Shown here one piece after another: positions 1 to 64,000 of a stretch of DNA of 64,000 bases. The notes below the pieces were generated by a model. It saw nothing but the letters and a program-made list of their open reading frames with translations, had not been told where the DNA came from and did no database searches. This DNA is from a candidate division WOR-3 bacterium (GTDB lineage Bacteria > Hydrothermota > Hydrothermia > LBFQ01): the NCBI GenBank assembly GCA_015492295.1, contig WGFI01000094.1, forward strand, positions 8,560-72,559, read 5' to 3'. Position 1 is the first letter of the stretch. Each line of letters opens with the position of its first letter. The translations under genes and the position numbers were made by a program.

Positions 1-2269
1 AAGCGACACCCGCACGATATGGGTAGGTTGAGTGATATATATATGCCAGATTCAACGAAGCTATGGTATCGGCGTAGTTCTGGCTGTACGACGATATATC
101 AAAGTCCGCGAATACTCCTATATACACATTGTTTATGGCGGATGAGGAGTTATTAACGATTTCATACCTGAGGAATACCCAGTTTGGCAGATAGGAGAGG
201 TGTCCGTAGGCTTCCAACCTGAGTTCTATATTCTGTGAGGATGGATGAGGCGAATCATCATAACCCGCCGCTCCGTTTTCATCACCGTATATCGGTGTGG
301 ATCTTATAAATCCTCCGTAATATCTTGCGAGATCTCCTCCATCGTACCATCCATCCGGCACATAGTTCCTTGAATTTCCGAATGCCACACCAGCATAGTA
401 CAGCAGATTTGCGGAGGTCTTAGGATATTTGAAGCCCTTTGCACCCCTCGTAGTGTCTCCATAATGCGTCCCTATACCTCCGGGTTGATCAACGGGTATC
501 CATAGAGCGGCCGTTCCAGTATCTATAACGAAAACATCAACGGGATTACCTATAACCAAGGAGAAGTTAAGGGTATCGTTGTATCCTCCACTGTTGGCCG
601 TGATGTACATATCAAAATTCACCGTTAGACCGATAGGAGCGCTTGGCGATACGCTTATCGTGAATACATCCGCGGAGTTGTTGGCGGAATCACCCGTGAG
701 TATATTTCCGTAGTTTGCGAAGTTATCAATTATCGTTATATACGGGTTTGTGGTAGCTATCGTGGCCTGAGTGTTGTTTGCATCGGCGCCACCGCTGTTC
801 CTAAGAGTTATTATAAGATCCACGGTCTCGCCAGGATCCGCTATGTTGTTGTTGTTTCCGGAAGCATCATCAACGAACACACTGGATATGGTTATGTACG
901 GCACGCTAGTTGAAGGTGTATTTTGAACGGCCCTTAAGGCGTTCAGTCTTCCCCATCCACAGTCATTGTTAGGTACGGAATTGCAGTACGGTGGAGGTGT
1001 ATCGGCGTTATCAAGGAGTATGTTATAAACTTGTGTGAAATCCAGCGTGGCGTTCTTCTGGAAGAGCAGTGCTATGGTTCCCGTTACATGCGGAGCTGCC
1101 ATTGAGGTTCCGCTCATGTTGGTGTATGAGCTTGAACCGTAGGATGAATAAACGCTGACACCGGGGGCGGAGATGTTAGGCTTGTAGAAGTTCCAGTCAG
1201 CTCTCGGCCAGTATGATGTATTATTCCAAGGGTTCTGGTTGGGTGCGGGTCCCCTTGATGAGAAGCTCGCTATGTTATCGCTCGCATCCGTTGCACCAAC
1301 GCCTATCACGGTGGGATAATTTCCGGGTGTTCCGGCGGTTCCGGATCCTGGACCGTTGTTTCCTATGGAAAATACTGGTATTATACCCGCGGTTCTCCAG
1401 GCCAAAACATCGTTCCAGAATGTTGTACTTGTAGTGCTATTGCTTCCCCAGGAGTTATTAACGGCCACTATATTGACACCACTATCAACCTTCCAGCTGG
1501 CTATCATCTGAAAACCGTTTCTTATGATGGTGGTTGTTGTGGAACAGCTGCTACCTCCAAATATCCTGACAGCCGCCAACCTCGCACCTGGGGCTACACC
1601 TATATCCTGAGAGAACGATCCGAGCCCATCTCCACCCACCATGGTTCCGCTCGTATGCGTTCCATGATACGAACAACCCGCTCCATCAGTCGGTGTAGAT
1701 GAACCGCCATAAGCATCGTACCACTTTATTACTTTACCGTTTAACGCCGGATGTGAAGCCATAACGCCGGAATCCATGGAACCTATGATCACACCCGTGC
1801 CGTCTATGCCGTAATACGCCCAAACGGAATCCGCCTTAATCTTATCCACACCCCAGGCAACAGCATCAGGTTTGAAATCGTCAGAAGGTCCAGGTTTTGC
1901 AAACAGATATATAACCTCTTCCTCGTATATGTACTTTATGTCATCTCTCGCCGCTAGCGCCCTTATCTGCTGCGGAGTCGCCTCAACAACGATCTCATTG
2001 CTGATCCAGAAACCCTGATAATTGGTTATACCGAGTTCTTTTATATGCGCTATCACAGGAGCCTGCGTCCTCGCTGCGAGATCCCTGACATGCGTAAAGA
2101 TGCTTTTCAGAATCTGCTGATTCCTCTTGGGATACTGAGCCATGTACTCCTCGTAGTTGGGCTGTTCTTTTAGAACCAAGAAGACGCGGAACTTTTGATT
2201 GGGAGGCGCCGTATTGAGCTTCGCCTCCAACTCCGGCTGCAATTTGGCTAATGACACTATCCAAATCAT
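1..2269 (-). CDS. Subtilisin-like serine peptidase (S8 family), C-terminal part beyond the window start
   Basis: Reverse-strand translation from the ATG at 2267-2269 gives MIWIVSLAKLQPELE...VDKIKADSVWAYYGIDGTGVIIGSMDSGV...SYHGTHTSGTMVGGDG...VAPGARLAAVRIF...VNNSWG. These are the canonical Asp box (GTGVxIGxxDSGV), His box (HGTHTSGT) and substrate-binding segment of subtilases. The frame stays open to position 1. It is absent from the ORF track because it runs off the edge; the listed 1995..2264 ORF is in a different frame. Confidence 0.8.
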   Translation of the reverse strand, partial: MIWIVSLAKLQPELEAKLNTAPPNQKFRVFLVLKEQPNYEEYMAQYPKRNQQILKSIFTHVRDLAARTQAPVIAHIKELGITNYQGFWISNEIVVEATPQQIRALAARDDIKYIYEEEVIYLFAKPGPSDDFKPDAVAWGVDKIKADSVWAYYGIDGTGVIIGSMDSGVMASHPALNGKVIKWYDAYGGSSTPTDGAGCSYHGTHTSGTMVGGDGLGSFSQDIGVAPGARLAAVRIFGGSSCSTTTTIIRNGFQMIASWKVDSGVNIVAVNNSWGSNSTTSTTFWNDVLAWRTAGIIPVFSIGNNGPGSGTAGTPGNYPTVIGVGATDASDNIASFSSRGPAPNQNPWNNTSYWPRADWNFYKPNISAPGVSVYSSYGSSSYTNMSGTSMAAPHVTGTIALLFQKNATLDFTQVYNILLDNADTPPPYCNSVPNNDCGWGRLNALRAVQNTPSTSVPYITISSVFVDDASGNNNNIADPGETVDLIITLRNSGGADANNTQATIATTNPYITIIDNFANYGNILTGDSANNSADVFTISVSPSAPIGLTVNFDMYITANSGGYNDTLNFSLVIGNPVDVFVIDTGTAALWIPVDQPGGIGTHYGDTTRGAKGFKYPKTSANLLYYAGVAFGNSRNYVPDGWYDGGDLARYYGGFIRSTPIYGDENGAAGYDDSPHPSSQNIELRLEAYGHLSYLPNWVFLRYEIVNNSSSAINNVYIGVFADFDISSYSQNYADTIASLNLAYIYHSTYPYRAGVA

Positions 2270-2278
2270 AGCTACCAA

Positions 2279-2330
2279 GTATTTTAAGGTGGTAAAATTT
2301 CTTTTGTCAAGTCAAAGTTTCAGGCTTAGA
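2279..2330. promoter_or_regulatory. Divergent promoter pair: CCTTAAAATAC (minus strand, S8 peptidase) and GCTTAGAATAT (plus strand, thiolase)
   Basis: On the minus strand CCTTAAAATAC ends 9 nt before the peptidase ATG. On the plus strand GCTTAGAATAT ends 10 nt before the thiolase ATG. No SD is present. Confidence 0.45.
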
Positions 2331-2340
2331 ATATCCCCTT

Positions 2341-3501
2341 ATGAAAATCGTTATAACGAATGCTTACAGATTGCCCGTTGGTAGCTTGGGAGGACAACTA
2401 TCCGATATGGAAACCTATGAACTTTTTATGGAAGTGGCGAAATATGTCCTTGAGAAATCCGGCATTGATAGGAATGTGGTGGATGGTGTAGTTGTTGGAA
2501 ACATAGGGCAACCTTCCGATGCTCCGAATGTTGCGAGGAAAATAGCGAGGGAACTCTTGGGTGATAACAAATGGGGTTTTGTGGTTCAAAGGAATTGCGC
2601 GTCGGGAATTCAAGCCATAACTACGGGTTATGAGATTATAAAGAACGGTGATGCGGATGTCCTTCTCGTTGGGGGGGTTGAAAGTATGTCAAAGGCCCCG
2701 TATATACTTAAAAAAGCAAGATGGGGATACAGACTTAGACATGATACACTTTACGATGGTCTTTGGGAAGGTTTGACGGATCCCATAGTTGATCAGCTCA
2801 TGGGTAGAACTGCTGAAAATTTGGTGGAAAAGTATAACCTCACCCGGGAGGAGATGGATCAGTTCGCCGTCAGTAGCCATCAAAAGGCGTACAAAGCCCA
2901 AAAAGAAGGCTTGTTCTCACCGAGAATAGCGCCTATTGAGAAGGATGGAGAAGTAATTGATAAGGATGAGGGAATAAATCCGAATTTAACTCTACAGATA
3001 GCCGCCCTTTATCCTCCGATATTTAAAGAGAATGGAACGGTAACACCCGCTTCAAGTTCATCAATAAACGATGGGGCCGCCGCCATGCTTCTTATGAGTG
3101 AGGAGAAATCCAAGGAATTGGGTATAAAGCCCGATGCTTACATAGTTTCTTACGCGTACGGTGCGGTTGATCCTGCTTATATGGGAGAGGGACCGACATG
3201 TTCAACACCGATAGCCCTACGAAAGGCGAATATGAAAATAACGGATATAGATTTCTTTGAGGTCAATGAGGCCTTCGCAGCCGTCGCCATAGTTGATAGA
3301 AATGTTCTGGGAATCCCTGATGAAAAGATGAATGTTTGGGGAGGTGCCATAGCCCACGGTCATCCCGTAGGAGCCACGGGGGCGATACTGACGGTTAAAA
3401 TGATAGGGATTTTGGAGACATACAAAGGAAAGAGGGGTTTGATAACTCTTTGCGTTGGGGGAGGGCAGGGGGGAACCCTCATAATTGAAAGGTACGAATA
3501 G
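2341..3501 (+). CDS. Acetyl-CoA C-acetyltransferase (thiolase II)
   Basis: 386 aa. The N-terminus carries the NCASG motif with the catalytic Cys region (VVQRNCASGIQAI). The C-terminus carries GHP (AIAHGHPVGATG) and CVGGGQG motifs. Length and motif order match thiolases. Confidence 0.85.
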   Translation: MKIVITNAYRLPVGSLGGQLSDMETYELFMEVAKYVLEKSGIDRNVVDGVVVGNIGQPSDAPNVARKIARELLGDNKWGFVVQRNCASGIQAITTGYEIIKNGDADVLLVGGVESMSKAPYILKKARWGYRLRHDTLYDGLWEGLTDPIVDQLMGRTAENLVEKYNLTREEMDQFAVSSHQKAYKAQKEGLFSPRIAPIEKDGEVIDKDEGINPNLTLQIAALYPPIFKENGTVTPASSSSINDGAAAMLLMSEEKSKELGIKPDAYIVSYAYGAVDPAYMGEGPTCSTPIALRKANMKITDIDFFEVNEAFAAVAIVDRNVLGIPDEKMNVWGGAIAHGHPVGATGAILTVKMIGILETYKGKRGLITLCVGGGQGGTLIIERYE

Positions 3502-4163
3502 TGTCAGATACACTTCTTGTGATAAACCTTTTAAGCTTGGGAGATTGGTGGGGGGCGTATCTGGAGTCTAAGAGGATAGGTTCAGATTACTATATGGCGA
3601 AATCTCTGATCTTAAAAGGCGATACTTCGGAAGCAATAATCCTACTTTCCGAGGACACAACTTGCAAAGCAAAGAGATTGAGGCTATCCTTGGTCTTATC
3701 AAAATTCCTCATGGAATCGGCCTATGATATATTAAAAGATAGCACCTGTTTTACGGAAGATGATAAAACCTTGACCGATGCCTATTTCCTGAATTTCAAT
3801 GAAGATGATCCTCTATCGGACAGTTTAAGGAAAAGACTTCCAAAACTTCTAAATCCTTCAACGGCGCTTATACTCAACATCATTCCCGGTCTCGGTATGG
3901 TGTATTCAGGAAAACCCTGGAACGGTATAAAGACTGTACTTGCAAACATCATCGGTATAGGAGGTATCGTGTATTCTATAAAGAAGAAGCATTATGTTGA
4001 TGCTGGTATATGGTATTTCTTTTGGGAGAATAGGTTTTATTTTGGCAGCTTTCAGAACACCTTGGAGTATGTATGGGAGGAAAACAGGAGAAGGCTTCGG
4101 CCGTATTTTGAATATATAAGGATGAGGATTGAAAAAGGAGGTTTATATGTACGAGATAGGTGA
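3501..4163 (+). CDS. Hypothetical membrane protein
   Basis: 220 aa ORF with a GTG start overlapping the thiolase stop by 1 nt (translational coupling). It has a hydrophobic segment (LILNIIPGLGMVYSG...IIGIGGIVYSI) and no recognisable family. Confidence 0.4.
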   Translation: MSDTLLVINLLSLGDWWGAYLESKRIGSDYYMAKSLILKGDTSEAIILLSEDTTCKAKRLRLSLVLSKFLMESAYDILKDSTCFTEDDKTLTDAYFLNFNEDDPLSDSLRKRLPKLLNPSTALILNIIPGLGMVYSGKPWNGIKTVLANIIGIGGIVYSIKKKHYVDAGIWYFFWENRFYFGSFQNTLEYVWEENRRRLRPYFEYIRMRIEKGGLYVRDR

Positions 4164-5940
4164 AATATTGCTTAGACTAAGCATACTATCTTCACTTTTC
4201 GGCTTGTTTCTCTCTTTCACCAAAAGGGTAAAGTTAATAGAAACTCTGGTATTAACTATGGTTTTATCCATAATATTGTCCAATGTTATCCTGCTTAAAG
4301 CCTTGCTAAGGAGCGACTTTTCCTTAGTGTATGTCATAAACTACACATCAAAGGATTTGCCCCTATTCTATAAATTCACGGCATGGTGGGGTGGTCAAGC
4401 GGGATCTCTGATGTTTTGGCTCTTCGTGTTATCCATATATACACTTTTCTTCACGGCAAAGATAAGGACCCCAAGCGTATATACCGTCGTATTCGCAACA
4501 TTTCTTTTCTTTTTGATAACAACCACCTATGCTGCGAACCCATTTGAGAGACTGCCTTTGAGCATGCCTGACGGTAGGGGTTTAAATCCCTTACTGCAAA
4601 ATGTATGGATGGCTATACATCCACCACTGCTCTACTTAGGATATGTGGGTACAACCTTTCCAGCCGCCCTATCATTTGAAGCTGCCTTAAAGGGTTTTGA
4701 CAACAATAGCATCAGCAGAACCCGATTCTGGCTTATGCTTTCATGGATTTTCCTAACTCTCGGAATACTCCTGGGAGGTAGATGGGCGTATTTGGAGCTC
4801 GGGTGGGGGGGATACTGGGCTTGGGACCCGGTTGAAAACGCTTCATTTCTCCCTTGGATAGTTTTAACGGCGGCAATACACACCTACCACTTGGTTAAAA
4901 TAGGTTCTCATAGGATGTGGTTCTTCAATCTGGCATTTGCAGGATACTTTCTTTCAATCCTTGGGACTTTTCTTACAAGGAGCGGAATAGTTGAATCCGT
5001 TCATGCTTTCGCATTTTCGGATATAGGACATTACTTTATAGCATACCTTTCCTTATGCCTTATAGTATGGATTTTTACAAACTTTAAGTTCATAGGGATC
5101 AGAAAGGTAAGAAACTACGAAATCTTCACGAGGGGTTGGTACCTGTCAATATCAAATTATCTTTGGATTGTACTGCTTTTCGCCGTGATCCTTGGCACTT
5201 TTTACCCCGTGATAACCGAACTTATAACGGGTGTTCAACTCACAACTTCAAAAAATTACTACACATATTCCACCGCGCCTATGTTCCTTGCAATAATCGT
5301 ATCGTCCATATTGGCGCTTGAAAGTAGGTGGGATAAAGCCATTTTTAAGATAAACAAGTTGCATTTTGGAATATCGCTTGTAGTATCTTTAATTTTCCTT
5401 CTTATAACTCGCAACATTTTCATTTTCATAGGTATTCTCGTTTCGCTTTATGGTACATTGGCACTCTTTAAATCTAAAAGCCCTTCTCATGTTGCTCACA
5501 TAGGATTACTCATAACATCCGCGGGTATAGTTTTAACTTGGAATCTTGGGAAGGGATACGAAATATCTTTTAAACCGGGAGAAACGAAGGATTTCTATGT
5601 TTTTAAGCTCACACATCTCGGCTGGGATGAGTATAAAGGAAAAAATTACGACGGTGTTTATGCCATAATGAATGTTAAAATCTTTAACAGAAATCTTGGA
5701 GATATAAAACCCGAAAGGAGGCTTTACAAACCTTCCGAAGAGGTAACATCCGAGGCCGGAATATTACCGATATTCCCCTTGGGAGATATATATGTCGTTA
5801 TTCAGGGTGCCGAAGACGATGGGAGATTTTACTATGAGGTATATTTTAATCCGGGGATACAGTTGGTATGGATAGGCCCGGTTATTATAGCATTGGCGGG
5901 ACTATGGAGTTTGCTCCGTAGGAAAGGTTTTCATCCTTAA
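4129..5940 (+). CDS. ccmF: Cytochrome c-type biogenesis heme lyase, CcmF/NrfE family
   Basis: 603 aa polytopic membrane protein. The N-terminal motif is FTAWWGGQAGSLMFW. The WWD domain RWAYLELGWGGYWAWDPVENASFLPWI matches the CcmF/NrfE signature (WGGxWFWDPVEN). Conserved His-containing loops follow. Confidence 0.7.
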   Translation: MKKEVYMYEIGEILLRLSILSSLFGLFLSFTKRVKLIETLVLTMVLSIILSNVILLKALLRSDFSLVYVINYTSKDLPLFYKFTAWWGGQAGSLMFWLFVLSIYTLFFTAKIRTPSVYTVVFATFLFFLITTTYAANPFERLPLSMPDGRGLNPLLQNVWMAIHPPLLYLGYVGTTFPAALSFEAALKGFDNNSISRTRFWLMLSWIFLTLGILLGGRWAYLELGWGGYWAWDPVENASFLPWIVLTAAIHTYHLVKIGSHRMWFFNLAFAGYFLSILGTFLTRSGIVESVHAFAFSDIGHYFIAYLSLCLIVWIFTNFKFIGIRKVRNYEIFTRGWYLSISNYLWIVLLFAVILGTFYPVITELITGVQLTTSKNYYTYSTAPMFLAIIVSSILALESRWDKAIFKINKLHFGISLVVSLIFLLITRNIFIFIGILVSLYGTLALFKSKSPSHVAHIGLLITSAGIVLTWNLGKGYEISFKPGETKDFYVFKLTHLGWDEYKGKNYDGVYAIMNVKIFNRNLGDIKPERRLYKPSEEVTSEAGILPIFPLGDIYVVIQGAEDDGRFYYEVYFNPGIQLVWIGPVIIALAGLWSLLRRKGFHP

Positions 5941-5951
5941 AATCCTTTATT

Positions 5952-7736
5952 ATGCTTTACTTATTAGTATCCTATACGCATGAGTTTTATATGGTCAGTA
6001 TGAGGGACGGTGTAAGGCTCGCCACTGATGTATATAAACCCACGATATACTTCGGACAACTGCATACGATACTTATTAGAACCCCTTATGACAGAACGGC
6101 TACTGGCCTAAGCTATCTTATTCCTTATATAACCGATATTAAAGGGTACGCGCTTGTGATTCAAAGTCTTAGGGGTTTCAATGGGAGTGAAGGGGAGCCG
6201 TCGGTTTTCAGGACGGATGGGTGGGGGGAGCTTCAAGATGGATACGATGCCGTTCAGTGGATAATATCTCAGCCATGGTCATCCGGCAAGGTTTGCGGTT
6301 CCTGGTTATCCGCTATGGGTATAACGCAGTACCTCCTTTCAGGAACGCTCCACCCAGCGTATAAATGCGCCACACCCATAATAGGAGCGCACAGCATTTA
6401 TCATTATGCGGCTTTTTATGGAGGAGAATTCAGAAAGAACTTGGTTGAGAATTGGCTTTCAGGTCTCGGAGTTCCACACCTGATAGATACGGTCGCCTCC
6501 CATCCCCTTTACGATAGCACTTGGTATATCATGAATCTCAACGAAAGGATTCCGGATGTAAATGTCCCAATGTATCATCTTGCGGGATGGTTTGATATAT
6601 TCCTTGAAAGTCAGATAGAGGCTTTTATCAATTTACAGTTCAATGGGGGTCCTTTGGCGAGAGGAAATCAAAAGATAATAATAGGACCTTGGGGGCATCT
6701 AACCTTCGGACAGACCGTACAGGGAGATTTAATATTCCCATCAAATGCGGCCTTATCGGTCGATGATCTTATGAATATCCTTGGCAGATGGTACGATTAT
6801 TGGCTAAAAGGTGATAATAACGGGGTGATTGACGAGCCTCCTGTAAAATTTTACATAATAGGTATAAATGAGTGGGCCACATCCGACACTTTCCCCCCAA
6901 GGGGGGTATATTATAGGAAATGGTATTTGCATGGCGATGGCTCTTTGAGGCTCAGCCCTCCAACCTCCGACAGTTTTTCCGTATATGTGTATGATCCCAA
7001 CGATCCAACTCCCAGCATAGGAGGAAATGAGATGGATCTTCCAGGTGGGACTGGTCCAAAGGATCAAAGACCTTTGTTATCAAGGAGCGATGTTTTGGTG
7101 TTTCAGAGTGATGTTCTTACGGATACGGTTGTGGTCATAGGTAACATAATCGGTAAATTGTATTTTGAAAGCGATAGATACGATACGGATTTTGTTATAA
7201 GGATAGCGGATGTGTATCCCGATGGAAGAGCGATATTGGTTTCGGATGGCATAATAAAAGCGAGATTCAGATACGGTTTTGATAGGGAGGTTCTTATAAC
7301 CCCCGGACAAATAGATTCGGTTGAGGTGAAGGTCTGGGCAACGGCTTGGGCTTTCCTCCCAGGACACAGGATAATGGTTATAATTTCTTCCGCGAACTAT
7401 CCGAGATTTGAGGCGAATCCCAACAACGGTGGTCCTTTTGTGAGAGATGACACATTCAAACTCGTAGCCACAAATAAAATATATCATTCCCCCCAGTATC
7501 CATCCTACATAAATATTCCTATGTATCCATCCACCGCCGTCAGAGAGATGATAGCAAGGGGTAATAGGAGCGAGATCAAAGTTGAAGGTTCAAGGATCTG
7601 CTCATCCGATTATCACAGTATTTACGATATATCTGGTAGGATGCTTTTTCAAGGGGTTGGGTGTTCAAGGAATTTAAAAGCGGGGGTGTATATGGTGAAA
7701 TTGCGTAAGAGGATACTCAAAGTGATCATAAGATGA
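5952..7736 (+). CDS. CocE/NonD-family hydrolase (S15 X-Pro dipeptidyl-peptidase-like) with T9SS-type C-terminal domain
   Basis: 594 aa. The N-terminal alpha/beta hydrolase has LIRTPYDRT, an S-x-x-G nucleophile region (CGSWLSAMG) and IIGPWGH. The C-terminal roughly 70 aa (YDISGRMLFQGVG...AGVYMVKLRKRILKVIIR) matches the Por-secretion-tail pattern. Confidence 0.65.
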   Translation: MLYLLVSYTHEFYMVSMRDGVRLATDVYKPTIYFGQLHTILIRTPYDRTATGLSYLIPYITDIKGYALVIQSLRGFNGSEGEPSVFRTDGWGELQDGYDAVQWIISQPWSSGKVCGSWLSAMGITQYLLSGTLHPAYKCATPIIGAHSIYHYAAFYGGEFRKNLVENWLSGLGVPHLIDTVASHPLYDSTWYIMNLNERIPDVNVPMYHLAGWFDIFLESQIEAFINLQFNGGPLARGNQKIIIGPWGHLTFGQTVQGDLIFPSNAALSVDDLMNILGRWYDYWLKGDNNGVIDEPPVKFYIIGINEWATSDTFPPRGVYYRKWYLHGDGSLRLSPPTSDSFSVYVYDPNDPTPSIGGNEMDLPGGTGPKDQRPLLSRSDVLVFQSDVLTDTVVVIGNIIGKLYFESDRYDTDFVIRIADVYPDGRAILVSDGIIKARFRYGFDREVLITPGQIDSVEVKVWATAWAFLPGHRIMVIISSANYPRFEANPNNGGPFVRDDTFKLVATNKIYHSPQYPSYINIPMYPSTAVREMIARGNRSEIKVEGSRICSSDYHSIYDISGRMLFQGVGCSRNLKAGVYMVKLRKRILKVIIR

Positions 7737-7876
7737 TATAATCGCCCCTTGCTTTTGTAGTGGGTGGGGATTTAACGCAAAGGGATATTACGCTAGTGGG
7801 GAGACCTTCGGAGATGGTTCTTAGTTTTTAAGTGTAAGGGCAAGATGCAATTTTTACCTCCTTAAAATTCTGGTCT

Positions 7877-9529
7877 ATGTTGGGTAAGGAGGCTTTTCTG
7901 ATAAATCTTTATGTTTTAAACTTTTGGTCGGGCACCGAACCATCGTTGCCGTTGTTCAATATGATGTTCAACGATCCTAACAAGGTTTATAACCTCGCCA
8001 ACTCCATCGCTATGAAGTACAGAAAGGATACTTTAAGAGTCTTTCCTTCATGCGTTTTACTCGCGAAGCTATCCGGAAGCAATATAAGGGCGGGGCTCCT
8101 AAGTGATATATACAAAGAAACCGTAGCCGAGATAACGGGGGATAACCCCTTAGGCAAATTCATATTTGACAGGGAGAGAAAACTATCAAAAGGTTTGCGA
8201 GATTCCTTGCAAATGATACCGAACTATGTACCTACAAAGATAAACCGATTGACCACCGCCCTGCTCAAAGTGTATTTATCCGTAAATATGAAGGTTCCTC
8301 GCCGTCTGAACGCCTATATATGGGATAGCCTTTCACTCAAAGACAAGGAGGAATTTGAAAGGAGTTTCCTTGGGAAAACCGATAAAGAAAGGATTGCCTA
8401 TGCATTTCAGGTTATGTGCGTTCTTTTGGACTCTTTGAGAAGCGTGGTGAATAGATATGGAAGTTCTATGAAGAGCTTCTATCTGAGAACGCCTTATGGA
8501 TATATATCCTTCGGTTCAAAGGACAAGGATAGCTTCCCAAACTCAATAATAGTGATAGATCCAGGAGGGGATGATATTTACGGTGATGTGCGCTTAGGTT
8601 TGGACCTGTCGGGAAACGATATTTACAAGGGAGATGTTGGTTTTGGCTTCTTCGGTATAGGTGGATTCGTAGATGAGGAGGGTAACGATGTCTATAAGGG
8701 TAGCTATATAGGAGCAGGATTCTTGGGATTTGGATTGTTATATGATTTACGAGGAAACGATATATACAAGTGCAAGGTGTTCTGTTTGGGGGCGGGATAC
8801 ATGGGTGGAGGTATGGTTGTCGATAAGGAGGGAAACGACACATATTATGCAATATCAAAGTCTCAGGGTTTTGGATGGGTTGGAGGTGTAGGTATATTGG
8901 TTGATGTTGAAGGGAACGATAATTACGAACTTGAAGATTCGGTTTTGTACTTCCCATCACCACAGAGTCCGAAACATAACACGAGCTTAGGACAAGGTAT
9001 GGGATACGGTGAAAGGAGGGATTTTTATAACGGTAGATCTCTCGGCGGAGGTTTAGGTATCCTCGTTGATGTGAAAGGGGATGATAGATACTATTCAAGC
9101 GTTTTTTCGCAGGGATCCGGGTATTGGTTGGGTGTGGGAGTTCTATATGATGGGGATGGGAACGATGCGTATTCGGGTGTGTGGTATTCCCAAGGGGCGG
9201 CCGCGCATTTTGGAATAGGCGCCTTGTACGACCTTAGGGGGAACGATGTCTATTTATCCCTTCTATCAACCTCGCAAGGTGTGGGACATGATTTTTCTTA
9301 TGGTATTCTCATTGATTTTAATGGTAAGGACACATATACATGTGGGAACCTTTGCCTCGGAAGTGGAAACGCTCAAGGTGTGGGAATATTTTGGGATTTC
9401 GGTGGAGAAATGCGCACAAACCTTAAAGGTAAAGGTCTAGGTGTTGAAAACCCCGCGGTGGATAAAACGAGTTTCAGGTACTCTTTCCCCACGAAAGGTT
9501 TTGTTTGTAAAGGGAAGGCCTGCCCATAA
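7877..9529 (+). CDS. Hypothetical repeat protein (predicted beta-solenoid with about 14 GND-x-Y glycine-rich turns)
   Basis: 550 aa. Residues about 1-230 are non-repetitive. From about residue 230 a roughly 22-aa periodic unit recurs: GxGxxGxGxLxDxxGNDxYxG. Motifs seen are GDDIYGD, GNDIYKG, GNDVYKG, GNDIYKC, GNDTYYA, GNDNYEL, GDDRYYS, GNDAYSG, GNDVYLS and GKDTYTC. No family is recognised from memory. Confidence 0.55.
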   Translation: MLGKEAFLINLYVLNFWSGTEPSLPLFNMMFNDPNKVYNLANSIAMKYRKDTLRVFPSCVLLAKLSGSNIRAGLLSDIYKETVAEITGDNPLGKFIFDRERKLSKGLRDSLQMIPNYVPTKINRLTTALLKVYLSVNMKVPRRLNAYIWDSLSLKDKEEFERSFLGKTDKERIAYAFQVMCVLLDSLRSVVNRYGSSMKSFYLRTPYGYISFGSKDKDSFPNSIIVIDPGGDDIYGDVRLGLDLSGNDIYKGDVGFGFFGIGGFVDEEGNDVYKGSYIGAGFLGFGLLYDLRGNDIYKCKVFCLGAGYMGGGMVVDKEGNDTYYAISKSQGFGWVGGVGILVDVEGNDNYELEDSVLYFPSPQSPKHNTSLGQGMGYGERRDFYNGRSLGGGLGILVDVKGDDRYYSSVFSQGSGYWLGVGVLYDGDGNDAYSGVWYSQGAAAHFGIGALYDLRGNDVYLSLLSTSQGVGHDFSYGILIDFNGKDTYTCGNLCLGSGNAQGVGIFWDFGGEMRTNLKGKGLGVENPAVDKTSFRYSFPTKGFVCKGKACP

Positions 9530-9531
9530 TC

Positions 9532-10827
9532 ATGTATATATGCTCGGTATGCGGTTATAAATCTTTAAAATTCATGGGGAGATGTCCCGAATGCAACGAA
9601 TGGGGAACGATGATTGAGGAGGATAGGAAAAAGGGAAAAAAGTTTGAATCTCTGGAAATTTCCAAGCTTTCCGATGTTGAGGGATACGATAAGGAAAGGT
9701 TGAGTACGGGTATATCCGAGGTTGATAGAGTTTTAGGCGGTGGAATACTCAAAGGCAGCGTTATACTCCTCGGGGGAAGTCCTGGTGTTGGGAAATCAAC
9801 GCTATTCCTACAAATCGCCGGAAAACTTAGGGATCAAGGTCATAATGTTCTCTTAGTATCCTCCGAAGAATCCGTTATGCAGGTGAAGCAGAGAGCGGAT
9901 AGGTTAAAGGTAAATCAGGATATAGATATAACCGATGAAGAAAACTTAGACAAGATTCTCCACAGTTTATCCAAAGATTACGATGTAATATTCTTTGATT
10001 CCATACAGTCGCTATATATGGAGAACCTGAACTCTCCCGCAGGATCAATATCCCAAGTTAGATTCTGTGCAGATAGGATATTCAGATTCGCAAAGGAGAG
10101 AGATATTTCAGTTTGGATCTCGGGTCATATAACGAAGTCAGGTATTATAGCAGGTCCTAAGACCTTGGAACATATAGTGGATGTCGTCATGTATTTGGAA
10201 GGGGACAAAGTTTCTTCTTTGAGAACGCTGAGATGCGAAAAGAACAGGTTCGGCCCCGTGGATGAAATCGCTTTCCTTACGATGAATGAGGATGGACTTA
10301 GACCCATAAATGACCCATCCTACTATTTTGTTTCACCTTCAAAGATCCCAAAAGTCGGTGTAGCATATACGGTTATAACCAAAGGGAGTCTTCCAGTAGT
10401 TATAGAAGTTCAAACCTTGGTGCATCCGACCTTCTATCCCATGCCCCTGAGATATTCCGTAGGTTATGATCAGAAGAAACTGGCCATAATACTCGCTTTA
10501 TTGGAGAAGAAGCTGGGTTATAGGTTGGCCAGGATGGACATATACCTGAATCTCAGCGGAAATTTAAAGTCGGAGGATCCATCAATGGACATGGCCGTAT
10601 GTGCATCTTTAATATCTTCTATCAGAAATATACCTTTGGACAATTCGGGAGTCTTCATAGGGGAGATTTCATTGACCGGGGAATTTAAAAAACCTTTAAA
10701 TTTCAATATACTTGAAGGTGAGGCCAAAAGGGTGGGTTTCAAGAGGATGTATTCCCCCACACCATCGGAACATCTGGATTGGATAAAGATAGAGGATCTA
10801 ATGGAATTAGCGAATTTATTGAGGTAA
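9532..10827 (+). CDS. radA: DNA repair protein RadA (Sms)
   Basis: 431 aa. An N-terminal C4 zinc ribbon (CSVCGYKSLKFMGRCPECNEW) is followed by Walker A GGSPGVGKST, the KNRFG motif and a C-terminal Lon-protease-like domain. The ATG is 3 nt after the upstream stop. Confidence 0.9.
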   Translation: MYICSVCGYKSLKFMGRCPECNEWGTMIEEDRKKGKKFESLEISKLSDVEGYDKERLSTGISEVDRVLGGGILKGSVILLGGSPGVGKSTLFLQIAGKLRDQGHNVLLVSSEESVMQVKQRADRLKVNQDIDITDEENLDKILHSLSKDYDVIFFDSIQSLYMENLNSPAGSISQVRFCADRIFRFAKERDISVWISGHITKSGIIAGPKTLEHIVDVVMYLEGDKVSSLRTLRCEKNRFGPVDEIAFLTMNEDGLRPINDPSYYFVSPSKIPKVGVAYTVITKGSLPVVIEVQTLVHPTFYPMPLRYSVGYDQKKLAIILALLEKKLGYRLARMDIYLNLSGNLKSEDPSMDMAVCASLISSIRNIPLDNSGVFIGEISLTGEFKKPLNFNILEGEAKRVGFKRMYSPTPSEHLDWIKIEDLMELANLLR

Positions 10828-11658
10828 GAGTCTCAGAGCCCTAAGGCTACCCCCAACCACCCTACCCACCCCTATAAATCTATTTTCCGCATAAACCCTG
10901 TAAGTGCCTTCCTCGGCACCTACATATACCGTCCCACCATTTTTAAAAATCTTTGCATATTTACCATATAGGTTTATATCGTTCATCCAGTACAAACCTT
11001 TTTCCGCGGGAAGAATATCATCTTCCGTAATTTCTTCGGGAGGTTTCGCTTCATTTACCGTTATCTTACCTATTTCAATCCTCTTCAAACTTTCAAGATA
11101 ACCCACGGTTCCAAGTTTATACGCTATATCCCTTCCCAATGCTCTTATATATGTTCCCGATGAAACTCTGCACCTGAACCTTATTCTATTATCCAAAACT
11201 TCCAAAACTTTAATGTTTTCAATATATACCTTTCTCGGTTTCAGTTCGGGGTTCTTACCTTCCCTCGCGAGTTCGTAAGCCCTTTTTCCTTCTATTTTTA
11301 AAGCGGAATAAATCGGAGGAATCTGCTCATAAACCCCTATGAAACCCCTTACGACATTTTCAACCGTGATTATATCCAACCTTGGAACATCCTTTTTTCT
11401 TATAACTTTCCCTTCAACATCCAATGTATCCGTTTCCTCACCCATAAAGAGCACCGCCTCGTATGTCCTTAGAAGTTCTTGAAAGAATCTTAAAAATCTG
11501 GTGTATCTGCCCAAGGCGATTATGAGTAATCCCTCCGCGAAAGGATCAAGCGTTCCCTCATATCCTCCCTTCACTTTAAACTTCCGTTGTATATCATTCA
11601 TAACGCCGCGTGAGGTTCTTCCCGCAGGTTTATATACCCAGAGAAAACCCTCCTTCAT
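10816..11658 (-). CDS. truB: tRNA pseudouridine(55) synthase TruB
   Basis: 280 aa. The TruB catalytic motif GTLDPFAEGLL with Asp lies in a GxLDxxAxG context. It is followed by a PUA-like C-terminus. It overlaps the radA stop convergently by 12 nt. Confidence 0.85.
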   Translation of the reverse strand: MKEGFLWVYKPAGRTSRGVMNDIQRKFKVKGGYEGTLDPFAEGLLIIALGRYTRFLRFFQELLRTYEAVLFMGEETDTLDVEGKVIRKKDVPRLDIITVENVVRGFIGVYEQIPPIYSALKIEGKRAYELAREGKNPELKPRKVYIENIKVLEVLDNRIRFRCRVSSGTYIRALGRDIAYKLGTVGYLESLKRIEIGKITVNEAKPPEEITEDDILPAEKGLYWMNDINLYGKYAKIFKNGGTVYVGAEEGTYRVYAENRFIGVGRVVGGSLRALRLLPQ

Positions 11659-12380
11659 TTTTCTTTAATGGCAAGGAATGTGTGTTGTGGGGATAGGTGC
11701 GTTGTTATAAGATTCCTAATCAAAGGTAAATATTTGACTATTGATGTCGCTATCTTCCACCACTTCTTCCTTAGCGCCTCCTTCTTCCTGAACATCATTT
11801 CGGGAAGTAGATTGTAAATTTTGAAACCTTCATTTTCAAAGAGCTTCTTTATTCTCGTATAGGATAGGAGATATACATCCTCAAATGCTTCGCCTCTACG
11901 AAAGATTTTCACCATGACATCCTTCAAATTTCCGGGTAGCCAATGAACGAACGGCAACCTGTAATGGACCTCATATGGCCAGAGAAGGTTTGGAGTTGCT
12001 ACATACACCAATCCGCTCGGTTTTAAAACCCTACGGATCTCTTTTATAACGGCATGAGGATGTGGGATATGCTCTATCACATGGTTAAGTAAGATAAACT
12101 CAAATGTATTCTCTTTGAAGGGTAATTCTCTGCCATCGCCGATTATAACATTATCCTTAGATACCAAGACATCCTTGTCTATTTCCAAACCAAAGATCTC
12201 CTTTCCTAAGAGTCTTGAAAGTTCCCTTTCAAGTATTCCTGGACCGCACCCTATGGACAAAAACGGCTGCTCTAACTTCTCAACCTTGTCTTTTATTAGA
12301 AGATATATGACCCTCGCTCTCTCCTTACGGGAATTCCTATATTCTTCACTTTTCCAATATTCTTTTCCGTACTTACCCAT
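11655..12380 (-). CDS. Class I SAM-dependent methyltransferase
   Basis: 241 aa. Motif I is [13 protein letters not shown], and a post-I acidic residue and the [10 protein letters not shown] motif are present. The substrate is unknown. Confidence 0.6.
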
Positions 12381-13410
12381 CCTTCAATTTCTTTTCCAGA
12401 TCTTTCAACTTTCTATAAATCTCTGGCAGTTTGTAAAACATCGCCGCGCTCTTCCAGAAGGTTAATCTCTCGCGGGCAGGAATCTTTCCGGCCAACACCT
12501 CACCATCTTTTACATCCTTATCCACACCCGATCCGGCCATCAAGATCACTTTATTCCCTATCTTTATATGCTCCGTTATACCGACCTGTCCCGCGAATAT
12601 GCACCAATTTCCTATTTCCGTTCCTCCCGATATTCCCGTTTGGGATGCTATTACGACATTCTCCCCGATCTTCACATTATGGGCTATTTGAACAAGATTG
12701 TCAATCTTCGTGCCTTTACCGATTACGGTTTTACCAAATGTGGCCCTGTCTATCGTAGTGTTGGCTCCTATTCTAACATCATCCTCTATTATCACACTGC
12801 CAATTTGGGGAATCCTTACCCAACCGTCATCCGTTCTCTCAAAGCCGAAACCCTCCGAACCTATAACGCTACCGGGATATATTATGCATCTTTCGCCCAC
12901 CTCAACATTCCATCCTATATATACGAATGGATATATTACGCTACCTTTCTTTATGCGAGCACCTCTACCTATAAATACATAAGGGTAGATTATAACATCA
13001 TCCTCTATAACCGCTCCAGATGATACATAACAAAAAGCGCCGACCCTCGCCCTTTCCGATATTACTGCGCCATCCTCAATTACGGTGAAATTTCCAGTAA
13101 GTATTTGATGTCTAGGCTCAAATTCTTTAAGTAATTTAGCCAATGCTAATCTATGATTTTTAACCTTTATGAAAGCACCGTAATTCACATCTGGTTTCGT
13201 AGAGGAGATCACTATTCCGACATTTTCCGATATTTCACTTTTACCGTCCCATATCGTTAGATCTCTATATCCAGCGTTAAAAGACTCTTTGATGTCAAAG
13301 ACCTCATAATTTTCGTTCCCATATATCTCTCCATCAACTATCTTCGCTATTTCCTTCGCCTTCAATGGAAACCTTAACATCCAATTCCCCCTTTGATTCT
13401 GCAAGTTCAT
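12373..13410 (-). CDS. lpxD: UDP-3-O-(3-hydroxyacyl)glucosamine N-acyltransferase LpxD
   Basis: 345 aa. The N-terminal LpxD domain ([16 protein letters not shown]) is followed by long left-handed beta-helix hexapeptide repeats ([31 protein letters not shown]...). The true start is probably internal (MLRF, about 13380), because the listed start overlaps the upstream gene. Confidence 0.8.
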
Positions 13411-13594
13411 TCAACTCCTTTAAGAGCGCGCTTATATCATTTACATGGTATTTCTTAGCGTTTTCCTCTATGGTTCCCCATATAGGCGATCCGCAGGCTA
13501 CCGCGGGTATTCCATGCTTAAAGAAAATATCCACACTTTCGGGATACCTGAGTATCACCTCCTCTATGCTCATATCTTTCGTTATTCTTTTCAT
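13334..13594 (-). CDS. DUF1858-like small redox protein (hybrid-cluster-protein-associated disulfide domain)
   Basis: 86 aa. The sequence [35 protein letters not shown]...[19 protein letters not shown] matches the typical DUF1858 N-terminus. It is preceded by CTTTAAAATTT 8 nt upstream of the ATG. Confidence 0.55.
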
Positions 13595-13625
13595 ATAACC
13601 TGAAATTTTAAAGTCGTTCGTTGTC

Positions 13626-14264
13626 TCAGAGTTTATATACCCCTATGGAAACGCTCTTGTGGTTTATTCTAAATAGATTATCGCGTACATGCGTTGGTAA
13701 TAAATCACCAACCCAATTAGGGTATCTATAAACTTTTATTGGAATTAACTCTCTTAAGAGTGGAAACACTTTTGCGATTTTTAAAATGGTTAGCATATCT
13801 TTGTAAGTATAGAATATTATTTTACGCCTGCAGGACCTAAGTATATTTGCCAATACTTTTTCGTGATCATCAATATGTACATGTGTAGGATCAAAGAGGA
13901 TAAAGTCATAATATCGCTCTTTTAACTTAACTTCCGATATATTTGCTACTATAAAGTTATCGCTATACTCTGGAAATATTAACTTTTTGGCCTGTGTGAT
14001 AGACTCTTCAATAAAATCTACACCGTATGGAATAAGTTTGTATTTGCTGTTTTCTATGATATGTTTTAGAAGCAGACCGTTTCCACATCCCAAATCTATA
14101 ATCTTTCCATCACCATCAATCAGATTCAGAAAAATATCGTATATTTCCTGAGGATATTCCTTAAAGCCATTAGGTAGAAAAATATTCTTTCCGCTATTGT
14201 TTTCCCAATACATTTTCTTAAGTTCTTTTTTCCGTTTCAAATACCACTCCGCCGCTCTGCTCAT
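13626..14264 (-). CDS. Class I SAM-dependent methyltransferase
   Basis: 212 aa. Motif I is IIDLGCGNGLLLKHI, with an acidic motif II downstream. It is translationally coupled to the upstream ORF (4-nt overlap). Confidence 0.55.
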   Translation of the reverse strand: MSRAAEWYLKRKKELKKMYWENNSGKNIFLPNGFKEYPQEIYDIFLNLIDGDGKIIDLGCGNGLLLKHIIENSKYKLIPYGVDFIEESITQAKKLIFPEYSDNFIVANISEVKLKERYYDFILFDPTHVHIDDHEKVLANILRSCRRKIIFYTYKDMLTILKIAKVFPLLRELIPIKVYRYPNWVGDLLPTHVRDNLFRINHKSVSIGVYKL

Positions 14265-14584
14265 ACTATTGAAATAGTATCCGTCAAGATGTAGCAGCTC
14301 ATATACATCGCTGAAAAGACCAAGTCGTACATATCAACCTTTTTGAGTTTGCGACTTAAATCCCCTGCGGAAAGTGATCCTTCCCACAAGAAAAGCGATT
14401 TTAGGATTTCAAGAGCGGCAAGATAGGCTGTTCCAGATGCCTCGGATACGTGCTTTAAGTCTATATATGCACCCCTTCTCCTATCAACGCCGGCCTTCTT
14501 TAATATCTCCTTAGCGTTTTTTAAATACCTCTTTGCCAGTTCAAGCCTCTCCTTCGGTGTTTCTGGAACCTTAACCTTCGGCAT
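14261..14584 (-). CDS. Hypothetical small alpha-helical protein (PaREP1/HEPN-like pattern, weak)
   Basis: 107 aa. The segment LELAKRYLKNAKEILKKAG...YIDLKHVSEASGTAYLAALEIL resembles the helical hairpin of PaREP1/HEPN-type proteins. The promoter-like CCTTAAAATAT element lies 9 nt upstream of the ATG. Confidence 0.3.
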   Translation of the reverse strand: MPKVKVPETPKERLELAKRYLKNAKEILKKAGVDRRRGAYIDLKHVSEASGTAYLAALEILKSLFLWEGSLSAGDLSRKLKKVDMYDLVFSAMYMSCYILTDTISIV

Positions 14585-14771
14585 AAGATTTATATTTTAA
14601 GGTTGTCCGTTATCGCCTTATTACTTTGTAGCGGCCCATATACATCACTGGGAAGACCACAACGAGATCCTTATCCTATCCTCGTAAGCCGTTCCAGAGG
14701 CTTCTCTATAAATCATTCCATTTCCACAAAAACATTTTGCCAGAATTCTTACAACCTTAGAATATCAAACT

Positions 14772-15437
14772 ATGGCAATTAAGATAACTTGGATAGGGCA
14801 TGCCGCTTTTAAAATAGAGGGAAGTAAGGTGGTGTTTGTGGATCCCTTCATAACGGGAAATCCCGTCTCAAAGATAAATGTGGATGAGATTGACAGAGCG
14901 GATGTTGTGATAGTGACGCATGATCATGGAGATCATGGATTTGAAGATGCGGTAAAGATATGTAAGAAGACTGGGGCAGTTTTTGCATCACAGTATGAGT
15001 TGGTGGTGAAATCCGCATTGGATAAGGCTGAGCCTATGAACATAGGTGGCTTTGTAAATGTTGGGGGAACGGGTGTTGAGGTTGCATTCACCCCCGCCTG
15101 GCATACCGCCCAGATGGGTGATCCCACTGGTGTGCTTATAAAGATTGATGGATTGATGATATATCATGCCGGTGATACGGGATTGTTCTCGGATATGAAA
15201 CTCATCGGAGAGATGTACAAACCTCATGTCGCTCTATTACCCATAGGTGGGAGATTCACTATGGATATATATCAGGCTTCCAAAGCTGTGGAGCTTATAT
15301 CACCAAAGTATGTCATACCTATGCACTATAATACCTTTGATCTCATTAAAGCGGACCCCAACGAGTTTGCTAAGTTGGTGGGTGATAAGGCGAAAGTGAT
15401 CGTGCTCAAACCTGGGGAAACTACGGAAATATCATAA
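14772..15437 (+). CDS. Metal-dependent hydrolase, UPF0173 (metallo-beta-lactamase fold)
   Basis: 221 aa. The motifs MAIKITWIGHAAFKIEG...VVIVTHDHGDHG (HxHxDH) and a C-terminal metal-ligand His/Asp are present. Confidence 0.8.
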   Translation: MAIKITWIGHAAFKIEGSKVVFVDPFITGNPVSKINVDEIDRADVVIVTHDHGDHGFEDAVKICKKTGAVFASQYELVVKSALDKAEPMNIGGFVNVGGTGVEVAFTPAWHTAQMGDPTGVLIKIDGLMIYHAGDTGLFSDMKLIGEMYKPHVALLPIGGRFTMDIYQASKAVELISPKYVIPMHYNTFDLIKADPNEFAKLVGDKAKVIVLKPGETTEIS

Positions 15438-15487
15438 GATGAGTATGGAAGTGCGAATTAAAGATAAGTAAGGTTATACCTCAATGC

Positions 15488-17413
15488 CTAAAACACCAAA
15501 CTTATACTTAAAGTAGGTAGTAAAGGTAGCTGAGGTACCGTATGTACCCTTCTGTCTTTCTCGCTGTAATATTCCAGAAACACATTTTTCCGGTTATAAA
15601 CATTCACTACGGTTAGGTTCCAATGTCCGTTCATTTTCCATAGCTTTAAACTTCCAGAGACAAATACATCAAGTTTGTGATAGTCCGGATAGCGTGAAGA
15701 ATCCTTGGGATATCCGGTATGATAGGAAAATGAGAAACCTGCCTTCTTGCCCATAAACGGAAATGTATATGAAATCCTAAGATTGTGGGGTGCATCAAGG
15801 AAGGTTTTGGGTTCCCTTTGGAAATAGGAATACCACATGGATGCTGAACCCCCGAGTAATCTACCAGTATAACCGACCGATAAACCTCTGCCGAAACCTT
15901 GAACAGCGATGAAATCATTATAAACTCTCAAATACTTTTTATAAACGAACCTCACAAATGCTGAATATCTTTTCGTGCTTCTCGCTATTTCTACTATATT
16001 AAAAGCGGCCCTTTGAGGCAAATTCTCAAACACATAGAATGAGGGCATAAAATAGTAGAACCTTATATTCCCACCACCTTCCATAGGGAAACCGTAAAAG
16101 TAATCCGTACTTAAAGCCATCAGAGTTCTAAAAGCCACACTTTCAGTTATGAATATTTTAAGGGAGAGGGTAGGATCAAGATAAAAACCATCCGTCCTGA
16201 TGCCTACGGAAGGGATCAACCTTTCACCCTCATGCATTATCTGAATGTATGACCAACCTATGTACGGAATATCCTCCTTGTACTTTTGAGTGTTCTCGTA
16301 GATAGCCTTATAGAAGACATTATATTTCGTCCCCTCGTATCCCAACTTCAACCACCCTTTATCAAAGGATATTTTAAAACCATAACAGCCTATCGGATTC
16401 TCGGTGAATGTCGTTCCCGTGCCATACAGTCGGGAATATATACCCGTTTCATAAGATGCATAAAATGTCTCAATGTTAAATCCACCCACCTCGCCGGATG
16501 AATAAATCAGAGTATTCCCCCAATTGGAAGTTATATATGTTCCCGTAGAATCGTTTTTGTAATCAAAGAAACCCTGGGAGTATAAGGCGCCTACATTGAA
16601 TATGATACCTCCGAGTTTGAATCCTCCCTTTACAAATCCATCATAGAATGTATATGGAAGTTCCCTTCCGGAGATCAAAGATATATAATAAAGGTGGAGT
16701 CCCCTTATGGACGAAGATATGTAATATTTCCCGGTGTTCCTTGTAAAACCCGCTTTGGCGGATATGAAACTGAGATCCACAAAGTTCCTATTTCTAGCGG
16801 AAAGCAGATTTATACTCCTTATGTTGGCGGTTCCTGAAAGTCCATATATATCAGATGTGTAAGGGGCTTCGTAAAATTCGGCGTACGACATCTGATTTAC
16901 ATCAAGAAACGAGACGAGTCCCCCAAGATGAACAGGGTTGAAAATCCTTATACCATCCAATAAATAAACGGTTTCCTCGGGTGGGGAATTCATTATGGAG
17001 ATTTTCATACCCAAATCGCTGGCGAATTTCGTTCCAGGTAATCCCGAAATGGCACGAATGGGATCAGGTTCCAAAAAATTCGGTGATTCACGAATAATAT
17101 CGTAGTTTATCTTATAAGGTTCAAAGGCTCTCTTACGAAATTCGTATATATCGGAGGGGATGAGAATCTCAGGAAGTACATAAACTTTCTGCTCCATCTT
17201 CACCTTTAACACCGTATCCCTTTGCAGATTTATATTTAAAGTTTCCGTTTTGTAGGAGGAGTGAGATATTATTAGCGTCTTCTCACCTTTACTCAACTCC
17301 AATATAAACTCACCCTTGGCATCCGCAAACAATCCTTTCCTATCTGGAAGAATGTATATGTACGAATTAGGTGCAACCTTACCTTGAAGAATGACGGATA
17401 ATATAAAAACCAT
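15488..17413 (-). CDS. Outer-membrane TonB-dependent-receptor-like beta-barrel with N-terminal carboxypeptidase-regulatory-like domain
   Basis: 641 aa. An N-terminal CarbopepD_reg-like beta-sandwich (GKVAP...GEFILELSKGEKTLIISHSSYKTETLNI) is followed by a plug-like segment. The protein is rich in G/Y/F/S amphipathic strands and ends in a terminal aromatic (LSISLVF), typical of OM barrels. Confidence 0.5.
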   Translation of the reverse strand: MVFILSVILQGKVAPNSYIYILPDRKGLFADAKGEFILELSKGEKTLIISHSSYKTETLNINLQRDTVLKVKMEQKVYVLPEILIPSDIYEFRKRAFEPYKINYDIIRESPNFLEPDPIRAISGLPGTKFASDLGMKISIMNSPPEETVYLLDGIRIFNPVHLGGLVSFLDVNQMSYAEFYEAPYTSDIYGLSGTANIRSINLLSARNRNFVDLSFISAKAGFTRNTGKYYISSSIRGLHLYYISLISGRELPYTFYDGFVKGGFKLGGIIFNVGALYSQGFFDYKNDSTGTYITSNWGNTLIYSSGEVGGFNIETFYASYETGIYSRLYGTGTTFTENPIGCYGFKISFDKGWLKLGYEGTKYNVFYKAIYENTQKYKEDIPYIGWSYIQIMHEGERLIPSVGIRTDGFYLDPTLSLKIFITESVAFRTLMALSTDYFYGFPMEGGGNIRFYYFMPSFYVFENLPQRAAFNIVEIARSTKRYSAFVRFVYKKYLRVYNDFIAVQGFGRGLSVGYTGRLLGGSASMWYSYFQREPKTFLDAPHNLRISYTFPFMGKKAGFSFSYHTGYPKDSSRYPDYHKLDVFVSGSLKLWKMNGHWNLTVVNVYNRKNVFLEYYSEKDRRVHTVPQLPLLPTLSISLVF

Positions 17414-17425
17414 AAAATGGGTATT

Positions 17426-18331
17426 CTAAGGATGTAAATACACCCATAGAATGACGATTATCCAAAGGGAATAACCCAGAACAACATAAAATAAATTTCC
17501 GCTTAGTATGTAAATCCCCGATAAAATCGCCGACAGTACATTTAAAATAAAAATCAGGGCAAGACCCAACCTATCACCGAGAAGATCACATATCTTATGA
17601 TGTATATGCTCCTCGTCCCTCTCAAACAAGTTTTTCCTTGAATATAACCTTCTCAAAAGCGTAATATTCGTATCGGCGAATGGGAAGAAAAGCACAAGAA
17701 GCATAGACTCAAAAGGCAAATAGGATAACCTCAAAAAGGCGAAACTTATAAGAAATCCTAACAAATATGAACCGGCATCACCCATTATGATTTTTGCCTT
17801 CGGAGAATTATAAAACAAAAGACCTATGGAAATGGCCGATAACATAAGATAAAAGTGTTCTTTGGTTAGTACATATATAAAAAGCAAGGAAACTATGCTC
17901 GTTGTGAGAAGCACCCCATCCTTCCCGTCTATGACATTAAAAGCGTTTGTAAAACCGAGTATAAATACCAACCAGAATATTTCATTGAATATGGGTATAT
18001 AGAACTCGTGGTTTAATAAGTTTATCGGTAATCCATAACCGAATGTGCTTATTATAATCACGCTTATGATGAAGGTTATTAGAAGCTTTATCTTTCCGCT
18101 CAGACCTTTAATATCGTCGTATATACCCATGAGGGAAATCACAGATACCGATAATGTCAATAACCATGAAAATTCCTTTAAAAGGAAATTCCATAAAACC
18201 ACAGGTAAAAGGAGAATGCCTGCACCCCTTATCTTTGAGGAATATACATCCTTAAAAATCTCCGTATTTTCAAAGACCTTCCAAAATAAATATCCACCCA
18301 AAATCCCATACAATATGAAAATAAAGGACAT
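17426..18331 (-). CDS. Glycosyltransferase family 4 (MraY/WecA-like UDP-HexNAc:polyprenol-P HexNAc-1-P transferase)
   Basis: 301 aa polytopic protein. It carries the NAFNVIDGKDG (NxxNxxDGxDGL) and MGDAGSYLLGF (DxGS) motifs characteristic of the MraY/WecA family. Confidence 0.7.
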   Translation of the reverse strand: MSFIFILYGILGGYLFWKVFENTEIFKDVYSSKIRGAGILLLPVVLWNFLLKEFSWLLTLSVSVISLMGIYDDIKGLSGKIKLLITFIISVIIISTFGYGLPINLLNHEFYIPIFNEIFWLVFILGFTNAFNVIDGKDGVLLTTSIVSLLFIYVLTKEHFYLMLSAISIGLLFYNSPKAKIIMGDAGSYLLGFLISFAFLRLSYLPFESMLLVLFFPFADTNITLLRRLYSRKNLFERDEEHIHHKICDLLGDRLGLALIFILNVLSAILSGIYILSGNLFYVVLGYSLWIIVILWVYLHP

Positions 18332-18345
18332 TATATTAACGGGAT

Positions 18346-19578
18346 TTACTCAGTGGGTTGTTCTGGTTGCTCAGGTGTGGGGGTCTCAACGGGTGCCTGT
18401 TCTGGAGGGGTTTGTTCAGGTTGCGGTGATTCGGCGGTCTGTTCGGGAGGTTGGGTAGGTTGCGCCGCTATCTCCTCAGGAGGCTTGGGAAGCTGATCAT
18501 ACCAGAATCTTTGAATATAGGTTGCAGGAAAATGTACCCTGTGGCAACCCGTACAGTTGGAGCGGTACAACTCATAGAGGACCCTCCTCAATCTCTTCTT
18601 ACTCGGTATTCTTTTATTCGCTTCGTTATCAAGATCCTTAACAAGCGTGGCTATCGTTGGAGTTGTAAATAGGTAAGGATCCTCCCTGTGGCACTTTGAG
18701 CATAGAGATTGATTGTAATTAAACCTTTTTATAAATTTCCTAACAAATCTTCTAAGTTCAACTTTTGAACCCTTATCTATCGCTCTCAGGATGGTGTAAT
18801 AATCTTTTGACATCTCAGACTTAAAATCCCTATACGGCATCTTCCTCTTGGTCATTGGATCCTTAACTATAAAAGTGGCCATATTCATCTTCATATCCTT
18901 CGTTTGCCAGTAATACCTGAAATATACCTTAGGTATCTCCTGTAAATGGCAGGCTTTGCAGGAGTACTCCAGCTTTTTAATTAGATTGCTCACCTTCGGA
19001 TCAAGGGAACGGCGCGCGCCTATGGGTAGTACGGTATCCTTTTTCTGGGTCTTTGTCGTATCCGTCGTATCCTTTATTATTCCCAAAACTTTCCCCAACT
19101 CCTCAACCTCGGAGAGTAGGAATCTGTCCTTCCACTCCGGAACCAAGTCGGCAACAAACGAGTAATAATCCTTGAATCTCGTGTAAGATACCTCTATCAC
19201 TTCCAGATCAACGGCATTTATATCCGCTACGAGATCATAAAACCTCCTTCCAAGTGTATCCATATAAGCCTTGTAATTCTTAGCTCTGCGAGCGACAGGA
19301 GGATAATAGTTATCAAGACTCTTAGGTGGCATTTCAAAAACATATTTACCACTTTCCAGTTGCATAACGGTTTCTTTCTTTTTATGTTGCTTCTCGGGTT
19401 GTTCAACAGTTTCCTGTGATGGTTGCTCTTGGGTGGGTTGTTCGGTTTGCGGCGAAGGTTCCCCCATCTGCTCTTCCATCTGCTCAGCTTGTGATTGGGG
19501 TTCAGGGGTTTGAGCGAATAAAAATATATATCCTACAAAAACACCAACGATGAATAACACACTGAGAATACGACGCAT
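18346..19578 (-). CDS. Secreted c-type cytochrome-like protein (3 CxxCH) with Pro/Glu/Gln-rich low-complexity termini
   Basis: 410 aa with signal peptide MRRILSVLFIVGVFVGYIFLFAQ. A PEQ-rich region (QTPEPQSQAEQMEEQMGEPSPQTEQPTQEQPSQETVEQPEKQ) precedes three heme-binding motifs: CKACH, CSKCH and CTGCH. A second PEQ-rich tail (PPEEIAAQPTQPPEQTAESPQPEQTPPEQAPVETPTPEQPEQPTE) follows. Confidence 0.5.
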   Translation of the reverse strand: MRRILSVLFIVGVFVGYIFLFAQTPEPQSQAEQMEEQMGEPSPQTEQPTQEQPSQETVEQPEKQHKKKETVMQLESGKYVFEMPPKSLDNYYPPVARRAKNYKAYMDTLGRRFYDLVADINAVDLEVIEVSYTRFKDYYSFVADLVPEWKDRFLLSEVEELGKVLGIIKDTTDTTKTQKKDTVLPIGARRSLDPKVSNLIKKLEYSCKACHLQEIPKVYFRYYWQTKDMKMNMATFIVKDPMTKRKMPYRDFKSEMSKDYYTILRAIDKGSKVELRRFVRKFIKRFNYNQSLCSKCHREDPYLFTTPTIATLVKDLDNEANKRIPSKKRLRRVLYELYRSNCTGCHRVHFPATYIQRFWYDQLPKPPEEIAAQPTQPPEQTAESPQPEQTPPEQAPVETPTPEQPEQPTE

Positions 19579-19605
19579 AAGCAGTTAGTATAAAGGGGAA
19601 AAACT

Positions 19606-20763
19606 TTATCGTAGGAAATATCGGTCAATAACATACTCCGCAAAGGCCAAGGAGGATGTAAAGGCAGGAGAAACGGCATTCAGAATATGAATGATGTTAC
19701 CCCTTTTGATCAGTATAAAATCGTTTTCCATCCTACCTTCATAAAAGTTTATCACTTGTGATCTGACTCCGAACTTCTTTGAAGGTATAATCTTTAAACC
19801 CTTAATATCCATTATCCTTTCCAATTCTCTGAATATACCTAAAAACTTGGTTATAGTTTCCCGATAAGCGTACCTTATGATTTCCGGATTTTTGAGAGCT
19901 AGATGTAAGAATGAAGGGAGGATTTCCAGAATCTCGGAAGATAAGTTTCCGTATCTTCCCAAGGACAGCGTCGCGTTCGGTCCTACGAAAATCTTACCAG
20001 CTGGACTTCTACTCGCATGTACCCCTAAGAAAGGTAGGTTGAGATTCGGTGCAGGATATATGTTCCCTTTTATATAAGCGATTTTATCCCCCACGAGTTC
20101 CCAATATGAACCTTTAAAGGGCAATATATGGTATTCTTCGGCATCCCCAAATTTATGTGCGACCTTATCCGCAAATATTCCAGCACAATTTATAAACATA
20201 TCAAATCCGATTTTACCTTCGGATGTTAAAATCTCATTTTTGCTCAAGGGCTTTATAAATTTAACTCCCAAAAGAACCTTACCTTTACCCTCAATTTCAA
20301 TATCTTCCTTTAAACTTTCAAGCACTTTAATAGGATCCGTATTCGCAGTGGATTCAACATATAAAGCGTATCCAAAAGTCTTAGCTAGGGGTTCTATTCT
20401 TTTCAGCTCTCTCTCATCCACCATTTCCACCTTTACACCATTCAATCTAGCTCTTTCTTTTAGTATTTCAAGCGTTTTCAAATCCCTTTCATCCCTCGCA
20501 ACTATCACCTTCCCATTCTCAATTAAGGGTAGTCCCTTTTCTTTTATGTAGTTCTTCATATATTTATTTCCTTTGACACACAGCTCGGCTTTCAAACTCT
20601 TGGAACGATAATATATACCCGAATGTATGACTCCGCTGTTGTTTCCGGAGGCATGCACCCCCAACCTGTTCTCCTTTTCAAGAACCAGAACCTTGAATCC
20701 CCTTCTCACCAATTCCCTCGCTATACTCAACCCTACTATACCTGCACCGCATACTACCACCAT
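19606..20763 (-). CDS. FAD-dependent oxidoreductase (L-2-hydroxyglutarate oxidase / glycerol-3-phosphate dehydrogenase-like)
   Basis: 385 aa. The N-terminal Rossmann fold is VVVCGAGIVGLSIARELVRRGFKVLVLEK, and GVHASGNNSGVIHSGIYY is typical of the LhgO/DAO family. Confidence 0.65.
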   Translation of the reverse strand: MVVVCGAGIVGLSIARELVRRGFKVLVLEKENRLGVHASGNNSGVIHSGIYYRSKSLKAELCVKGNKYMKNYIKEKGLPLIENGKVIVARDERDLKTLEILKERARLNGVKVEMVDERELKRIEPLAKTFGYALYVESTANTDPIKVLESLKEDIEIEGKGKVLLGVKFIKPLSKNEILTSEGKIGFDMFINCAGIFADKVAHKFGDAEEYHILPFKGSYWELVGDKIAYIKGNIYPAPNLNLPFLGVHASRSPAGKIFVGPNATLSLGRYGNLSSEILEILPSFLHLALKNPEIIRYAYRETITKFLGIFRELERIMDIKGLKIIPSKKFGVRSQVINFYEGRMENDFILIKRGNIIHILNAVSPAFTSSLAFAEYVIDRYFLR

Positions 20764-21566
20764 TTCACTATTTCCAGGCTCATGTCAATGGGCTTGGCGC
20801 CCTTAGTTATAAACCCGACGGAAACCCTATCGGGCTTTAATTTCACTATCTCGCTTAGATTGTCCAAATTCACACCCCCCGATATTTCCACCTTAACCTT
20901 ACCCTTAGCGATACTCATGGCCTTTCGCAAGGTCTCTACATCCATATTATCAAGTAATACCCAATCAACATTGAGGGTCAAGGCCTCCTCCAACTCTTCC
21001 AGATTCTCAACTTCAACCTCTATGATCGCATGCTCTCCCAAGGTTTTCCTGACCATATTCACCGCATCGGATACGCTCCCAGCCAATCTCTTATGATTAT
21101 CCTTTATCATAACGATCTCCGATAAAGACATCCTATGATTGTATCCACCACCCACCCTTACGGCGTACTTTTCTAAGAATCTCATCAAAGGGGTCGTCTT
21201 ACGAGTATCATATATGGGAACTCCACTGGAATTCTTCACGAATTCGCGGGTTATGGTTGCTATTCCACACAGTCTTGAAAGTATATTTAACAGCGTTCTC
21301 TCACACATAAGTACATCGTATCCTGCACCTTTCACATTAGCTATAGTATCACCCTCCTTGAACTCCTCACCGTCGCCCAATGATTCTATCTTGAAATTGA
21401 ACAACTCCGAGAATTCATCAAGAATCAACCTTCCAGCGAATATTCCCGATTCCTTCGCGACGATCACCCCTTCAACGTACCTATCTTTGGCTATACATAG
21501 CGATGTTATATCTCCGAAAGGAGCATCCTCGTTTATGGCTTCAATTATGAACTCCCTAAGTGTCAT
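20754..21566 (-). CDS. nadC: Nicotinate-nucleotide pyrophosphorylase (carboxylating), quinolinate phosphoribosyltransferase
   Basis: 270 aa. It shows the QPRTase N-terminal and TIM-barrel pattern (MCERTLLNILSRLCGIATIT...LLDNM...GGV). Confidence 0.8.
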   Translation of the reverse strand: MTLREFIIEAINEDAPFGDITSLCIAKDRYVEGVIVAKESGIFAGRLILDEFSELFNFKIESLGDGEEFKEGDTIANVKGAGYDVLMCERTLLNILSRLCGIATITREFVKNSSGVPIYDTRKTTPLMRFLEKYAVRVGGGYNHRMSLSEIVMIKDNHKRLAGSVSDAVNMVRKTLGEHAIIEVEVENLEELEEALTLNVDWVLLDNMDVETLRKAMSIAKGKVKVEISGGVNLDNLSEIVKLKPDRVSVGFITKGAKPIDMSLEIVKWW

Positions 21567-22296
21567 ATTTCAGAACTCTCTCCGCATATCTCAAATCCTC
21601 CGGCGTATCTATGCTTATACCATCGTAATCTACGATGCCAACCTTTATCTTCCATCCATGGTACAATGCTCTTAACTGTTCGAGTTCCTCCTTGATCTCC
21701 AACTCCGGGCGCTGCAACTTCGTAAATTCCAAAAGTTTCTCCACCGTATATCCGTATATGCCTATATGAATAAGAACATGATGGGATCCATAAGGGATTG
21801 AATATCGTGAGAAGTAAAGGGAATAGCCGTTTTTGTTTAAAACCACCTTAACCCTATTAGGATCGTTATCCTTTTTGGAAACCTTAGCGAGCGTATAAAT
21901 ATCAGCATCATCTTTCTTCATCATTTCAAATATTTTTTCCACGAGGAACGATTTTATAAACGGCTCATCACCCTGTAAATTCACCACTTTAACCTCCCTA
22001 TCAAAATCCCTCAAAGCGTAGGCCAACCTGTCGGTTCCCGATGGGAGATCGGAAGGCGTTAAAATTACCTCACAGAGATCGCGTACAGCATCCTTTATTC
22101 TCTCATCATCCGTTGCCACAATGACCTTTGCATCTTTAACCTTCAATGCACTTTCAACAACCCACCGTATGACGGGCTTTCCTCCGAGATTCGCCAACAG
22201 CTTCCCCGGAAATCTTCTTGAACCGTACCTCGCCGGTATCCCTACTATTCTCAAAGTATTCCACCCGTGGGTAATATAACCACTTCCTTCATCCAA
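21556..22296 (-). CDS. kdsB: 3-deoxy-manno-octulosonate cytidylyltransferase (CMP-Kdo synthetase)
   Basis: 246 aa. The sequence IVGIPARYGSRRFPGKLLANLGGKPVIRWV...VVNLQGDEP matches the KdsB nucleotide-binding and QGDEP motifs. Confidence 0.85.
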   Translation of the reverse strand: MDEGSGYITHGWNTLRIVGIPARYGSRRFPGKLLANLGGKPVIRWVVESALKVKDAKVIVATDDERIKDAVRDLCEVILTPSDLPSGTDRLAYALRDFDREVKVVNLQGDEPFIKSFLVEKIFEMMKKDDADIYTLAKVSKKDNDPNRVKVVLNKNGYSLYFSRYSIPYGSHHVLIHIGIYGYTVEKLLEFTKLQRPELEIKEELEQLRALYHGWKIKVGIVDYDGISIDTPEDLRYAERVLKYDT

Positions 22297-22904
22297 CCCT
22301 TATTTCTAAGTATCCCGATAACGACATCCGCCACATCCTCAGGTTTAAGCATACTATCCCGTGAATATGTATAACCCACATCACTCCAAATGTTGGTATC
22401 AACGGCCCCAGGAAGTATTACGCTAACCTTTATTCTGCCTTTCAACTCCTCCGCGAGCGATAACGCGAAACCCAAGAGACCGAATTTTGAAGCACAGTAA
22501 GCGGACCATCCGGGAAAGGCTTCCTTTGAGGCGACGGAACCTATGAATACGATGTTCCCCCCCTTCTTAATATGGCTTAATGCGGCCTTTACGGTATAGA
22601 ACGCTCCGTTGAGGTTGGTGCGTATAACATCCTCCCAATCGCCTATATCCATATTTTCAACATATCCAACGCGGGCTATACCAGCATTTACAACGAGAAC
22701 ATCAATATCCCCACTCTCATCTACGACCTTTTCTACTGCTGATTTAATCTCTTCAAACTTTCTGACATCCGCTTTTATGTAATTGAACTCCGGAAAATCT
22801 TCCCTTCGGCCGGTTATATAAACACTGTAACCCTCATCCCTGAGCTTTCTCGCTATCGCCAATCCTATACCCGATGTTCCACCGGTTATAAAGCCTACTG
22901 GCAT
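22251..22904 (-). CDS. SDR-family oxidoreductase
   Basis: 217 aa. The motifs are TGGTSGIGLAIARKL (TGxxxGIG), NAG, and YxxxK (YCASKFG). Confidence 0.75.
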   Translation of the reverse strand: MPVGFITGGTSGIGLAIARKLRDEGYSVYITGRREDFPEFNYIKADVRKFEEIKSAVEKVVDESGDIDVLVVNAGIARVGYVENMDIGDWEDVIRTNLNGAFYTVKAALSHIKKGGNIVFIGSVASKEAFPGWSAYCASKFGLLGFALSLAEELKGRIKVSVILPGAVDTNIWSDVGYTYSRDSMLKPEDVADVVIGILRNKGWMKEVVILPTGGIL

Positions 22905-24295
22905 TACTTCGTAGCTCGTTTCAGGTATTCTATAACCGCCTTGGTTTCCTCATCAGTTATACCACCCGGAATGATCATCGGAACTTTATATTCTTCAAAC
23001 AGCTTTTTAGCCTCGGGATCGTTCTTTATCATTGAATCAGGTTTGGTGATCATCAGGAACACCCACTTTTCAGTCCTTCGGCTGAATAATCCTTTTAAAG
23101 CGGGACCCACAAGCTTTTTATCTATCAAATGACAAGCCTTACATTTTTGATTGAATATACTCTCTCCCCTCTTAACGAGCTCCTCGGAGACCTCCGGGGT
23201 GCCTTTTTCCTCCTGAGCGCCTTCCATTTGGGTGGTATCCGAAGGTTTTGATTCTTTAACCTCAATCGTATCCTGCGCTCCTTTTTCGGCTTCAACCTTT
23301 TTTACCCTTTTGATCCTCGGAATATACTCCGCTGGTAGTTTAACTTTTTTCCAAGACATAACGAGCATGGTTAGAGCTCTATTTTCATCGTCCGTAAATC
23401 CAAAGTTGGGCATCGTGGATGTTGGTGTTATGGATCTCGGCTCCTCAAAATGTAAGAGATGCCATGAGAAGATCGTGAGAGGCAGACCTCTCCTTTCTAT
23501 TTCCTCCTTTATACTCCTTCCGCTTTTGACAGGTTTTCCATCCTTGATCTCATAGTATGGGCCTCTCATGTCAAACATTTCGGGCATCTTTGAACCCTCA
23601 TAGGTTAGATCGGGACCGATCTTTCCTCCTTCACCGTTTATTATATGACAGGTCTTACATGCCTTTTCTTCAACCAACTTCTTAGCTAAATTTATGTAAG
23701 GCATGCCGGGAACGCTATCCTCGTACCTATGACATATATTGCAGTTTATCTCCATAAGAGGAAGCTTTTGCCAATCCTTAAAACCGTACTCCTTGGCCTT
23801 CTCAGCCGACAACAGAGGCTCAAGCCATCTTACCTTTTTCTTACCCTCATGTATTACGTGTGCTTCCCTTAAATTCGTTGCGTACCCTTGCCCACCATGA
23901 CATGTCGTGCAACCGAACTTTTTAAAGGGATGTTTGGCTATCAAACCTTTCAGATCAGGATGCGTTCTGAAAACCTTAGGCACATCTTCACCATCCAAAC
24001 CCTTCCATTCGTATCCCATATGACATGTTATACACCTCTCAACCTTTCCAAGTTCGGGTATCCAGATCTGCTTAACACCGAAGGTGATCTTGCTCGCCAC
24101 CTCCTTGCCGAACTTCTTTTCAATCAACGATTTGAACTCTCGCTGGTATTTTATATACTCCGGATTCAACTCCTTGTATATCGCTATACCGAGTAAAAAC
24201 GCGCCTATTATAGCCAAACCGTATATTATCCAAGAATCATAAGGAAACGGGTCATCCTTAACATCGGGTAAAGGTTGCTTCTTGGGTGTTGCCAT
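22904..24295 (-). CDS. Membrane-anchored pentaheme cytochrome c (c subunit of the Rieske/cytb complex)
   Basis: 463 aa with one N-terminal TM helix. It has five CxxCH motifs (CITCH, CTTCH, CNICH, CKTCH, CKACH). The last lies in a class-I monoheme-like C-terminal domain. It is the last gene of the Rieske-cytb operon. Confidence 0.75.
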   Translation of the reverse strand: MATPKKQPLPDVKDDPFPYDSWIIYGLAIIGAFLLGIAIYKELNPEYIKYQREFKSLIEKKFGKEVASKITFGVKQIWIPELGKVERCITCHMGYEWKGLDGEDVPKVFRTHPDLKGLIAKHPFKKFGCTTCHGGQGYATNLREAHVIHEGKKKVRWLEPLLSAEKAKEYGFKDWQKLPLMEINCNICHRYEDSVPGMPYINLAKKLVEEKACKTCHIINGEGGKIGPDLTYEGSKMPEMFDMRGPYYEIKDGKPVKSGRSIKEEIERRGLPLTIFSWHLLHFEEPRSITPTSTMPNFGFTDDENRALTMLVMSWKKVKLPAEYIPRIKRVKKVEAEKGAQDTIEVKESKPSDTTQMEGAQEEKGTPEVSEELVKRGESIFNQKCKACHLIDKKLVGPALKGLFSRRTEKWVFLMITKPDSMIKNDPEAKKLFEEYKVPMIIPGGITDEETKAVIEYLKRATK

Positions 24296-24308
24296 CTTAT
24301 ACCTCCTT

Positions 24309-25544
24309 TTAAATTATCTCCGGAAGTTCAGGCCACGCCCAAGGCCAATAAACTCCCCAATAAGGACCACGGAAATACATCGCGAAGATAATCATACCCA
24401 CTATCAACAAAGCGAAGAAGGTGAAAACTAAGTTCTGTACAAGCCTACTTCTATGGAACCATACGCCTGTTGCCTCGGGAGGACTCTTATCAATGAACGC
24501 CCATATGGTTGCGGCACCTCCCAGTATAGCGGGTATAAGGACACCACCTATGAATCCACCGTTAAGGGTGAAACCACCTATCCTTATGGTGGTTATGGCG
24601 ACGAGTTCCTGAAGCCATAGGAAATACCAGGGTGCCTTGGCGGGGTTGGGCGTCCATTCTAAACTCGCGGGCTCTTCAAGTGGAGATTCGAGAAAAACGG
24701 TTAAAAACAACACCCAAACGAATGTTCCCAAAGACACCAAGATTATTCTCCTTACGGCCCAAGGTGTTGAGAATACCATCTCAGGCTGCACAGGTTTCCC
24801 GCTCTTCCTCGCTATCTTTTCCTGCTCAACCGAAGCCAAACCTTCATCCTTCCTGATCCTCCACATGTGATAAGAAAACAGAACGAGGAGAAGCGCGGGT
24901 AGGAATATAACATGTAAGGTGTAAAATCTTATAAGAGCGTTCTGATCCAATCTGGTTCCACCAGCTAGGACATAATAAATATCATCGCCGAGTATCGGAA
25001 CGGATCTGGCTATCTGGGTTCCAACCGTAACTGCCCATATAGCTAGCTGATCCCAGGGTAGGAGATACCCGCTGAAAGAGAGGAGAAGTGTGACCCCTAA
25101 GAGTATCATCCCAACGACCCAGTTGATCTGCCTTTTCGCCATATGACTGATACCGTTCTTATACGCCCCGGTATAGAATACCCTTACCATGTGCAGGAAC
25201 ACGGATGCCACCATCATGTGAGCAGCCCATCTGTGCATATTTCTCAGAAACCAACCGAAGGATACGGCATATTCCAAATCCTTTATGGATTGATAAGCCC
25301 TTTCGACCGAGGGAACGTAAAGGAACATAAGGATTATACCCGTTATGGTTAGTATAAAAAATAGTACAGCGGAGATGGTACCCAACCAGAGGCTGTAACC
25401 CCAGGATAGACTGCGCTTGGTCATTCTGGGTGGGAACCAGTGCAACCAGAAGTTTCTGGTTATAGCCTTACCCGCCTCACCTCTATCAGCAGGATCAAAA
25501 GTCCATATCAAAGCCCTCCAAACCTGATAGAGTTTCTCCTTCAT
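24309..25544 (-). CDS. Cytochrome b (fused b6/subunit-IV-like)
   Basis: 411 aa. Motifs include WGYSLWLGTISAVLF...FLYVP, the His pair in WAAHMMVASVFLHMVRVFYTGAYK and the PEW motif (LPWDQLAIW). Eight or more TM helices are predicted. Confidence 0.85.
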   Translation of the reverse strand: MKEKLYQVWRALIWTFDPADRGEAGKAITRNFWLHWFPPRMTKRSLSWGYSLWLGTISAVLFFILTITGIILMFLYVPSVERAYQSIKDLEYAVSFGWFLRNMHRWAAHMMVASVFLHMVRVFYTGAYKNGISHMAKRQINWVVGMILLGVTLLLSFSGYLLPWDQLAIWAVTVGTQIARSVPILGDDIYYVLAGGTRLDQNALIRFYTLHVIFLPALLLVLFSYHMWRIRKDEGLASVEQEKIARKSGKPVQPEMVFSTPWAVRRIILVSLGTFVWVLFLTVFLESPLEEPASLEWTPNPAKAPWYFLWLQELVAITTIRIGGFTLNGGFIGGVLIPAILGGAATIWAFIDKSPPEATGVWFHRSRLVQNLVFTFFALLIVGMIIFAMYFRGPYWGVYWPWAWPELPEII

Positions 25545-26053
25545 ACCTTTAACCTCCAGTCCTTCTTAACTTCCCTTGACATATCAACCACCAAAAAACC
25601 CGTAGCTGGGTCTATCTCTAAGGGATAATGAGGAAGACCTCTTGGGGCCGGACCGGCGTATATATCTCCATCCTGCGTATATTTTGACCCATGACAGGGG
25701 CAGTGGAATTCCCATTCTTCCTCTATTATCTTACCGAGTATCTTCTTTTTAACCTTCTGACCGAAAGGAACGAAATTCACCGTACATCCGAGATGCTGGC
25801 ATATCGCGGATATCGCCCAAACCTCGTTTCCCTTTTTGAATACAAACAGCCTATGCTCCGGAAAGTAGTTCATACCCTCTGCCAGATTCTTAGGATCTAT
25901 GAGTCTAACCCTCTTTGGAGGCTCGTAAAGTATGTTCGGCCATAGGGATCTGGCGAAACCCGCGAATACACCTCCTAAGGTTCCATACCCCACAAGCCTA
26001 CCTATATTCTTCAAAAATTCCCTACGCTTGCTCTTGATCTCCTTATCGGTCAT
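25541..26053 (-). CDS. Rieske [2Fe-2S] iron-sulfur protein
   Basis: 170 aa. It has a Tat-like N-terminus (RREFLKNIGRL) and the two Rieske boxes CQHLGC and CPCHGS. A TATAAT element lies 10 nt upstream of the ATG. Confidence 0.85.
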   Translation of the reverse strand: MTDKEIKSKRREFLKNIGRLVGYGTLGGVFAGFARSLWPNILYEPPKRVRLIDPKNLAEGMNYFPEHRLFVFKKGNEVWAISAICQHLGCTVNFVPFGQKVKKKILGKIIEEEWEFHCPCHGSKYTQDGDIYAGPAPRGLPHYPLEIDPATGFLVVDMSREVKKDWRLKV

Positions 26054-26144
26054 AAGACTGGGTATTATACTACGGAAAAAGATAAAAAAAGAAGCAAAAT
26101 ATGATAATTATATTTGGAGTGGTGCGGGAAGGAAAGATAAACCG

Positions 26145-26155
26145 CCTTAGAATTC
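26145..26155 (+). promoter_or_regulatory. CCTTAGAATTC promoter-like -10 element, 6 nt upstream of the ileS ATG
   Basis: This is an instance of the recurring motif, with no SD between it and the ATG at 26162. Confidence 0.45.
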
Positions 26156-26161
26156 CCAACT

Positions 26162-28942
26162 ATGGGAAAATCCTATAAGGAAACTTTGAATATGCCCAAA
26201 ACGGACTTTCCCATGAGAGGGAACCTGCCCAAAAGGGAGCCTATATTTCAAAAAAAATGGGAAGATAAGAGGATATTTGATAGGTTAAAGACCAGGGAAG
26301 GAGATCTTTTCATTCTTCACGATGGACCCCCCTACTCAAACGGACATATACACATAGGACACGCCCTTAACAAAACCCTGAAAGATATAGTTGTAAGATA
26401 TAAGGCTCTTAGAGGTTATAGGATCAGTTTCGTTTTGGGTTGGGATAATCATGGCATGCCCATAGAAAAGGAAGTCGTTGAGAAGGACGAAGAAATCAAA
26501 TCACTACTGAAAACGAAAAGTATAAAGGATCCAGAGGTGAAGTTGAAGATTCGGGAGAAGTGTAGGGAGTTTGCTAAAAGGTGGGTTGATGTGCAAAAGG
26601 AGGAGTTTAAAAGGCTCGGTGTTCTTACCGATTGGAACGATATATACCTTACGATGGATCCCGAAATAGAGGCGTATGAGACCGAACTCTTGGCGGAATT
26701 GGTTGAAAGGGGATACATTTATAGGGATTATATGCCTCTTCCCTGGTCAAGGGAAAGCCAGAGCGCGTTGGCTATGGCAGAAATAGAGTATTACGATAAA
26801 GTCTCCCCATCTTTGTGGTTTTTAACCAGATGTTTGGATGAGAATTTTTATATATTGGTATGGACTACTACACCTTGGACGCTTTTTGGAAACAGGGCGT
26901 TCGCCTTTTCACCGGATATGGATTATGTATTCTTGAAGGTTGAGGATAAAGTTATAGTTTTCGGTAAGGAGAACTTTAATAGGGTCAAGGAGGAAACGAG
27001 TATAAACGGCGAAATGATACGGGTTGAAAATGGAAGATACTTTGAGGGAAAAAGGTTTCAACACCCTCTGTTCAAGGACTTGATTTCTCCGGGTATCCTT
27101 GCGCCTTTCGTGTCCTCCGAGGAAGGTTCAGGCATAGTGCATATCGCCCCCGGTCATGGTAAGGAGGATTATGAGATAGGAAAGGTTTATTCTCTTGAAG
27201 TTTTTTCGCCCGTTGATGAGTTGGGAAACTTCACAGAGGAGGCTGATAGACAAACTTCTTATCCGTTGAATGTTGCGGGTAAAAGCATAGAGGAAGGAGG
27301 AGAAAGGGCAATAGAGAGATTGAAGGAGCAGGGGTTTTTCGTCAAACTGGGAGAATATACCCACAGCTATCCGCACGATTGGAGATACAAGAAGCCTCTG
27401 ATTTTTAGAGCGACTGGACAGTGGTTCTTATCGGTTGATCACGACTCTTTAAGGGAAAGGGCTTTAAAATCCATCAAAGAGGATGTCAAATGGCATCCTC
27501 CGGAAAGCATAAACAGGATTTACGCCTCCGTGAAAGAGAGACCGGATTGGGTCATATCAAGACAAAGGGCGTGGGGAGTGTTCATACCGGCCATAAAATG
27601 CGTATCGTGTAATAACGAGTACCTTGAACCATCGGTTATGAAAACTTTGGCGAGATACATAAAAGACGGTGATGTGGATGCATGGATAAGATTGGATATA
27701 AGGAAATTCCTTCCTGAGGATTATAAATGCAGGAAATGTGGAGGAGTGGAGTTTGAGAAATCCTATGATATACTTGATGTTTGGTTTGATTCTGGATCAA
27801 CGAACATAACCGTTTTGGAGAAAAGGAGCATCGGTTGGCCTGCCGATGTTTATCTTGAAGGATGGGATCAACATAGGGGGTGGTTTAACGCTTCTTTGAT
27901 GATAGGGATGGCGCATAAGGGGAAACCTCCGTATAAGGTCGTGATAACCCATGGCTTCGTTCTGGATCATCTCGGAAGGGCCATGCACAAATCCTTGGGA
28001 AATGTGGTATCACCTCAGGAGATAATAAACAAGTATGGGGCGGATGTTTTGAGACTCTGGGCGGTGTCCTCCGATTACACTCAGGATCTTCGTATAGGTG
28101 ATGAGATAATGGCAAGAGTTGTGGATGCATATCGGAAGATAAGGAACACTTACAGGTATCTGCTTTCAAACCTTTACGATTTTGACAAACCCCTTGAATA
28201 TGAATCCCTATTGCCTATGGATAAGTGGGCCTTGGATAGGCTTTATGACTTGGTTAAGGAGTGTCAGAGATTTTACGATAACTACGAGTTTGATAAGGTG
28301 TTTCGTAAGTCCTATGATTTTGTGGTGGATATGTCATCTTTTTACTTTGAATCCTTAAAGGACAGGTTATACACATATTCAGCGGACAGTCTTGAAAGGA
28401 GATCGGCACAAACGGTTCTTTATCATATACTTTATCATCTAAGCATGATATTCGCACCCATAATACCTCATACCGCTGAGGAAGTTTGGGAACATTCGCC
28501 TTTCAAGGATAAAAGCGAGAGCATATTCCTTGAAGTTTGGGAGGATGTACCGGATAGGTTTAGGAATGAGGAAATAAGAGGGGATTTTTCCTTGTTGAGA
28601 TCCATGCGGGATGAGGTTTATCCTTCATTGGAAGTCCTGCGAAGGGAGAAGAAGGTAATAGGTCAGAATCTTGATGCCCGTATAGAGTTCAAACCTAAGG
28701 ATGAATATGTGGATATTCTGAGGAGATACGAGAACTATCTCACAGAAATTTTTGGGGTATCCCAGTTTGTTATAACATCGTCTCCTGAGGGGGATGAGAA
28801 GTTTTCAGGGGAATTCGGCGTCTGGGCCGTTTCTCACGCGAAAGGAAAGAAGTGTCCGAGATGCTGGATTTGGTTTGAAACATTTGAGGGGGAAGTCTGC
28901 GATAAATGTAAAAGGGCCCTAAGCGCCATACCTCAAAGTTGA
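26162..28942 (+). CDS. ileS: Isoleucine--tRNA ligase
   Basis: 926 aa. It has the HIGH motif (PYSNGHIHIGHALN), the KMSKS motif (KSLGNV...) and a C-terminal zinc cluster (CPRCW...CDKC). Confidence 0.95.
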   Translation: MGKSYKETLNMPKTDFPMRGNLPKREPIFQKKWEDKRIFDRLKTREGDLFILHDGPPYSNGHIHIGHALNKTLKDIVVRYKALRGYRISFVLGWDNHGMPIEKEVVEKDEEIKSLLKTKSIKDPEVKLKIREKCREFAKRWVDVQKEEFKRLGVLTDWNDIYLTMDPEIEAYETELLAELVERGYIYRDYMPLPWSRESQSALAMAEIEYYDKVSPSLWFLTRCLDENFYILVWTTTPWTLFGNRAFAFSPDMDYVFLKVEDKVIVFGKENFNRVKEETSINGEMIRVENGRYFEGKRFQHPLFKDLISPGILAPFVSSEEGSGIVHIAPGHGKEDYEIGKVYSLEVFSPVDELGNFTEEADRQTSYPLNVAGKSIEEGGERAIERLKEQGFFVKLGEYTHSYPHDWRYKKPLIFRATGQWFLSVDHDSLRERALKSIKEDVKWHPPESINRIYASVKERPDWVISRQRAWGVFIPAIKCVSCNNEYLEPSVMKTLARYIKDGDVDAWIRLDIRKFLPEDYKCRKCGGVEFEKSYDILDVWFDSGSTNITVLEKRSIGWPADVYLEGWDQHRGWFNASLMIGMAHKGKPPYKVVITHGFVLDHLGRAMHKSLGNVVSPQEIINKYGADVLRLWAVSSDYTQDLRIGDEIMARVVDAYRKIRNTYRYLLSNLYDFDKPLEYESLLPMDKWALDRLYDLVKECQRFYDNYEFDKVFRKSYDFVVDMSSFYFESLKDRLYTYSADSLERRSAQTVLYHILYHLSMIFAPIIPHTAEEVWEHSPFKDKSESIFLEVWEDVPDRFRNEEIRGDFSLLRSMRDEVYPSLEVLRREKKVIGQNLDARIEFKPKDEYVDILRRYENYLTEIFGVSQFVITSSPEGDEKFSGEFGVWAVSHAKGKKCPRCWIWFETFEGEVCDKCKRALSAIPQS

Positions 28943-29616
28943 AATACATCATCAAAGGTGTAGTATCCCTTCTCTTTATCTTTTATGAACTCTAATGCCA
29001 TAGCTACCCCCTTTGCCAACGCTTTTCTTGATGATAACCTATGGGTGAGTTCAAGCCTTTCCCCATCAGAAAATATAAAAACCGTATGCTCTCCAAAAAC
29101 ATCACCCCCCCTAAGGCCAAATACCCCTATATCCTTTTCTTTCCTCATTCCAGTTCTGTTAGTTATTATACTTCCGTCAAACAACGATGCTATACTTAAA
29201 GCCGTGCCACTCGGTGAATCCTTTTTCCATCTGTGGTGTATTTCACATATCTCAACATCCCAATCCGTTATATAAGAGAGTATAGACTTTATGGCCTTCT
29301 TTAAGAGCGCTATCCCTACGGAGAAATTTGCAGAATGAACTATCGGTATATGATCACCGAAACTTTTTATAATTCTCATTTGCTCTTCATTATGACCCGT
29401 GGTACCCAAGATGTATTTCTTTCCATACTTTTTAGCATATTCAAGCGCGGGTATCGTTGCCTCGGGTAATGCAAACTCTATTACAACATCGCAGAGTTTG
29501 ATCGGTTCAAAGCTGTCGCCCTTTCTGATTTTACCCACGATCTCAACGCCCATCTCCGACAGAACCGAATTTACCTCCCTACCCATCCTACCATAACCCA
29601 GGAGTGCAACTTTCAT
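28933..29616 (-). CDS. dapB: 4-hydroxy-tetrahydrodipicolinate reductase
   Basis: 227 aa. It has the N-terminal NAD(P) fold MKVALLGYGRMGREV and the DapB C-terminal substrate domain (HHRWKKDSPSGTA). Confidence 0.85.
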   Translation of the reverse strand: MKVALLGYGRMGREVNSVLSEMGVEIVGKIRKGDSFEPIKLCDVVIEFALPEATIPALEYAKKYGKKYILGTTGHNEEQMRIIKSFGDHIPIVHSANFSVGIALLKKAIKSILSYITDWDVEICEIHHRWKKDSPSGTALSIASLFDGSIITNRTGMRKEKDIGVFGLRGGDVFGEHTVFIFSDGERLELTHRLSSRKALAKGVAMALEFIKDKEKGYYTFDDVFQL

Positions 29617-29726
29617 AGCGGGAATTATATTGGAGAAAATCTTGGAAGTTTTCCTCTTTATAATATTCGGTTGCGGTTTATAAAAGGTATGTGCGAACAG
29701 TTCCTATATTTTCCAAATTCGGTGGT

Positions 29727-29747
29727 ATATCCGAATATTTCGGATAT
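29727..29747. promoter_or_regulatory. Perfect palindrome ATATCCGAA-TAT-TTCGGATAT upstream of the putative REase gene
   Basis: It has 9-bp inverted arms and a 3-nt spacer, about 40 nt upstream of the R-gene ATG. A second partial palindrome (AAATTCGG...CCGAATATTT) overlaps it. It is a candidate operator, as with controller-protein C-boxes, or a dapB terminator. Confidence 0.35.
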
Positions 29748-29786
29748 GAAGGGGTTAGGTGAGATTGGGCTTGAGGAGGAGCGAAT

Positions 29787-30419
29787 ATGTCAAGTAGATT
29801 GGTAGAAATATTTGAGGATGAAAAACTCGTAGAGAAAATCAAAGATAAACTACCTTATTTGTTTCAACTTGCAGAATTGGAAAGTTCAAGAGCAGGCAAA
29901 ATTGGAATGAAAGTTGGTTCTCTTCGTGAAAAAATAGTCATTGCCTTACTTATTTACAAATTCGGAGAAGAGAATGTGGAGACGGAAATTCCAATCACAG
30001 AACCAGAGATTGATGTAAAATTATTCGGTAAACCAATATCCATTAAAACAATAACTGGTAAAAGTTTTAGCGGAGTTAAACTCATATGGACTGTTGATGC
30101 TCAGAAAGCAAGAGAATTCAGGGAGCACTACTATCCACATTGTGATATTTTACTTGTCCAAATTAATTGGGGAGATATTGGAGGGTTTTATTATATTCCA
30201 GTAGAAGCGCAACAGAAACTCTTTGATAAGATAGGTAGAAGTGGATATATTAAACTGCCAAAGCCAGGCACAAATCCAAGAGGTGTGGAAATAACTAAGG
30301 AAGCATTAAAGAGTTTGGTTAACGACAATTTAACGAGAAAAATTGAGATAAAATGGCAGAAAAGAAAAATTGAGTTTAATCCTTACAAAAGATGGGTAGA
30401 TTACTGGAGGGAGAATTGA
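29787..30419 (+). CDS. Putative type II restriction endonuclease (family not recognisable)
   Basis: 210 aa with no detectable family signature. It lies directly upstream of a DNA methyltransferase and overlaps it by 28 nt. It has a strong SD (GAGGAGG) that host genes lack, and AT-rich A/K/E-rich codon usage unlike its neighbours. A possible PD-(D/E)xK-like segment is TEPEIDVKL. The assignment rests on context. Confidence 0.45.
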   Translation: MSSRLVEIFEDEKLVEKIKDKLPYLFQLAELESSRAGKIGMKVGSLREKIVIALLIYKFGEENVETEIPITEPEIDVKLFGKPISIKTITGKSFSGVKLIWTVDAQKAREFREHYYPHCDILLVQINWGDIGGFYYIPVEAQQKLFDKIGRSGYIKLPKPGTNPRGVEITKEALKSLVNDNLTRKIEIKWQKRKIEFNPYKRWVDYWREN

Positions 30420-31354
30420 GAATGAAAAGAAGAAGGAGAAGGAAAGGGACTAGAACGAGTTCGTTTGGGGCACCGGGTAGAATAAATCACGACTCTACTC
30501 CGTTTTATACGAGTAAGTTATATGAGGGCTTGCCAAAGGAACAAGAGATGAACTATGTGGAAAATCCGATACCTAAGGGATTTTTAAACAAAATTTTCTG
30601 TAAATCCTCGGAAAATATGGAAGAATTACCCGATAGCAGCGTTCATTTGGTGGTAACCTCTCCACCTTATAATGTAGGGAAAGAGTACGATAAGGATCTT
30701 ACCCTTCAAGAGTATCTTGAATTTTTAAAGAGGGTTTGGAGGGAGGTTTATAGGGTTCTGGTTCCGGGTGGTAGGGTATGTATCAACATAGCCAATCTTG
30801 GAAGAAGGCCGTACATTCCTCTTCATGCTTTTATCATAAAGGATATGCTTGACATAGGATTTCTTATGAGAGGGGAGATTATCTGGAATAAATCATCCTC
30901 CGCAGGTTCATCAACGGCGTGGGGTAGCTGGTGCTCAGCATCAAATCCGACATTAAGGGACATTCATGAGTATATTCTGGTATTTTCAAAAGGGACATTC
31001 AAAAGGGAAAACATTGGGAGGAGAAGCACCATTTCAAAGGAGGAGTTTCTGGAATTCACGAAAAGCGTCTGGACATTTCCAGCCGTTTCCGCAAAGGAGG
31101 TGGGACATCCTGCCCCATTCCCCCTTGAACTTCCTTATAGATGCATTCAACTTTATACCTATGAAGGCGAAGTCGTTTTGGATCCTTTTATGGGGAGTGG
31201 GCAAACCGCCATCGCCGCAATAAAAACCCGAAGATTTTATGTTGGGTATGATATAGAGGAGGAATATGTTAAATTGGCGGAAAGAAGGATAAAAGCATTT
31301 TTGATAGAATATAAATCACCCAAATTGTTTGAATTTACGGGAGAAAGTAAATGA
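30392..31354 (+). CDS. DNA methyltransferase, beta-class amino-MTase (N4-cytosine or N6-adenine; the SPPY motif favours m4C)
   Basis: 320 aa. Motif IV is VVTSPPYNVG, and motif I (FxGxG, DPFMGSGQTAIAA) lies at the C-terminus, giving the beta-class order. The true start may be the internal ATG at about 30422 or 30554 (MNYVEN...). The listed N-terminus is an Arg/Lys-rich tail. Confidence 0.8.
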   Translation: MGRLLEGELRMKRRRRRKGTRTSSFGAPGRINHDSTPFYTSKLYEGLPKEQEMNYVENPIPKGFLNKIFCKSSENMEELPDSSVHLVVTSPPYNVGKEYDKDLTLQEYLEFLKRVWREVYRVLVPGGRVCINIANLGRRPYIPLHAFIIKDMLDIGFLMRGEIIWNKSSSAGSSTAWGSWCSASNPTLRDIHEYILVFSKGTFKRENIGRRSTISKEEFLEFTKSVWTFPAVSAKEVGHPAPFPLELPYRCIQLYTYEGEVVLDPFMGSGQTAIAAIKTRRFYVGYDIEEEYVKLAERRIKAFLIEYKSPKLFEFTGESK

Positions 31355-31490
31355 TTTGCAAAACGGCGTATAACAAGCGGGTATCTGGCTTCGGGTTTTG
31401 TAGACCCTTCGCCCAAATTTGCTCCGCTCCGCAAATTTCAAATACCCGCAAGTCGTTGTCTGCTATTGCAGGATATGGAGGTTAATTTAA

Positions 31491-31748
31491 ATGGAAGAAA
31501 GCACCTTAATTAATGTAATGATAGATCCATCGCTAGTTGTGGTGGAAAGCACAATGGATAAAACTTTTGATCTGATAAAAGAATATCATAAAACTCAAAA
31601 TTTCAAATTTTATCTTCCTAAAACTTTTCAATCACTCGCTGTTGAAGATAAGTTGCATCAGGAAAGTTTGACTTTCAAATTTTTTCAGCAAAGCGCATAT
31701 CCCACAGAGATTACAATTGTAAAGACACTAATATCTGATCTGATATAA
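31491..31748 (+). CDS. Hypothetical small protein in AT-rich island (possibly the 5' half of a frameshifted gene)
   Basis: 85 aa ORF in an AT-rich, low-coding region after the MTase. An adjacent frame stays open from about 31746 to 32038, so one indel could fuse the two ORFs into a protein of about 180 aa. Confidence 0.25.
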   Translation: MEESTLINVMIDPSLVVVESTMDKTFDLIKEYHKTQNFKFYLPKTFQSLAVEDKLHQESLTFKFFQQSAYPTEITIVKTLISDLI

Positions 31749-31822
31749 TTGCAACTTTTAAATTTACTTCTAAACATATTCTAATACATAAAGAGAAATA
31801 TGGGGAATTTTTTGAATCGCTT

Positions 31823-32038
31823 TTGGAAGAATCCCGTTTTTGGAGAGAATATTTGGATGAACGTACTTTGAATATTCTCTTTGAGGAATGGGTATTTTTA
31901 CAAGAACATTCTATGATAGTATCTCGGATCAGAACATTTAATAAATTTATAGATGCCGGGGCAGTTTGTCTTCAATTTGGTAGGAAGACTTTTGAAATAT
32001 TGGTAAGAAAAACATTAAAAAAAGAGATGACGAGTTGA
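31823..32038 (+). CDS. Hypothetical small protein (possibly the 3' half of a frameshifted gene)
   Basis: 71 aa ORF. The frame is open upstream to about 31746 without a canonical start. Confidence 0.2.
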   Translation: MEESRFWREYLDERTLNILFEEWVFLQEHSMIVSRIRTFNKFIDAGAVCLQFGRKTFEILVRKTLKKEMTS

Positions 32039-32555
32039 TTACTAATGTGGATAAGCTAAGAGCTTTTGGGAAATGGATTGCGGTAGGAGGACCTGCTACT
32101 TTGTCATTTTTTAACCCAACGATTTCGGCTTTTGGGAGCTTAATAGGTGGATATTTTTTGCTATTTGATCCCGCTGCAACGACAGATAGCAGGCATCTTC
32201 GGTGAAGTTTCGCATACCCGCCCACCGTTATACCTAAGATTTTTTACCTCCTGCCACTATTTATATGAACTCACATAGTTCTTTATACCCACCCATACGT
32301 ATGATATTCTTCTTCTCATCCCATTCATGGAATACCCTATTATCGGTATTACATTGACAGGATAATAACCTTTTTTCACTTATCCCGTATGATACCTCAT
32401 TCACGCAATACCCACCATTGATTAGCAATTTTCACAGCTTCTCAGAATACCTATAAGAGATTGAAACGATAAATTTGCATATAAATTTTAAAACAGTTCA
32501 GGAAAGTTTATAGCCTGCATATGAAATAAGATTTTTCAAGTGTATAATACCTACT

Positions 32556-33320
32556 ATGGGAACCGTTAAATTGGATATAAAAGGTGAAGTCGCCAATATA
32601 ATACTGAATCGTCCTGAGGTTGGTAATGCTTTCAATAGGGATATGCTTATGGAATTGAAAGATATATGTGAAGACATTTCCAAATCTGAGAATCTCAGGG
32701 TTGTTATAATTTCAGGGGAGGGAAAACATTTTTGCGCCGGTGGGGATCTCAACTGGATGAGAGATATGGGGAAATCCGAATATTCTATAAACTATGATGA
32801 TGCGCAGCTTCTATACGATACATACCTATCCCTTGAAAATCTCCCTGTCCCTTTGATATCCAAGGTGAAAGGTGCGGTTAGAGGAGGTGGTATGGGTATA
32901 GTTAGCGTAAGCGACATAGTCATATCTTCAAATAAAGCCACCTTTTCGTTCTCAGAGGTAAAACTGGGACTTGTTCCTTCAATAGTCTCATCGTTTGCAT
33001 TACTTAGGCTATCCTATTCCATGGCCAAGAGGTTATTCCTAACCGGTGAGGTGTTTGACGCGGAGTTCGCGAGGAGCATAAACTTTGTGGATGAAGTCGT
33101 TGATGAGGGGGATCTGGATAAAAAAGTTCAAGAGTTCGTTGAGATTATACTCTCCAACAAACCCGAGGCTGTGAGGAAAACAAAAAATCTTATGAAGATA
33201 TATAGGGGTTTTCAGGGAAGCGTTTATAAAGATATAACCTCGCATATTTTGGCAACCACACGGATGAGCAAGGAAGCCTTAGATGGTATAGAGGAATTTC
33301 TACAAAGGAAAAGAAAGTGA
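32556..33320 (+). CDS. Enoyl-CoA hydratase/isomerase (crotonase family)
   Basis: 254 aa. The sequence is VANIILNRPEVGNAFNRDM...FCAGGDLNWM...GGGMGIV, giving the oxyanion-hole motifs. Confidence 0.85.
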   Translation: MGTVKLDIKGEVANIILNRPEVGNAFNRDMLMELKDICEDISKSENLRVVIISGEGKHFCAGGDLNWMRDMGKSEYSINYDDAQLLYDTYLSLENLPVPLISKVKGAVRGGGMGIVSVSDIVISSNKATFSFSEVKLGLVPSIVSSFALLRLSYSMAKRLFLTGEVFDAEFARSINFVDEVVDEGDLDKKVQEFVEIILSNKPEAVRKTKNLMKIYRGFQGSVYKDITSHILATTRMSKEALDGIEEFLQRKRK

Positions 33321-33347
33321 TTCTCAACCTTATAATACCCTACTCCT

Positions 33348-34478
33348 ATGTTGCCCATATCTTTCATAGGCATTGATACCGTGCTCCTTGATAAAGCCGA
33401 TAATAATGTCGTAATAAGATGGATATACAGTGGTGAGATAAAGCCGGATTCTATATATATTTTCAAATCAACGAAAGAACATCCGCCTGAGACTCCGATG
33501 ATCATAGGCAGGGTTTCCTATCCTGAGACCCTTTTCGTGGATACATCACGAGTTCAAGGAGAATATCTGCTTAGAATATTCTACGGAGAGGATAAGTTTG
33601 ATACGGGTTGGCTAACTTTATCATCTCCTGATCCAAAAAAGGAGCAAACGGAGGATGAGAAAAAGAAGGGAATTATAAAGTTTGATAGTGGCAAACTTAA
33701 TATACTCATCGCCATTATTTTGTTTGCATCGTTATTCTCGGCCCTTCTCTTTATAGCGAGGGTTAATCCCAACATTTATATAAGAAGGATAGGTGGGCTT
33801 GATGCTATTGATGATGCCGTAGGTAGAACGGCCGAACTTGGAAAACCTATAATATACACCACGGGGATAGGGAGTATAGATTCCCTTCCTATACTCGCTG
33901 GACTTACGGTTTTAAAGCATGTAACTAAGAAATCCGCACTTTACGAAGTTCCCGTTGTTATGCCCAATAACGATCCCTTGGTTCTTGCCGCCGCTCGTGA
34001 AGTTGTAAGGGAAGCATATATTGAAAGTGGAAGGCCGGATCTGTACAATGAGAATGATATATTTTTCTTAACCACGGAGCAGTTCGGATTCGCTTCTGGT
34101 ATAAGCGGTATGATGCAGAGGATGAAACCGGGAGCGGTATTTATGATGGGATACTTCTACGCTGAATCCTTGATATTGGCGGAGAATGCTAATGTAAGTG
34201 GAGCCATTTCAACCGCTGGTACCACGGCCATTGATCAGCTTCCTTTTTTCGTCGCAGCTTGTGATTATACCATAATAGGAGATGAGCTTTACGCCGCTTC
34301 TGCTTATATATCTCGTAATCCGCTTGAAGTCGCCAGCATAAAAACGGGGGATTGGTTTAAGGCTTTAAGTGTGGCCTTTATTCTCATAGGCTCATTACTG
34401 GCTACGATGATACTATTCAACGAGAATTTGAAGTTCCTACTTGATAGTTTGATGGTTATGTTTAAAACAGGAGGATAA
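33348..34478 (+). CDS. Hypothetical membrane protein (N-terminal soluble domain, TM helix, conserved-looking C-terminal domain, C-terminal TM)
   Basis: 376 aa. It has a beta-rich N-terminal domain of about 100 aa, a Lys/Glu linker, a TM helix (ILIAIILFASLFSALLFIA), a roughly 200-aa domain (GGLDAIDDAVGRTAELGKPIIYTTGIGS...GISGMMQRMKPGAVFMMGYFY...) and a final TM. No family is recognised. Confidence 0.45.
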   Translation: MLPISFIGIDTVLLDKADNNVVIRWIYSGEIKPDSIYIFKSTKEHPPETPMIIGRVSYPETLFVDTSRVQGEYLLRIFYGEDKFDTGWLTLSSPDPKKEQTEDEKKKGIIKFDSGKLNILIAIILFASLFSALLFIARVNPNIYIRRIGGLDAIDDAVGRTAELGKPIIYTTGIGSIDSLPILAGLTVLKHVTKKSALYEVPVVMPNNDPLVLAAAREVVREAYIESGRPDLYNENDIFFLTTEQFGFASGISGMMQRMKPGAVFMMGYFYAESLILAENANVSGAISTAGTTAIDQLPFFVAACDYTIIGDELYAASAYISRNPLEVASIKTGDWFKALSVAFILIGSLLATMILFNENLKFLLDSLMVMFKTGG

Positions 34479-34480
34479 AA

Positions 34481-35266
34481 ATGCAAAGGCAGGGTCCCAT
34501 AGCCGTTGTCGTTCTTTCCGCTTTATTTTCAACCGTTACTTTCTTTTTAAAAGGTGCCGATGAGATACAGACATACGGGATACTCATAGCGATAGTGATC
34601 TCGGGATTCGCTTTGATTCTGGGTGTTGATAGTTTGATCCTTTATCACACGAGAAACATTCAAAGAGGTAAAAATTCTCTTTTCAGCGGGATTCTTCTTA
34701 TAAGCTTCTGGACAACCGTTATATGGGGTATATTCGCCTGGTATAGATACGGTTCTCCGTTCGCTCAGAACTCATCCTTCATGTGGTTATTCATAAATGT
34801 CTATCTTCCTCTTGACGCCACCATGTTTTCAATTCTCGCCTTCTACATAGCTTCGGCCGCATATAGAGCCTTCCGAGCGAGAAATACGAATGCACTGGTT
34901 CTTTTATTGACCGCCTCAATAATTATGATAGGAAGGGTATTGTACTCAAACATCGTATTCCCCTTAGGATTAAGTATATTTTTATTCATTTCAGGTTTTT
35001 GGATATTCAAAAATGTGGGTAGGCTTTACGGTGCGGAGTTGATTTTCAGAAGATTTCTGGGTGCATTCCTTATGGCTGGGGCGCTTGTCGTTTTGGTACC
35101 TTCAATATTTAGTTTTATAGGCAGTAAAGCGTCTTTTCTAACAGATTGGATATTAAGCATACCTCAGAATGCTGCTAAGAGGGGGATGATTCTTGGTTTG
35201 AGCTTTGGTCAGGTGGCGTTCGCTTTAAGGATAATGTTCGGTATAGAAAGGTCGTGGATAAGGTAA
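34481..35266 (+). CDS. Hypothetical polytopic membrane protein
   Basis: 261 aa with 7-8 predicted TM helices. The ATG is 3 nt after the upstream stop, with an SD (GGAGGA). No family is recognised. Confidence 0.45.
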   Translation: MQRQGPIAVVVLSALFSTVTFFLKGADEIQTYGILIAIVISGFALILGVDSLILYHTRNIQRGKNSLFSGILLISFWTTVIWGIFAWYRYGSPFAQNSSFMWLFINVYLPLDATMFSILAFYIASAAYRAFRARNTNALVLLLTASIIMIGRVLYSNIVFPLGLSIFLFISGFWIFKNVGRLYGAELIFRRFLGAFLMAGALVVLVPSIFSFIGSKASFLTDWILSIPQNAAKRGMILGLSFGQVAFALRIMFGIERSWIR

Positions 35267-35282
35267 TTAAGAACCCTTTCGG

Positions 35283-35293
35283 CCTTAGAATAC
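35283..35293 (+). promoter_or_regulatory. CCTTAGAATAC promoter-like element (duplicated again at 35909..35919)
   Basis: It lies 4 nt upstream of the ATG of each tandem coiled-coil gene and is part of the duplicated unit. Confidence 0.45.
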
Positions 35294-35297
35294 GGAT

Positions 35298-35897
35298 ATG
35301 AGGCAAAGCACAGCTGAATTGTTCTTAAAGCTAAGGGAAAAGCTTGGAGAGGACACTGCGAAGGTCTTGACTGACTACCTTGAAGATGTTAAGGAGGATT
35401 TAACGAGTAAGTTTCTAACCAAGGATGAGGCCATACAGTTGTTTGAGACTTTAAAGGCCGAAATAAGAGCTAATAGGAGAGAGTATATCCAGATGTTTAA
35501 AGCATTGAAAGCGGAGATAAAAGCGCTTGACGAGAAGATGGATGCAAAATACTCGGCGCTTGAAGAAAAGATAAATGCGGTTGAGAAGGAGGTAAAAGCC
35601 CTTGAAGAGAAGATGGACGCCAAGTATTCCTATCTTGAAGGCTTGATACACTCCTTGGAGGAAAAGATGGACGCTAAATACTCAGCACTTGAAGATAGGA
35701 TAAAATCTGTCGAGACGGAAATTAAGGCACTTGACGAGAAGATGAACGAGAGGTATCAAAGGCTTGAGGAGAAGTTTGACCACAAGATAGACAGGACGAA
35801 CCTGTTGTTGATCTTCTTAATAATCCTAACAATCCTCGGCACAACTCTGTTCAACCCTAACTTTATAAACATAATGAAGATGCTTTTGGGACGATAG
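35298..35897 (+). CDS. Tail-anchored coiled-coil repeat protein, copy 1
   Basis: 199 aa. A helical N-terminus is followed by four or more roughly 25-aa repeats (KALDEKMDAKYSALEEKINAVEKEV / KALEEKMDAKYSYLEGLI...) and a single C-terminal TM (LLLIFLIILTILGTTLF). CCTTAGAATAC lies 5 nt upstream of the ATG. Confidence 0.6.
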   Translation: MRQSTAELFLKLREKLGEDTAKVLTDYLEDVKEDLTSKFLTKDEAIQLFETLKAEIRANRREYIQMFKALKAEIKALDEKMDAKYSALEEKINAVEKEVKALEEKMDAKYSYLEGLIHSLEEKMDAKYSALEDRIKSVETEIKALDEKMNERYQRLEEKFDHKIDRTNLLLIFLIILTILGTTLFNPNFINIMKMLLGR

Positions 35898-35923
35898 AAC
35901 CCTTTCAGCCTTAGAATACGGAT

Positions 35924-36448
35924 ATGAGACAAAGCACAGCTGAACTTTTCTTGAAGCTAAGGGAAAAGCTTGGAGAAGACACTGCGAAGGTTCTAACCGA
36001 TTACCTTGAAGATGTTAAGGAGGATCTAACGAGTAAGTTTCTAACGAAGGATGAGGCTATACAGCTGTTTGAGACCTTGAAGGCAGAGATCAGGGCTAAT
36101 AGGAGAGAGTATATCCAGATGTTTAAAGCATTGAAAACGGAGATAAATGCTCTTGAGGAGAAAGTGGATGCCAAATACTCAGTGCTTGAAGAAAAGATAA
36201 ATGCGGTTGAGAAAGAGGTAAGAGCCCTTGAAGAGAAGATGGATGCTAAGTATTCCTATCTTGAGGGATTAATAAATGCTTTAAGGAACGAGATGAATGA
36301 GAGGTATCAGAGACTTGAGGAGAAGTTTGACCACAAGATAGATAGGACGAACTTATTGCTGATCTTCCTGATAATCCTAACAATCCTCGGCACAACTTTG
36401 TTCAATCCTAACTTTATAAACATAATGAAGATGCTTTTGGGTATGTAG
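35924..36448 (+). CDS. Tail-anchored coiled-coil repeat protein, copy 2 (tandem paralog, one repeat unit shorter)
   Basis: 174 aa. It is near-identical to copy 1 over the N-terminal 70 aa and the C-terminal TM. The duplicated DNA unit includes the upstream CCTTAGAATAC element. Confidence 0.6.
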   Translation: MRQSTAELFLKLREKLGEDTAKVLTDYLEDVKEDLTSKFLTKDEAIQLFETLKAEIRANRREYIQMFKALKTEINALEEKVDAKYSVLEEKINAVEKEVRALEEKMDAKYSYLEGLINALRNEMNERYQRLEEKFDHKIDRTNLLLIFLIILTILGTTLFNPNFINIMKMLLGM

Positions 36449-36454
36449 GGCCTT

Positions 36455-37585
36455 TTATTCCAACACTTTTAAAATCTTCTCATATCTTTTTAATGCTTCG
36501 GATGGTTCTAATATGCCTTTCAATACGGGTTCCATAACCTCGGTGGCAAAATATCTTCTACCTCTCATCCAAATTTCCGTATTGGGTTCATAGGTGGCCC
36601 TATCTATCTGTTTAAATACGGGTTTCAATTCCTCCGATGAAAGGTTTATATCGGTTATGGGTGAATATCCTGTCCTCTCCGACCAGAACTTTTGAATACT
36701 ATCCTGTAAGAAAAATGCGATGAATCTCACAACTTCCCTGTACTCATTCTCGCTATGTCCCGTAAATATAGTTAAATTCGTTCCAGAGATAACTACGGAA
36801 TCGTATCTATCCACCGGTATGGGAGAGACGCCGAGTTTGAAAGATATTTTCGGTTTCATAAATACATAGGACACCGATGTGGCCCATATCATTAGGACCT
36901 TTCCGGAGGCAAAATCGTCCTGATGGCTGTACCCTGATCCCAGGTACGCGCAAGAATCCTCCAATATCAGTCTCCTTAAAAACTCCAAAGTTTCCAATCC
37001 TTCCTTACTGTTAAATTTCAAATCCTTCCCCCCCTTCTGTTTGAATATGGTGTAATATATCCAAGGGTCAATTGTAAAAGCAAATCCCCATATACCTTTC
37101 TCCTTCGCTTTTTTACATACATATTCCAACTCATCCCATGTCTTAGGGACATTCAATGAGTATCTTTCCATCAGATCCGCATTGTAAAATATCACGGGAA
37201 CGCTTTTGTTAAAGGGAATTGATACAACCTTCCCATCTATTTTAACTTCTTGTAATAGTCTCGGGTGAATTTTCCTAAGGAGACTTTCGGGCACGACCTT
37301 GTACGCCGGCATTACGAGATTCTTCTTAAAGAATTGTCGTGTCCAAGAGGGGAAAGTTTGGGCTATTAAAGGCAATCTTTTTGATACGGCGAAAGATATC
37401 AACCTCTGTGATAGAGTATTATAGCTTCCAAGATTCACTTCCTTTAAACCGCTCCTTGAAACTATCTCGGATAAAGCATCTCCCAATGGTCCCCCCATAG
37501 CATGCCAAAATTGGTAAGATGTTGAGGGCTGTTTGCACTGGGAGATGAATAAAATCATTAAACATGGATTTATCAATCGTTTCAT
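36455..37585 (-). CDS. ABC transporter substrate-binding protein (family 1, carbohydrate-type)
   Basis: The listed ORF extends to 37669, but the likely start is MKRLINPCLMILFISQC (signal/lipoprotein-like) at about 37585. The mature N-terminus (YQFWHAMGGPLGDALSEIV) and overall composition match sugar SBPs. No cognate permease or ATPase is adjacent. Confidence 0.55.
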   Translation of the reverse strand: MKRLINPCLMILFISQCKQPSTSYQFWHAMGGPLGDALSEIVSRSGLKEVNLGSYNTLSQRLISFAVSKRLPLIAQTFPSWTRQFFKKNLVMPAYKVVPESLLRKIHPRLLQEVKIDGKVVSIPFNKSVPVIFYNADLMERYSLNVPKTWDELEYVCKKAKEKGIWGFAFTIDPWIYYTIFKQKGGKDLKFNSKEGLETLEFLRRLILEDSCAYLGSGYSHQDDFASGKVLMIWATSVSYVFMKPKISFKLGVSPIPVDRYDSVVISGTNLTIFTGHSENEYREVVRFIAFFLQDSIQKFWSERTGYSPITDINLSSEELKPVFKQIDRATYEPNTEIWMRGRRYFATEVMEPVLKGILEPSEALKRYEKILKVLE

Positions 37586-37714
37586 CCCGAGATTATACCG
37601 ATGAACATAAACCTCATAAAAGCGCACAGTGAGGAAGCGGTCCGAGTTTGGGAAACAGGATATATTCATAAGGTTATATCTTTACTATAATATCACCATT
37701 ATAATTTTCACCTT

Positions 37715-38443
37715 ATGGTTGGGCTGCACCTAGTTATAGCATTTGATATTTTTAAGACGAAATGGGTGGGTATGGGTGTTCAGAGTTTCATTCCGACGGG
37801 TTCAGCCTGTATAACCCAAATATTGACCTCTGGGCCTGACAGCTTGGGATATGTTTATCTCATAGGTGTGGCGAGCAATAGCGAGACCCAAGCGTTTTTC
37901 CGAACGAGATGGAAAGGGACATTCGTTCAATCATTCTCACCAACATCGGGTTGTTTGAGGGGATTCTTAGCCGAAAGCGATACCCTCGGATACATATACC
38001 TCAAAGCATTCACGGATAGCGATACGGGTTATATATTGAAATCAGCGTATGTAGGAACCTATGTTCAGAGTTTTGATGCTTCACCCTGTTATATAAGGGG
38101 TTTTTCAGCGAAAAGCGATACGGGTGGATTTGCAGTTTTATCGGCCGATACTATATGCGGAATAGTGTCCTACTCCGAGGACTTCACACCTATAAATTCA
38201 CTTAAAATACTGTCAATAAATAACGATAGAAGGGGTGTCCTGATAAAATACACCGTTCCGAGATATGGGAGGGTAGTCCTCTCAATTTATACACCATCGG
38301 GAAGAAAAATCTATCAAAGAGTTTCTACGAGACATGTCGGAATATATCGGGAGAGGGTAGAGCTGCCGTCGGGAGTATATATTATATCGCTTAAAGAGGG
38401 TAAGGACAAGGTTATACAAAAGTTTGTAAGGCTTGGAAAATAA
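37715..38443 (+). CDS. Secreted repeat protein with T9SS-type C-terminal domain
   Basis: 242 aa. It has three roughly 45-aa repeats centred on G(T/M)(F/Y)VQSF. The C-terminus (LSIYTPSGRKIYQRVSTRHVGIYRERVELPSGVYIISLKEGKDKVIQKFVRLGK) matches the Por secretion tail. Confidence 0.5.
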   Translation: MVGLHLVIAFDIFKTKWVGMGVQSFIPTGSACITQILTSGPDSLGYVYLIGVASNSETQAFFRTRWKGTFVQSFSPTSGCLRGFLAESDTLGYIYLKAFTDSDTGYILKSAYVGTYVQSFDASPCYIRGFSAKSDTGGFAVLSADTICGIVSYSEDFTPINSLKILSINNDRRGVLIKYTVPRYGRVVLSIYTPSGRKIYQRVSTRHVGIYRERVELPSGVYIISLKEGKDKVIQKFVRLGK

Positions 38444-38457
38444 AAGGAGGTGGAACC

Positions 38458-39156
38458 ATGAAAAGGGTAATTTTAACATCTTTAAGCATAGGTTTGGTTC
38501 TTTATGCAACTGAGGCCTCAGGAGCGTGGATAGAGGGAGGAAATCCCATACCATCCGCCTTCACGAACATGATAGTGTATGACACGCCCGGAACATACAT
38601 CTGGACGGTTCCCGACGGTGTTTATAAGATAAAGGTGGAACTCTGGGGAGGCGGAGGAGCGGGGAATTATTATTCGTCATCGTACTACAGTGTTTATTGC
38701 GGAGGAGGAGCGGGAGGATACGGTTTGGCGATAATAGATGTAACCCCTTCAACGCCATGCGCCATAACGGTCGGTAGGGGAGGAACATCCGCAGGAGCGA
38801 ACGGTGAAAATACTACCATAACTTGTGGTTCCATAACATACACCGCTTATGGAGGTAAGGGAGCTTATTTAACCAGTTCTTCCTGCCATGGTGGTGAAGG
38901 GGGAGGAGCTACGACACCTTTCAGCATAAAGGGTATGTCTGGAGGTGTGTTTTATTATAACAGTAGTAGCCAAAAGTATATCGGTGCTACCATAGGCGGA
39001 TTCGCACCGAGAGGTGGAGCAGGGGCTTTTTATTACAATCCTTCTCTTTATGTTATTAGCGACTCCTCCTACGCGAGATTCCCAGGGGGAGGAGGTTTTT
39101 ATGGAGCACCTTTACACATCAAAGGCGCCAATGGAGCCGTGATAATCTGGTACTGA
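38458..39156 (+). CDS. Secreted glycine-rich domain protein (Gly_rich-like: WTVPDGVxxIKVELWGGGGAG)
   Basis: 232 aa with signal peptide MKRVILTSLSIGLVLYATEASGA. The motif TYIWTVPDGVYKIKVELWGGGGAGN...CGGGAGGYG, followed by poly-Gly/Ser/Thr, matches the Gly_rich family pattern. It has a strong SD (AAGGAGGTG). Confidence 0.5.
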   Translation: MKRVILTSLSIGLVLYATEASGAWIEGGNPIPSAFTNMIVYDTPGTYIWTVPDGVYKIKVELWGGGGAGNYYSSSYYSVYCGGGAGGYGLAIIDVTPSTPCAITVGRGGTSAGANGENTTITCGSITYTAYGGKGAYLTSSSCHGGEGGGATTPFSIKGMSGGVFYYNSSSQKYIGATIGGFAPRGGAGAFYYNPSLYVISDSSYARFPGGGGFYGAPLHIKGANGAVIIWY

Positions 39157-39222
39157 TTTAATACCCGCCGAAGCCTTTTGCCAAAATGATTGGCAAAGTA
39201 AAGTGCTTTATAATGTGCATCT

Positions 39223-40749
39223 ATGATCTGGATGATACTTTCGCAGTATTGGACGCATTATGGGGGAAATCCCCGCCATACGGGTGTTCAAGGTCTCGCA
39301 GGTGGAATGACGAGTATATATGTTAGATGGAAAAGCTATCTATGGACGAGATCATTTCTCGGAATACATGGCTCTCCTGTGATATGCAATGTAACCAATA
39401 CCTCACCGGGGGGCGAAGTTATCGTTCGTGTCGTTAATAATTCCTACTCCAACCTCGTGAAGGTGTATGATGGGAGGTTTGGAACCGTTATATGGACGAA
39501 GTACCTGGGAAGCGGTACGGAGTATGCCACACCTGCCTGTGGAGATCTGAACCTTGATGGCTTAGATGATATAGTGGTTAGAACGAGTAATTCAATAGTG
39601 GCGCTCAGAGGGTACGATGGTAATACTTTGTGGAGCGTATCCGTGGCCAATATGAATTCTTCCCCGGTGGTTGAAGATGTTGTGCCTTCATCATCCGGCC
39701 CAGAGGTGATATATCTGGATCTGAATGCCTTCAATCGTCCCGTACTTTATGTTAGATCAAGAACGGGAAGCGTAATATGGTCAAGGACACTTAGTAATTC
39801 GGAAACTCTCATAGGATACGATGGACAACCCGTGTATTCCACTCCCGCCGTCGGTGATCTTGATGGTGATGGAAACTTGGAAATAGTGATAAAAACGCGT
39901 TCCAACGGTTTGAGGGCATACGATGGGAGGAACGGTTCCCTCAAATGGGTTTATAGTCTGAGTTCAACTTCAAACGCCCAAACTCCAACGCTTATAGATC
40001 TAAACAGAGATGGAAGAAAGGATGTGATATTCTCCGAGGGTCTGTACGCCACCTATCATGATAGGTACCTGAAAGCCGTAAATCACAATGGATCCTTTAT
40101 GTGGCAACTGGATCTCGGAGGTTATATGGCGGGTATAGGATTTGAATACTTCGCAAGCGTTGATATTGATGGGAATAGGTATCCCGAAATATTTCTCGGT
40201 AGGGATCAATATGTACTTCGTGTAAATCAAAATGGTTCATCCGCTTTCGTTCAATGGGCCTTTGGACCCGAGGGGAACTCCTGCTGGGATGCGAGTGTGG
40301 TGATTATAGACATAAACAACGACGGGAACTGGGAAATAGTGAAGACTTGCGACGGTGATCTGGCTCCGCCGGGAAAGATAAGAATTTTCAGGGCATCAAA
40401 TGGAAGCATAATATGGAGTGGAGAGCATGGGTGTTATACAGATCCAAGTGTCGCCGCCGGTGATGTTGATGGGGATGGATGCTCAGAGATAGTATATATA
40501 AAATGTACGAGTACGCTTGATAGCGTATATGTTCTTGACGGTCCGGTATCGCCATGCAGGATACTTTCAGAGGATAGGGAGCTTGACATCGTAGAATCGC
40601 GAAAGACATTGGAGTACAAAAATGCCCTATTGTATTCCGTGGATGGAAGATACATAGGAAGATACGATGAAAAATCGTCCGAATCTTTAAAGCCGGGGGT
40701 GTATTTCATAACGGATGGAAGGAGATACAAAACCTTAATAATAAGATGA
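39223..40749 (+). CDS. FG-GAP/VCBS-repeat beta-propeller protein with T9SS-type C-terminal domain
   Basis: 508 aa. At least six Ca-binding-like blade motifs are present: DLNLDGLDDIVV, DLDGDGNLEIVI, DLNRDGRKDVIF, DIDGNRYPEIFL, DINNDGNWEIVK and DVDGDGCSEIVY. The C-terminus is LYSVDGRYIGRY...PGVYFITDGRRYKTLIIR. The N-terminus lacks a clear signal peptide, so the start is uncertain. Confidence 0.6.
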   Translation: MIWMILSQYWTHYGGNPRHTGVQGLAGGMTSIYVRWKSYLWTRSFLGIHGSPVICNVTNTSPGGEVIVRVVNNSYSNLVKVYDGRFGTVIWTKYLGSGTEYATPACGDLNLDGLDDIVVRTSNSIVALRGYDGNTLWSVSVANMNSSPVVEDVVPSSSGPEVIYLDLNAFNRPVLYVRSRTGSVIWSRTLSNSETLIGYDGQPVYSTPAVGDLDGDGNLEIVIKTRSNGLRAYDGRNGSLKWVYSLSSTSNAQTPTLIDLNRDGRKDVIFSEGLYATYHDRYLKAVNHNGSFMWQLDLGGYMAGIGFEYFASVDIDGNRYPEIFLGRDQYVLRVNQNGSSAFVQWAFGPEGNSCWDASVVIIDINNDGNWEIVKTCDGDLAPPGKIRIFRASNGSIIWSGEHGCYTDPSVAAGDVDGDGCSEIVYIKCTSTLDSVYVLDGPVSPCRILSEDRELDIVESRKTLEYKNALLYSVDGRYIGRYDEKSSESLKPGVYFITDGRRYKTLIIR

Positions 40750-40795
40750 AAAACCCCTCTTGCAGAATTAAGAAAACAGCCTTAGAATATTAGCG

Positions 40796-41566
40796 TTGAG
40801 AAGGATAGCACTCATCATTCTTATAGTCTTACTGGCCGTAATAGCGGGAGGTGGCGCCGGTGTTGGTGTCGCATACTTTATAATAAAAAAGCAATTGGAA
40901 AATATACAGGTGGAAGTTGATACCACCAGAGATACAACATTATCCTTGGTGGATACCACTTTGAGCAAGGTTGTTGAGGAGGTTAAATCCCAAAAACCGA
41001 AGGTCAGTAAGGAGAAATTCGCCGCCAAAGATACCTCACCAACGCAAAATACTCAGGAGATTTTACCGATAAGCACCGAAAGCTCTCAAACCTCACAATC
41101 CAAGCAGGAAACCCTATCCTTAAACTTACCGACGACCAAAACCCCAACACAACCAAAAACATCCACAACGATACCCGATATAAAGGCTCCCACTATAAAT
41201 CTTGGAGAAAGCAACCTATCAGGAAATATAAACCTCAAACCCACGAAAAGCACACCCACCATGCCCGATATAACCCCTTCTCTAAGTGGAGGGTTATCGT
41301 TAAGCATAGAAACATTGAAGGAGGAGGATATTAAGAAGGTGTATTACACGCAGGGGAACATATCAAAGGCTGAGAGGATGGTCAGAAATGCCTTAAAGAA
41401 GAATCCCAACGATGCGGTGGCAAAGAAATATTTACGCATGATAAAACTTGAGAAAACGGCGCTGTCCTTGGAGGCTCAGGGAGATACGGAGGGAGCGAAA
41501 AGGGTTTGGAAACAGATACTTTCAATAGATCCAAATCATCCCAGAGCCAAATCTAAGGTTCAGTGA
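40796..41566 (+). CDS. Membrane-anchored protein with Thr/Pro/Ser-rich linker and C-terminal TPR-like domain
   Basis: 256 aa with a TTG start 6 nt after CCTTAGAATAT. It has an N-terminal TM (IALIILIVLLAVIAGGGAGVGVAYFII), a low-complexity T/P/S/Q linker and C-terminal TPR-like helices (AERMVRNALKKNPNDAVAKKYL...ILSIDPNHPRA). Confidence 0.45.
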   Translation: MRRIALIILIVLLAVIAGGGAGVGVAYFIIKKQLENIQVEVDTTRDTTLSLVDTTLSKVVEEVKSQKPKVSKEKFAAKDTSPTQNTQEILPISTESSQTSQSKQETLSLNLPTTKTPTQPKTSTTIPDIKAPTINLGESNLSGNINLKPTKSTPTMPDITPSLSGGLSLSIETLKEEDIKKVYYTQGNISKAERMVRNALKKNPNDAVAKKYLRMIKLEKTALSLEAQGDTEGAKRVWKQILSIDPNHPRAKSKVQ

Positions 41567-41574
41567 TTCGCACT

Positions 41575-42200
41575 CTAACACCTTTCCAAAATCAACTCAA
41601 TAGCCAGCGTTATTGCAAGAAAGATATCCCTTAAGGGGTTGATAAAAGACTTTTCCGAGCGTACAACACTTATAGGAACGAAATCCACCCTGAAACCTTT
41701 CCACAACGCCTTAACCAAAAGCTCAGACTCCATATCGTACCTATTCCTTGACAGTTCCAATTCTTCCAAAACCCTCCTCCTTATTACTCTGTATCCGCTT
41801 TGACTATCCTCCAACCTGCATCCCGTCATTATGGATATGAAGGTCGTAGTTATTCTGTTTGACAGTATCCTCATAAAACCCATATCCTTCATTCTCCTTC
41901 TGCGGGATCCTATGACTATGTCATTGTTTCTTATCTTTTTCAGAAAATCCTTAAAATGCTCCGCTTTATGCTGCCCATCCGCATCAACCGTAGCGAATAT
42001 AGTGTAATCCCTCCTAATTCCCCACTTAAAACCCTCCTTTAAAGCGAAACCCTTCCCCCTATTCGTCGGTAATCTTATACAATTGACACCGAACCTCTTA
42101 CATAACTCCCCCACATCGCACCCCGAACCATCATCCACGACCAATATATCAAAACCGAACTTCCCCCATTCCCTTAAAACATCTTCAAGTTCTGGAAGGC
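41575..42200 (-). CDS. Glycosyltransferase family 2 (Dpm1/polyprenol-phosphate glycosyltransferase-like); start codon unclear
   Basis: The listed ORF (41575..42144) begins MVVDDGSG from a TTG. The frame is open upstream and encodes ...KILIIIPCYNCLPELEDVLREWGKFGFDILVVDDGSG, the classic GT2 N-terminus. No ATG, GTG or TTG start lies before the in-frame stop at about 42260, so a CTG/ATT start or a sequencing error is likely. DAD and a QxxGYR-like motif (SQSGYRVIRR) are present. Confidence 0.6.
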
Positions 42201-42221
42201 AGTTATAACATGGTATTATTA

Positions 42222-42644
42222 TCAGAATTTTTTCTGGATTTCCTCCCAGGTGGTTATTGTATGGTAGAAAACCTTATCCCCATCATGAACTCCTCGTATC
42301 ACCTCAGTAATATGAACATGGGTCGCCCCAAACTCCTTGACCGCATATTCAACCGCATGCTCCGGCAAAGCATTATCTCCGCAGGTGTATATATCTATGG
42401 CTGCGTACCCAACCTCAGGCCAGGTGTGTATGGATATGTGAGACTCAGCTATAACTATAACTCCACTGACACCCGAAGGAGGAAACCTATGGAAGGATAT
42501 CGTCCAGATGGTTACCCTCGCCTTCTCGGCGGCCTTGGTGAGTATATCCTGAACCTTTTGTATGTTTCCAATTATCTCGGGGTTGCACCCCGAAGCCTCC
42601 ACTATATAATGCTCCCCCACCGTGGTATGCACCAATTCCTTCAA
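42222..42644 (-). CDS. speH: S-adenosylmethionine decarboxylase proenzyme (class 1b, SpeH)
   Basis: The protein reads LKELVHTTVGEHYIVEASGCN...VIAESHISIHTWPEVGYAAIDIYTCG, with the ES|S self-processing site and TWPE motif. The true start is the TTG at 42642-42644, 7 nt after the SD AAGGAGGT. The listed ORF start (42728) reads through tRNA-Leu and is an artefact. Confidence 0.8.
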   Translation of the reverse strand: MKELVHTTVGEHYIVEASGCNPEIIGNIQKVQDILTKAAEKARVTIWTISFHRFPPSGVSGVIVIAESHISIHTWPEVGYAAIDIYTCGDNALPEHAVEYAVKEFGATHVHITEVIRGVHDGDKVFYHTITTWEEIQKKF

Positions 42645-42687
42645 TTGCTCTACCTCCTTTTTAAGGCGACCCCTACGGAACTCGGTA

Positions 42688-42771
42688 TGCCGGGGGCGGG
42701 ACTTGAACCCGCACGGGCCAAAGCCCACTAGGTCCTGAACCTAGCGCGTCTGCCAATTCCGCCACCCCGGC
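42688..42771 (-). tRNA. tRNA-Leu (anticodon CAG), type II with long variable arm
   Basis: The reverse complement is GCCGGGGTGGCGGAATTGGCAGACGCGCTAGGTTCAGGACCTAGTGGGCTTTGGCCCGTGCGGGTTCAAGTCCCGCCCCCGGCA. It has a perfect 7-bp acceptor stem, anticodon loop TTCAGGA, a variable stem-loop GGGC-TTTG-GCCC and T-loop TTCAAGT. CCA is not encoded. Confidence 0.85.
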
Positions 42772-42778
42772 GAAGCGG

Positions 42779-42789
42779 ATATTTTAAGG
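42779..42789 (-). promoter_or_regulatory. CCTTAAAATAT promoter-like element, 7 nt upstream of the mature tRNA-Leu 5' end
   Basis: This is the same motif as upstream of the CDS starts. The spacing places the TSS at about the tRNA +1. Confidence 0.45.
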
Positions 42790-43015
42790 TTGATATACTT
42801 TTAAAACACCAAAACATTTCACCCTTATAATACCCAGTAAAGGAGGTATAACCATGGAGAAAAGGGAAGACAGAAGAGTTCCAAGATTAACGGAAAGGAA
42901 GCCTTATGAAAAGCCGGCCATACTGGGTAGGTCAAGCAGTAAGGGTGGAAACATACTCATAACCTACCCATAATCGGGGGGTCGGTGGCGTTGTAGTTGT
43001 AATTTTTAGTGAATT

Positions 43016-44086
43016 TTGAGAAGAAGGCTTTATTTTGTTGATTGGTTAAAGGGTTTGTTCGTTATATGGATGGTTCCCACCCATGCCTTTGACGGTCTGT
43101 TTCCAAATGTTCTGAAATCCACAGAACTGTACTCCTCAATCGCATTTTTCAACGGTTTGGTTGCACCTGCATTCTTAGTATCGTCGGGATTTTTGGCGTT
43201 ATACACATTCAATGAGACGAAATTTTTCCCGAGATTGAGAAGGGGCATTGAGCTTATGGCATTTGGATACGCCACCCAATTGCCTTTCAAGTCCCTTTTC
43301 AAGACACTGGAACATGTTTATCTTTACGCAATAGGAAACGCGCCTGAATATTTTGAGAGATCTTTAAGAATATTTCAGAGGGTTGAGATTTTAATATGCA
43401 TAGGTTCGGGTGCCATTGCCATAACCTTGGTTTTGAGATTTATAAAAAGGAATGAATATAGGTTTGTAATGTTTCTTTTCTTGGCGTTTCTCTTTTGGTT
43501 TTTAACGCCTCTTATGAACGATGTTGGAAAGAATTTACCCATGTTTATAAAGCCTTATTTTACCTTTGAGGGTTCTCTATTCCCTATATTCCCATATTGG
43601 GGATATATGTTCTTTGGAAGCGCCTTATCAGCAGCTTACCTTATGAATAAAAAACTCTTCCTATTAACCACATTGATTCCCCTTTCCTTCGTTTTCCTAA
43701 ATGTATTTTGTCATTTCTCTCGGGATGAGACCTTTTTGCCATACATACTTCTGAAAATCGGAGTCCTTATTATTATCATCTATGTTTTAAAGTACGCCGA
43801 GGCTGTGGGATTTAGATTCAAACCAATAGCAATTCTCGGTAGAAACTCCCTTTTATCCTATGCTTTTCACAATACGATCGTATATGGAAGTCCATTCACA
43901 AAACCGTTGAGATATTACTACGGTTATCAATCCTGGGAAGGTGGCTTGATCCTGGGCGGTTTAACCTTATTATTAACCGTGGTGTTTATAATATCCTGGG
44001 ATAGACTTAGGCATAGATACGGTAGTCTCCCAGCCAGACGATTCTGGATTCTCGTATCTCTGATATTCTTACTTTCCCCGTTCTGA
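43016..44086 (+). CDS. Polytopic membrane protein (DUF1624/acyltransferase-3-like; HGSNAT-type N-terminus)
   Basis: 356 aa with a TTG start. The N-terminal YFVDWLKGLFVIWMVPTHAF resembles the DxxRG/DWLKG start of the DUF1624/acyltransferase-3 families. About 9 TM helices are predicted. Confidence 0.4.
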   Translation: MRRRLYFVDWLKGLFVIWMVPTHAFDGLFPNVLKSTELYSSIAFFNGLVAPAFLVSSGFLALYTFNETKFFPRLRRGIELMAFGYATQLPFKSLFKTLEHVYLYAIGNAPEYFERSLRIFQRVEILICIGSGAIAITLVLRFIKRNEYRFVMFLFLAFLFWFLTPLMNDVGKNLPMFIKPYFTFEGSLFPIFPYWGYMFFGSALSAAYLMNKKLFLLTTLIPLSFVFLNVFCHFSRDETFLPYILLKIGVLIIIIYVLKYAEAVGFRFKPIAILGRNSLLSYAFHNTIVYGSPFTKPLRYYYGYQSWEGGLILGGLTLLLTVVFIISWDRLRHRYGSLPARRFWILVSLIFLLSPF

Positions 44087-44108
44087 TTACCACCATAAAA
44101 TACCCACT

Positions 44109-45461
44109 ATGCTTAAAGATAAACTCCTTTCCATAGGTGAAGATATAATTAAACTCGCGGATAACGATGGAACGGAAGTTTTAATATACGGTGAGAGGAG
44201 CAGGTTGGTAAGATACGCATTATCAAGGATACATCAGAACACCGATGTTGAAGATATAAGGATCTCTTTGAGAGTCAGGTTCGGCAAGAGGAGTGCGGTC
44301 GTTTCATCATCTTTCAAAGGGGATAAGGAGGATCTCATAAGTCTGGTTAGAAGAGCTGAGAAATTAGCGAGATTATCACCCGAGGACCCAGAACTTCCTG
44401 AACTTCCAGATGCTGATAAGATAGAGGCGACACTTGATACATTTGACGAATACACGGCAAACATACCTGAGGAAGATATAATAAATATAGCGTGGAATGT
44501 GATCAAAAATACCCCCAAGCCTTTTGAAGCTTACGGTGTCGTATCTGGAGGATCCTTGGAATATGTATATCTAACCTCCTCGGGATTTGAAGGATACAAC
44601 GCTCTGACCGACGCCCATATAAAGTACAACCCTATAAGTGGAACCCACAGCTACTTGGTTCAGAGGTCCGCGAGGACATTTAAGGAGCTCTCCATCGCCG
44701 ATGTGCTCAGTAGCGTGGAGGATAGATTGAAGTTGATTTTAAATCCAAAGGATGCGATACCCGGAAAATGGGATGTTATACTTGAACCTTTGGCGATTGA
44801 GGAGTTAATCAATTACATCAATTGGGTGGCATTCTCCGGGAAATCGGCGGTTGAAGGGAGATCGCCTTTAATAAATAAGGTGGGACAGAAAGTCTTTTCC
44901 GAGAATCTTACCATAATTGATGATCCCCTGAATCCTCGCGGATATCCTTTGCCCTTTGATTTTGAGGGGGTAAAAAAGGGAATAACCCCCGTTGTAGAAA
45001 GAGGTGTTTTCAAGAACTTTGCTCATGATAAGATAACCTCAAAGAAGATGAATACGAGTACGAACGCATGCGCCTTGCCCTTTACCAATCATCCTATGTT
45101 TATGAACATACATATACTCGGAGGTAGAAGCAGCTACGATGAGATTATAAGCAAGGTGGAGAGGGGATTGATAATAACGAGATTCTGGTATGTCAATCTC
45201 GTTGATCTGCAAACGCTAACATTCACGGGTATGACTCGTGATGGAGTGTTTATAGTGGAAAACGGTGAGATAAGAGGAAGTATGAAGAATCTGCGATTTA
45301 ACGAGAGTATGTTCAAAGCCCTATCAAACATCGTTGAGATTTCAAAGGAGGAGGAGCTTGTAGGAAACACCTCATGGTACGACATACACTTCCCGTCGGG
45401 AGTTATAGTGCCTTATATATGGATAAAAGATTTTAACTTCTCATCTCCCACTACTTTCTAA
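44109..45461 (+). CDS. TldD/PmbA-family metalloprotease-like protein
   Basis: 450 aa. The N-terminal PmbA_TldD region (VLIYGERSRLVRYALSRIHQNTDVEDIRISLRV) and the C-terminal conserved G-rich motifs (HILGGRSSYDEIISKVERGLIITRFWYVN) are present. Confidence 0.65.
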   Translation: MLKDKLLSIGEDIIKLADNDGTEVLIYGERSRLVRYALSRIHQNTDVEDIRISLRVRFGKRSAVVSSSFKGDKEDLISLVRRAEKLARLSPEDPELPELPDADKIEATLDTFDEYTANIPEEDIINIAWNVIKNTPKPFEAYGVVSGGSLEYVYLTSSGFEGYNALTDAHIKYNPISGTHSYLVQRSARTFKELSIADVLSSVEDRLKLILNPKDAIPGKWDVILEPLAIEELINYINWVAFSGKSAVEGRSPLINKVGQKVFSENLTIIDDPLNPRGYPLPFDFEGVKKGITPVVERGVFKNFAHDKITSKKMNTSTNACALPFTNHPMFMNIHILGGRSSYDEIISKVERGLIITRFWYVNLVDLQTLTFTGMTRDGVFIVENGEIRGSMKNLRFNESMFKALSNIVEISKEEELVGNTSWYDIHFPSGVIVPYIWIKDFNFSSPTTF

Positions 45462-45977
45462 GCCCCCGAACTTCTTAACCAACGGATAGAAAGCATTCTT
45501 ACAGCCATCCTTCAAGGCATCGCCGTAGCTTTCATAAGATTGGCCATAAGCGGTTGCAACATAGAGGATCCTCCCGGTTTTTACATCCACGATCTTGGCG
45601 GAAACCTTTACGGTATAGGAATCAAAATCCCTCGTTTGACTTACAGGTTCAACGAACGCTATCATTGAGGCTCCCAAGAGTTTTCCAACTTCAACGGCCG
45701 TATTCTCATCAACCAACCCGGAATAGCCGAACTCCTGCTCTTCCAGTATCTCATCTATCTTTTGCCTGTCTATGACATCAAACTTCCCCGTCCTTAAAAG
45801 ATTCATCGCGGCCTCATCGTACAGTACATCATCCTCCGTGAATATGGCTATGGTTTTTATGGTATCAAGTTTCATCATAGGGGAGATCGTATAATCAACG
45901 GCCATTTCCCTGAATTTCTTTTCCAAAGATGCGCAGGATAGGAGAACAACTGAGAAAAGTATCAAAAACCTTTTCAT
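45441..45977 (-). CDS. Lipoprotein with CsgG/LpoB/TolB-N-like fold signature
   Basis: 178 aa with a lipoprotein signal and lipobox (LLSCAS). The pattern KFDVIDRQKIDEILEEQEFGYSGLVDENTAVEVGKLLGASMIAFV matches the (R/E)xxLxxVLxEQ...G..lGA..ii.G signature shared by the CsgG, LpoB and FlgO families. Confidence 0.4.
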   Translation of the reverse strand: MKRFLILFSVVLLSCASLEKKFREMAVDYTISPMMKLDTIKTIAIFTEDDVLYDEAAMNLLRTGKFDVIDRQKIDEILEEQEFGYSGLVDENTAVEVGKLLGASMIAFVEPVSQTRDFDSYTVKVSAKIVDVKTGRILYVATAYGQSYESYGDALKDGCKNAFYPLVKKFGGLESSGR

Positions 45978-46011
45978 AAGTTGTATATTTTACAGGTGTA
46001 TAATTACAAAT

Positions 46012-46410
46012 ATGAGGTGGTTTATTATGCTCATTCTTATGTTAGGATGCTCTACGCTCAAAAGCAAGAGGGGCAAAGAGATTCATAAGGATGTTCCGAA
46101 GAGCGCCTTTGAAGTTTTCAATAACTTCCAATGTAATAGGTGTCATAAGCTTCCTCCAACAGATTTCACAGATTACGGAAAGGATATTTTAAGCAAGGGA
46201 TACGGATGCATTTCCTTACAAACCTTGGCCAAGCAGCATAAACTTTCAGGAGAGGCGAGGAGGATCTTCGTGGAAAGTGGTTGCGTGGAATGTCATGATA
46301 TAAACGGAAACGGGTTCGGTAAGGCAAATCTCAACGAATTTGGCTTGAAGGTTCAGGATAAAGACTTAGGATGCGTAGGTACTTTTAAAAGGTTGTTAGG
46401 CGAAGATTAG
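46012..46410 (+). CDS. Small diheme c-type cytochrome lipoprotein
   Basis: 132 aa with lipoprotein signal MRWFIMLILMLGCST. It has two CxxCH motifs (CNRCH, CVECH). The ATG is 7 nt after TATAAT. Confidence 0.6.
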   Translation: MRWFIMLILMLGCSTLKSKRGKEIHKDVPKSAFEVFNNFQCNRCHKLPPTDFTDYGKDILSKGYGCISLQTLAKQHKLSGEARRIFVESGCVECHDINGNGFGKANLNEFGLKVQDKDLGCVGTFKRLLGED

Positions 46411-46432
46411 TAAGTAGATTTTCATCCGTAGA

Positions 46433-47200
46433 ATGATGTGTTTTATGGAGGTTAAAATAGAAGTTAAAGGTTTGAATTTCTATTACGGTCAAAAGCAGGT
46501 TCTTTACAATATAAGCTTGCCCATATACAAGAATAAGATAACCGCGATAATAGGTCCTTCCGGTTGTGGAAAAACAACTTTCATAAGGGTACTGAATAGG
46601 ATGTACGAAACCGTTGAGGGAGCCAGAGCGGAAGGGGAGGTCATTCTTGATGGTGAAAACATTCTAAACAAGGATTACGATTTGATAAAGCTCAGATCCA
46701 AGGTTGGTATGGTATTCCAAAAGCCCAATCCCTTCCCGAAGTCCATATACGAAAATGTAGCTTTCGGTTTGAAGATAAGGGGGATTAGGAACAAGGATTT
46801 AATATACGAAAAGGTGAAGGATGCTCTTATAAAAGCCGCTTTATGGGATGAAGTGAAGGATAGGTTGAACGAAAACGCCTACTCCTTATCTGGGGGGCAG
46901 CAGCAGAGGTTATGCATAGCGAGGGCATTGGCGGTAAATCCTGAGGTATTACTGTTTGATGAGCCTACGAGTGCGATAGATCCGGTTGGAACGGCTAAGA
47001 TTGAAAGCCTTATGAAAGAGCTCTCAAAGAGCATTACGATAGTTCTGGTTACGCATGGTATGCATCAGGCTGCGAGAGTTTCCGATTTTACCGCATTTTT
47101 CCACAGCGGAAAACTCATAGAGTTTGCCCCCACACCTGAGCTCTTTGTAAAACCCAAAGAAAAATTGACGGAGGATTATATAACGGGTAAGTTTGGATAG
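46433..47200 (+). CDS. pstB: Phosphate ABC transporter ATP-binding protein PstB (orphan)
   Basis: 255 aa. Motifs are Walker [10 protein letters not shown], the PstB-specific [22 protein letters not shown], the signature LSGGQQQRL and Walker B LLFDEP. The true start is probably the ATG at 46445 (MEVKIEV). No pstSCA or phoU is adjacent. Confidence 0.8.
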
Positions 47201-48971
47201 AATGACGGATGTTTGCAAGGACATTGAGAGAAACCTTAAAGGTGGAAACGATATATTTATACTGATACCTCATTTTGCCGATGTTAGCGAAATTGAAAGA
47301 TGCATATACTCCTTAAAGGTTTATATGGTTGATCTAAACAATATAAAAAGGCCGTTTCTGTTGTTCGGACGGATTCCTCTGGTTTTTATCAAGGATATTT
47401 CCAAACTTAACTCCGCGCATCCCATTCTGGAAGCGAAGAAGAGGAATATAAGGATAATCTGCATGGTTTATGAAGGTTTGCAGTACAAAAGGATCTACTC
47501 CTTACTTAGGGAAATGAACCTTTCCATAGAGGACATATTCTCCAAGTTCATAAGGATAAGATTATCGGAAGATAGACTCCTAACATCCAAGGTGCAGAGC
47601 GATTTCTCAAAACTTGAAAGTACGGAGAAACAAACCCTAAGGTACATATACATTTTAAACAGCGTAAATATATATCCTACAATTGAAATCCTTGAATCTA
47701 TGCTCAACAGAGATCTGGATGAGGAAATATCCACTTTAAAGCTCTTAGAATTCGTTGAAGTGAGGGAGAGCAGAATATTTGGGAAAATGGACTATTTGGA
47801 ATATATATTTGGCGAGATTTCACCCGACAGAAGTTTCTGCGAGAATGTTTTAATGTATCTGTCCCCTTATGACAGGATTTCCTTGATCAAATACATGCTT
47901 GATAACGATGTACATCTTGATCTGTGCGAATCAACGATCATGGATCTACTCAAAACACTTTCACCTATCAGGGAACCGAAGTTATACGCCGATGCGCTGT
48001 ATATCTTGGGAAAAGTTAGATTGAAAATGTCTTACAAAGTCCCTATGAATCCTTCTAAGGTCCTCGCGCCTGCTAGGGAGGCTGCGGATATATATCTGCG
48101 TATAAAGGATAAGGAAGGATATGTAGATTCACTCAACCTTATGGGAGTTGCGTTTTTAAATCTGGCTCGGGATCAGGATACGATAAACTATCTTAAAAAA
48201 TCGCTCAATGTATTCCACAGGTTGGTGGATGAAACTGAGGGTATAGATAAAGGTATAGCCCTATCAAACCTTGGAATAGCGTATTTTAGGCTGGCGGAGG
48301 TTCTGGAAGATATAATCTATGCTTTGGAGGGGGAAAGGAGCCTATCGGAGGCTTTGAAGATATTTCACGATTACGGATTAAATGTTAGGATAAGGAACAC
48401 CTTGGTGAATTTGGGGGCTATTTACGATTTTATGGGTTCAAATCTCCAAAATGCGGACTTCGTTAAGAATGCTATAACCAACTATAAAAAAGCGCTGAGC
48501 ATGACGAAGAAAGATGAAATAACGATCAGAAACATCATAAGAAATAATCTCGCTTTATGTCTATCCACGCTTGGGAAGTTGGAAGGTGATGAGGATTACT
48601 TTCAGGAGTCGATTAGATTTTTAAATGAAGCTTTATCAGATACGGAGGGTATGGAGCAAACCATTATGATATACCATAACCTATCGTCAATATACTCAGC
48701 TTGGTATGATATTTCAAGAGATAGGGAACATTTACTCAAAGCGAAGGAGTTCATGGAAAAGATTCTAAAAATTCAGGAATCTCGCAGACTCAAAGCGAAA
48801 TATTGTCATATACTAGTTGAACTCGCGGAGATATACGAGAAGCTGGGTATGTTTGATAAGGAAAGGAGGATATTAGGCGAGGCATTTGAATTGGCCAAAT
48901 CCTATAACATACAGAACCTGATATACAAAATAAACTCCATGATGGAGAAGATAAAAGGCATAAATCATTGA
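47193..48971 (+). CDS. Hypothetical protein with C-terminal TPR-like repeats
   Basis: 592 aa with start TTG 47193 or ATG 47202. The N-terminal roughly 250 aa have no recognisable family. The C-terminal half has many helical-repeat units ([25 protein letters not shown]..., [14 protein letters not shown]..., [12 protein letters not shown]...). Confidence 0.45.
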
Positions 48972-48992
48972 CACCCTTATAATATTCAACTT

Positions 48993-49967
48993 ATGAAAAG
49001 GGTTCTTGTAAGTTTATTTTTTTCTCTGCCCCTGTTTGCCCAGCCATTTTCATATCTGGGCATAGTTGATGGTCAATCCGGCGCGTTCTCGGGTATAGAT
49101 AAGGATTCAATGTACATTACGGGATCAGGATCAACGGTCAATACATCCATAACGGCCGAAACCCTCTTGGTTGATCAGAGCTTCACATACATGGGATATA
49201 ACGCCAAAGGGATACAGAGAAGGGTATATTATGATGGTAGTCCTGCTCCTATCTTTGAGGATACGGTGTACGAGGTGGGAGATACGATGCGCAGACTCAT
49301 GGTGGTTGGGAAAACCAGCCCATCCACTTACCTCAAAGCCGATGTTAAAGCGCTGGTAACCCCTTTCGCCGTTGGAAATTCTTGGACATTGGGAATCCTT
49401 GGAGACACCTTCATAGCGGACATTGATGGGGATACGAATTGGACCACGCCCGATACCTTCATAATAACAAAGGACTCAATGTATGTCCTGTCCATGGGGA
49501 GTATAACGGTTCCGGCGGGAACATTTGATTCCGTATATACTATAAAGCTCAGGCTTGAAGGGATGCTGTGGTCATCCGCCGTTTATACCAACACCGGCAG
49601 CTCCTCCGCGGCCTGGTCGGATTCCCTTTACAGGGACTATTACATCTATTGGAAACCCGGATTGGGGTATGTGAAGGATTCCATGTTTCAGTTCGTAAAA
49701 TGGACATATCTGTTTATAACCATAAGGTCCTTCAACTGGACAAAATCCGAACTCCTCGGGTATTGGTTAAGCGTTTCGGAAAAGCCTTCACAGAAGTATT
49801 TAACAACATTATCCAAGGATGGATATGTTGAGCTTGGAAGATACGGAAGGATATATGACATCTCTGGAAGATTGATTCATAAAGGGCCCGGAAAATATCG
49901 CTTGGATAAAGGTTATTATTTCATAGTAGATAAGAGGATGGTGCGTAAAGTCATCGTGTGGAAATAA
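48993..49967 (+). CDS. Secreted hypothetical protein with T9SS-type C-terminal domain
   Basis: 324 aa with signal peptide MKRVLVSLFFSLPLFAQ. The C-terminus (YDISGRLIHKGPGKYRLDKGYYFIVDKRMVRKVIVWK) matches the Por secretion tail. CCTTATAATAT lies 8 nt upstream of the ATG. Confidence 0.5.
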   Translation: MKRVLVSLFFSLPLFAQPFSYLGIVDGQSGAFSGIDKDSMYITGSGSTVNTSITAETLLVDQSFTYMGYNAKGIQRRVYYDGSPAPIFEDTVYEVGDTMRRLMVVGKTSPSTYLKADVKALVTPFAVGNSWTLGILGDTFIADIDGDTNWTTPDTFIITKDSMYVLSMGSITVPAGTFDSVYTIKLRLEGMLWSSAVYTNTGSSSAAWSDSLYRDYYIYWKPGLGYVKDSMFQFVKWTYLFITIRSFNWTKSELLGYWLSVSEKPSQKYLTTLSKDGYVELGRYGRIYDISGRLIHKGPGKYRLDKGYYFIVDKRMVRKVIVWK

Positions 49968-51238
49968 GGAAATACTTTTATCCTCTCTTGATCGTTTTCG
50001 TAGGATGTTTGGGTACGAATTTTTCGGCTTACTTTAATACATACTATAACATACAGCGAATAGCCAAGAGGTTGGATAGACTGGAAAGGTTGGGTGATAC
50101 GCTTGCCGCACGTTCTCTTTACGATTCTTTGGAAACTAAGTGCGCATACTTGATAAAGTACTATCCCACATCAAAATACTTACCCGACGCGGTGTTCTAT
50201 TTAGGATTGGCGTTTTCACGGAAAGGACAGTACGAAAAGGCTATACAGAAGTTTAAGGAGTTCTTAGAATTCTTTCCGAGCCATCCTCTGAGTAAAAGGG
50301 CGAAATTGGAACTCGGTAGAGTTTATGCGCTTGATCCGAGATATAGGAGCGAGGCGATAGGGGTTTTGAAGGATTTAAATGACGATGAGGCTAAGTATTG
50401 GATAGCTTACGCTTACTATCATTTAGGGGATTATGAAGCCGCCAAAGATTACATAACCGGTATAAACTTCTCGTTGAAGGATCCTCGCGTGAAAAGATAC
50501 TACCTTCTGGCGATAGATGTATTCATATCTTTAAATGATCCGAGTAAGGCGAATGAGTATCTGAAAAAATATCTGTCTTTAAATCTTCTTCCTTCGGAAA
50601 AGAAGATAGCGAAAGAGAAGGAAGGGGACATATTTATGAAGATGGGAAGATACGAGGATGCCATTGATGTGTATTCTTCAATTGACTATCCACCGAAGGG
50701 TTCAGATGATGGTAGATTGAAGTTTAAGATAGCGGAGGCGTATATGGTTCAGAGTGATACGCCAAAGTCCATTGAGAATTACGAGCTTTGCTTCTCGTCA
50801 TCCGCTCCCGAAAAGTGGTTATGCGGATATAAAGTCGCAAATTTATACTTGGCTAAGGGAGACATTGACAAAGCGGCGAGATTCTACGAATCCCTGTATA
50901 TGCAAGGTGGCCCAGAATGGAAAGAGAAGGCATCCATAAAGAAGCTCGTTCTGGATGAATGGAGAATACTTATGAAGAAGGATGATATAAATTCGCTTTA
51001 TCGTAAGGCGGAGATATATTATTTCCATTTACAAGACAGGGACATCAGCATAAAGATCTGGAAAAATCTCGCTAAAAAGGGGGATAAGACGATTTCGCCT
51101 AAGAGTTTATATGCTTTGATATATGCGTATTTGTCTGAGGGAGATACGGATTCGGCGAGAATGTATTTTGATCATCTGAAAAATGAGTATAAGGATTCAA
51201 AGTATATCAATTTCGCTTCTTCTATTCTCGGTTTATAG
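49958..51238 (+). CDS. Tetratricopeptide-repeat lipoprotein
   Basis: 426 aa. It has a signal with lipobox (LLIVFVGCLG) and multiple TPR units (LPDAVFYLGLAFSRKGQYEKAIQKFKEFLEFFPSHP, AKYWIAYAYYHLGDYEAAKDY...). It is coupled to the upstream gene by a 10-nt overlap. Confidence 0.6.
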   Translation: MEIRKYFYPLLIVFVGCLGTNFSAYFNTYYNIQRIAKRLDRLERLGDTLAARSLYDSLETKCAYLIKYYPTSKYLPDAVFYLGLAFSRKGQYEKAIQKFKEFLEFFPSHPLSKRAKLELGRVYALDPRYRSEAIGVLKDLNDDEAKYWIAYAYYHLGDYEAAKDYITGINFSLKDPRVKRYYLLAIDVFISLNDPSKANEYLKKYLSLNLLPSEKKIAKEKEGDIFMKMGRYEDAIDVYSSIDYPPKGSDDGRLKFKIAEAYMVQSDTPKSIENYELCFSSSAPEKWLCGYKVANLYLAKGDIDKAARFYESLYMQGGPEWKEKASIKKLVLDEWRILMKKDDINSLYRKAEIYYFHLQDRDISIKIWKNLAKKGDKTISPKSLYALIYAYLSEGDTDSARMYFDHLKNEYKDSKYINFASSILGL

Positions 51239-52688
51239 TTGCTACTCCTCCCAGAAGAAACCCGTTCTTTCCGTTGAAAGATTGCAAAGGAGAGATACAC
51301 TTAAAAAACTTAAACTGAAAGAGATCTTTCCAGAAGAACCGAGGATCAAGGTTGGCATAGATAAGTCAAGGAAGATACAGCTTAGGACTTATGGAATATG
51401 TAGGATAACTGACAGCTCGGAATCTTCATTCGTTGGCAGGTTTAATAGATTGACATTTTATCCTAATATAAAGAGGAAGTCCAAGGTAAAACATTGGGTG
51501 ATACTTCAAAGTTATCTTGATGAGGATTTCGCAAAAGCTTATAAGCTGTCGTTTCCCGAGGTGAAGATTTTGAAGTTGGGTATATATCCGAGATACTTCG
51601 TTGCAATTGGCCCTTTTGATAAATTTGATGAGGCTTTGAGGTACAAGCATCCGAACAAAAAGGCCGTATTTTCTATACTACAATCCCCAGCATCGGGTTA
51701 TATAAAAGTCAAAGAGTTGGGGAAAATTCTAAAATCCCCTGTAAGAGTTTCCTGTAAAGAGTACAAGTACGGGAACAACAGGTACAAGGGTGATATGATA
51801 ATCATGCTTGATGATAAGGGTTTGGTCCTGATAAACGATATAAAGATTGAGGAGTATCTCAAAGGTGTTGTGCCTTGGGAGATGTCTCCGTCCTACCCTC
51901 TGGAAGCCCTAAAGGCCCAAACGATAGCCGCCCGCACGCATGCCGTGGATGTCGCCGGAATAAAATGGTATCTTTTAAAAGAACCCTACGACATAACGGA
52001 TGACTTTACAACACAAGTGTATAAAGGCTTATCGGGATTCAGCGTAATTGACAGTGTCGTTGATCAAACTAGGGGTATGGTTATGATGCACGGTGATAAA
52101 TTCTGCATAGCGACCTTCTTCACAAACTGTGGGGGTCTTCTTGAAAGCGGGGAGGAATGGGGAGATAGCCTTATTTTACCCAAGACGGACGCTTTTAAGG
52201 ATATAAAACCATCGTTAAGGCTGCTCAATATAAAGAGGGATACGACCTTTGCATGCTCTCCTCGTAAGAACCTTCCTACGGTGCTGTCCATAGGTGCCAA
52301 AAGCTTCAGATGGATAAAGAAGGTCAGGGCGGATAAAATACGCAGAAGTGTAAGAAGAAATTTTGGTGTGGATGTTGGTAGAGTTATGAGTATAAAGATA
52401 GTAGAAAGGAGTGAGAGCGGTAGGGTTAAAAAGATACTCATCGTTGGAAGTAGAAGGAGTTTTAAGGTGAGGGGAGACTGGAATATAAGGGTGGCTCTCG
52501 GAGGGCTAAAATCAAGTTTATTTTATATGAGAAGGAGAGGGGATGTGTATGTTTTTAAGGGTGGGGGTTGGGGGCATGGAATAGGGATGTGTCAAGTTGG
52601 AGCGGGTGTCAGGGCGTTGAAAGGATGGACATACGAGGAGATACTTATGTTTTATTACGGAAATGTTGAATTCGTTAAACTATGGTAA
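51183..52688 (+). CDS. SpoIID/LytB-domain protein with SPOR-like domain
   Basis: 501 aa. The sequence LINDIKIEEYLKGVVPWEMSPSYPLEALKAQTIAARTH...FFTNCGGLLESGEEWG is the SpoIID/LytB signature. An upstream YPRYFVAIGPFDKFDEAL segment resembles a SPOR domain. It overlaps the preceding gene by 55 nt, so the start is uncertain. Confidence 0.7.
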   Translation: MSIRIQSISISLLLFSVYSCYSSQKKPVLSVERLQRRDTLKKLKLKEIFPEEPRIKVGIDKSRKIQLRTYGICRITDSSESSFVGRFNRLTFYPNIKRKSKVKHWVILQSYLDEDFAKAYKLSFPEVKILKLGIYPRYFVAIGPFDKFDEALRYKHPNKKAVFSILQSPASGYIKVKELGKILKSPVRVSCKEYKYGNNRYKGDMIIMLDDKGLVLINDIKIEEYLKGVVPWEMSPSYPLEALKAQTIAARTHAVDVAGIKWYLLKEPYDITDDFTTQVYKGLSGFSVIDSVVDQTRGMVMMHGDKFCIATFFTNCGGLLESGEEWGDSLILPKTDAFKDIKPSLRLLNIKRDTTFACSPRKNLPTVLSIGAKSFRWIKKVRADKIRRSVRRNFGVDVGRVMSIKIVERSESGRVKKILIVGSRRSFKVRGDWNIRVALGGLKSSLFYMRRRGDVYVFKGGGWGHGIGMCQVGAGVRALKGWTYEEILMFYYGNVEFVKLW

Positions 52689-52846
52689 GTGTAATAGATG
52701 CATGGAAGTGGGAAGAACGTAATGGGATATGAATGTCTGAAGTATTCAGCGAACAAGAGTATTTATAGTTATGTGGGTATAAGTACTTCTTCGCATTCAT
52801 GGTGCCCGTAGGGTGGTAGATTATACCGCCTTAGAATATAAACTCG

Positions 52847-53653
52847 GTGAAAGTAATGAGGTTTATTATAGTAATGCTTATCGTGATCTTTATCGTATTT
52901 CCTTTCTACTGGATGTTCATCACCTCCCTCAAAACGCAATATGAGGCTATATTGTTTCCACCCACCCTGTTTCCCTCCAAGATAACATTTGAAGGGTATG
53001 AGCTCGCCCTTACAAAATTACAGTTAGGACAGAGTATTTTAATAACAGTAGCTATGATAATATTCATAGTTCTGGGTGAGCTTATAACCTCCATACTCGC
53101 CGCTTATGCCTTTTCATGGTTGGATTTCAAAGGTAGAGAAGTTTTATTCTCCTTTTTGCTCGTTCTTGCATCAGTTCCAATGCCCGTGTTCATCCTACAA
53201 CTTTTCATAGTGGTTCAAAAATTGGGTCTGGTTGATACATTTGCCGGTTTGGTTGTTCCTTGGATGGCAAACATATATTCCATATTCCTTCTCAGACAAG
53301 CTTTTAAAAACATACCCGCGAGTTTGAGGGACGCGGTTTATATAGATGGTGGGGGGGATCTGACCTTTCTGTTTAAAGTGGCCATTCCTATGGTTAAACC
53401 GGTTATCATAACCATAGCGGTTTTCAGCGCGGTATATACTTGGAATTCCTTTCTATGGCCTCTGCTGGTGGTCTCAGATAAAGGTTTGAGACCTATTCAA
53501 CTCGCGGTGGCGTACTTCGCCCAAGGAGAAACTACGAACTATCCCGCCTTAATGAGCGCATCATTCTTGAGCAGCCTACCCGCTTTAATTACTTTCGCCA
53601 TATTCCAGAGACAGATAACGGAGGTGTATGTAAAGGGAGGTATGAAAGATTGA
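52847..53653 (+). CDS. Carbohydrate ABC transporter permease (MalG/UgpE-like, orphan)
   Basis: 268 aa with six TM helices. The EAA loop is LRQAFKNIPASLRDAVYIDGGGDLTFLFKVAIP. The start is GTG 52847 or ATG 52856, 8-17 nt after CCTTAGAATAT. Confidence 0.75.
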   Translation: MKVMRFIIVMLIVIFIVFPFYWMFITSLKTQYEAILFPPTLFPSKITFEGYELALTKLQLGQSILITVAMIIFIVLGELITSILAAYAFSWLDFKGREVLFSFLLVLASVPMPVFILQLFIVVQKLGLVDTFAGLVVPWMANIYSIFLLRQAFKNIPASLRDAVYIDGGGDLTFLFKVAIPMVKPVIITIAVFSAVYTWNSFLWPLLVVSDKGLRPIQLAVAYFAQGETTNYPALMSASFLSSLPALITFAIFQRQITEVYVKGGMKD

Positions 53654-54294
53654 AGAAGATCCTTCCGAGAGAGAAGGCTTTGATGTCTGGTATAAGATCC
53701 CTGACCGATGAGGAGCTTCTGGCATTAATACTCTCAACAGGGACAAAAAATAAAAGCGTTTTTACCTTATCGGCGGATATATTGAAGGAGTTTTCCTTAA
53801 CCGAATTATCAAGCATGCCTGTAAAGGTACTTTCAAAGGTTGAAGGCATAGGTAAGGCGAAAGCCTTACGCCTTGCGGCATCCTTTGAGATAGGACGAAG
53901 GATATATAACAAGAATGAGGATCCCTTTGATAGGAAACATTTAAGGATGGTTTTATATGAGATCTCAAAGTCAAGGAAGGAGCAGGTGGTGCTTTTTATG
54001 TACGATGGTGCGGGTTTCCATATTAAAACGGAAATCATAGCCATCGGTAGCTTGAATACCGTAATGATTCATCCTCGAGAGATCTTTGAGCCTATATTTA
54101 AACATTCTGCGAGTCAGTTTATACTTGCGCATAATCATCCCAACGGTTCAAGCGAACCTTCAAGGGAGGATATAGAACTCACGGAAGAGATCAAATCCTT
54201 AGCGGAAAGGTTGGAACTGAATTTTATAGAAAGTTTCGTGGTATCCAAGAATTTAGCGTACGGTATTTTAAACGGTTTAACTATGGAGATATAA
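53650..54294 (+). CDS. radC: RadC-family (UPF0758) JAMM-motif protein
   Basis: 214 aa. It has an N-terminal HhH-like region and C-terminal HNHPNGSSEPSREDIELT (JAMM/MPN HxHx7Sx2D). Confidence 0.8.
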   Translation: MKKILPREKALMSGIRSLTDEELLALILSTGTKNKSVFTLSADILKEFSLTELSSMPVKVLSKVEGIGKAKALRLAASFEIGRRIYNKNEDPFDRKHLRMVLYEISKSRKEQVVLFMYDGAGFHIKTEIIAIGSLNTVMIHPREIFEPIFKHSASQFILAHNHPNGSSEPSREDIELTEEIKSLAERLELNFIESFVVSKNLAYGILNGLTMEI

Positions 54295-55089
54295 ATGGGT
54301 AAGGCTTTATTGACCCGCAAAGATAACATAGTTTATGGTGTTATAAACAGTACGGATATAGTTTCCAAGGCGAGGGATATTCATAGGACATCACCCACCT
54401 CAACGGCTTTACTTGGCAGGGTTTTAACCGGTGCCATACTTTACAGTCTCATATACAGGGGAACCCAGCCAAAGAACATCACAGTGGAAATATTATGCAA
54501 GGGACCAGCGAAAAGGGTTATAGCGCAGGTAAAGACCTCCGGACAAGTCAGAGGATTCATAGCAAATCCAAAAGCGGATCTCCCCCCGAGATCGGATAAA
54601 AAACTGAATGTTTCAGGCATAGTAGGCTCCGGAATCTTACGCGTTATAAGAGAGGGATATATCAGCGAAGTCCCCATTGTAAGTGGTGAGATAGGGGATG
54701 ATTTCGCCTATTTCCTTTATCAATCTGAACAGAGAAAGTCGGCCGTGGGTTTAGGGGTTTTGGTCGGTAAATATGGACAGGTGGTAAGCGCTGGGGGTTT
54801 TATAATAGAAGTGCTTCCCGATGCGAGTGAAGATGAAATAAAGAGAGTAGAAGATAAGATAAAAGACTTCTCCGTAAGTATTTATCTTTCGGGAGGTAGA
54901 AGTTCTTCGGATTTGTTAAACTATCTCGCAGGTGATGTTCAACCCATTGATGAGAGAGATTACATTTATGATTGTTGGTGCAGCTATGAAAGACTGATAG
55001 AGACTGTACTTCACGATGAAACCATAGAGGATAATACCATAGCCAAATGTATATTCTGCAAAAAGGAATATATAATCAGAAAAAGGTGA
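54295..55089 (+). CDS. hslO: 33 kDa chaperonin Hsp33 (redox-regulated holdase)
   Basis: 264 aa. It has the Hsp33 N-domain (GRVLTGAILYS) and a C-terminal zinc centre CWCSYERL...CIFCKKEY (CxC...CxxC). Confidence 0.8.
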   Translation: MGKALLTRKDNIVYGVINSTDIVSKARDIHRTSPTSTALLGRVLTGAILYSLIYRGTQPKNITVEILCKGPAKRVIAQVKTSGQVRGFIANPKADLPPRSDKKLNVSGIVGSGILRVIREGYISEVPIVSGEIGDDFAYFLYQSEQRKSAVGLGVLVGKYGQVVSAGGFIIEVLPDASEDEIKRVEDKIKDFSVSIYLSGGRSSSDLLNYLAGDVQPIDERDYIYDCWCSYERLIETVLHDETIEDNTIAKCIFCKKEYIIRKR

Positions 55090-55092
55090 AAT

Positions 55093-55872
55093 TCAAGGTT
55101 GTCTTAGTAAGACGACATTCTCGGGTAAAGGTATGTAGAGAGAATCGTCTATTCTTTCACCGCGCAGGCTATTTATAGGTTGTATTATTCTCGTCGGTCC
55201 TTTTATTCCTAAGGTCAAAACCGTGTCCTCCAATATCACCTGTATGTATTTCGTTGAGATTGAATCTATGAGGATCCTAACCTTCACGCTCTCAGGATTG
55301 ACTTTAAGGTTCAAACCTTCGGTAAATATATGTGCATATACATCAAAATCCCTAACCTTCCCCGTTATGTCTATTGGATAGGTTGGTATTGAATCCAAAT
55401 TCATCAGAACGGTTTTGGGTCCTTCCGCTATCACATTCTCTTCAACCATCCATCCCAGATATATATAGCCTATTCTGGGTTTTCCTTTTATGGTAGGTGA
55501 TACGGGTAGTGTTTTCTTTGCTATCTCATCCAATCTATATCTGATATTCTTGGGTAATATGGGGGTGATTTTGACATTCAAGTTGGGTACCAAATACATA
55601 TTATTTATCTCAAATGTGCCCGAAACCTTTGAACCATCAAGTGTATAATACAACTTCGGGTGGGATAATTTAAATCTAATGAGATCAGAGCCTTTCCCAC
55701 TTATGCTAACCAACACGGTATCGGGACCTTCAAGCAATGTTAAACCTTTGGCCGCTATAAAGTACTCAACGGGCAGCTTGTAATTTATGGTGTATTCCCT
55801 ATCTATCTTCGCATACCACCAAAGTATTAAAGATACTATTATGGCAAATATGAAATTAACTAAGGCTCTCAT
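55093..55872 (-). CDS. cdaR: YbbR-like domain protein (CdaR, diadenylate cyclase regulator)
   Basis: 259 aa. An N-terminal TM is followed by repeated YbbR-like beta-domains. It lies immediately downstream of cdaA and overlaps it by 17 nt, the canonical cdaA-cdaR arrangement. Confidence 0.6.
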   Translation of the reverse strand: MRALVNFIFAIIVSLILWWYAKIDREYTINYKLPVEYFIAAKGLTLLEGPDTVLVSISGKGSDLIRFKLSHPKLYYTLDGSKVSGTFEINNMYLVPNLNVKITPILPKNIRYRLDEIAKKTLPVSPTIKGKPRIGYIYLGWMVEENVIAEGPKTVLMNLDSIPTYPIDITGKVRDFDVYAHIFTEGLNLKVNPESVKVRILIDSISTKYIQVILEDTVLTLGIKGPTRIIQPINSLRGERIDDSLYIPLPENVVLLRQP

Positions 55873-56614
55873 ACCTTAAAGATTTCTCTATCAACCTTCT
55901 AAGGTTGGACAAAGTTAAATTAAAGTAAGCTTCGCCTCTATTAAAGAAAGTTATGGTGCCTTTTTCCTCAGATATAACGATGGCCACAGCGTCCGTAACC
56001 TCCGTTATTCCAGCTCCCGCTCTATGTCTCGCCCCTATTCCCCTATATCTGACACTCATTGGAACCATAACCGAAGCAGCGACTATCCTGTCGTTCTTTA
56101 TTATCACGGCACCATCGTGCAAAGGAGATTTTTTATCAAATATTGATATGAGTAAAGGGGCGGAAAGTTTAGCATCAAGTATAATACCCGTATCCTCCGC
56201 GAGTTCATCTAAGGAAATCCTACGCTCTATAACTATAAGCGCCCCAAGCCTCCTGCGAAGTAGCTCCTCAATGGCGCCTATTATATCATCTATGGGTACC
56301 CTCTCTTCGGGTACAAAGAATCTTATGAACGGGGTTGAACCTATCTGCATAAGTATCCTCCTGATCTCGGGCTGAAAGACTATTATAAGTATCACCACTC
56401 CAAAGGTTTTTATCGTTGATACCAATAAGCTTATTGATGGCAATTGCAACATCTGACCGAGAAAACCTATGAAGAATAAGAGTCCCATGCTCATAATGAG
56501 TATAAGTATCTTCGTTCCTGTAAGGACGCGCAGAATTATGTATATAAATACACTCATCAGAAAAACATCTATCACATCAAATATGGATACAGGTATAAAC
56601 CCGAAAATTTTCAC
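55856..56614 (-). CDS. cdaA: Diadenylate cyclase CdaA (c-di-AMP synthase)
   Basis: 252 aa. It has three N-terminal TM helices followed by a DAC domain: PLHDGAVIIKNDRIVAASVMVPMS...GARHRAGAGITEVTDAVAIVISEEKGTITFF (DGA and RHRAA-GITE motifs). Confidence 0.85.
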   Translation of the reverse strand: MKIFGFIPVSIFDVIDVFLMSVFIYIILRVLTGTKILILIMSMGLLFFIGFLGQMLQLPSISLLVSTIKTFGVVILIIVFQPEIRRILMQIGSTPFIRFFVPEERVPIDDIIGAIEELLRRRLGALIVIERRISLDELAEDTGIILDAKLSAPLLISIFDKKSPLHDGAVIIKNDRIVAASVMVPMSVRYRGIGARHRAGAGITEVTDAVAIVISEEKGTITFFNRGEAYFNLTLSNLRRLIEKSLRYESLS

Positions 56615-58293
56615 TTATCCTTGAACGGCTTAAACTTGCTTTCCTCTTCTTCCTTCAACACCCTACGCAAGGCTTTTCCTATCACCGTTCTCGGTAGCTC
56701 TTTTCTAAATTCCACCTCAGAGGGTACTTTGTAGGGGGCGAGGTTTTCTTTACAATAGTTGATTATTTCATCCACACTTGCACTTTCGCCCTCTTTAAGA
56801 ACCACATACGCCTTCACGATTTCTCCCTTAATGGGATGCTCTATACCTACGACTATCGCATCCTTCACCTTGGGATGCTTAATTAAAACCTCTTCAACCT
56901 CACGAGGATATACATTGAATCCACCTACTATAATCATCTCCTTTTTCCTATCCACTATGTAAAAATACCCATCATTATCCATATACGCTATATCCCCCGT
57001 ATAAAGCCATCCATCCCTTAAAACTTTGGAAGTTTCATCCGGCCTTTTCCAATAACCTTTCATGACCTGAGGGCCTTTAACGATCAGCTCACCCGGCTCA
57101 CCTATGGGCATCTCCTTTTCGCCTTTCTCTATATCAACGATTTTCGCATCCGTATCTGGGAAAGGCAATCCTATACTTCCGGGCTTGTTTAAACCATATA
57201 TTGGATTGCAGTGGGTGACGGGTGATGCTTCTGAAAGTCCATAACCTTCAACCAGCTTACCGCCCGTAAGTCTTTCAAAGTCTTCTTTGATCTTTAAGGG
57301 TAAAGGTGCAGCCCCCGATATGCATGCTTTTATGGATCTCAAATTGTACTTTGATACCTTAGGATGGTTGGATATAGTGGCGTATATCTGAGGAACTCCC
57401 GGAAGAAGGGTTATTTTATGTTTTTCTATGAGCTTTAAGGCATCTTCGGTGTGATATTTGGGCATAAGAACCATCTTTGCTCCTATTTTCACCGAGAAGT
57501 TCAAACCCACGGTCATGCCATAGCTGTGAAAGAAGGGAATTATACACAGGGTGGCCTCGCTTCCAGGTTCAAGCTGCGTGAACCATGAGACGGATTGGTA
57601 GGTATTGGCGAGTATGTTAAAGTGAGTCAGCATCACACCCTTGGGTGTTCCTGTGGTTCCACCTGTATATTGTAGCACGGCTAAGTCTTCGGAGGGATTT
57701 ATATCAACCTCCTTGAAATCCGAAGAATACTTCATAAACTCCGAAAAACGATGTATATGTTCATCATCAAAAGGAACCGGCTTGGGTTTGGGTTTGGCCA
57801 CCAAAGGATACAAAAAACCCTTTACAAATGGAAGGAAGTCGGGTACCTTCCCTACCACATATTTTCTGACCTTAACCTTATCTTTCACCTTATCCACGGT
57901 GTCCCAAAAGATATCAAGCGTTATGAGGATCTTCGTCTCAGAATCGTTCAACATGAATTCCAACTCATTGGGGGTATAAAGGGGATTCAGTTGGACGATA
58001 ACGCCGCCGGCCATCAAAGTGGCATAGTACGATATTATATAGTGAGGTACATTAGGCAGCATTATCCCTACCTTATCACCCTTTTCCAGACCTAGGGCTC
58101 TTAAAAAGTTGCTGAATTGGCAAGAAAACTCAAAGAGTTGCCTGTAATCGCACTGCCACCCTTCAAACCATATAGCCGTATTACTCGGATAGCTCTTCGC
58201 CGTTTCTTCAAGGATCTTCCAAAGGGGCTTCTCTGGATAGTCTATGCTCCTCGGAACACCCCTTTCATAATGCGAATACCAAACTCTCTCCAT
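56611..58293 (-). CDS. Long-chain-fatty-acid--CoA ligase (AMP-binding enzyme)
   Basis: 560 aa. Motifs are the AMP-binding motif YTGGTTGTPKGVMLTH, GYGLSE, YTGD and the C-terminal GKALRR lysine motif. Confidence 0.85.
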   Translation of the reverse strand: MERVWYSHYERGVPRSIDYPEKPLWKILEETAKSYPSNTAIWFEGWQCDYRQLFEFSCQFSNFLRALGLEKGDKVGIMLPNVPHYIISYYATLMAGGVIVQLNPLYTPNELEFMLNDSETKILITLDIFWDTVDKVKDKVKVRKYVVGKVPDFLPFVKGFLYPLVAKPKPKPVPFDDEHIHRFSEFMKYSSDFKEVDINPSEDLAVLQYTGGTTGTPKGVMLTHFNILANTYQSVSWFTQLEPGSEATLCIIPFFHSYGMTVGLNFSVKIGAKMVLMPKYHTEDALKLIEKHKITLLPGVPQIYATISNHPKVSKYNLRSIKACISGAAPLPLKIKEDFERLTGGKLVEGYGLSEASPVTHCNPIYGLNKPGSIGLPFPDTDAKIVDIEKGEKEMPIGEPGELIVKGPQVMKGYWKRPDETSKVLRDGWLYTGDIAYMDNDGYFYIVDRKKEMIIVGGFNVYPREVEEVLIKHPKVKDAIVVGIEHPIKGEIVKAYVVLKEGESASVDEIINYCKENLAPYKVPSEVEFRKELPRTVIGKALRRVLKEEEESKFKPFKDK

Positions 58294-58295
58294 AA

Positions 58296-58369
58296 CGCGT
58301 CCGGCGGGACTTGAACCCGCGACCTTCGGCTCCGGAGGCCGACGCTCTATCCTGCTGAGCTACGGACGC
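58296..58369 (-). tRNA. tRNA-Arg (anticodon CCG)
   Basis: The reverse complement is GCGTCCGTAGCTCAGCAGGATAGAGCGTCGGCCTCCGGAGCCGAAGGTCGCGGGTTCAAGTCCCGCCGGACGCG, 74 nt. It has a perfect 7-bp acceptor stem, anticodon loop CTCCGGA and T-loop TTCAAGT. Confidence 0.85.
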
Positions 58370-58420
58370 TTTAAGGTTGATATTATACCGCGGAAAAATT
58401 TCTGCGATAGAATTAACGCT

Positions 58421-60406
58421 ATGGCTGTTCCAAAAGAAGTTAAGGAAGAGGTTGAAAGGTTGAGGAATTTAATAAGGAAGTACGATTATTATTACTATGT
58501 TCTGAACAATCCTTTGGTTTCGGATGCGGAGTACGATGAATTGAAAAGGAGACTTACAGAACTTGAAAGGAAGTATCCTGAACTTATAACTCCTGACAGC
58601 CCAACTCAGAGGGTGGGAGCACCACCCCGAAAGGAATTCCCCAATGTAAAGCACTCCTTACCCATGCTTTCCTTGGATGACGCCAGAAACGAAGAAGAAA
58701 TAAGAGAATTCTACGAGAGGATACTCAGACTCGTGGGTGGTGAGGTTGATTTTTGTATAGAACCCAAGTTTGATGGAACTTCCCTTGAATTGGTTTATGA
58801 AAGGGGTGTTTTGGTTAGGGCCATAACCAGGGGCGATGGTATAACGGGCGAGGATGTCACTCCTAATGCTAAGACAATAAGATCCATACCTTTGAGACTA
58901 TTTGAGGATATAAGCATAGAGATCAGGGGGGAAGTGGTTATATCAAAGGAGAATTTTAGAAAGTTGAATGAGAGTCTGATAGATAGGGGAGAAAGACCGT
59001 TCGCTAACCCCAGAAATGCGGCTGCGGGATCACTAATGCAACTGGATAGCAAAATAACGGCTTCAAGACCTCTGGACTTCATAGTTTGGGGATTCGGGAT
59101 GAGCGAGGTTGAATTTAAAACCCAAAGTGAATTTCTAAAAAAGACCAAGGATTTGGGATTCAAATCCCCCGAACCTTTCACTACTCGGGATATAAATGAA
59201 ATATTGAAAATCTATCGTGAATGGGAAAATAAAAGGGATAGCTATGAGTACGAGCTGGACGGATTGGTTATAAAGGTCAATGATGTCAAACTCTGGGATA
59301 AGTTAGGATATACGGCAAAATCCCCGAGATGGGCGTTTGCGGCTAAGTTTAAGCCGCGAGAGAGAACCACAAAACTTTTAAATGTGGTTTGGCAGGTGGG
59401 GAGGACGGGTATAATTACGCCTGTAGCTGAGCTGAAACCCGTTGAAATAGGCGGTGTTATAGTTTCACGTGCAACATTGCACAATGTTGATATAGTTAAG
59501 AAGCTGGGGGTTAGGATAGGTGATACGGTTATCGTTTCAAGGGCAGGCGATGTGATACCTCAAATAATAAAACCCATAGAGGAGGCGAGAACTGGGGAGG
59601 AGGAGGATATTCAGATACCCGATCATTGTCCCGTTTGCGGAGGGGAGGTAGCCCTGGAAGGTCCATATTTAAAGTGTTTGAATCTTTCCTGCCCGGCGAA
59701 ATTGGCGGCGAGTATAAGACATCTCGCCAAGAGGGAGGCGTTTGATATAGAAGGTTTAGGTGAAAAAACATCAAAACTGCTCGTTAGCAGAAATATAGTG
59801 AAAGATATTTCGGATATTTTTAAGCTTCGCAAGGAGGATCTGATACATCTTCCCGGCTTTTCGGATATATCCGCCGAGCAGCTGATCTTAGCGATAAATA
59901 GGGCAAAAAGGATAACTCTTGAGAGATTCCTTTACGCCCTCGGAATACCCGGCGTAGGAGAAGTTACGGCCAAACTCTTGGCGAGGCACTTCAAAAATCT
60001 TGATGATCTCATGAATGTCGGTAGGTTTGAGCTTTTAAGGATAAAGGGGATAGGGCCCGAAACGGCTAACGCCATAGAGAAGTTTTTCAAGGATAGTAGA
60101 AATAGGGAGTCCATAAAGAAAATGTTAGAATACGGTGTGGAAATTATAAGTGAAAAGGTTGAAGGTCCTTTATCGGGTAAAGTTTTCGTTTTCACGGGTG
60201 AATTGGACTGTTGCCCAAGAAGCGTGGCGAAAAAAATGGTTGAAGAACTCGGAGGCCAAACCGCCGATAATGTTTCAAGGAGGGTACATTATCTCGTCGT
60301 AGGTAAGAAACCGGGTTCAAAACTTCAAAAGGCACAAAAATTAGGTATAACGATCATTGATGAGAAGGAATTCCTAAGAATGTTAGAGGAGGCCCGTAAG
60401 AGTTAA
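58421..60406 (+). CDS. ligA: NAD-dependent DNA ligase LigA
   Basis: 661 aa. It has the adenylation KxDG motif (EPKFDGTS), a zinc finger (CPVCGGEV...C...C), HhH repeats and a C-terminal BRCT domain (KVFVFTGEL...). Confidence 0.95.
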   Translation: MAVPKEVKEEVERLRNLIRKYDYYYYVLNNPLVSDAEYDELKRRLTELERKYPELITPDSPTQRVGAPPRKEFPNVKHSLPMLSLDDARNEEEIREFYERILRLVGGEVDFCIEPKFDGTSLELVYERGVLVRAITRGDGITGEDVTPNAKTIRSIPLRLFEDISIEIRGEVVISKENFRKLNESLIDRGERPFANPRNAAAGSLMQLDSKITASRPLDFIVWGFGMSEVEFKTQSEFLKKTKDLGFKSPEPFTTRDINEILKIYREWENKRDSYEYELDGLVIKVNDVKLWDKLGYTAKSPRWAFAAKFKPRERTTKLLNVVWQVGRTGIITPVAELKPVEIGGVIVSRATLHNVDIVKKLGVRIGDTVIVSRAGDVIPQIIKPIEEARTGEEEDIQIPDHCPVCGGEVALEGPYLKCLNLSCPAKLAASIRHLAKREAFDIEGLGEKTSKLLVSRNIVKDISDIFKLRKEDLIHLPGFSDISAEQLILAINRAKRITLERFLYALGIPGVGEVTAKLLARHFKNLDDLMNVGRFELLRIKGIGPETANAIEKFFKDSRNRESIKKMLEYGVEIISEKVEGPLSGKVFVFTGELDCCPRSVAKKMVEELGGQTADNVSRRVHYLVVGKKPGSKLQKAQKLGITIIDEKEFLRMLEEARKS

Positions 60407-61089
60407 TCCTTTCTCTCCTCCTTAAGTATTTTACCATCCCTAAGATGTATTATTCTCTCAGCGGATTCCATAATCAACGGATCGTGCGTTGAAAATATGA
60501 AAGTTATACCCATCTCCTTATTAAGTTTCTTCATAAGAGATATGACCTTTTTTGAATTCTCACTGTCTAAGTTGGCCGTAGGTTCATCAGCCAGTACGAT
60601 CTCAGGTTTTCCTACCACCGCTCTGGCTATAGCGACCCTTTGTTGCTGACCCCCGCTCATCTGCTTAGGAAATCTATCAAGAAGCTCGCTTATACCGAGA
60701 AAATCAAAGATTTCTCTTATTCTCCTTTCTCTTTCAGAAGCAGGAACCCCTTGTAAGAACAATATAAATTCCGCGTTCTCCTTAGCCGTTAAAGTGGGTA
60801 TAAGGTTGTACGTTTGAAAGATGAAACCCATTTTATTGAGTCTTAATTCGCTCAGTTTATTCTCGGGAAGGGTATCTATCCTATGTCCCAAGAAGAAAAC
60901 TTTTCCCTCATCGGGTTTCTCTATACCACTTATGATATTCAATAAGGTCGTTTTACCGCTTCCTGAGGGTCCTACCACTGCAACGAATTCCCCTCTATTT
61001 ATAACCAAACTCAGATCATCCACGGCGTTTATAATTTCCTCTCCGCTCTTAAACACCTTACTCACACCTTCCAGTTTAACTATTTCCAT
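60403..61089 (-). CDS. ABC transporter ATP-binding protein (LolD/MacB-type)
   Basis: 228 aa. Motifs are Walker A GPSGSGKTT, signature MSGGQQQRVAIARA and Walker B VLADEP. Confidence 0.8.
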   Translation of the reverse strand: MEIVKLEGVSKVFKSGEEIINAVDDLSLVINRGEFVAVVGPSGSGKTTLLNIISGIEKPDEGKVFFLGHRIDTLPENKLSELRLNKMGFIFQTYNLIPTLTAKENAEFILFLQGVPASERERRIREIFDFLGISELLDRFPKQMSGGQQQRVAIARAVVGKPEIVLADEPTANLDSENSKKVISLMKKLNKEMGITFIFSTHDPLIMESAERIIHLRDGKILKEERKD

Positions 61090-61099
61090 ATAAACCTCC

Positions 61100-62323
61100 T
61101 CATTTTCTCAAAATTTCTGCGACATTTAGCCTATTTATCCACCTCGCTGGGAAATAAGAAGCGATTCCGGAAAGTATAACTATGAACACAGTATAACCTA
61201 CGATACCTTTCCATTCCCATACGCTCCTTATAACTGGATTTATCATTACTCCACCGTATGACCAGCTTTCACCACCAACGAAACGGTATAGAGTAGAGAG
61301 ATCCAAACCTCGTGTTGATAAATATATATTGGTTATAAGTGCCAATATCAGTCCTACAAGCGATGAGAATCCACCGAGTGATAATCCCTCCAAGAATATC
61401 ATAACATTTATATGCTTGGAATCCAAACCTAATGCCCTTAAAACTCCTATCTCCGTAGTCCTATCCATAACGCTCATAAACAAAACATTTATTGTTCCAA
61501 CGGATATTATGATATACAGAAATAGCATTATTAGAATAAGGCCCGAATAATCAATGGTTATCGCGCTGACCAATTCTTTCATAGACTCTTTCCAAGTGTA
61601 GGATTTTACACTTCCGATTAAAGTTTTATTCATCTCCTTGGAGAATTTATCTGCTACTCGCATATCTCTTAGAATTATGGAGATCTCATGAGATTTCCCA
61701 TTGTAGTGAAGATTATCCCGAATGTAATCTATATCGGCAAATATCACGCAACAATCAATTTCTTTTAGGGGAAATTCTACTATCCGCCCTACTCTAACCA
61801 ATATTCCGGACACTTCTCCATAAAAATCCCGTGCCAAAATAACCATACGATCATTCGTAGATACACCCACCTTCTTAGCCAATTCTTTACCGATAATAAC
61901 ATACTCCTTGCCTTCAGGTTTCCATTCCAGATTCTTTAACAAAGGATGGGTTGGTATCTCCTCTTTAAGATCCATAGAAATTATATTCACAGGATAACCA
62001 CCGCTGACTCTTTGCACAAAAGCGGGAATATATAACCTCTCATAGAACTTCTCCACCCGAGAATCGTTTGATAAAAATCTTTTGATATTTTTGGTATCAA
62101 ATACCGCACTTGTTTTACGAGTCTTGAACCATAGGGTATCGTAAATAGCCACATGACCGCTCCCCATTCTTACCGCCTGATCAATCATATTTTTATAATT
62201 TCCAAAAGCCAAGCAATGAAATACTATGCCTAAGTAAACCGAACCGCAAATAAGCATAAACTGTATTCCACTCCTGATTTTGTTTCTCCAAATATTTCTC
62301 CAAGCTAATTTTAACCAAATCAT
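61100..62323 (-). CDS. ABC transporter permease, FtsX/LolC/LolE-like
   Basis: 407 aa. It has an N-terminal TM, a large periplasmic domain and three C-terminal TM helices (the FtsX-like topology). It is coupled to its neighbours by 4-nt overlaps. Confidence 0.7.
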   Translation of the reverse strand: MIWLKLAWRNIWRNKIRSGIQFMLICGSVYLGIVFHCLAFGNYKNMIDQAVRMGSGHVAIYDTLWFKTRKTSAVFDTKNIKRFLSNDSRVEKFYERLYIPAFVQRVSGGYPVNIISMDLKEEIPTHPLLKNLEWKPEGKEYVIIGKELAKKVGVSTNDRMVILARDFYGEVSGILVRVGRIVEFPLKEIDCCVIFADIDYIRDNLHYNGKSHEISIILRDMRVADKFSKEMNKTLIGSVKSYTWKESMKELVSAITIDYSGLILIMLFLYIIISVGTINVLFMSVMDRTTEIGVLRALGLDSKHINVMIFLEGLSLGGFSSLVGLILALITNIYLSTRGLDLSTLYRFVGGESWSYGGVMINPVIRSVWEWKGIVGYTVFIVILSGIASYFPARWINRLNVAEILRK

Positions 62324-63531
62324 ATCAACCCCCTCTCACGGATCAACCTTGGAACATCTATACGATATATACCAGAGGACACGAATAAAGATACCATCAT
62401 CACTAACACAAGGAGCAGTATGGACGAGATTATATAATTGATCGGATTTAATTGCACAGAAAATACCGGAAGTATATATACATTTTCAAACCTCACAGTA
62501 CTCATATAGGCTCTGAGATCTATCGGATGATGGTGCAATATGAAGCCTACAATCAAGGTTAAAGGTACCGAAATGCCGATTGAGAGGATTCCTAGGAATA
62601 AGGATTCGCAAAGAACGGTTAAAAACAATTTATATCTTTTCATACCCATCGCTAAAAGTATAGCAAATTCTTTCCTTCTTTCATAAAATGCAACTAAGAT
62701 AGCATTGAGAACGATCAGTACAACGGTGAAGTAAAAAATTACACCTACAATTACCTTGTAAGCGTTCCATAATCTTAATATATCCCATATACTCTTCATC
62801 TCTTCCTGCCACACCACCACCTCATATTCCTTAGGAAGAGTTAGAATCCCTTTAAATTCCAAGGCCTTCAAAGGTTTCTTCAATCGGAAAATGTATTCAT
62901 GCGCCTCACCTTTAATATCCGCTAAATTTTTAACATTTTCCTTAGACATGATTACCGTATTGGCATCCCTTTGAAATATGCCGGTTTTGAAGATACCTTC
63001 TATAATAAAACCTTCCGCAAACATACTTCCATCGGATCTAACACCTATAAGGTACAGCGTATCTCCAACACTCAGACCCAAGGTATTGGCCAGATCTTCA
63101 CCTATAAGGGTACCTTCTGATGATATGTATCTACCTTTCACTATGTACCGTTCAATATGGGTTATAAATGTATCCCTCTTAATATCTATTCCCAACACCT
63201 CCACACCACGGGATTCATCCTTGGATGCCGCCAATGCGAAAACTCTGAATCTGGGAGAATATGCCTCAACCAAGGCGCTGGATCTAAATTTATAAGGTAA
63301 GGAATCAAGAGTCAAACTCAATCTGTAATTTTCCAAATACCCTTTCCTGACCACCCTACCGTGTCCTACGAATTTTCCAGCTGATTCTTCCAAGGAAGTG
63401 TAAAGTAGGTAATCGTATAAATCAAGCGTTATTATGAGAAATATAGTTCCCAGCACCAAGGTTAAACCACTTAATAAGGTTCTACGCTTATTCCTCCACA
63501 AGTTTTTCCAAGATAAATACAATAGCATCAT
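62320..63531 (-). CDS. ABC transporter permease, FtsX/LolC/LolE-like (paralog)
   Basis: 403 aa with the same architecture as the preceding gene. Confidence 0.7.
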   Translation of the reverse strand: MMLLYLSWKNLWRNKRRTLLSGLTLVLGTIFLIITLDLYDYLLYTSLEESAGKFVGHGRVVRKGYLENYRLSLTLDSLPYKFRSSALVEAYSPRFRVFALAASKDESRGVEVLGIDIKRDTFITHIERYIVKGRYISSEGTLIGEDLANTLGLSVGDTLYLIGVRSDGSMFAEGFIIEGIFKTGIFQRDANTVIMSKENVKNLADIKGEAHEYIFRLKKPLKALEFKGILTLPKEYEVVVWQEEMKSIWDILRLWNAYKVIVGVIFYFTVVLIVLNAILVAFYERRKEFAILLAMGMKRYKLFLTVLCESLFLGILSIGISVPLTLIVGFILHHHPIDLRAYMSTVRFENVYILPVFSVQLNPINYIISSILLLVLVMMVSLFVSSGIYRIDVPRLIRERGLI

Positions 63532-64000
63532 CTTTGCATATACTCAGGGGAAAATAGCGTGTCAGGAATTTTAACATTTAATAAGACCTTATTGTAGATT
63601 ATCCGCGTGTATTCGTTTGAATTTGGCGGTTTTATTTCCATAAACATCGGTATCCATCTACCCGAAACTTTTCTGAATCCTCCAAAAGTTATGATTCTTT
63701 TGACTTTATCCTTCTCATAAAATATGGCACTTATAGGCAACTTTTTGGATATAAGGATCCTATATCTAAGCGAATCCCAGATGGAAGCTTTCCCCTTTTT
63801 GGCTTTCGCTGAAATCAGCACGGTATCATTCCTAAGATATATTACATTTAAGATATAGTTTTCGGTTAATTCCGTTTCTTTAACAAGGTCATCATAAGTG
63901 AAATGACTACCCATCCAGCTTTCACCCATCAACGACGGAGGGATCCTTATAACCATTCTTATGTTAGGAAAATATGCCCATAAACGATCCTTGAGCTTTA
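63528..64000 (-). CDS. LolA-like outer-membrane lipoprotein-sorting protein (N-terminus beyond window end)
   Basis: The frame is open to the window edge (...KLKDRLWAYFPNIRMVIRIPPSLMGESWMGSHFTYDDL...). The GSxFTYDDL motif is typical of LolA-like proteins encoded next to LolCDE-type transporters. Confidence 0.55.
   Translation of the reverse strand, partial: KLKDRLWAYFPNIRMVIRIPPSLMGESWMGSHFTYDDLVKETELTENYILNVIYLRNDTVLISAKAKKGKASIWDSLRYRILISKKLPISAIFYEKDKVKRIITFGGFRKVSGRWIPMFMEIKPPNSNEYTRIIYNKVLLNVKIPDTLFSPEYMQR

Follow-up and report, generated by a model that had tools for sequence, protein, structure and literature searches.

DUF1640-type proteins range from archaeal forms to MCUR1/CCDC90B of human mitochondria and also include the Bdr proteins of Borrelia, and their molecular role is debated. 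An 18-kDa DUF1640 protein of B. miyamotoi is presumably one of these Bdr proteins. The DUF1640/CCDC90-like class includes mitochondrial MCUR1 and CCDC90B, yeast Put6/Put7, and, among prokaryotes, Korarchaeum Kcr_0859 (PDB 6H9L; Adlakha et al. 2019, cited in PMC7519068), and the MCUR1 homologs Put6 and Put7 face the matrix (PMC7519068). Hartmann et al. (2016, PMC4786415) give the consensus of the β-layer motif as [aliphatic]-A-T-K-[polar]-[DE] and report it where the stalk of DUF1640 proteins begins; nearly all known β-layer proteins are homotrimers (PMC4786415). Bdr proteins are encoded by multi-copy paralogs with their own promoters, contain imperfect direct repeats whose number varies from strain to strain and from paralog to paralog, and associate with the inner membrane via a C-terminal hydrophobic end (PMC10016077, PMC3303823). 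The 18-kDa B. miyamotoi protein mentioned above has been annotated as DUF1640 domain-containing (PMC6856195).

Here, we analyzed a 64,000-nt stretch of DNA from a candidate division WOR-3 bacterium (the window), which contains two adjacent genes, copy A and copy B, whose products resemble these systems in part. Like DUF1640/CCDC90-like proteins, the WOR-3 proteins are small, lack a signal peptide, and consist of an N-terminal head, a candidate T-K-containing neck motif at the start of the stalk, a coiled-coil stalk, and a single C-terminal transmembrane (TM) segment. In contrast, their neck reads F-[LMP]-T-[KR]-[DE]-E instead of the consensus given above, the NPNF motif and terminal amphipathic helix of the window proteins are common to only part of the class, and their stalk is built of 25- and 18-residue modules that vary in number and order between paralogs. 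The WOR-3 proteins also score below the Pfam cutoff, and as far as traced, only a small number of WOR-3 genomes encode them. With β-layer trimeric coiled coils (Thermosinus Tcar0761, DUF3782, and the stalks of trimeric autotransporter adhesins), they share a T-K-[DE]-[DE]-type motif that breaks the helix at a coiled-coil boundary and a stalk with non-heptad periodicity, but they have one such motif per protein rather than an array, the residue at its second position is bulky, and their trimeric state and β-layer conformation are putative. The likeness to Bdr lies in described properties (multi-copy paralogs, each with its own promoter, variable internal repeats, and a C-terminal hydrophobic anchor); however, Bdr genes reside on cp32 prophage-plasmids and linear plasmids, whereas the WOR-3 genes look chromosomal, have housekeeping or envelope genes as neighbors, and were absent from the viral contigs searched.

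Organization of the tandem pair and its products

The initial annotation of this DNA described two adjacent genes of 199 and 174 amino acids that are about 90% identical over a 626-nt unit and differ by exactly one 25-residue repeat. Each of these points was borne out, with two same-strand open reading frames (ORFs) at the positions given in Table 1. In DNA alignments of the window, the repeat unit is 626 nt long, starting near position 35270 and again at 35896, and over 522 nt of aligned coding DNA the two copies are 88% identical, with 62 differences. A single indel of 75 nt separates the copies and gives copy A an extra block of 25 residues (LEEKMDAKYSALEDRIKSVETEIKA); elsewhere, the proteins have 11 amino acid differences. 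The upstream element and the C-terminal TM anchor both lie inside the repeated 626 nt, as had also been noted, and the junction between the copies is clean, with a stop codon followed by the upstream element and then the ATG. In the stalk region of copy A, TRF detected periods of 129 nt and 21 nt. Antisense ORFs of 57 to 82 amino acids run across the repeats, and we set these aside as mechanical by-products of repetitive coding sequence.

Table 1. Positions, in window coordinates, of the tandem genes, their upstream elements, and the parts of the copy A protein
Feature	Position	Strand	Basis or remark
Upstream element of copy A	35270..35297	+	-10-like box TAGAAT at 35286-35291, 6 nt before ATG; probable promoter of a leaderless mRNA
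Copy A gene	35298..35897	+	ORF, 199 aa; tail-anchored coiled-coil protein; 100% identical to P0001
Head, aa 1-37, two short helices	35298..35408	+	Resembles heads of P0116 and P0129; hhalign of A3 vs PF07798-hit group A5, 92.9%, from residue 4
Neck motif F39-L-T-K-D-E44, candidate β-layer at head/stalk junction	35412..35429	+	Invariant residues; AF2 helix break
Stalk, aa 42-163, one long helix of 11-, 7-, 18-, and 25-residue modules	35421..35786	+	Periodicity, TRF, pLDDT
Extra 75-nt (25-codon) module of copy A, missing from copy B	~35661..35735	+	DNA and protein alignments; exact placement within the repeats is ambiguous
Transmembrane segment, aa 167-185	35796..35852	+	Hydropathy maximum 2.29; AF2 helix 166-184
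C-terminal NPNF motif and short amphipathic helix, aa 186-199	35853..35894	+	With the TM segment, the conserved anchor module
Upstream element of copy B	35896..35923	+	TAGAAT at 35912-35917, 6 nt before ATG
Copy B gene	35924..36448	+	ORF, 174 aa (= P0003); head and anchor as in copy A; stalk shorter by one 25-aa module

Hydropathy and structure prediction agreed on the architecture first proposed for these proteins, a helical head, a periodic stalk, and a single C-terminal TM segment. The AF2 monomer model of copy A (mean pLDDT, 81) contains helices at residues 5-16, 18-37, 42-163, 166-184, and 187-196, with a helix break at residues 38-41 (KFLT) and pLDDT values of 89 to 95 in the stalk. Residues 167-185 form the sole hydrophobic segment, where the 19-residue Kyte-Doolittle mean reaches 2.3, while the N terminus is hydrophilic and has no signal peptide. 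The hydrophobic periodicity of the stalk is 3.58 residues (25/7), and structure prediction, which the initial annotation had proposed, gave a single long stalk helix. This is the periodicity of a coiled coil in which stutters recur regularly (11+7+7 residues). Residues 1 to 70 are identical in amino acid sequence between the two copies. Across the family, S37 and the neck residues F39, T41, and E44 do not vary, while K or R occupies position 42, giving the pattern F39-[L/M/P]-T41-[K/R]-[D/E]-E44, and N186, P187, N188, and F189 are likewise invariant. As a motif, the invariant F-x-T-K/R-D/E-E partly fits the β-layer neck of the DUF1640 class, which it resembles.

The upstream element (AGAACCCTTTCrGCCTTAGAATACGGAT) has 1 difference in about 27 nt between the copies, although the synonymous divergence (dS) of the genes is 0.65. 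Every one of the nine full-length family genes, even the 45%-identical gene at locus L004, is preceded by the conserved pattern TTTCA.C.TTAGAAT.CGrAT-ATG. We also found that CYTTAKAAT lies 6 to 11 nt before the start of an ORF of at least 100 amino acids at 11 of 16 sites in the window, compared to 5.5% of random positions. From its sequence distribution, the CCTTAGAATAC element is read as a generic genome-wide -10 box of leaderless genes and not as a gene-specific signal. The earlier proposal that the duplicated unit includes its promoter therefore holds in that each copy carries a promoter-like element, and probably its own promoter, but not in the sense of an element specific to this gene. 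Since the -10 box lies 6 nt from the ATG and there is no Shine-Dalgarno sequence, we infer leaderless mRNAs, and copies A and B are each probably transcribed as one. A scan for sigma-70 and terminator consensus sequences found nothing above shuffled expectation; such a scan does not pick up -10-only promoters, which lack a conserved -35 box. No match reached the Rfam gathering score in positions 33000 to 38000; a match to sR33 inside the neighboring DUF6754 gene was sub-threshold (26.5 bits, compared to a gathering score of 37) and was treated as chance.

Divergence, mosaicism, and genomic context of the WOR-3 family

Close relatives of the window proteins are few, with only 8 proteins found among 5.8 billion protein clusters, and the family members were traced to WOR-3 or to unlabelled metagenome contigs. 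Scans of metagenomes and of genome collections added one locus each, the WOR-3 metagenome-assembled genome (MAG) locus L004 and one partial locus. Thus far, these sequence searches describe a small gene family traced only to candidate division WOR-3. Its members are 116, 145, 161, 174, 174, 188, 188, 199, 199, and 224 amino acids long. All of them have the head MRQSTAELFLKLREKLGEDTAKVLTDYLEDVKEDLTSKF-LTKDE and an anchor consisting of a TM helix, the NPNF motif, and a short amphipathic helix, and all except the L004/P0008 subgroup have a NERYQRLEEKFDHKIDR stretch before the anchor. Between head and tail, the stalk is composed of modules of 11 (LEEKMDAKYSA), 7, 14, and 18 residues, which vary in number and order. 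For example, copy B (winB) has the order 25+18 where L003 has 18+25, with the same total length, and L004 contains about five 18-residue units, compared to one in P0008. The number of genes per genome varies as well, from the tandem pair in the window to four genes in GCA_027016755.1 (three in tandem plus a singleton) and single genes elsewhere. A comparison of related genomes, which had been suggested at the outset, therefore found differences in both copy number and repeat number.

The two copies have a dS of 0.65 and a nonsynonymous divergence (dN) of 0.04, with a dN/dS ratio of about 0.06. Over codons 1 to 70, there are 20 nucleotide differences and 0 amino acid differences (dS, 0.69). These values of dS and dN/dS indicate that purifying selection has long maintained both copies. 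In copy B, the head has 96% DNA identity to that of the L003 singleton gene of GCA_027016755.1, compared to 90% to that of copy A, while the head of copy A is nearest to L002a (93%) and its tail is nearest to L002b (98%). By these alignments, the A and B genes are mosaics in which head and tail match different paralogs. Both copies are more closely related to genes of another WOR-3 genome than to each other, and the paralogs thus appear to be older than the divergence of the genomes compared. The initial annotation had called the duplication recent, and this is not supported in view of the synonymous divergence, the low dN/dS ratio, and the closer relatives of each copy elsewhere. Its suggestion of unequal recombination within the internal repeats fares better, as repeat number and order vary among the relatives (116 to 224 amino acids) and the genes are mosaic; the exchange extends to recombination between repeats and between paralogs.

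Genes of this family are found in five or more distinct genomic contexts, with synteny lost precisely at the cassette boundary. In the window, the upstream neighbors are a DUF6754 gene and a gene for a 261-amino-acid membrane protein; neither has a homolog in any related locus, and we rejected a functional link to them. The neighbors are T9SS-type beta-propeller genes at L001/L002, L003, and L006, an alcohol dehydrogenase gene lies downstream at L003 and L007, and Uma2-like genes and an outer-membrane-receptor-like gene (named from ORF translations) adjoin L004. Homology between L003 and L007 starts exactly at the upstream element. There is no conserved operon partner, and the context therefore gives no clue to function.

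Two readings would attribute the arrangement of these genes to something other than duplication and recombination. The window comes from a metagenome-assembled contig, and related WOR-3 proteins are frequently truncated where contigs end, a sign that these repeats disturb assembly, so the tandem arrangement might be an artefact in which a repeat was expanded or mis-joined or two alleles from different strains were set side by side. This is very unlikely, and the least probable of the readings weighed here, since the copies have diverged substantially (at about 12% of positions) and a homologous array is found in two separate assembly records. In these records (ENA, L001; NCBI, L002), a three-gene array homologous to the window pair has the same stop/upstream-element/ATG junction, and the two arrays have 27 mismatches in their 1830-nt overlap. 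The 62 substitutions, the 75-nt indel, and the clean junction also argue against an artefact, a concern that the initial annotation had itself raised. The variety of contexts and the exact synteny break could also be those of a phage- or mobile-element-derived cassette (XhlA/holin-associated, or a scaffold or tail-fibre fragment) spreading between sites, and there are weak PHROG matches (at most 28 bits) to families of unknown function and to tape-measure and scaffold proteins. We give this reading very little credence. No relative was found in a scan of 2.9 million viral contigs, neither these contigs nor PHROG or PADLOC gave a phage or defence signal, and the PHROG and PADLOC matches cover coiled-coil stretches only. 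The loci examined have no adjoining integrase, transposase, or phage genes, and the changes of context are equally well explained by homologous recombination between dispersed paralogs.

Probable relationship to DUF1640/CCDC90-like proteins

PF07798 (CCDC90-like, formerly DUF1640; gathering cutoff, 33.5 bits) was not among the matches listed for either copy, for the head or the tail searched separately, or for the 116-amino-acid P0008. Failing this threshold carries little weight, because even a fragment of 6H9L, itself a published member, reaches no more than 19.7 bits on PF07798. A family-profile search of 1.84 billion representatives returned 266 matches, most of them to the stalk only, and several that are collinear from head to anchor (e.g., P0065, P0124, P0125, and P0129). 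Intermediates among these proteins match PF07798 collinearly at 18 to 27 bits, below the cutoff (P0125, 27.3; P0129, 27.2; P0116, 23.5), and P0129 and P0116 match the solved DUF1640-type protein 6H9L with E values of 5e-4 and 0.03, respectively. P0116 and P0129 share the head, with alignments that are collinear from head through neck, and BLASTP aligned copy B with P0129 collinearly from head to TM segment, at 29% identity over 163 amino acids. In hhalign comparisons, the WOR-3 profile (A3) matched two groups. One, A4, includes P0161, which UniRef names a DUF1640 domain-containing protein, and was matched over the 35-residue anchor with 97.4% probability (E = 1e-11). The other, A5 (the P0129 group), has PF07798 on record for 9 of its 12 members, as do 10 of 22 P0129 relatives, and was matched over head and stalk, in 93 columns starting at the head, with 92.9% probability (E = 3.7e-7). 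This profile link to DUF1640-labelled groups is of moderate strength, with coiled-coil bias a possible contributor. Of 146 representative clusters, about 20 contain the TM-NPxF anchor. Many matches carry an [LVF][AVL]TK.[DE] neck, and the loose neck pattern was found in 21 of these 146 mostly coiled-coil matches.

Structure searches were non-specific, with 6h9l_A as the single match in a Foldseek search of the PDB, and a direct comparison with the 6H9L fragment was weak. Sequence searches of the PDB, whether by the isolated head or by the family profile, found nothing of significance, only designed coiled coils and TM_1646 (E = 0.6). The matches of both copies in Pfam, NCBIfam, PHROGs, and PADLOC (FliD_C, Apolipoprotein, SMC, ZorA, LmuB, and tape-measure proteins) were discounted as coiled-coil noise. 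FliD_C does pass its cutoff (26.6 bits, compared to 25.4) but covers only the coiled-coil stretch at amino acids 111-161. Names given by the source databases to distant relatives (MotE, RaiA, glutamine synthetase, TolC, and others) are inconsistent and uninformative. On the profile comparisons, the family is tied to the DUF1640/CCDC90-like class, yet it fails Pfam's formal threshold. The family, which the first description of these genes did not recognize, is thus not wholly unrecognizable, given the profile link to the class that contains MCUR1 and Bdr.

The same similarities could be read in two other ways. In one, these proteins are an independent, lineage-specific family of tail-anchored coiled-coil proteins that only converges on the DUF1640/Bdr architecture, the similarities being compositional; they would still be membrane-anchored stalks. 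This reading draws on the missing PF07798 match for the window proteins, the weak comparison with the 6H9L fragment, the non-specific structure searches, and the predominance of stalk-only alignments among the profile matches. We regard it as unlikely, although it keeps an appreciable share of the probability, since the hhalign matches to groups labelled or matched as DUF1640 include the anchor as well as head and stalk, the alignments with P0129 and P0116 run collinearly from head through neck with the T-K motif at the same junction, and the published 6H9L itself falls far short of the PF07798 cutoff. In the other, they are amphipathic repeat proteins that bind lipid or membrane surfaces (apolipoprotein, LEA, or perilipin-like), with 11-mers lying on a membrane or lipid body and no projecting stalk. 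Repeats built on 11-residue units and sub-threshold matches to Apolipoprotein (PF01442; 21.4 bits for copy A and up to 47 bits for related proteins) would fit such a role, but all of these scores are far below the 90-bit cutoff. The stalk has a narrow hydrophobic stripe with a spacing of 4-4-3-4-3-4-3; its period is 3.58, whereas lipid-binding 11/3 helices have one of 3.67, and its remaining positions are rich in E and K. Together with the dedicated TM anchor and the conserved head, these features leave surface binding improbable.

A proposed membrane stalk of variable length

Taking these analyses together, we consider it probable (roughly 60%) that copies A and B are long-standing, constrained paralogs in a small WOR-3 family, that this family represents a diverged offshoot of the head-neck-stalk-anchor class (DUF1640/CCDC90-like, MCUR1/CCDC90B, Kcr_0859, and Bdr), and that its products are leaderless, tail-anchored, probably trimeric stalks varied by recombination. 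In this proposal, each gene would be transcribed from its own -10 box as a leaderless mRNA, and the protein would insert into the membrane by its single C-terminal TM helix, leaving the N-terminal part in the cytoplasm. The N-in orientation is supported by the matrix-facing Put6/Put7 and the inner-membrane-associated Bdr proteins. The long stuttered coiled coil would mediate oligomerization, probably into a trimer, and the short non-helical neck (F-L-T-K-D-E) would part the stalk from a small two-helix head. As the most conserved part, the head is presumably the binding end. Calculated from an alpha-helical rise of about 0.15 nm per residue, its distance from the membrane would be about 18 nm in copy A and about 14.5 nm in copy B, and the stalk may serve as a scaffold or tether for a partner. 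Homologous or unequal recombination among modules and paralogs would change stalk length and module order, giving mosaic genes whose products range from 116 to 224 amino acids.

A broader reading, which we offer as speculation and rate as rather doubtful, is that the WOR-3 genes and the roughly 20 clusters with a TM-NPxF anchor represent an unrecognized, widespread clade of length-programmable membrane stalks. Paralogs with the same head on stalks of unequal length would then occur together in one cell as distance rulers or tethers, keeping one partner at set distances from the cytoplasmic membrane (here, about 14 and 18 nm), and promoter-carrying cassettes would recombine, resetting stalk length and rearranging the genome at their boundaries. 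What is new here is the lineage-specific family; the poorly understood class to which we assign it was known already. The practical value is modest and consists in an annotation for otherwise hypothetical WOR-3 genes. The comparisons also indicate that Pfam's model misses much of the DUF1640 class, and the window provides evidence for wide use of leaderless transcripts in this WOR-3 genome. For the biology of the family, these genes are a natural experiment on stalk length, with a head that is very strongly constrained and a stalk in which units of 7, 11, 18, and 25 residues are freely rearranged, gained, or lost. This combination suggests that the partner of the head matters, while its distance from the membrane is tunable.

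Beta-propeller genes and a tetranucleotide repeat

We found that at several related loci the coiled-coil genes are flanked by FG-GAP/PQQ beta-propeller genes whose products end in a T9SS-like C-terminal tail; in the window, the sole propeller paralog lies ~3 kb from the coiled-coil genes. Between L003 (a singleton locus in GCA_027016755.1) and the related locus L007, homology begins exactly at the upstream element of the coiled-coil gene cassette (L003 5975 = L007 967).

The T9SS-type propeller gene directly downstream of the three-gene array carries a (CAAA)n repeat within its first codons. In L001, the ENA assembly record of this array, nine copies break the reading frame, with a stop after 17 codons, and in the NCBI record, L002, seven copies keep the frame; the paralog in L003 has 2-3 copies. 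These copy-number differences look like phase variation by strand slippage, affecting a secreted protein.

Coordinates of the features at the coiled-coil loci and in the window
Feature	Position	Strand	Remarks
FG-GAP/PQQ beta-propeller genes	L003 4427-5959; L001 1752-3300; L006 (a further related locus) 1-960; L002 3281-4753		
Propeller paralog	window ~39223-40740		28% identical
(CAAA)n repeat	L001 1765-1800; L002 from 6742; L003 from 4427		
DUF6754 gene and 261-aa multi-TM gene	window 33348-35266		
ORF	window 37715-38443	+	lies downstream; end resembles T9SS C-terminal sorting domain (…GVYIISLKEGKDKVIQKFVRLGK), by eye
ORF	window 38458-39156	+	lies downstream; rich in glycine; signal-peptide-like start, by eye
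CYTTAKAAT box	window 14755, 26145, 33328, 35283, 35909, 39206, 40780, 48975, 52829	+	5' of long-ORF starts
CYTTAKAAT box	window 17431	-	5' of long-ORF start

Upstream genes and CYTTAKAAT boxes in the window

Upstream of the tandem pair, the gene for a 376-aa DUF6754 protein (Pfam E = 3e-96) is followed after 2 nt by that for a multi-TM protein, which had no family match, and no homolog of either protein adjoins the coiled-coil genes in the other loci.

At 11 of the 16 CYTTAKAAT sites in the window, the start codon of a long ORF lies 6-11 nt after the box (5.5% for random positions), a gap too short for a Shine-Dalgarno sequence. These motif positions suggest widespread leaderless transcription in this WOR-3 genome.

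Repeat genes in other WOR-3 genomes and DUF1640-labelled relatives

Three proteins from candidate division WOR-3 MAGs (P0020, P0278, and P0279) share the TM-NPNF anchor of the coiled-coil genes but have 22-residue repeats. Every one is annotated "partial" and lies at a contig end, which suggests that short-read assemblies are often broken by these WOR-3 repeat genes or arrays.

Relatives of P0125, a profile-search hit intermediate toward the DUF1640 (PF07798) class, were found in Hydrogenimonas, Thiomicrospira, and Methylococcales (P0159-P0277); these proteins are labelled DUF1640 and share an ELATKEF neck at the head/stalk junction and an LTLFNPxF anchor. Most of the variation in their length, from 114 to 144 aa, comes from 7-residue EISEVRA units that have been gained or lost. 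Variable repeat number in the stalk is thus a general trait of the DUF1640-type class.
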